Origin: a candidate division WOR-3 bacterium
GTDB taxonomy: Bacteria; Hydrothermota; Tepidihabitantia; Tepidihabitantales; CAIPLT01
Length of the DNA stretch: 24,436 nucleotides
Reading direction: 5' to 3'
Assembly: GCA_965649215.1 (NCBI GenBank)
Contig: CBFGJZ010000019.1
Location: forward strand, 1 to 24,436
Translations under genes and position numbers: made by a program
The notes under the pieces: model-generated
Told to the model about the DNA's origin: nothing
What the model saw: only the letters and a program-made list of their open reading frames with translations
Databases searched by the model: none
Part shown: positions 1 through 24,436 of the stretch, piece by piece
How positions within the stretch are numbered: the stretch's first letter is position 1
How the letters are laid out: each line of letters starts with the position of its first letter

Positions 1-2321
1 GTAGTAATCCAACTATCACCCACCACATCATAAGCTAAGAAATTCTTCTCATTCGCTTTCTGACCACCGACTAATACATACACATAACCGTTATGATACT
101 GTAAAGCAGTCCCACCTTTAAATGCCTTAGGTATCGGTGCATAACTGACCAGTCGCCATTGATTTCTAATCGTATTATAGGCCCACAATTCTTTTGTACC
201 ATTACCTTTTGTCGCATAGATAAGGGAATCACCATTATAACACAATGCCGCACCTTTACCAACTGGTTTCTTATTGTATTTCATCGTCTCTGGTGGTGGT
301 TTTAAAGTATCTGGAATTGGTGCCATTGAATCCCAAACATGATTGCGATAACGATACAGATAACGTGATTTATTGCCATAAAACGCATACAGGTCAGAAC
401 CAACACCAACTAAAGCACCGCCATCTTTAACAAATTTACCTGCCTTCTTATCTGGTGCTAATGGTAATGATTCAAGTTGTATCCAATAAATAAAAGAACT
501 AATTCCATTACCTGAAACACTTACTGTATCTGGCGAGCTTGTCGCATTATGAGTAAAAACGATATTGCCTGATTTGTTGCCAGTGCTATTCGGAGAAAAA
601 GTAACATAGAACTTTTTACTCGATTCGGGTTGAACACTACCACTCGTTGGACTCACACTGAACACAACATTGTCAGAAATGACCGAACTGATATTAAGCG
701 TCACCTCGCCATTATTATTAACAGTAATGCTATCGGTTTTAGAACTATCTACCGTAACATTACCAAAATTAATAACACTCGGCGTAACTGTAAAAGCAAT
801 CCCAGGCGGAATCGTAATCAAGTCCGCAGTCATTAAACTTCCCGAAGCACTGATATTTCTGACCGCAACATAACTTTTAACCGGCGACTTACTGCCATAA
901 TAAACCGAACTATTAGGCGTCGAATTAGTATCAAAATCAGGCGTGTTTTGCCAGGGGTCATTTGCGTCTCCCCAGTTTCCGTTTGTCCAACTATCCAAAT
1001 GGTCAATCGAACCCAAAGGAAAACCATCCTGGCATTCGACATCAACGCCATAATGCAAAGCGTCAGTATAACCAACTCTGGTATTGACATGATTGACGCT
1101 TCGGTTGGCTTGAATCATTATATCATCAACATGATAGATAATGAGTCCTGCCCCAGGAAGCGCAACGTCAAATTTTTTCTTTTGACGATTTTCCACAAGA
1201 AAATATTGCTGACAACTCGGCAGATTATAGGGAATCAATTTATACACAGTTGGCACAGATTCGACTGACGGAATTTGAGCGTTTAGTATTTTTGCGTTTT
1301 GAATCACGGTCGGCGATGCCCAACCACGGTCAATTTTACACCAGGCAGAAAAATGGCCTGGTTTTGAACCCCAAGGATTTCCCAACCAATCCGCACTCGC
1401 CATTAAACACCAATAACCAAGACCATTACCATAACCATTAGTTTCTTTATCATAATCATATAAATCAGGCAGACCAAAATCATGACCAATTTCATGCGCA
1501 ACTAATCCTTGACCGATTATTGTATTAGACAGTGATTTTTCGCCTATTAATATATATCCATAACCTTTGACCGACCCACCAACACATAAACGACCATTCA
1601 ATGGCCAACAAGAACAATAATCGTTGGATTTATAACCATCGCCAGGCATATACCAATGATGACGCCAAGTTTTAGGACGTGGTGCGGTTGAAGAATAACT
1701 CGCTTCATATCCAGCCACGACAATAATTACATGAACGAATGAATATCCAAGGTATTCTGTACCCGAACCGTAATGTTCATGGTCAAATTGGGCAAAATTC
1801 ACATTTGAGTCCGCTTTTTGACAAGCTAAATATGCAAGTTGTTTGCTTAAATGCCAGGAATTGCGCCAATTGGGTCCCATCCAGGGCATACCTGGTAAAC
1901 TTTCACCAAGTCGGTTTTGCCATAAACTATCATAAGTCGTGCACGGATGATTAAACGGCATTCGATACCAGCCAACCACACCGTTATTATTTGGCAGAGA
2001 ATTTTCCTGTGCGCCGACCAGACTGACACTGTTGTTTGTCGCTTCGAGATAATAATCTCTTGTGCTCATACCCGGAGAGTTAGTTGATAAAAGATATTTT
2101 TGCCAGGAATCTTGCGGAATTGTACCCGCACAATTTAAAAAATCAACCAGAATCACCAGTGTATTTTCACCAACGCGCATTGATTGAGAAGCAAGCGCTG
2201 AGAGCGGAGTTGGATATGATTGAATCTCCGAAACTGAACCATCCTGTCCAATACAGGCAATAAGCAAATTAAATGTAAAGAGAAATAATATTAATGAGAC
2301 ACGGATAAGTATACTTAACAT
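1..2321 (-). CDS. Secreted M6-family (immune inhibitor A-like) metalloprotease with Ig-like (choice-of-anchor D type) domain and Kelch-like repeats; 3' end runs off the window
   Basis: Manual translation from ATG 2321 (SD GGAGGT at 2329-2334) stays in one frame with no stop in the stretches I read, down to the window edge. Hydrophobic N-terminus MLSILIRVSLILFLFTFNLLIAC; M6 motifs LVILVDF, GVVGWY, HEIGHDFGLPDLYD (~1455-1496), GYWCLMA, QYFLVENRQ; Ig-like INFGNVTV...VTFSP...VSVSGNG (~510-780); Kelch-like KDGGAL / YVLVGG...YDVVGDSW (<490). Absent from the ORF track, presumably because no stop lies in the window. Confidence 0.9.
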   Translation of the reverse strand, partial: MLSILIRVSLILFLFTFNLLIACIGQDGSVSEIQSYPTPLSALASQSMRVGENTLVILVDFLNCAGTIPQDSWQKYLLSTNSPGMSTRDYYLEATNNSVSLVGAQENSLPNNNGVVGWYRMPFNHPCTTYDSLWQNRLGESLPGMPWMGPNWRNSWHLSKQLAYLACQKADSNVNFAQFDHEHYGSGTEYLGYSFVHVIIVVAGYEASYSSTAPRPKTWRHHWYMPGDGYKSNDYCSCWPLNGRLCVGGSVKGYGYILIGEKSLSNTIIGQGLVAHEIGHDFGLPDLYDYDKETNGYGNGLGYWCLMASADWLGNPWGSKPGHFSAWCKIDRGWASPTVIQNAKILNAQIPSVESVPTVYKLIPYNLPSCQQYFLVENRQKKKFDVALPGAGLIIYHVDDIMIQANRSVNHVNTRVGYTDALHYGVDVECQDGFPLGSIDHLDSWTNGNWGDANDPWQNTPDFDTNSTPNSSVYYGSKSPVKSYVAVRNISASGSLMTADLITIPPGIAFTVTPSVINFGNVTVDSSKTDSITVNNNGEVTLNISSVISDNVVFSVSPTSGSVQPESSKKFYVTFSPNSTGNKSGNIVFTHNATSSPDTVSVSGNGISSFIYWIQLESLPLAPDKKAGKFVKDGGALVGVGSDLYAFYGNKSRYLYRYRNHVWDSMAPIPDTLKPPPETMKYNKKPVGKGAALCYNGDSLIYATKGNGTKELWAYNTIRNQWRLVSYAPIPKAFKGGTALQYHNGYVYVLVGGQKANEKNFLAYDVVGDSWIT

Positions 2322-2388
2322 AACGATTACCTCCTCAGCGGCTTAGCTCCTTATACCTACCGCTTTAATAATGTTATGTTCTTGCTAT

Positions 2389-2416
2389 ATTGTGAGTCGA
2401 ATCGTCAGCTTGTCAA
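2389..2416 (-). promoter_or_regulatory. Putative sigma70 promoter for the M6 protease gene
   Basis: Minus strand TTGACA (2416-2411), 16 nt, CACAAT (2394-2389). Confidence 0.5.
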
Positions 2417-2432
2417 GAGTTTTGTTAATAAA

Positions 2433-3317
2433 CTATAACTTTTTACCCGTAATTTTTTCAAATGCCAGTTGATATTTTTCTTGAGTTTTTATAATTACAT
2501 CTTGGGGTAATTTTGGGATTGGCGGTTTTTTATCCCAATTGATACTAATTAAATAATCCCGAACGAATTGTTTATCAAAACTGGGTGGTGAAATACCAAC
2601 TTTATATTCATTGATATCCCAAAATCGTGATGAATCAGGCGTTAACAGTTCATCGATTAAAACTAATTCGTTATCTAATAAACCAAATTCCATTTTCGTA
2701 TCGGCAATAATAATTCCTTTTGATTCAGCATATTTACTTGCTTTGACAAAAATTTCTAAACAGACATCTTTTATCCGATTGGCCAAATCACTACCAATCA
2801 AATCAACAACCTTGGCAAAAGAAATATTCTCATCGTGCCCTGCGTCGGCTTTTGTAGAAGGAGTAAAAATCGGTTCGCTTAACTTAGCTGATTGTTTAAG
2901 TCCAGCAGGTAATGGAATACCGCAAACCGTACCCGATTTTTGATACTCCTGCCAACCTGTCCCTGATAAATATCCGCGCACAATACATTCAATCGGTAGT
3001 GGTTTAGTCTTTTTAACAAGCATTGAACGATCCTTCAAAATTTCCTTATATTCTTGTAATTCTGGTGGAAATTCATAAATATTAGTGGTGATAAGATGAT
3101 TCGGAACACTTTCTTTAGTAAACTCAAACCAGAAACGAGAAAGACCCGTCAAAATTTTCCCTTTATTAGGAATCCCATCTTGTAAAACTACATCAAATGT
3201 TGAAATCCGATCTGTCGCAACAATCAAAAGCTTCTCTTCCAAATCATAAACATCCCGCACTTTACCTTTTTTATACAACTTAACATTTTTTAAATTCGTT
3301 TCCGTAACAATATTCAT
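2433..3317 (-). CDS. purC: Phosphoribosylaminoimidazolesuccinocarboxamide (SAICAR) synthase
   Basis: GKVRDVY, ATDRISTFD, ECIVRGYLSG, IADTKMEFG, DELLTPDSSRFW, DKQFVRD motifs. Confidence 0.97.
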   Translation of the reverse strand: MNIVTETNLKNVKLYKKGKVRDVYDLEEKLLIVATDRISTFDVVLQDGIPNKGKILTGLSRFWFEFTKESVPNHLITTNIYEFPPELQEYKEILKDRSMLVKKTKPLPIECIVRGYLSGTGWQEYQKSGTVCGIPLPAGLKQSAKLSEPIFTPSTKADAGHDENISFAKVVDLIGSDLANRIKDVCLEIFVKASKYAESKGIIIADTKMEFGLLDNELVLIDELLTPDSSRFWDINEYKVGISPPSFDKQFVRDYLISINWDKKPPIPKLPQDVIIKTQEKYQLAFEKITGKKL

Positions 3318-3998
3318 TCATTTACTCCTTATTTTTTTACCAACGGGCATAATATACGCAGGCTCTTCTTTAATACCCAAAATACTTTTAACTAAAGAGT
3401 CCTGAAAGGCACCAATCACTACTGTCCCTAAACCTAATGCCTCGGCTTGGAGATGAATATTTTGTCCGCAATGACCAACTTCATTATCGGCATACCGTCG
3501 ACCCCGATTACCATAACGTTGGATTGTGCGTTCATATTTCACTGCAATAATAATACTTGCTGGTGCTTTTTCAATATAATTCTGCTGCCAAGCTGCTTTA
3601 GTTAATTCTTCTCTTTTATCTTGTGCAGATAATTTCTGAAGTTCGTGCGTCTGCCATAGATAATGATAAAAACCACTTTCTAAACCTTTGACCTTACCTG
3701 CCACTAAGTATATTTCCAAAGGATAAGTTGCTCCTGCTGACGGCACAGTCCGACCGCCCCAATCTGCGGTTTTACCACCTGCTGCCCACAGAATTTGACC
3801 AATCTCTTGTAAGCTTAATGCTTCATCTTGATATTCTCGAATTGACCGCCGATTCAAAATTGCCTGTTCAACACTGATTTCGCTTGTTAATCGAACTGTC
3901 GGCAATTTCATTTTACCTCCTATGCTTAAAGCACATAAATTAATAACTAAAACAGGCGAGTAAATAATAAGCAATCCGTGTTTAATATTAAGTTGCAT
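3318..3998 (-). CDS. SagB/ThcOx-family nitroreductase-like (FMN) dehydrogenase; alternative start at 3911
   Basis: RRSIREY, RTVPSAGATYPLEIY, EVGHCGQNIHLQAEALGLGTVVIGAF. GGAGGT lies just upstream of ATG 3911, so the start is uncertain. Confidence 0.88.
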   Translation of the reverse strand: MQLNIKHGLLIIYSPVLVINLCALSIGGKMKLPTVRLTSEISVEQAILNRRSIREYQDEALSLQEIGQILWAAGGKTADWGGRTVPSAGATYPLEIYLVAGKVKGLESGFYHYLWQTHELQKLSAQDKREELTKAAWQQNYIEKAPASIIIAVKYERTIQRYGNRGRRYADNEVGHCGQNIHLQAEALGLGTVVIGAFQDSLVKSILGIKEEPAYIMPVGKKIRSK

Positions 3999-4437
3999 TC
4001 AATGATTTTTTATATTGTATTAATTTATCTTTAACTTTTTTATTATATAAACCAACAATTTCGGCGGCGAAAATTGCTGCATTGATTGCACCTGCTAATC
4101 CAATTGCCATTGTTGCGACGGGTACACCCTTTGGCATCTGAGCAATTGACAAAAGCGAATCCAGACCCGATAATTCAGATTTTATCGGTACTCCAATCAC
4201 AGGAATAATTGTGTATGCAGCAATTACACCGGGCAAAGCCGCTGCTCCTCCTGCTCCTGCAATAATCACTTCAATTTTTCTCTTCTCTGCATTTTGAGCG
4301 AATTTGCGAACAATTTCAGGATTACGATGGGCTGACATTATTTTAATTTCTGAGGCAATACCTAACTCTTTTAATTTCTTTGCGGTTTCTTCCATAATTG
4401 GTAAATCCGATTTACTCCCCATGACAATACTGACCAT
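3988..4437 (-). CDS. purE: N5-carboxyaminoimidazole ribonucleotide mutase
   Basis: IVMGSKSD, SAHRNP, IAGAGGAAALPG, QMPKGVPVAT; SD AAGGAG upstream. Confidence 0.96.
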   Translation of the reverse strand: MVSIVMGSKSDLPIMEETAKKLKELGIASEIKIMSAHRNPEIVRKFAQNAEKRKIEVIIAGAGGAAALPGVIAAYTIIPVIGVPIKSELSGLDSLLSIAQMPKGVPVATMAIGLAGAINAAIFAAEIVGLYNKKVKDKLIQYKKSLNAT

Positions 4438-4460
4438 ATAACTCCTTTTTGTTAATTAAA

Positions 4461-4964
4461 CTAAAATTTCTTAAACTTTTCTTTCGGTAAATTGCAGACT
4501 GGACATTTTTCTGGCGGTGTTCCAATATGCGTATAGCCACAAACTGGACAAATATATATTTCGTCTAATTTAATGTCTTCGCCTTTCTGAACACTCTCTT
4601 TGGCCTGTTTATAGAACTGAGCATGAATTTTTTCTGCGGCTAATGCATAATTAATAGCTAGCTCAGCTCCGCTTTCTTTTTGGAGCACTGCGGTGGCTAA
4701 ATAAGCAGGATACATCTCTTCGATTTCAAAGGTTTCACCATTAATACCGGTTTCTAAATTCTCTGCGGTATTCTTAAGATATCCTAAATTACGCGCATGA
4801 TTGCGTGCGTGCGCAAGTTCAGCATAAGCGATTGCCTTGAACAATCGACTAACATTAGGATAACCATCTTTTTCTGCAATCTCAGCAAATATTAAATATT
4901 TCATATGGGCCATTGACTCACCCGCAAAGGCTTCACTTAATGCTTTCTTTGTCATTTCTTTCAT
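4461..4964 (-). CDS. rbr: Rubrerythrin
   Basis: AFAGES, ExxHA diiron motifs (ELAHA, EKIHA), C-terminal rubredoxin-like CPVCG...CPVC; SD GGAGG. Confidence 0.93.
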   Translation of the reverse strand: MKEMTKKALSEAFAGESMAHMKYLIFAEIAEKDGYPNVSRLFKAIAYAELAHARNHARNLGYLKNTAENLETGINGETFEIEEMYPAYLATAVLQKESGAELAINYALAAEKIHAQFYKQAKESVQKGEDIKLDEIYICPVCGYTHIGTPPEKCPVCNLPKEKFKKF

Positions 4965-4996
4965 TTACGCCTCCATTGATTTATTTTTTGTACTAC

Positions 4997-5025
4997 ATTA
5001 TAATGGACAAAAATACTTTCGTCAA
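4997..5025 (-). promoter_or_regulatory. Putative sigma70 promoter for the rbr-purE-nitroreductase-purC cluster
   Basis: Minus strand TTGACG (5025-5020), 17 nt, TATAAT (5002-4997). Confidence 0.7.
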
Positions 5026-5368
5026 CCACACTCGTTTCTTATTAATTATTACTTATTGACCATAAGATAAAAATAATGTTAAAAAATAGAGGATTTAATA
5101 TAATACTACAAAAAACATTTTGGGTTGTGGTTGTTTCTAGCGGACAGAAAGAAAAAATTAAATAACACCGGTTGGCCAAATAGTTTACATGAATCACCAT
5201 CTCATTTAACTTTTACAAAATTTCAAAGCCATAAACGGTTAGGGGAAAGAATTTATATTTATTTTAGAACACCAGTTGAGCATAAACATGTCTCCTAAAA
5301 ACGCAAATACAACATGCAAAGATTCACTTAACCAGGATAACATATTCTATAAAATTTTTATAAGAGAA

Positions 5369-5396
5369 TTGACTTAATTTTTAACAGAGATACAAT
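5369..5396 (+). promoter_or_regulatory. Putative sigma70 promoter, leaderless larA-family mRNA
   Basis: TTGACT (5369-5374), 16 nt, TACAAT (5391-5396); ATG 6 nt downstream, no SD. Confidence 0.65.
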
Positions 5397-5402
5397 TAAA
5401 AT

Positions 5403-6623
5403 ATGGTAATAAACTTATCTTATAGCAACGAGTCGCTGACTTTAGATATTCCAAAACAAAATCTTATTGGAATTTTAAACCCTAATCAAGTTCTTCAAAA
5501 ACCAGACATTGACATCGTTAATTTACAAAATAATCTGAGCCAATTTCTCAAAGGAAGTAAAAATATACTTGTCATTGTAAATGACTATACCCGTCCAACC
5601 CCAACTTCAGAAATAATATCCTTTATTGAGCCTATATTAAAAGAATATGAATTCCGTTTTATGGTTGCTTGTGGTTCTCATCGTGCTCCTTCTCAACAAG
5701 AGTTATTGCAAATTTTTGGAGAATATGCTGAAATTTACAAAAATAGAATAATCATTCACGACGCAAAAAATAACTTATCGTTAAAATTTCTTGGTAAGAC
5801 TAAAAGAGGCACTCCGATTTGGTTAAACCAAGCAGTCTGGCAGGCAGATAAAATCATCACCATTAATTCGGTAGAACCTCATTATTTTGCTGGCTTTACT
5901 GGAGGCAGAAAATCGTTTATACCAGGGGTTGCTGGCTTACAGACAATCACGGCAAACCATAAATTAGCTTTGCATCCGCAAGCAAAAACTTTAGCTTTAA
6001 AGAACAACCCAGTACATGAAGATATGACTGAAATCACTACGATGATACCAAGAGAAATATTTTCTATTCAAACTGTTATTAATAACGAACATAAATTACA
6101 CTCAATTCATTATGGAGATGTCTTCGCTTCATTTGAAAGCGCAGTTAACGAAGCTAAGAAAATATTCTGTGTACCAATTAAAAACCCTGTTGACATAGTC
6201 ATCGCTTTAATCCAACCACCTTATGATATTAATTTTTATCAATCTCAAAAAGCAATTGAAAATGCAAAATTAGCCTTAAAAGAAAATGGAATAATGATTG
6301 TGATATCAAAGTGCCGAGAAGGCATTGGCGATGATGAATTTATTAAGGTTCTAACTGCTACCAACGATCTGCAATTAATTTTAAATAAATTAAAAGAAGA
6401 CTTTAAACTGGGATATCAAAAAACAGCTAAATTGATAGAGACTCTAAAGTATTTTGAAATATGGACAGTTATGCCAATAGCTGAAAATATTATAAAAAGT
6501 GTCTACATGAAACCTTTTATTGACCCCAATTATGCAACAGAAAAAGCATTAACACTTAAAGGGAAGAACGCTCAAATTCTTATTATGTCTGATGCAAGTC
6601 TTACCGTACCTTTACTTGAATAG
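5403..6623 (+). CDS. larA: Nickel-pincer-dependent lactate racemase family protein (LarA homolog)
   Basis: NDYTRPTP, GSHR, EPHYFAGFTGGRKS, NH, FYQSQKA motifs typical of the LarA family; substrate cannot be assigned. Confidence 0.85.
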   Translation: MVINLSYSNESLTLDIPKQNLIGILNPNQVLQKPDIDIVNLQNNLSQFLKGSKNILVIVNDYTRPTPTSEIISFIEPILKEYEFRFMVACGSHRAPSQQELLQIFGEYAEIYKNRIIIHDAKNNLSLKFLGKTKRGTPIWLNQAVWQADKIITINSVEPHYFAGFTGGRKSFIPGVAGLQTITANHKLALHPQAKTLALKNNPVHEDMTEITTMIPREIFSIQTVINNEHKLHSIHYGDVFASFESAVNEAKKIFCVPIKNPVDIVIALIQPPYDINFYQSQKAIENAKLALKENGIMIVISKCREGIGDDEFIKVLTATNDLQLILNKLKEDFKLGYQKTAKLIETLKYFEIWTVMPIAENIIKSVYMKPFIDPNYATEKALTLKGKNAQILIMSDASLTVPLLE

Positions 6624-6639
6624 TTTAAATTAATTAATC

Positions 6640-7200
6640 TTAATTGTGCAACACAAAAATTACTACTTGTTCTGCTGAAGCATCATATCCGCGAATCGAT
6701 GAACCGGAACCATCCATTCCTACTAATCCCCATAAAGTTGCTCGACTTGCGCCTGGTGGATAATAAACCGCATAGCGCATCTCGCCGGCATTGTAACCAT
6801 ATTCATCATTTGGTCCACCAACTGTTGTGTTACTTACATCTTCAACCGCATCGTAATAATCAGGATTGAATTCATCTTCTTCTAAAGGAAGACCAGTCCA
6901 AGGGTTCGTTGGTAATTTACCCATCACGGGTGGATCAGCGTTGGGGTCTCCTCCGGGAAAATAACTACCATATTCATCATCATAAAAATCTTCTGCATAA
7001 TAACCTTTTTCAGCATGAAAGGTTTCAATTACGGTCGCAACATTATGCATATTCATTTTTTGGGCAGTAATTCGTGCTCGCTCTCGAACGGAACTGTAAT
7101 TGGGAATAGAAAACCCCAACAGAATACCCAAAATCAAAATCACACTTAGCAGCTCAATTAAAGTAAACCCAAGCTCTTTACCAAATATTGTATTTTTCAT
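6640..7200 (-). CDS. Prepilin-type N-terminal cleavage/methylation domain protein (type IV pilin or T2SS pseudopilin-like)
   Basis: Class III signal G|FTLIELLSVILILGIL, then P...RERAR amphipathic helix and PTNPWTG. Confidence 0.88.
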   Translation of the reverse strand: MKNTIFGKELGFTLIELLSVILILGILLGFSIPNYSSVRERARITAQKMNMHNVATVIETFHAEKGYYAEDFYDDEYGSYFPGGDPNADPPVMGKLPTNPWTGLPLEEDEFNPDYYDAVEDVSNTTVGGPNDEYGYNAGEMRYAVYYPPGASRATLWGLVGMDGSGSSIRGYDASAEQVVIFVLHN

Positions 7201-7208
7201 ATATTAAA

Positions 7209-7236
7209 ATTTTATATCCTAATCATAAAATGTCAA
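7209..7236 (-). promoter_or_regulatory. Putative sigma70 promoter for the prepilin gene (near-leaderless)
   Basis: Minus strand TTGACA (7236-7231), 16 nt, TAAAAT (7214-7209); ATG 8 nt downstream. Confidence 0.65.
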
Positions 7237-7281
7237 GAGTTAAACTAATTTGATAACTCTATGTTTTTACTATAAAAAATC

Positions 7282-7309
7282 TTGACATATCAAAAATTTT
7301 AAGTATAAT
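7282..7309 (+). promoter_or_regulatory. Consensus sigma70 promoter for rplR-secY
   Basis: TTGACA (7282-7287), 16 nt, TATAAT (7304-7309). Confidence 0.8.
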
Positions 7310-7320
7310 AAGTGTTTATT

Positions 7321-7701
7321 ATGAAAATAACAAAACAAAAAAGACGACATTTACGCATCCGTAAGCGGATTAGTGGTACTAAAGAACGTCCTCGTTTGTG
7401 CGTTAAAAGGAGCAATAAAAATATCTATGGTATTTTGGTTGATGATTCTCACAATCAAGTAATAACTCAAGTCTCAAGCTTAACCAAAGATTTACCAACC
7501 GATATTCTTAATGAACTTGACAGTCAAAAACAAAATCTAAGCGGTAAAACACGCACCGCTTATCAAGTTGGTTATGCACTCGCTCAAAAAGCCAAATCCC
7601 TAGGCATTACTAAAGTTGTCTTTGATCGCGCCGGCTATCGCTATCATGGTCGCATAAAAGCTTTAGCTGAAGGTGCTCGTAAAGGTGGATTAATCTTTTA
7701 G
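7321..7701 (+). CDS. rplR: 50S ribosomal protein L18
   Basis: RRHLRIRKRISGT.ERPRL, VVFDRAGYRYHGRIKALAEGARKGGL. ATG 7321 preferred over GTG 7312, which lies only 2 nt after the -10 box. Confidence 0.97.
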   Translation: MKITKQKRRHLRIRKRISGTKERPRLCVKRSNKNIYGILVDDSHNQVITQVSSLTKDLPTDILNELDSQKQNLSGKTRTAYQVGYALAQKAKSLGITKVVFDRAGYRYHGRIKALAEGARKGGLIF

Positions 7702-7713
7702 GAATATTAAATT

Positions 7714-8274
7714 ATGAAAGAAAATGAAGCTCCAATAACCACTGAAATAACCCAACCTGAATTTATTGAAAGGGTTATTTATATTAAAAGGGTATCCAAA
7801 GTAGTTAAAGGTGGTAAAAGAATGCGTATTGCTGCAGGTGTCATCGTTGGTGACGGTCAAGGTAGAGTTGGCATTGGTCATGGCAAGTCCGAAGAAGTTG
7901 CCTTAGCAGTTAGAAAAGCCGCTTCTCGCGCTAAGAAAAATTTTATGACAATCGCGGTAAGCGGTAGCACTATTCCTCACCCGACTACTGGTAAATACGG
8001 CGCCAGTAAAATCCTATTAAAACCTGCGCCAGTAGGAACTGGTCTTATTGCTTGTCCCCAAGTTCGTTCAGTTTTGGAAGCAGTTGGCCTCAAAGATGTT
8101 TATACCAAATCGCTCGGGTCAAATAATGCATTTAATTTAGCCATGGCAACCCTACGTGGTTTAAGCAAATTAAGAACCGCTCAAGAAATCGCTCAACTTC
8201 GGAACAAACCCATAGAATATATAACTGGTAAAGCAGTAAAAACCAATGAAAAAACTGAAGGTAACCTTAATTAA
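7714..8274 (+). CDS. rpsE: 30S ribosomal protein S5
   Basis: RVSKVVKGG, VGDGQGRVGIGHGKS.EV, TIPH, LKPAPVGTG, KSLGS.N; position after rplR. Confidence 0.97.
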   Translation: MKENEAPITTEITQPEFIERVIYIKRVSKVVKGGKRMRIAAGVIVGDGQGRVGIGHGKSEEVALAVRKAASRAKKNFMTIAVSGSTIPHPTTGKYGASKILLKPAPVGTGLIACPQVRSVLEAVGLKDVYTKSLGSNNAFNLAMATLRGLSKLRTAQEIAQLRNKPIEYITGKAVKTNEKTEGNLN

Positions 8275-8428
8275 AAGTACGATCGATCAAAAACCTGTAC
8301 ATAAAAAGAATGTGCGGGCATTAGGATTAACCAAACTCAATAGTTTTCGCATTCATAATGATACACCTCAAATTAGAGGTATGATTGAAAAAGTAAAACA
8401 TTTAGTAAAGGTAGAAAATGCAGATTAA
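8246..8428 (+). CDS. rpmD: 50S ribosomal protein L30
   Basis: LKVTLIKS, ALGL.K, DTPQIRGMI.KV.HLV; synteny. Confidence 0.95.
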   Translation: MKKLKVTLIKSTIDQKPVHKKNVRALGLTKLNSFRIHNDTPQIRGMIEKVKHLVKVENAD

Positions 8429-8852
8429 CTATTATCCTAAACCAGGTGCTACACACCGCCCAAAACGAGTAGGATGTGGTCCCAGTTCTGGTCATGGCAA
8501 GACATCGACTCGTGGTCATAAAGGCGCTGGTGCTCGGAAAGGTAAAGAGTTCGATGCTCGTTTTGAAGGTGGCCAAATGCCTTTGTATCGGAAAATACCG
8601 AAGCGCGGTTTCAAAAATCCAACTCGACAAGAATTTCAAGTTGTTAACTTACTAGATATCGAACGCGCAAAATTATCAGGATTTATCACTATTGATACTT
8701 TAAAAAAAGCAGGTTTAATTAAAAAAGCTTTGCCTGTTAAAATACTTGGCAAAGGTAAACTAACCACACCAATTTCGATTCAAGCTCATGCAATTTCTGC
8801 TTCGGCATTAAAACAAATCCAAGCGATTGGTGGTAAATTTGAAAAGATTTAG
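8418..8852 (+). CDS. rplO: 50S ribosomal protein L15
   Basis: SGHGKTSTRGHKG, FEGGQMPLYRKIPKRGF, VKILGKG. Confidence 0.97.
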   Translation: MQINYYPKPGATHRPKRVGCGPSSGHGKTSTRGHKGAGARKGKEFDARFEGGQMPLYRKIPKRGFKNPTRQEFQVVNLLDIERAKLSGFITIDTLKKAGLIKKALPVKILGKGKLTTPISIQAHAISASALKQIQAIGGKFEKI

Positions 8853-8862
8853 ATAAAACGAT

Positions 8863-10167
8863 ATGTTAGGTAATGTTCCAAATATCTTTAAAATTCCTGA
8901 TTTACGAAAAAAGATTTTAATTACAATTGGTTTAGTTGCAGTCTATCGTTTAGGAAGTCACATTCCTACACCTGGTATCAATGCCGCTGCTTTAGCACTT
9001 TTATTAAATCAAATGCGGGGAACTGTCTTTGGACTATATGATATCTTTGTCGGTGGTGCACTGTCTCGTGCTTCTATTTTTGCCCTTGGTATTATGCCTT
9101 ACATCTCGGCATCGATTATCTTTCAATTATTAGGTTCGGTTTTCCCGTATTTAGAAAAATTACAAAGAGATGAAGAAGGTCGTAAAAAAATAAATCAATA
9201 CACCCGATATGCGACAGTTGCTTTGGCGGCAATTCAAGCTACTGCAATTGCTGCTTACCTACAAGCCCAACCGCCGACCGCAGCAGGTCCCATCGTTATG
9301 ATGGGTGGATTTTTCTTCCGCTTTATTACAATTGCAACCATGATCGCAGGTACCATCTTTGTCATGTGGTTAGGAGAACAAATCACTGACAAAGGTATTG
9401 GTAATGGTATCTCGTTTATTATTTTTGTTGGTTGTTTAGATACAATTCCCCAAGACATTGGTCGCACTTTACAGATGATGCGGGCAGGAGAAATATCTTG
9501 GTTGGCTTTAATTCTCATCATTGCGATTATCTTTGGTGTTTATGCAGGCGTTGTTTTAATTACCCAGGCCATGCGTAAAATACCAGTCCAATATCCAAAA
9601 CGGATTGTGGGTCGCAAAATGTATGGCGGACAGTCAACTTATATACCCTTACGCATTAATACCGCAGGAGTTATCCCAATTATCTTTGCCCAAAGTCTCA
9701 TTGTTTTTCCATCAACTATGGCTGCATTTATCAAAGCTGATTGGATTCAATCTTTACAACGTTTCATGGCTCCAGGCGGATGGTTATACAGTATAATTTT
9801 TGGTGGTCTGATTATATTTTTCACTTATTTTTATACATCTGTTGTCTTTAATCCGCGCGATATGGCGGACAACATGCAAAGATATGGTGGCTTTATTCCG
9901 GGTATTAGACCTGGTGAACGAACCGCTGAATATATTGACCGCAGCTTATCCCTTTTAACATTTCCTGGCGCTATCTTTTTAGCGATCATGGCGCTTTTGC
10001 CATATTACCTAATGAATTTGTTAAAAGTACCATTCTATTTTGGCGGCACAACCCTTCTTATTATTGTTGGCGTTGCCTTAGACACTATTCAACAAATTGA
10101 ATCTCATTTGGTGATGCGGCATTATGAAGGATTGTTAAAGGGCACCAAAATAAAAGGTCGCCGTTAA
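8863..10167 (+). CDS. secY: Preprotein translocase subunit SecY
   Basis: SIFALGIMPYISASII, WLGEQIT.KGIGNGISFII, FIPGIRPG, FGGTTLLIIVGV. Confidence 0.98.
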   Translation: MLGNVPNIFKIPDLRKKILITIGLVAVYRLGSHIPTPGINAAALALLLNQMRGTVFGLYDIFVGGALSRASIFALGIMPYISASIIFQLLGSVFPYLEKLQRDEEGRKKINQYTRYATVALAAIQATAIAAYLQAQPPTAAGPIVMMGGFFFRFITIATMIAGTIFVMWLGEQITDKGIGNGISFIIFVGCLDTIPQDIGRTLQMMRAGEISWLALILIIAIIFGVYAGVVLITQAMRKIPVQYPKRIVGRKMYGGQSTYIPLRINTAGVIPIIFAQSLIVFPSTMAAFIKADWIQSLQRFMAPGGWLYSIIFGGLIIFFTYFYTSVVFNPRDMADNMQRYGGFIPGIRPGERTAEYIDRSLSLLTFPGAIFLAIMALLPYYLMNLLKVPFYFGGTTLLIIVGVALDTIQQIESHLVMRHYEGLLKGTKIKGRR

Positions 10168-10211
10168 TTCTTCATTTGCTCATACCGATGGGTAAATCCC
10201 AATAATAATTT

Positions 10212-10985
10212 ATGGTAAAAGTGGCAGTGCTTTTTACTGCGGGAACTAATTGTGACGAAGAAACAATTTTAGCATTTACTAAAGCAGGAGCAAAAACAGA
10301 AAGATTATATCTCAACAGTTTGAAAAAAAATCACCTCATTCTTAAAAAATATCAAATTCTTGTAATTCCTGGTGGGTTTACCTATGGTGATTATATCAGT
10401 GCTGGTAAAATTCTTGCTAATGAATTACAATATCTATTATCGGATACACTTATGACATTCATCGGTGAAGGTAAATTGTTAATCGGAATTTGTAATGGAT
10501 TTCAAGTCCTTGTTAAAGCCGGTATTTTACCACAAGTTGAAAGTCAACAAGTTGTTACACTCACAACCAATGATTCTAATCGCTTCGAATGTCGCTGGGT
10601 GTATCTCAAAACAAACGAAGCGAGCCCCTGTGTTTTTAGTAAAGGTCTTTCTATCTTCCCAATACCGGTTGCGCATGCGGAAGGAAAGTTTATCGTGCGA
10701 AATAAAACAATTTTATATAAACTAAAAAACCATCACCAGATTGTCTTTACCTATACAAATCCACAAAATGGTATGGCAAAATATCCTGATAATCCCAATG
10801 GTTCAATTGAAAACATTGCCGGTATTTGTGATCCAACTGGTCGTATTTTAGGTCTCATGCCCCATCCTGAACGAGCATCATTTTTTTATCAATATCCCAC
10901 TCATTATCGATTGAAATACAATGAACCTTTAGCATTTAAAATATTTTCAAACGCGGTGGAGTATGCCCAGAAAAACCTGTCCTAA
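10212..10985 (+). CDS. purQ: Phosphoribosylformylglycinamidine synthase glutaminase subunit
   Basis: GTNCD.E, PGGFTYGD, GICNGFQ (catalytic Cys), AHAEG, NPNGS, MPHPER. Confidence 0.95.
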   Translation: MVKVAVLFTAGTNCDEETILAFTKAGAKTERLYLNSLKKNHLILKKYQILVIPGGFTYGDYISAGKILANELQYLLSDTLMTFIGEGKLLIGICNGFQVLVKAGILPQVESQQVVTLTTNDSNRFECRWVYLKTNEASPCVFSKGLSIFPIPVAHAEGKFIVRNKTILYKLKNHHQIVFTYTNPQNGMAKYPDNPNGSIENIAGICDPTGRILGLMPHPERASFFYQYPTHYRLKYNEPLAFKIFSNAVEYAQKNLS

Positions 10986-11298
10986 TCAATCTTTGCGCAT
11001 TCAAAATCATCCGATTTTAAATTTCAATAAAGGTAAATTAGTAAAATTTTATTTTGAAGGTAAAGAATTATCAGGCTATGAAGGTGAAGCAATTGCCGCA
11101 GCATTAATTGCAAATGGCATAAAAATATTCCGCATCACTGAAAAAATGAGACGCCCTCGGGGATTTTTCTGTGCGGTTGGAAAATGTTCTTCATGTCTTA
11201 TGACCGTCAACTCAGTTCCGAATGTAATGGTCTGTATCGAACCTTTAAAAGAAGGAATGACAATCTCAAGACAAAAAGGCAGGGGTAAACTACTCTAA
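10963..11298 (+). CDS. (2Fe-2S)-binding protein, sarcosine oxidase alpha N-terminal / HcnA-like
   Basis: GEAIAAAL.ANG, RPRGFFCAVGKCSSC.M.V...PNV..C..P..EGM. Confidence 0.88.
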   Translation: MPRKTCPNQSLRIQNHPILNFNKGKLVKFYFEGKELSGYEGEAIAAALIANGIKIFRITEKMRRPRGFFCAVGKCSSCLMTVNSVPNVMVCIEPLKEGMTISRQKGRGKLL

Positions 11299-11361
11299 TG
11301 CAACACAATAATAGAATATGGCTATGGTGGTAATTTCTCATGAGCTTCTTATATTAATAAT

Positions 11362-12462
11362 ATGAATACCAATAAATTCAATCTGGAATCGGAAATACTA
11401 ATCATCGGTGGTGGTCCAGCTGGACTATCTGCAGCAATTGTTGCTGCAGAATTAGGTGCTAAAGTTATTATTGTTGATGATAATTTAACTCCAGGTGGAC
11501 AACTTATCAAGCAGACCCATAAATTTTTTGGATCGCAGAGTCATTATTGTGGTATCCGTGGCATCAATATTGCTCAAATTTTAAGTCAAAAAATAAATCA
11601 CCCAAACATAACTTTCTTAAATAACACTTCGGTAATTGGCTATTACGAACATAATATAATTGCCGCGGTGCAAAATGATACCCTGTTAAAAATTCACGCC
11701 CCTAGTTTAATAGTAGCAACGGGCGCAACTGAAAATTTGATTGCTTTTCCCAATAATGATCTTCCTGGTGTTTATGGTGCGGGCGCCGTGCAAACTCTAA
11801 TGAATGTACACGGGGTCAAACCAGGTCAAAAAGCACTTATGGTCGGTTCTGGAAATATTGGATTAATTGTTTCTTATCAAATGATGCAAGCTGGCATTCA
11901 AGTTGTCGCGCTAATTGAAATTATGAATCGCATTGGTGGTTATCATGTTCATGCTGCAAAATTAAGGCGTTTAGGAGTGCCAATTTTAACTTCACATACT
12001 ATTAAATATGCGATTGGCAAAGATTCTGTTTGTGGGGCCATAATTGTCAAGGTCAATAATAAATATCAACCTATTAAAGGAAGTGAAAGAAAACTATCGG
12101 TTGATATGATCTGTTTGGCTGTTGGTCTCACACCTTTATCTGAACTTTTATATCAAGCTGGCTGTAAAATAGTTTATATTCCTGAACTCGGTGGAAATGT
12201 TGCATGGCATAATGAAAATATGGAAACCTCAATCCCAGGAATTTTTGTTGCTGGTGATGTTTCGGGTATTGAAGAAGCGTCAACCGCAATGCTCGAAGGT
12301 CGGATTGCCGGTGCGAGCGCTTATCAATACCTAAAAGGTATTAACAACCAAGCTCAAAAAATTATCGAACAAGCTAAACAAGAACTTACCGAAATTCGTC
12401 AAGGACCTTTTGGAAACAAACCCAGAATAGGTAAAGAAAAACTACAATCTCTTAAAATATAA
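11362..12462 (+). CDS. FAD/NAD(P)-dependent oxidoreductase, sarcosine oxidase / proline dehydrogenase alpha-like (HcnB-like)
   Basis: IIGGGPAGL, GGQLIKQTHKFFGS, VATGA.E, GSGNIGL, FVAGD.SGIEEASTAMLEG. Confidence 0.88.
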   Translation: MNTNKFNLESEILIIGGGPAGLSAAIVAAELGAKVIIVDDNLTPGGQLIKQTHKFFGSQSHYCGIRGINIAQILSQKINHPNITFLNNTSVIGYYEHNIIAAVQNDTLLKIHAPSLIVATGATENLIAFPNNDLPGVYGAGAVQTLMNVHGVKPGQKALMVGSGNIGLIVSYQMMQAGIQVVALIEIMNRIGGYHVHAAKLRRLGVPILTSHTIKYAIGKDSVCGAIIVKVNNKYQPIKGSERKLSVDMICLAVGLTPLSELLYQAGCKIVYIPELGGNVAWHNENMETSIPGIFVAGDVSGIEEASTAMLEGRIAGASAYQYLKGINNQAQKIIEQAKQELTEIRQGPFGNKPRIGKEKLQSLKI

Positions 12463-12504
12463 TCTACATCTATTGGATTCCCAACGAAATGTCATATTCT
12501 CATA

Positions 12505-12533
12505 TTGACTTTACAATAATTTTAAAGTATGCT
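12505..12533 (+). promoter_or_regulatory. Putative sigma70 promoter for the EF-G paralog
   Basis: TTGACT (12505-12510), 17 nt, TATGCT (12528-12533). Confidence 0.55.
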
Positions 12534-12548
12534 TATATTTAAATATTA

Positions 12549-12630
12549 TCGGTAGACGAAACACGCGAATAGAAATAAAATTATTAAAGAGTGGTAATAT
12601 CCTATTCGCGAATTCGTTGATTATCGGAGG
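12549..12630 (+). promoter_or_regulatory. Structured 5' leader (long interrupted hairpin) abutting the SD of the EF-G paralog
   Basis: Nested complementary arms CGGTAG/TTATCG, ACGAA/TTCGT, CGCGAATAG/CTATTCGCG and ATTATTA/TGGTAAT (some G-U pairs); SD GGAGG at 12626-12630. Confidence 0.6.
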
Positions 12631-12635
12631 CGAAT

Positions 12636-14726
12636 GTGAAAGAATATAGTAGTGATAAGATAATTAATCTCGGTTTTTTTGGTCACGGTGGTTGTGGTAA
12701 AACCACCATTGGTGAGGCAATCTTATATTTATTAAAACAGAATACCCGACTGGGTAGAGTTGATGATGGAACTTCGTTGCTAAATTATGATGAAGACGAA
12801 ATTGTCCGTAAAATTAGTATTAATTTAGCATTGGGATATGGTGAATACAAAGACTATTATTTTAATATTGTGGACACACCCGGTTATGCAGATTTTGTTG
12901 GTGAGGTGCTTTCTGGTCTTCGAGCAATTGATTGTGGAGTTGTGGTGATTGATGCGTCCTCAGGAATTGAAGTAGGCACGGAAATGGTTTGGCGATATCT
13001 TAATAAAGAAGAATTGCCCCGTTTAATTTTTGTCAATAAACTTAGAAAAGAACATGCCGAATTTAATAAAGTTTTAAGTGAAATAACTAAAGAATGGGGA
13101 AGCGGGGTCTGTCCTTTGTTTCTTCCCATCGGTCAAGAAGCGAATTTTCATGGTTTAGTTGACATCTTAGCTAATAAAGCTTATTCATATGAAAACAGCC
13201 AACGTAAAGAAATTTCGATTCCTCCAGAATTACAAGAACAGATAAAGACTTATAAAGAAAAAATTATCGAAGCCGCTTCTGAAGTGTCTGACGAGATAAT
13301 GACTAAATTCTTAGAAGGCGGTGACATTAGTCTCGAGGAACTAAAAGCAGCAGTAAAAGAAGGAATTAGACAACATAAAATTTTCCCTGTTTTATGTGGC
13401 GATGCTTACGATAATATTGGAATTATTGAATTACTTGATTTGTGTTGTGCAATGACCAGTGGTTTTGCGTTAAGTCGTGAATTCAAAGTACTTGACATGA
13501 AGAAAAATCAAACGGTTACCCTTAAGCCCGATCCCAATGGGATACCAATTGTTTTTGTTTTTAAGACTGTTTCAGAACCCCATATTGGGGATATGAATTA
13601 TGTGCGAGTTTTATCTGGCACGTTGCAAGCCGGCAGCACTCTTTTTAATACTACTGTCGAGCGAGAAGAAAAAATTAATCAAATCTATTACATTAAAGGT
13701 AAAGAACGCATTGAAACCAATAAACTACGCACCGGTGAGATTGGCGCATTAGTTAAATTGAAGCAAACAAAAACCTCTGATACTTTAACCAGTGCTCAAG
13801 AACCTTATAAAGTTCCTCCCATCGAATTCCCAGCACCATCAATTTCTGTAGCAATCGTCCCGAAATCAAAAGGTGATGAAGAAAAGGTATCAAATGGTCT
13901 GGCTCGTTTGCACGAAGAAGACCCTACCTTTACTTATCAATATGACACTGAATTAAAACAACAAGTTATCTCTGGACTAGGGGAATTACATTTAGATATC
14001 ATTATTGGTCGTCTCAAGAGAAAATTTGATGTCTCAGTAGATTTAGAAAAACCAAGAATTCCCTATCGCGAAACCATTGTTAAAAAGGCTGAAGCACAAG
14101 GTAAATACAAAAAACAAAGTGGTGGACGTGGACAATATGGAGATGTATGGTTGCGATTAGAACCCAAAGAACGAGGTAGTGGTTATGAATTCGTTGATGA
14201 AATCTACGGCGGCGCCGTGCCTGCGAAGTACATACCTTCAGTCGAAAAAGGTGTTTTAGAAACAATGGCTAATGGTGTTTTAGCGGGTTATCCCGTAATT
14301 GATGTTAAAACCACAATTTACGATGGTTCATATCACGAAGTTGATTCTTCAGATATTGCCTTTAAGATTGCCGCTCAATTAGCGTTCAAAGCAGCTTGTG
14401 AAAAAGCCGGGATGGTGATTTTAGAACCGATTTGTGATGTTGAAGTAACAGTACCCGAACAATATGTTGGTGACATTATGGGCGATCTAAACGCCCGAAG
14501 GGGACGCATCATGGGTATCGAAGCTGAAGGCCGTCTGCAAGTTATTAAAGCAAAAGTACCTCAAGCGGAAATGTATAAATATTCTAACACCCTCCGTTCT
14601 ATCACCCAGGGACGCGGTTTCTTCACAATGAAATTTTCCCATTATGAAGAAGCACCTCGCGATGTTATGAACAAAGTGATTGAAGAAGCCAAAAAATATA
14701 AAGAGGCAAGTCAAGAGAAACAATAA
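12636..14726 (+). CDS. fusA: Elongation factor G paralog (EF-G2-like)
   Basis: Full five-domain EF-G length; GHGGCGKTT, RKISI, DTPGY, EEDPTF, GLGELHL, QSGGRGQYG, SYHEVDSS; GTG start with SD GGAGG; not in the str operon. Confidence 0.93.
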   Translation: MKEYSSDKIINLGFFGHGGCGKTTIGEAILYLLKQNTRLGRVDDGTSLLNYDEDEIVRKISINLALGYGEYKDYYFNIVDTPGYADFVGEVLSGLRAIDCGVVVIDASSGIEVGTEMVWRYLNKEELPRLIFVNKLRKEHAEFNKVLSEITKEWGSGVCPLFLPIGQEANFHGLVDILANKAYSYENSQRKEISIPPELQEQIKTYKEKIIEAASEVSDEIMTKFLEGGDISLEELKAAVKEGIRQHKIFPVLCGDAYDNIGIIELLDLCCAMTSGFALSREFKVLDMKKNQTVTLKPDPNGIPIVFVFKTVSEPHIGDMNYVRVLSGTLQAGSTLFNTTVEREEKINQIYYIKGKERIETNKLRTGEIGALVKLKQTKTSDTLTSAQEPYKVPPIEFPAPSISVAIVPKSKGDEEKVSNGLARLHEEDPTFTYQYDTELKQQVISGLGELHLDIIIGRLKRKFDVSVDLEKPRIPYRETIVKKAEAQGKYKKQSGGRGQYGDVWLRLEPKERGSGYEFVDEIYGGAVPAKYIPSVEKGVLETMANGVLAGYPVIDVKTTIYDGSYHEVDSSDIAFKIAAQLAFKAACEKAGMVILEPICDVEVTVPEQYVGDIMGDLNARRGRIMGIEAEGRLQVIKAKVPQAEMYKYSNTLRSITQGRGFFTMKFSHYEEAPRDVMNKVIEEAKKYKEASQEKQ

Positions 14727-14777
14727 ATATCTCTAAGATTAACTTCAATATTAAGCTGTTAGCAAGGGCAAGTCGCG

Positions 14778-15863
14778 ATGTTTTCTGATGAATACTTTAT
14801 GCAACAAGCAATTGCTTTAGCCGAGCGGGGTCGTGGTTATGTTTCGCCTAATCCCTTGGTTGGAGCAATTATTGTTAAAAACAACAAAATTATCGCGACC
14901 GGTTATCATAAAAAATTTGGCGATGCCCATGCTGAAATTAATGCCCTAAGAAATGCCAAAACATCACTTCGTGGTGCCACACTTTATGTCACATTAGAAC
15001 CGTGTAATTTTTTAGAAAAGAAAACACCACCTTGCGCCCCTGCAATTATTGAAAGCGGTATTAAAAGAGTTGTGATTGGCACGCAAGATTGTAATCCTAA
15101 AACCTGTGGAAAAGGTATTGGGGCATTACGTCAAGCGGGTATTAAAATCAAAGTTGGGGTATTAAAACAAGTAATTGAAAAACAGAATGAATCTTATTTT
15201 AAGTTTATGCGAACCGGTCTACCGTGGGTTAATCTAAAATTGGCTTTAAGTTTAGATGGTCGTCTTGCAAATCAAAAAGGACAATCAAAATGGATTACCA
15301 ACAAACTCAGTCGTCAAGATGCTCAAACCTTACGTAAAGAAAATGATGCTATTTTAGTCGGTATCAACACTATCTTACATGACAATCCTCGCTTAACTTG
15401 TCGGATTGAGAGAAAAAAGAAATTGCTGCGCGTTATCTTAGACCCCAACTTTCAAATACCAACTGGAGCACAAGTCCTAAAAGGTAAAAATCCAACCCTT
15501 GTTTTAATTAGTAATCAGATAAATATCAATGCCAAAAAGTTAAACTATTTAAGAAAGAATGTTGAAATCATCTCACGACCAACTTATCATGGTCTTTTCT
15601 CTTGGCCTGATATCTTGACTATGTTAGCTAAGCGAAATATTGCCAGCCTGCTTATTGAAGGAGGTGCTCAAGTTGCAAGTTCTGCTTTACAAGCAAAAAT
15701 TGTTGATAAAATATATTTCTACTATGCTCCCAAAATTTTAGGGGCAGGCCTCACTTTTTCAGATCACCTAACATTAAACAATCTTAAATCAGCACTTATC
15801 CTCAAATCATACCAAATCAAACCGCTCGGTCACGATTTTCTACTCCAAGGATATCTCCATTAA
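14778..15863 (+). CDS. ribD: Bifunctional riboflavin deaminase/reductase
   Basis: PNPLVGA, HAE, TLEPC...TPPC, SLDG, KWIT, ILVGINT...DNPRLT, IEGG. Confidence 0.96.
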   Translation: MFSDEYFMQQAIALAERGRGYVSPNPLVGAIIVKNNKIIATGYHKKFGDAHAEINALRNAKTSLRGATLYVTLEPCNFLEKKTPPCAPAIIESGIKRVVIGTQDCNPKTCGKGIGALRQAGIKIKVGVLKQVIEKQNESYFKFMRTGLPWVNLKLALSLDGRLANQKGQSKWITNKLSRQDAQTLRKENDAILVGINTILHDNPRLTCRIERKKKLLRVILDPNFQIPTGAQVLKGKNPTLVLISNQININAKKLNYLRKNVEIISRPTYHGLFSWPDILTMLAKRNIASLLIEGGAQVASSALQAKIVDKIYFYYAPKILGAGLTFSDHLTLNNLKSALILKSYQIKPLGHDFLLQGYLH

Positions 15864-15903
15864 AAACAGTTGACAAATCGCTAATTGTTGTTTTTAATTA
15901 TTT

Positions 15904-16518
15904 ATGTTTACGGGGATTATTGAGACTCTCGGTAAAGTTAGGGCAATCCAAAATAAAGGTCGCAATCGGATTTTTGTTATTGAAAGCAACATCGCCTCAG
16001 CATTAAAAATATCTGATAGTATTGCCATTAATGGTTGCTGCCTGACGGTCATAAAAAGAGAAAAAGAAACCATTGCGGTTGAAGCAATTAGTGAAACTTA
16101 TCGCAATACTAATCTCATATCTTTACAAAAGGGCGATTATGTAAATTTAGAGCGTGCCCTAAAAATTTCGGATCGACTTGATGGCCATCTTGTCCAAGGA
16201 CATATTGACGAAGTCGCTCCGATTATATCCATCAGAAAAACTTCGGACTGGGTGGCAATGGAAATTCGCATTTCTGAGACAAATCGTAACTTTATTGTCG
16301 CTAAAGGTTCAATTGCAGTTGATGGCATTAGTTTAACGATTGCCAAATGTAATACCTTAAAATTCACTACAAATATTATTCCTTTTACTTATGAACATAC
16401 CAACTTAAAATATAAAAAAGTCGGTGATATGGTTAATCTTGAATTTGATATTATTGCCAAATATCTTAAACAATATATCCACCAGCATTCTCACACCTTA
16501 CGGAGGAGTTTATTTTAA
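15904..16518 (+). CDS. ribE: Riboflavin synthase (alpha chain)
   Basis: MFTGII N-terminus, SIAINGCCLTV, VNLERA, GHLVQGHID, GSIAVDGISLT. Confidence 0.96.
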   Translation: MFTGIIETLGKVRAIQNKGRNRIFVIESNIASALKISDSIAINGCCLTVIKREKETIAVEAISETYRNTNLISLQKGDYVNLERALKISDRLDGHLVQGHIDEVAPIISIRKTSDWVAMEIRISETNRNFIVAKGSIAVDGISLTIAKCNTLKFTTNIIPFTYEHTNLKYKKVGDMVNLEFDIIAKYLKQYIHQHSHTLRRSLF

Positions 16519-17045
16519 ATATCCTTTTACTTCTTTCTTTAACTATAAATCTTGATCAATCGATCTATCAGACTATTGAAAAATGGCATAATCCAACCAT
16601 GGATAAAATAATGAAAGTGCCTGAATATATTTCAAACCCAATTGTTTTATCAACTGCTAATTTGACGGTCTTTTATTTCGGTTCGGAAAAAGAAGCGCGA
16701 GTTGCAAAACTTGCAGTCACTGCTTGGGCAGGTAGTGCGTTAACAACTTTTGCTTTAAAATCAGCCTTTAATCGTGAACGCCCGGCTAAAGAAAGCCCAC
16801 GCTACAACTCATCTTTTCCTTCTGGGCACACTGCGAATTGGTTTTCGTTAGCAACGGTTTATGGTAAAAAATATCCAAAACTCATTATCCCTTTATATTT
16901 AACGGGTCTTGCAGTTGGCCTCTCTCGAATCTATCAAGGTGAACATTATCCTTCTGATGTTTTAACCGGTGCTGCTATCGGTATTGCCTTTGGGTATTTA
17001 ACTTTAAAATTAGAAAAACAACTCGCTAAACTTCCGTTCTTTTAA
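16512..17045 (+). CDS. PAP2-family phosphatase (first ATG at 16599; coding region probably starts upstream, at ATT 16512)
   Basis: Intact C1 KSAFNRERP, C2 SFPSGH, C3 SRIYQGEHYPSD; the open frame upstream of 16599 reads ILNILLLLSLTINLDQSIYQTIEKWHNPT, and SD GGAGGAG sits at 16502-16508. Product call is firm; the start is inferred. Confidence 0.85.
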   Translation: MLNILLLLSLTINLDQSIYQTIEKWHNPTMDKIMKVPEYISNPIVLSTANLTVFYFGSEKEARVAKLAVTAWAGSALTTFALKSAFNRERPAKESPRYNSSFPSGHTANWFSLATVYGKKYPKLIIPLYLTGLAVGLSRIYQGEHYPSDVLTGAAIGIAFGYLTLKLEKQLAKLPFF

Positions 17046-17110
17046 TTTAGCCATTTATAAAATAACTATTGACAGATAGTTTTTACATTCAGAATAATCT
17101 GTGAGGGAAG

Positions 17111-18640
17111 ATGATGAAGAAATGGTCTATTTTGACTTTCTTACTAATTAGTAATCTATCGTATGCTCAAACCATCGCATCTAAATCTCTCATTGCTAAA
17201 CTCAAATCTGATATCAACATTGCTGAATTAAAGCTTCCTGAGCTAATTAGTAAAACCGAACCATTAATTAAAGACAAAAATCCAAGCCCTTTAGCAAAAC
17301 AGTTCGGTCTGGATTTGCTCTATTGTTTATACTTAAAAGAAGATGTAAATATCCAAGATGCCATTCAAATTTGTCAAGCAAGTGGATTTTTTGAGTATCT
17401 TGAACCAAATTATATTTATCAAACTGACAATATTTTAGCACCGGAACAATCTTTATTAAAAGATTTTCTCTTATGGTCGGGTATCCCGAATGACCCATAT
17501 TACAGCTCGCAATGGTATTTACAAAAAATTCAATGCCCCTTGGCGTGGGATTCTGTACTTGGTAATCCTAACTTTACAGTTGCAGTTATTGATTTAGGTG
17601 TCAATTATTTACACGAAGATTTAAGCGCAACTTATGCGGGTGGCTATGATTTCCAAGATTATGATACAATGCCGTTACCTAATGCTGCTGACCCCTCTGG
17701 CACAATGTATGCAGGCATTGCCACCGCTCACACTAATAACAATTTAGGAATTGCTGGTATAAGTTGGGGTTCTCGATATTTGGCATATCGTTGTGGTGAT
17801 AATGGCTTGATTTATGAAAATAAAGCAATTTCTGCGGTTTACGATGCGGTTATGAAAAATGCATCTGTCATTATCTTGGGATTTGGTACTGCCACTTATT
17901 CAACATCTTTTAACAGCGCGATTCAGTATGCTTGGCAGAGTGGTTGTGTTTTAATTGCCCATGCTGGTAGTTATTCGTATGGACAAGTTCGTTATCCAGC
18001 TGGCTATGACAATGTTATTGCAGTCACCGCCTCAAACCAAAATGATTATCTCGTAAGCGGAGCCAATTACGGCAATTGGATTGATGTCGTTGCCCCCGGT
18101 ACAAATATGTTTACGACGACAATTAATGGGTATGGTCTCTGTCAAAGCACTGCTGCAGCCATTGCTTGTGTGGCTGGCCAGGTCTTACTCTTAAAATCAA
18201 AATATCCCTATCTCACCAATGCCCAGTGCGTTGACAAAATCTTTGCGTCCTGTGATTCAATGCCAGACCCATTATATCTTGAAGGTATGCTTGGTCATGG
18301 CCGAATTAATTTATTTAAGATGTTAACCCCCCTCAGCGATATCAAAGAAAATTTAAGAAACAACACCTATCCTAAATTAACTATAAGTCCAAATCCTTTC
18401 TCCTCTCAAACCTCAATTCAATTTTACCTTCCTAAGACAAGCCAACTTGCAGTTGAAATCTATAGTATAAATGGCAGACTAATCAAGACTTTTTCTACCC
18501 ACCATTTAGTTAAAATCAATGACTATCTCATCTGGAACGCAAAAGACAATCACAATCAAAAAGTCCCATATGGCATCTATTTTATTAAATTAAAAACCAA
18601 TAACAATCAAATCATAAAAAAGCTAATTTATACCAAATAA
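17111..18640 (+). CDS. Secreted S8 subtilase-fold protein with C-terminal FlgD-Ig/T9SS-like domain; catalytic residues degenerate
   Basis: Signal peptide, prodomain ending YLEPNY, PNDPYYSSQW, VAVIDLGV, YPAGYDNVIAV, IDVVAPG, GHGRIN; C-terminal SPNPF...IYSINGRLIK...WNAKD...GIYFIKL. SD GAGGG. Confidence 0.88.
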   Translation: MMKKWSILTFLLISNLSYAQTIASKSLIAKLKSDINIAELKLPELISKTEPLIKDKNPSPLAKQFGLDLLYCLYLKEDVNIQDAIQICQASGFFEYLEPNYIYQTDNILAPEQSLLKDFLLWSGIPNDPYYSSQWYLQKIQCPLAWDSVLGNPNFTVAVIDLGVNYLHEDLSATYAGGYDFQDYDTMPLPNAADPSGTMYAGIATAHTNNNLGIAGISWGSRYLAYRCGDNGLIYENKAISAVYDAVMKNASVIILGFGTATYSTSFNSAIQYAWQSGCVLIAHAGSYSYGQVRYPAGYDNVIAVTASNQNDYLVSGANYGNWIDVVAPGTNMFTTTINGYGLCQSTAAAIACVAGQVLLLKSKYPYLTNAQCVDKIFASCDSMPDPLYLEGMLGHGRINLFKMLTPLSDIKENLRNNTYPKLTISPNPFSSQTSIQFYLPKTSQLAVEIYSINGRLIKTFSTHHLVKINDYLIWNAKDNHNQKVPYGIYFIKLKTNNNQIIKKLIYTK

Positions 18641-18970
18641 CAATAATCTCTGTGTCATCCAAAATAAAACCCTAAGCATTTTCTCCTATCACTTTTTTCG
18701 TATTGACCGTTGTGAGTTGTCCCACAAGACAAACCGCCTCTTAATATCTAATTCTCTAACTCCACCCTATCCTAACCTTCAAATTAAAATAACGCTCAAA
18801 AGATTATCAAGAACATCATTAACAATTATATTAGATTCTAAAACGCATTCACTTTTTAACACAATACTTTAGCTCTTAACCACCCCTAAAGTCCATTCCC
18901 CCCACTATACTATCACCCTATTATAGATTCTTAGAAGTCCATGATAATAATGATGTTAAGAAATAATTTA

Positions 18971-19000
18971 GAAAATAAAAGTGTTAGTTATAACTAACAC
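18971..19000 (-). terminator. Probable intrinsic terminator of the pyrB-pyrC transcript
   Basis: Perfect 20-bp palindrome GTGTTAGTTATAACTAACAC (18981-19000) followed on the minus strand by TTTTATTTT, 18 nt after the pyrC stop. Confidence 0.7.
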
Positions 19001-19018
19001 CTCATAAATTTTTCTTTC

Positions 19019-20320
19019 TTAGTTTATGGTAAAAATTGTGTTATTAAGAATTACTCTGGTAACTTTACCTTTAAGTTTTCTGCCAATAAAAGGTGAGTTT
19101 TTAGATTTTGAAACAATATCTTCTTCTCTTACTAACCATCTCTTGCTTAAATCGAAGATCGTAATTGAAGCTAAAGCACCTTGAGTTAGTTGAACAGGTT
19201 TATTAATGATTTGAGCGGGTTTAGTAGTCAAACAGGCAATAAATCTCTCTAAACTAAGATATTTTTTCAAAACTAATTCTTGATATCCAATTGCAAAGGC
19301 AGTTTCAAAACCAATCATTCCTGATTTGGCTTGCGACCACGGCTTTTGCTTATAGGAACGATGCCATGGTGCGTGGTCAGTTGCAATCACATCAATGCTG
19401 CCATCGACTAATCCTTGTTTGATTGCTTCAACATCTTGCTTAGTACGCAATGGCGGTGAAACCTTATAATTCGTATCCAAACTTAAACAATCTTTATCGG
19501 TTAAAGTTAAATAATGGGGACAGGTTTCAGCAGTAACCTTGATACCTTGTTTTTTTGCCCACTGAATCAACTTAACCGATTTTGCAGTTGAGACATGGGC
19601 AATATGCACCCAGCCACGAGTTTGCTCTGCTAATAAAATATCCCGTAGAACCATAATCGATTCAGCACTGTCCGGAATACCTTTGACGCCTAATTTCTTG
19701 CTTACATATCCTAAATTCAACATACCCCCGGCGGAAAGTGTTAAAACTTCGCAGTGATTAATTATCGGCACCTTATACTTTTTACTAAAAAGCAATGCCT
19801 CTCGCATAATTTCAGGATTACTAATCGGTGAGCCATCATCAGAAAATGCAACCACACCCGCCTCAACCATTTTTTCCATATCTACCAATTCTTTACCCTT
19901 ACGACCTTTGGTTACTGCTCCAATTACTGATACTAAAGCGTTTCCTGCTTGTTCTGCTTTATCTTTTACAAACTTTACTAATTTCGGACTATCTAAGGCT
20001 GGTCTTGTATTCGGCATACACGAGACGCGACAAAATCCCCCGCAAATTGCCGACAAAGTGCCCGACGCAATCGTTTCGGATTTGGTAAAACCTGGCTCTC
20101 GCAAATGACAATGCATATCAATAAAACCAGGACTAATATACTCATTATCTGTAAGTTCAATCACTGTTTTATCTTCAATGCTCTCGCGTCCGATTTTTAT
20201 CTGTTTGATGATACCGTTCTGAATCAAAAGACCCGCATTCGCAATAACCTTTTCGTTAGGAATCACAATTTTACCACCTTTGATAATTATTGTCTGACAA
20301 TGAGATTTAAAGACTTTCAA
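19019..20320 (-). CDS. pyrC: Dihydroorotase (type I)
   Basis: PGFIDMHCHLREPG, MPNT.P, FSDDG, HCE, HVST, ETCPHYL, PPLR, ATDHAP, SKNSPF.G; next to pyrB. Confidence 0.94.
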   Translation of the reverse strand: MKVFKSHCQTIIIKGGKIVIPNEKVIANAGLLIQNGIIKQIKIGRESIEDKTVIELTDNEYISPGFIDMHCHLREPGFTKSETIASGTLSAICGGFCRVSCMPNTRPALDSPKLVKFVKDKAEQAGNALVSVIGAVTKGRKGKELVDMEKMVEAGVVAFSDDGSPISNPEIMREALLFSKKYKVPIINHCEVLTLSAGGMLNLGYVSKKLGVKGIPDSAESIMVLRDILLAEQTRGWVHIAHVSTAKSVKLIQWAKKQGIKVTAETCPHYLTLTDKDCLSLDTNYKVSPPLRTKQDVEAIKQGLVDGSIDVIATDHAPWHRSYKQKPWSQAKSGMIGFETAFAIGYQELVLKKYLSLERFIACLTTKPAQIINKPVQLTQGALASITIFDLSKRWLVREEDIVSKSKNSPFIGRKLKGKVTRVILNNTIFTIN

Positions 20321-20337
20321 TGGAATTACTTAAACCA

Positions 20338-21261
20338 CTATTCGACCAGAATCATCTTTAACAGTGCCATTCGTATATATAGTCCATTAACTGCCTGACG
20401 AAAATAAGCGGCTCGTCTATCTTCATCTACTTCGGTATCAATTTCATTGACCCGCGGTAATGGATGCATCACAATCGCATTCTTTTTCATTGCTTTCAGA
20501 ACTTCTTTATCAATAATATACTTATCTTTGGCTTTTTCAAAATCTTCTAAATTTTCACCAAATCGCTCTTTCTGAATTCGGGTTTGATAGATGACATCAA
20601 CTTCGCTGGCGACTTTGATTAAATCCGTTTCTTCAAAAAATGGCACATTATTGTTAGTCAGATGATTTTTAATATCGCCCCGCATCTTCACCACATCCGG
20701 TGCGACAAAGAATATCTTCACACCAGGATATTTTGCTAAAAGATATGATAAAGAACGGACTGTTCTGCTATATGCCAAATCACCAACCATCGCAATCGAA
20801 ATCCCTTCAATTTTACCTAATTCTTTTTTAATCGTATAGAGGTCTAAAAGAGCTTGAGTTGGATGTTGACCCGGTCCATCACCCGCATTAATAATCGGTA
20901 CCGGCGAAACTTTGGCCGCTCGTTCTGCGGCTCCGCTCTCAAAATGGCGCAACACAATCACATCCACATAGCCACCAATAATACGAATAGTATCTTCTAA
21001 CGACTCACCCTTTGCCGTGGATGAAAACTCCCGAGCATTTTCAGTGGAAATTAAATTACCACCCAAACGAATCATCGCAGCTTCAAACGAAAGCCGAGTG
21101 CGCGTCGAGGGCTCATAAAAAACTGTTGCCATCACCTTACCTTTCAGAATATCACTGCCCCCCTTTTGACACACCTCCTGCATTTCATTAGCAATTGTAA
21201 AAATCTCTTCTAATAACTTCGGGTCAAACTGTTGCGCTTTTAAGATATGGTGTAATTTCAT
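20338..21261 (-). CDS. pyrB: Aspartate carbamoyltransferase catalytic subunit
   Basis: FYEPSTRTRLSFE, KGESLEDT, NAGDG.GQHPTQALLD, YQTRIQKERF, MHPLPR, YFRQA.NG. Confidence 0.97.
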   Translation of the reverse strand: MKLHHILKAQQFDPKLLEEIFTIANEMQEVCQKGGSDILKGKVMATVFYEPSTRTRLSFEAAMIRLGGNLISTENAREFSSTAKGESLEDTIRIIGGYVDVIVLRHFESGAAERAAKVSPVPIINAGDGPGQHPTQALLDLYTIKKELGKIEGISIAMVGDLAYSRTVRSLSYLLAKYPGVKIFFVAPDVVKMRGDIKNHLTNNNVPFFEETDLIKVASEVDVIYQTRIQKERFGENLEDFEKAKDKYIIDKEVLKAMKKNAIVMHPLPRVNEIDTEVDEDRRAAYFRQAVNGLYIRMALLKMILVE

Positions 21262-21318
21262 TTATTTAAGAAAATCAAATTGTTACTTTGCCCGTCGCAC
21301 ACCTTGCCCGCGACCATT

Positions 21319-21546
21319 TCACTTGATAATTATTGAAAGTGGAATAATAATCACATAACCCAACACTAACAGGATTGGTGCTAAAGTAATCGACCCCTTG
21401 GATAATAATAAATATCCAACGCCAATTGTAACCAAACCAATTATAAAAAGCACATAATTTTTAGTGGTAAAGACAATGTTCGGCCGTGGCGGCACCTTGG
21501 CACTGACTTGTTTCTTGCTCTCTTGTTTTTTATCTTTACTTGCCAT
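21319..21546 (-). CDS. Small two-helix membrane protein (DUF3098-like)
   Basis: KNYVLFIIGL...GYLLL and SITLAPILLVLGY..IPLSI pattern; family call from recall only. Confidence 0.7.
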   Translation of the reverse strand: MASKDKKQESKKQVSAKVPPRPNIVFTTKNYVLFIIGLVTIGVGYLLLSKGSITLAPILLVLGYVIIIPLSIIIK

Positions 21547-21557
21547 GCTTTCTCATC

Positions 21558-21971
21558 CTAACTCAAATTTTCACCTTTGTCAAGTTTATTTTTAATAAAA
21601 TTAATAATCTCTTCTTGATTATCTTTTGGTAAAAGCAAATGGATGCCCCGAAAATTATCCAGAAAATTATGTTTCTGAAATGGACTTAAAACAATACCTG
21701 TTTTAGTAATATAGTATTTACGAAATCGTGACCATTCCAATTTATTCTTAAATAATTTCTTATCAATCAAAATATCTGTGTCGGTAAGCGTATATTTTGT
21801 GGGTAGAAAATATGCATTCAGTGAAGTAAATAAGATAAGTGCCGCAAGCAATGCCCACGCTAACCCATAAAAAACAATCAAAAACACTAAAAACAATCCC
21901 AATCCAATTGACACCCATAATGTCTTTTGTGGAAACTCCTTAGCCCGATGGACTTGCCAAGTAATACTCAT
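21558..21971 (-). CDS. Hypothetical membrane protein (two TM helices plus a PH-like soluble domain)
   Basis: 137-aa ORF co-oriented between the tRNA and the pyr genes; hydrophobic hairpin followed by FLPTKYTLTD...W..F..Y. Confidence 0.7.
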   Translation of the reverse strand: MSITWQVHRAKEFPQKTLWVSIGLGLFLVFLIVFYGLAWALLAALILFTSLNAYFLPTKYTLTDTDILIDKKLFKNKLEWSRFRKYYITKTGIVLSPFQKHNFLDNFRGIHLLLPKDNQEEIINFIKNKLDKGENLS

Positions 21972-22015
21972 TATTTTGCTATCAGCAATAAACTATATGC
22001 TATTCGCTAATAAAA

Positions 22016-22089
22016 TGGGTCCGGTAGGACTCGAACCTACGGCCAGCTGATTATGAGTCAGCTGCTCTAACCAACTGAGCTACGGACCC
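22016..22089 (-). tRNA. tRNA with CAU anticodon, most likely tRNA-Ile2 (lysidine-modified); CCA not encoded
   Basis: Reverse complement GGGTCCGTAGCTCAGTTGGTTAGAGCAGCTGACTCATAATCAGCTGGCCGTAGGTTCGAGTCCTACCGGACCCA folds as a cloverleaf. Paired G1-C72 and no GGG/CCC anticodon stem argue against fMet; overall pattern resembles Ile2 more than elongator Met. Confidence 0.93.
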
Positions 22090-22107
22090 GCGATTATTTC
22101 ATTTATA

Positions 22108-22135
22108 ATCATACTAAAACCATTTTAAATGTCAA
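22108..22135 (-). promoter_or_regulatory. Putative sigma70 promoter for the tRNA and possibly downstream genes
   Basis: Minus strand TTGACA (22135-22130), 16 nt, TATGAT (22113-22108). Confidence 0.7.
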
Positions 22136-22165
22136 TCCTTCTTAAAACCCTCCTTCAACTTGAAC

Positions 22166-22193
22166 TTGACATTAATATTATTAGTCTTAAACT
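22166..22193 (+). promoter_or_regulatory. Putative sigma70 promoter, leaderless archease mRNA
   Basis: TTGACA (22166-22171), 16 nt, TAAACT (22188-22193); ATG at 22199. Confidence 0.6.
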
Positions 22194-22198
22194 TTCTT

Positions 22199-22612
22199 AT
22201 GCGTTATCGGTATTTAGACCATACTTCTGATTTAGGTTTTGAGATCTATGGAAAAGATTTAACTGAACTATTTACAAATGGCCTTTTTGCCATATTTGAC
22301 AACATTATTGATTTAAATACAGTTGAAATTAAAAAAAGTAAAAAGATTGAACTTAGTGCTCAATCTACGGAAGAATTACTTATGGATTGGTTTCGAGAAT
22401 TAATCTTTATTTTTGCTACTCAATATTTTATTTGTAAACAAGTTAATTTTATCCATTTTCAAGATAATAAACTAACCGCTGAAGTCGCCGGTGAGACTTT
22501 TGATGCTGCTCGTCATAAAATAAAGATTGAAATCAAAACACCAACTTATCATATGTTCAACATAAAAAAAACAGAGCAGGGCTACCAAGCCACTGTCGTT
22601 TTTGATGTTTAA
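22199..22612 (+). CDS. Archease
   Basis: YRYLDHTSD (DHTAD-like) N-terminus, EIKTPTYH, C-terminal VVFDV. ATG 22199 preferred over TTG 22160, whose extension overlaps the promoter. Confidence 0.9.
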   Translation: MRYRYLDHTSDLGFEIYGKDLTELFTNGLFAIFDNIIDLNTVEIKKSKKIELSAQSTEELLMDWFRELIFIFATQYFICKQVNFIHFQDNKLTAEVAGETFDAARHKIKIEIKTPTYHMFNIKKTEQGYQATVVFDV

Positions 22613-22628
22613 TTTTCATTAAATTTTT

Positions 22629-23804
22629 CTATTTTTTCGGTGCTTTCCAAAGCGGCGAGATTGAGCGTAATCGCTCAACAACTTTCACAAACGATTCGAC
22701 AACATAATTTATTTCATCTTGCGTATTGTTCTTATCTAAACTTATGCGTACTGGTGAGTTCACATATTTATCTTCAACGCCCATCGCAACCAACACATGC
22801 GATGCTTCGGCTTTTCCAACCGAACATGCTGAGCCTGATGAAACCGCAATGCCTTCTAAATCTAAATTCATAAGAATCGCTTCACCTTCCACATAAGCAA
22901 CTGAGATGTTTAATAGATTACATACCCGTTCTGTTGGATGGCCGTTAAGTTTTATCTCTGGGATTCGTTTAAAAATTTCTTCTTGTAAATAATCTCTTAA
23001 ACTTTGAATTTTTAATGGTATCCCAGTTTTAATATCTTCTTGAGCAAGTAAAGCGGCTTTTCCAAAACCAACAATACCCGCAACATTTTCAGTCCCTGGT
23101 CTTATTCCTTTTTCTTGCATTCCGCCATAAAGAATACTTTCTATCTTAATTCCTTTTTTTACATAGAGTGCTCCAACCCCCTTCGGCCCATGAATTTTGT
23201 GGGCAGAAATGGTTAATAAATCAACATCCAGTGCTTTGACATCAATCGGCATTTTACCGGCTGCGGCAACCGCATCAGTATGAAAATAAATATTATGCTT
23301 ATGAGCAATTTTAATACATTCTCTAATTGGTTGAATCGTTCCGACTTCGTTGTTCGCATACATTATTGAAATCAAAATTGTTTTGTCGGTTATTGCCTGT
23401 TCAAGTAATTGCGGGTCAATCATCCCGTATTGATCAACTGGTAATTTAGTAATCTGAACATTATGCCATCTTTTTAGATAATTTGCGGCGGCTAGTACTG
23501 CGCTATGTTCAACACTAGAGATGATAATATGGTTACCTTTATTACAATTCGCTTTATAACTACCAATCAATGCTAAATTGTCCGATTCAGTACCGCTTGA
23601 TGTAAATATTATCTCGTCGGGCTCCGCATTAATAAACGCTGTGACCTGTTCTCGTGCTTGTTCCATAGCTTCTTTTGCATCCCGCCCAAATGAATGAAGA
23701 TTCGAAGGATTACCATAATACTCATTTAGATATGGTAACATAGCCTGAATTACTAATGGGTCAAGTTGCGTTGTTGAATTGTTATCAAGATATATTCTTT
23801 GCAT
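22629..23804 (-). CDS. iscS: Cysteine desulfurase (IscS/NifS group I)
   Basis: IYLDNNSTT, YGNPS..H, FTSSGTES, SAHKIHGPKGVG (PLP Lys), SSGSACS (catalytic Cys). Start at 23804 (MQRIYLD) is likelier than 23828. Confidence 0.92.
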   Translation of the reverse strand: MQRIYLDNNSTTQLDPLVIQAMLPYLNEYYGNPSNLHSFGRDAKEAMEQAREQVTAFINAEPDEIIFTSSGTESDNLALIGSYKANCNKGNHIIISSVEHSAVLAAANYLKRWHNVQITKLPVDQYGMIDPQLLEQAITDKTILISIMYANNEVGTIQPIRECIKIAHKHNIYFHTDAVAAAGKMPIDVKALDVDLLTISAHKIHGPKGVGALYVKKGIKIESILYGGMQEKGIRPGTENVAGIVGFGKAALLAQEDIKTGIPLKIQSLRDYLQEEIFKRIPEIKLNGHPTERVCNLLNISVAYVEGEAILMNLDLEGIAVSSGSACSVGKAEASHVLVAMGVEDKYVNSPVRISLDKNNTQDEINYVVESFVKVVERLRSISPLWKAPKK

Positions 23805-24303
23805 AAGTTTTTTTCTTAAATGTTTCATTTATAATAACTAAAACAATCCCAATTACAATTGACATATCTGCAATATTATATGTTGGCCAGCGTAGGTTTT
23901 TTATGCCCATATCTATAAAATCAATCACATATCCTAACCGAACCCGATCAATAAGATTACCAATCGCACCTGCTAAAATCATACCATAGATAAAACTTTG
24001 AAATCGCGTAGTTGCTTTAAAAGCAATTAACAAAATCACACCGATTCCTAAAACTGGTAGAATATAATAACTAAAATTATTCTTAAATGGGATACCCCAA
24101 ACTAAACCATAATTATGCACAACTGTCAATCTTAAATAATCACCTAAGATATTAATTGGCTGATACATTAAAAGCCACCGAGAAACCCATAATTTAGTAA
24201 ACTGATCTAATATAATCACTAATAAAGTAGTTATTACTAAGACAATAATGCCCTTTTTATTATTTTGGCTTTTATTAATTTGCTTAATATTATTAAAGTT
24301 CAT
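23785..24303 (-). CDS. lspA: Signal peptidase II (lipoprotein signal peptidase)
   Basis: LDQFTK, HNYG, AGAIGNLIDR, VIDFID, WPTYNIAD. Confidence 0.95.
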   Translation of the reverse strand: MNFNNIKQINKSQNNKKGIIVLVITTLLVIILDQFTKLWVSRWLLMYQPINILGDYLRLTVVHNYGLVWGIPFKNNFSYYILPVLGIGVILLIAFKATTRFQSFIYGMILAGAIGNLIDRVRLGYVIDFIDMGIKNLRWPTYNIADMSIVIGIVLVIINETFKKKTYAKNIS

Positions 24304-24324
24304 GTTTACTAAATATAATAAAAT

Positions 24325-24390
24325 ATTATATGACCTATTTTACGCTCCTGTCAAGTAAAGACTTGACAAAGTATCTCTAAGGTTTATAAT
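24325..24390. promoter_or_regulatory. Back-to-back divergent sigma70 promoters (lspA-iscS on minus; an off-window gene on plus)
   Basis: Minus: TTGACA (24354-24349), 18 nt, TATAAT (24330-24325). Plus: TTGACA (24363-24368), 16 nt, TATAAT (24385-24390). Confidence 0.7.
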
Positions 24391-24436
24391 ATTTACTAGC
24401 GTTTTTTATTTGTTCTTTGAAAACTTATAGCTGTAT

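Follow-up and report, generated by a model that had tools for sequence, protein, structure and literature searches.

The window analysed here, a stretch of 24,436 nucleotides from an uncultured hot-spring candidate-division WOR-3 bacterium, carries on its forward strand an intact open reading frame that starts with GTG and encodes a 696-residue paralog of elongation factor G (EF-G). The Pfam domains GTP_EFTU, EF-G_D2, EFG_III, EFG_IV and EFG_C were all detected in the protein, and AlphaFold2 gave a confident model (pLDDT 91.9, pTM 0.85). When this model was used as a Foldseek query, ribosome-bound EF-G (7n2v) was retrieved with a TM score of 0.94 and the structure 1wdt with E = 1.5e-80 and 36% identity. 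The positions of the gene, its upstream elements and its sequence motifs are collected in the table below.

Features of the EF-G paralog locus, with coordinates in the window and residue numbers in the encoded protein
Feature	Coordinates	Strand	Evidence and remarks
EF-G paralog gene, EFG II type, five domains	12636..14726	+	ORF, Pfam, NCBIfam, AlphaFold2 and Foldseek
Shine-Dalgarno GGAGG	12626..12630	+	5 nt before the GTG start; kept in 4/4 aligned upstream regions
Overlapping sigma-70-like promoter matches, TTGACT-17-TATGCT and TTTACA-18-TATATT	12505..12539	+	consensus matches only
Leader hairpin, weak, without conservation	12550..12626	+	fold energy -22.2 kcal/mol, z = -1.95
G1/P-loop GHGGCGKT, residues 16-23	12681..12704	+	Gly16, Ala in canonical EF-G, marks EFG II
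G2/switch I RKISI, residues 58-62	12807..12821	+	Ser61 replaces the Mg-binding Thr; Ser is an EFG II hallmark (PMC3150367)
G3/switch II DTPGY, residues 80-84	12873..12887	+	Tyr84 in place of the catalytic His
G4 NKLR, residues 134-137	13035..13046	+	Arg137, at a position that varies in the clade, stands in place of the guanine-reading Asp; Asn134 and Lys135 unchanged
G5 CGDAY, residues 254-258	13395..13409	+	Ser replaced by Asp256 (codon 13401-13403); Asp or Glu fixed in the clade
Domain IV tip loop SGGRGQ, residues 495-500	14118..14135	+	intact; Gly496, Gly497 and Gly499 invariant in an 81-sequence alignment
Domain IV loop YHEVDSS, residues 566-572	14331..14351	+	intact; His567, Val569, Asp570 and Ser571 invariant in an 81-sequence alignment

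The GTG start and the GGAGG that precedes it are kept in 3 relatives of the same family. Sigma-70-like matches upstream of the gene are more numerous than in shuffled sequences (13 versus 7.9 +/- 3.2), which is weak evidence. The earlier note on this DNA had also counted a structured leader among the points of interest. As a conserved element, this leader was rejected: its folding energy exceeds that of shuffled sequences by little (z = -1.95, with 8 of 200 shuffles folding equally well), the segment is not alignable in the 3 same-family relatives, and an Rfam search of the leader returned no family reaching its gathering score. The hairpin is probably not a regulatory RNA. As to the genes around the paralog (efg2), the order efg2-ribD-ribE-radical-SAM is kept only inside the family, and the neighbours of efg2 differ in two genomes from another family of the same order; the gene neighbourhood holds no functional clue.

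To place the protein among the EF-G subfamilies, we compared it with curated profiles and reference sequences. NCBIfam NF009381 (PRK12740.1-5, elongation factor G subfamily) covers residues 1-689 with 905.5 bits, above its curated cut-off of 583. The cut-off of TIGR00484, the canonical EF-G model, is also cleared (723.4 versus 659.4 bits), and scores remain below the curated cut-offs of NF058620 (EFG2_Bacteroid; 612.5 versus 1000 bits) and NF009377 (EF-G2; 596 versus 890 bits). A tetracycline ribosomal protection protein was considered as well and excluded (NF012153; 313.4 bits with a cut-off of 775). The paralog scores 641 bits against Thermus thermophilus EF-G and 481 bits against T. thermophilus EF-G-2, the structural type of EFG II (PDB 1WDT/2DY1; Margus, Remm & Tenson 2011, PMC3150367); since EF-G scores above EF-G-2, the assignment to EFG II is based on signatures and on the tree rather than on nearest similarity. 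In that tree (66 rows, IQ-TREE), which holds no named reference EFG II sequence, canonical EF-G is split from all paralogs with 100% SH-aLRT.

The alignment of the paralog to T. thermophilus EF-G is gap-free at every motif, and the G2 to G5 sequences singled out in the earlier note are all found in place. AHIDAGKT of the T. thermophilus protein corresponds to GHGGCGKT in the paralog, RGITIT to RKISIN, DTPGH to DTPGY, NKMD to NKLR and GSALKNKG to GDAYDNIG. Both residues of the canonical translational GTPase signature, the His of DxPGH and the Asp of NKxD, are thus replaced (DTPGY and NKLR), the second of these being the residue that textbooks credit with the guanine specificity of P-loop GTPases. 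The P-loop GKT and the two domain IV loops are intact, as had been observed before.

Much of this is ordinary for a protein of this kind. RKISI- and DTPGY-type changes had been attributed to EF-G2 paralogs, correctly so, as they are regular hallmarks of the EFG II subfamily (PMC3150367). According to the same source, EFG II proteins share the five-domain EF-G architecture, have Gly instead of Ala at type I position 16 in the P-loop (Gly16 in the paralog), have a relaxed RGITI motif in G2 with Ser for Thr at position 61 (RKISI with Ser61) and combine a fast-evolving G domain with a conserved domain IV, all of which agrees with our protein. One conservative deviation concerns type I position 25, a Leu reported there as 99% conserved, which is Ile25 in the paralog. 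The larger difference lies in G4 and G5, since PMC3150367 reports NKxD and gSAx as conserved and both are changed here. RKISI, DTPGY and the overall type are therefore already described, and the unusual part is the loss of the G4 Asp together with the Ser-to-Asp change in G5. The broader suggestion of an undescribed system has to be given up: the type belongs to EFG II (PMC3150367), and a hydrolysis-independent EF-G2 has been published for Bacteroides (as cited in PMC12775393).

The two changes, hereafter called the swap, were then followed through the relatives of the protein. Among the closest homologues listed, 120 of 120 lack Asp at the fourth position of G4 and have Asp at the Ser position of G5, and the swap was found in 32 of 36 paralogs picked across WOR-3 families. 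A contig from another hot-spring study (X2) spans the whole paralog gene with 113 nucleotide differences, and among the differences listed none falls within the G4 codons. In addition, the homologue P0001 has the same motifs as the paralog, from which it differs in 8 of 696 residues. As the two records have one length, 8125 nt, P0001 is probably the product of the X2 contig; if it is, the nucleotide differences would be overwhelmingly synonymous, which probably reflects purifying selection. The earlier note had named sequencing errors at these codons as a possible source of the changes, but the changes are shared by orthologues. Judged from these comparisons, the G4 and G5 changes are neither a sequencing error nor chance.

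The swap extends beyond WOR-3. EFG II proteins of Armatimonadota (n = 120) include 38 swapped and 64 ancestral sequences, and both groups have the P-loop GHRGxGKT that is peculiar to this phylum, in which proteins with both acids also occur, while in Aminicenantes all 18 readable loci are swapped. Three loci for which the translation came out in the wrong frame were left out of these surveys. We mapped the two traits on a 426-tip tree from which both trait columns had been left out during building. Its tips comprise 195 swapped sequences, 20 with both acids and 6 with neither acid, and parsimony placed 6 joint changes on the tree, which account for three clades (151, 41 and 8 tips) and three singletons. 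Random placement of the 11 losses and 12 gains reached 6 shared branches in 0 of 100,000 trials. Constraining the 28 swapped rows to one clade came at a cost of 666 lnL units (AU p = 4e-33), and a single origin of all swapped sequences is rejected. The swap is ancient, is kept across the WOR-3 phylum and has several independent origins. On the distribution of the sequences, at least three bacterial phyla made the same move from G4 to G5 independently.

These data bear on whether the two substitutions are connected at all. They might both be neutral and simply co-inherited in one clade, and most swapped sequences of our first search do indeed form one WOR-3 clade. A conservative independent-pairs sign test was not significant either (p 0.25 to 1), although with only 4 pairs on well-supported branches it is underpowered; 1 to 3 of these pairs (mean 2.4) showed a G5 change in the same direction, and no pair showed the reverse. 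Against such a chance association stand the rejected single origin, the outcome of the random placements and the recurrence of the pairing in Armatimonadota, Aminicenantes and three or more single lineages. Moreover, outside the main clade, Asp at G5 is present in 6 of 10 sequences with an acid-less G4. Already disfavoured by these results, an absence of coupling is in our judgement very improbable. The co-occurrence of the G4 and G5 changes in a clade, raised in the earlier note, is borne out for a large clade, and independent recurrence indicates that the changes are coupled. An altered base-recognition site is a fair reading.

What kind of alteration this may be was approached via the residue patterns of the 195 swapped sequences (G4 Asp lost, G5 acid gained), with 197 ancestral-state EFG II sequences for comparison. 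The Asp-to-Arg and Ser-to-Asp changes had been regarded as a compensatory pair. The coupling stands, but the partner of the G5 acid is not Arg as such: the six commonest residues at the fourth position of G4 are Lys (60), Thr (34), Arg (25), Gly (23), Ser (17) and Ala (14), and the Ser position of G5 is Asp in 188 and Glu in 7. A variable G4 residue combined with a fixed G5 acid suggests a relocated acid, not a charge swap. Swapped sequences have furthermore lost the Lys three residues downstream of the G5 Ser, which indicates that the pocket was remodelled at more than two positions. By contrast with the fourth G4 position, the phosphate-binding residues hardly vary, with the P-loop Lys22 kept in 192/192 and Thr23 in 191/192 non-gap rows, Asp80 in 194/195 and Gly83 in 195/195. 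The stacking Lys135 is kept in 187/195 swapped versus 151/197 ancestral-state sequences, and Tyr or Phe occupies the catalytic His position in 192/195 and 159/197, respectively. Position 25 is Leu in 103, Ile in 65, Val in 16 and Phe in 8 swapped sequences.

A degenerate pocket would account for part of this pattern. Base recognition would then have been lost, leaving a pseudo-GTPase whose NTP binding is weak and unselective or absent and whose contact with the ribosome needs no nucleotide, and a salt bridge between Arg/Lys137 and Asp256 may fill the base site. The missing catalytic His and the lack of constraint on the G4 position are consistent with such decay, as are the Lys or Arg at position 137 in 85/195 swapped sequences, which could pair with Asp256, and the lineages that have no acid at either position. 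However, Lys22 and Thr23 of the P-loop, Asp80, Gly83, the Ser/Thr of switch I, Asn134 and Lys135 are conserved at least as well as in EFG II proteins whose G4 is unaltered, whereas erosion would be expected under decay. The G5 acid is present in 195/195 by definition of the group, but also in the 120 nearest homologues listed, which were picked without regard to the trait. Furthermore, the Thr, Gly, Ser or Ala found at position 137 in 88/195 swapped sequences is unable to form the salt bridge. We consider a degenerate pocket unlikely; going by these residue patterns, the nucleotide site of the swapped sequences remains constrained. Apart from the 6 single tips, EFG II proteins with neither acid occur at four Bryobacterales loci (NKMA and CGAG). 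An acid in the pocket seems to be needed but is not strictly required, because EFG II proteins without either acid exist.

A constrained pocket might still have changed its nucleotide. Loss of the G4 Asp with gain of a G5 acid could lead to ATP or relaxed purine specificity, with the acid accepting a hydrogen bond from adenine N6, and an EF-G paralog loaded by ATP would no longer depend on the GTP pool; we regard this as possible but doubtful. There is a precedent in SpoIVA, a descendant of TRAFAC GTPases in which NKxD has become NSxR alongside an acidic G5-loop residue (Updegrove et al. 2021, PMC7952092). SpoIVA, the one protein of similar pattern that has been studied by experiment, is an ATPase; introduction of NSxR and SAE into Era made ATP the preferred nucleotide (PMC7952092). 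The resemblance extends to a poorly constrained residue in place of the G4 Asp (K/H/N/R in SpoIVA) next to a fixed G5-loop acid, and to the intact phosphate motifs, and the lost G5 Lys of the swapped sequences points to wider pocket remodelling. The convergent rebuilding of the pocket in WOR-3, Armatimonadota and Aminicenantes, with loss of both the G4 Asp and the G5 Lys and gain of the G5 acid, might thus, tentatively, be taken to mean loading by ATP or by any purine NTP.

The parallel with SpoIVA is incomplete, however. SpoIVA is an unrelated, Era-derived cytoskeletal protein whose ATP specificity was shown experimentally (PMC7952092). The acid of SpoIVA lies two residues past the Ser and its stacking Lys is lost, while in the swapped sequences the acid takes the Ser position itself and Lys135 is largely kept. 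An acid at the old G4 carboxylate site would be expected to repel adenine N1 just like the G4 Asp, and the 20 tips with both acids would carry conflicting specificities. No translational factor of the EF-G family is known to use ATP, and an EF-G with a G5 acid or with ATP use was looked for in the literature searched here and not found. If ATP were preferred, the EF-G family would gain in the paralog its first ATP-loaded member, a translocase uncoupled from the guanine-nucleotide pool, and this would bear on the debate about nucleotide binding versus hydrolysis in translocation.

Between GTP preference and ATP use, we favour guanine reading. The combined explanation that we prefer, and to which we give an even chance, is that the paralog is a functional second elongation factor G of EFG II type, coexisting with canonical EF-G, in which the base-reading carboxylate has moved from G4 to G5, so that the factor would still bind guanine nucleotides but hydrolyse them poorly. 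In Ras, a hydrogen bond links the hydroxyl of the G5 Ser to the G4 Asp (Ser145-Asp119). The carboxylate that reads the Watson-Crick edge of the purine would have passed from the Asp of NKxD to the neighbouring loop, G5, where Ser of SAx becomes Asp or Glu, and the carboxylate of the G5 Asp would be placed roughly at the former site of the G4 Asp carboxylate. The old G4 position would then be free to vary. The triphosphate and Mg machinery is retained, with Lys22 and Thr23 of the P-loop, Ser61 and Asp80-x-x-Gly83, and so are the domain IV loops, which reach the decoding centre. One translation-factor family has given up the NKxD Asp at least three times, nearly always with a new acid in the G5 loop. 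Should guanine be read by this acid, it would be a natural case of a specificity determinant migrating between loops, and the rule that a protein without the NKxD Asp is not a GTPase could mislead annotation.

With Tyr84 in place of the catalytic His, the relocated-carboxylate factor could be a nucleotide-bound, hydrolysis-poor translocase or a factor that holds post-translocation ribosomes, roles that we infer from Bacteroides and mycobacterial EF-G2. GTP-hydrolysis-independent translocation is reported for Bacteroides EF-G2 (Han et al. 2023 EMBO J, as cited in PMC12775393). The B. thetaiotaomicron protein (PDB 8DMF/7UVP) matches the fold of the paralog (TMq 0.86, 35% identity), although the paralog falls outside its NCBIfam model NF058620. 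Mycobacterium smegmatis EF-G2 has a natural Tyr98 at the catalytic His position, and according to a 2026 preprint, M. smegmatis EF-G1 loses almost all of its ribosome-dependent GTPase activity through H88Y (bioRxiv 10.64898/2026.05.25.727771). The same preprint proposes that EF-G2 holds post-translocation ribosomes and slows translation in stress. This protein differs from the paralog in retaining the G4 Asp (TKLD), and the paralog stays below the NF009377 cut-off. Insensitivity to (p)ppGpp, which the earlier note had offered as another outcome of the changed pocket, is an unlikely driver, as a RelA/SpoT synthetase domain was detected in 0/21 genomes of the order and none was found in the paralog's own genome.

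Coexistence with canonical EF-G (EFG I) in the same genome is described as a constant feature of EFG II (PMC3150367), and it also applies here. The canonical copy lies on another contig (C3:2765-4825(-)), scores 945.9 bits on TIGR00484 and has the motifs AHIDAGKT, RGITIT, DTPGH, NKLD and CGSS. It shares 36% identity with the paralog, and the likeness of canonical EF-G to the paralog lies in the fold and the domain IV loops. The earlier note had expected a canonical fusA in the str operon; the gene exists, but in this lineage it does not adjoin rpsG. Across WOR-3, 114 of 121 genomes have at least two EF-G-family matches.

The EF-G paralog in the window (see the table) has a GGAGG five bases 5' of its GTG and carries five of five EF-G domains in Pfam. 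Its top NCBIfam model is NF009381 ('elongation factor G' subfamily; 905.5 bits, cut-off 583), and it also passes TIGR00484 (723.4 vs 659.4 bits), while remaining below the curated EF-G2 models NF058620 (612.5 vs 1000) and NF009377 (596 vs 890) and below the cut-off of the tetracycline-protection model. From an alignment of 81 sequences, AlphaFold2 gave a confident model (mean pLDDT 91.9, pTM 0.85), which superposes best on ribosome-bound EF-G (7n2v, TM 0.94); 1wdt (T. thermophilus EF-G-2, 36% identity) and 8dmf (Bacteroides EF-G2 on the ribosome, 35% identity) are further strong matches. The closest homologues carry the source label 'candidate division WOR-3 bacterium'. The window's own genome assembly (1.64 Mb, 95% complete) has exactly two EF-G genes; the second encodes a canonical EF-G (945.9 bits to TIGR00484) to which the paralog is 36% identical.

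Features of the window and of two other contigs (C3, C28) of the same genome
Feature	Location	Strand	Evidence or remark
Fer2_4 (small 2Fe-2S) protein and pyridine-nucleotide-disulphide (flavin) oxidoreductase	10963-12462	+	just upstream of paralog
EF-G paralog ORF, 2,091 nt, 696 aa, GTG start	12636-14726	+	ORF in sequence
P-loop GHGGCGKT	residues 16-23	+	alignment, motif coordinates
RKISI	residues 58-62	+	alignment, motif coordinates
DTPGY	residues 80-84	+	alignment, motif coordinates
G4 NKLR	residues 134-137, nt 13035-13046	+	alignment, motif coordinates
G5 CGDAY	residues 254-258, nt 13395-13409	+	alignment, motif coordinates
SGGRGQ and YHEVDSS	domain IV	+	motif coordinates
ribD, ribE (lumazine-binding domain protein)	14778-16518	+	downstream of paralog
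tRNA gene	22016-22089	-	sole Rfam match in window at gathering score
Canonical EF-G (fusA)	C3:2765-4825	-	AHIDAGKT, RGITIT, DTPGH, NKLD, CGSS
rpsG	C28:19588-20049	+	160 nt from C28 end

EFG II proteins have been described as having Gly16, Ser61 with a relaxed RGITI, a fast-evolving G domain, a conserved domain IV and an obligatory canonical partner (PMC3150367). The attribution of RKISI and DTPGY to the EF-G2 type in the earlier note agrees with this description at Ser61 and the relaxed RGITI, and Tyr or Phe is common at the catalytic position: it occurs in 192/195 sampled paralogs that lack the G4 Asp and have an acid at the G5 Ser position (hereafter swapped), and in 159/197 with the ancestral NKxD and GSA. 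M. smegmatis EF-G2 has Tyr98 here, and H88Y in M. smegmatis EF-G1 nearly abolishes the GTPase (bioRxiv 10.64898/2026.05.25.727771); a Bacteroides EF-G2 is reported to translocate without GTP hydrolysis, as cited in PMC12775393. Both the family assignment of the paralog and its missing catalytic His are ordinary.

The guanine pocket is the distinctive part. Alignment to T. thermophilus EF-G, gap-free at the motifs, reproduced every motif detail noted before. A sequencing error at the G4 and G5 codons is ruled out, since the G4 Asp is absent and the G5 Asp present in all 120 nearest homologues among those listed. Two contigs from other hot-spring studies also span the gene: X2 contains all of it, with 113 nucleotide differences from the window, and X3 covers 12751-14602 only, with 123; none of the differences listed (to position 13334) falls in the G4 codons. 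The homologue P0001, whose record matches the X2 contig in length (8125 nt) and which is therefore probably its product, differs from the window protein at 8/696 residues, which, set against the 113 nucleotide differences in its probable gene, indicates strong purifying selection. The pocket change is a real, well-conserved feature within a known family. It contradicts the generalisation in PMC3150367 that G4 (NKxD) and G5 (gSAx) are conserved across EFG II. M. smegmatis EF-G2, as published, retains the G4 Asp (TKLD), whereas the window paralog lacks it. No description of a recurrent relocation of the pocket acid from G4 to G5 was found in the literature searched.

At least one EF-G-family match occurs in each of the 121 WOR-3 genomes sampled, and 114 of them carry two or more. 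From 40 loci picked to spread over WOR-3 families, three canonical copies were removed and one locus was left out, giving 36 paralogs. G4 loss and G5 acid do co-occur across this clade: 32/36 are swapped (one of them, L035, with a gap at G4 in the alignment), two have an acid at both positions (L029, L044), one combines G4 Asp with G5 Asn (L014) and one has an acid at neither (L036). L014 and L029 look like reversions, because both are nested within the swapped clade in the IQ-TREE phylogeny. In five WOR-3 families (f14, f17, f19, f20 and f29) the paralog matches the query from about residue 204 onward only; the G domain is present, with recognisable P-loop, G2 and G3, but its sequence has diverged far more than that of domains II-V.

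The same combination recurs elsewhere. In a set of 150 representatives (50% identity), swapped sequences turn up singly amid NKxD/GSA sisters. One of these, P0263, was used to gather 120 mostly Armatimonadota proteins, which have their own common P-loop, GHRGxGKT. Here, 64 are ancestral, 38 swapped, 14 have both acids (P0327, P0328, P0334, P0342 and the P0370-P0404 group), three have G4 Glu with G5 Ser and one has neither acid; the 14 both-acid proteins are possible intermediates or reversions. Another, P0166, yielded 20 loci (65-100% identity, most labelled Candidatus Aminicenantes), swapped in 18/18 readable cases. In the Bryobacterales (Acidobacteriota) loci L070-L073, neither position is acidic (G4 NKMA, G5 CGAG); given such no-acid lineages, a third pocket state is therefore viable across a whole clade.

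A 426-tip FastTree was built without the two trait columns and states were assigned by Sankoff parsimony. Six joint G4/G5 changes were recovered: three gave rise to clades (151, 41 and 8 tips) and the other three are singletons. The both-acid state was gained six times, and the neither-acid state arose by loss in five single tips. Only 6/426 tips have no acid at either G4 or G5. When 11 losses and 12 gains were placed at random in proportion to branch length, six shared branches were reached in 0/100,000 placements. A stricter independent-pairs sign test, underpowered with only 4 usable pairs, was not significant. In a 66-row IQ-TREE (LG+C20 PMSF), WOR-3 (96%), Armatimonadota and Aminicenantes (both 100%) form separate, well-supported groups, and the Armatimonadota clade contains both swapped and ancestral states. 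A single origin of the swap was rejected: forcing the 28 swapped rows together cost 666 lnL units (AU p = 4e-33).

The earlier note had proposed a paired Asp-to-Arg and Ser-to-Asp change. The acid half holds (D188, E7 over 195 swapped sequences), but Arg is not a fixed partner, as the fourth G4 position varies (chiefly K60, T34, R25, G23, S17, A14). Elsewhere in the site, Lys22 of the P-loop is kept in 192/192 non-gap swapped rows, Asp80 in 194/195 and Gly83 in 195/195, and the base-stacking Lys135 is found in 187/195 swapped vs 151/197 ancestral-state sequences; conservation of the phosphate and Mg ligands and Lys135 is at least as high in swapped as in ancestral-state EFG II. Because these residues stay conserved, the swapped site would still hold a nucleotide. 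The simplest reading of the sequences is that the G5 Asp has replaced the G4 Asp in base reading, where it would be the hydrogen-bond acceptor for the Watson-Crick edge of the purine, and that the G4 position drifted afterwards. In Ras, the hydroxyl of the G5 Ser donates a hydrogen bond to the carboxylate of the G4 Asp, so that an Asp at the Ser position could set a carboxylate near the old one, an analogy that favours retained guanine reading. With Tyr84 for the catalytic His, the paralog is probably, like other EF-G2, a hydrolysis-poor translocase or ribosome-holding factor.

As the main alternative, the pocket could have turned from guanine towards ATP. SpoIVA went from GTPase to ATPase; in place of the G4 Asp it has a basic or polar residue under little constraint, together with an acidic G5-loop residue, and Era given the SpoIVA changes then preferred ATP (PMC7952092). 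Swapped EFG II also differ just past G5 (residues 258-259 of the window paralog, nt 13407-13412): the Lys/Arg that ancestral-state proteins have three residues past the G5 Ser is gone, and two residues past it they mostly have Leu or Tyr where ancestral-state proteins have Thr; the pocket is therefore remodelled at more than two positions. However, the SpoIVA acid lies two residues past the Ser and SpoIVA no longer has the stacking Lys, positions unlike those of swapped EFG II. We consider a switch to ATP possible but less likely than retained guanine reading.

Insensitivity to (p)ppGpp, suggested previously, is unlikely as a driver: the long RelA/SpoT model TIGR00691 has no match in the window's genome, and the synthetase domain PF04607 matches 0/21 genomes of its order (this genome and 20 relatives; 17 at least 90% complete) vs 11/14 control genomes. 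Judging from these searches, the alarmone system of the stringent response may be missing from this order. Nor did the proposed structured leader hold up, its hairpin being weak and unconserved, and Rfam called no FMN riboswitch in the window. Adjacency of the Fer2_4 protein and oxidoreductase to the paralog is not conserved in relatives; the order paralog-ribD-ribE, followed in relatives by a radical-SAM-like ORF, is kept within the family (L045-L047). Being syntenic within the family only, the neighbours give no functional clue.

The canonical fusA expected in the str operon is present, but outside that operon. Among the relatives compared (G117, G101, G024, G006, G020), three from the window's order have fusA and rpsG separated by distances that range from some 50 kb up to several hundred kb, whereas in a different WOR-3 family (two genomes) fusA lies directly 3' of rpsG, so the str operon was broken within the phylum.
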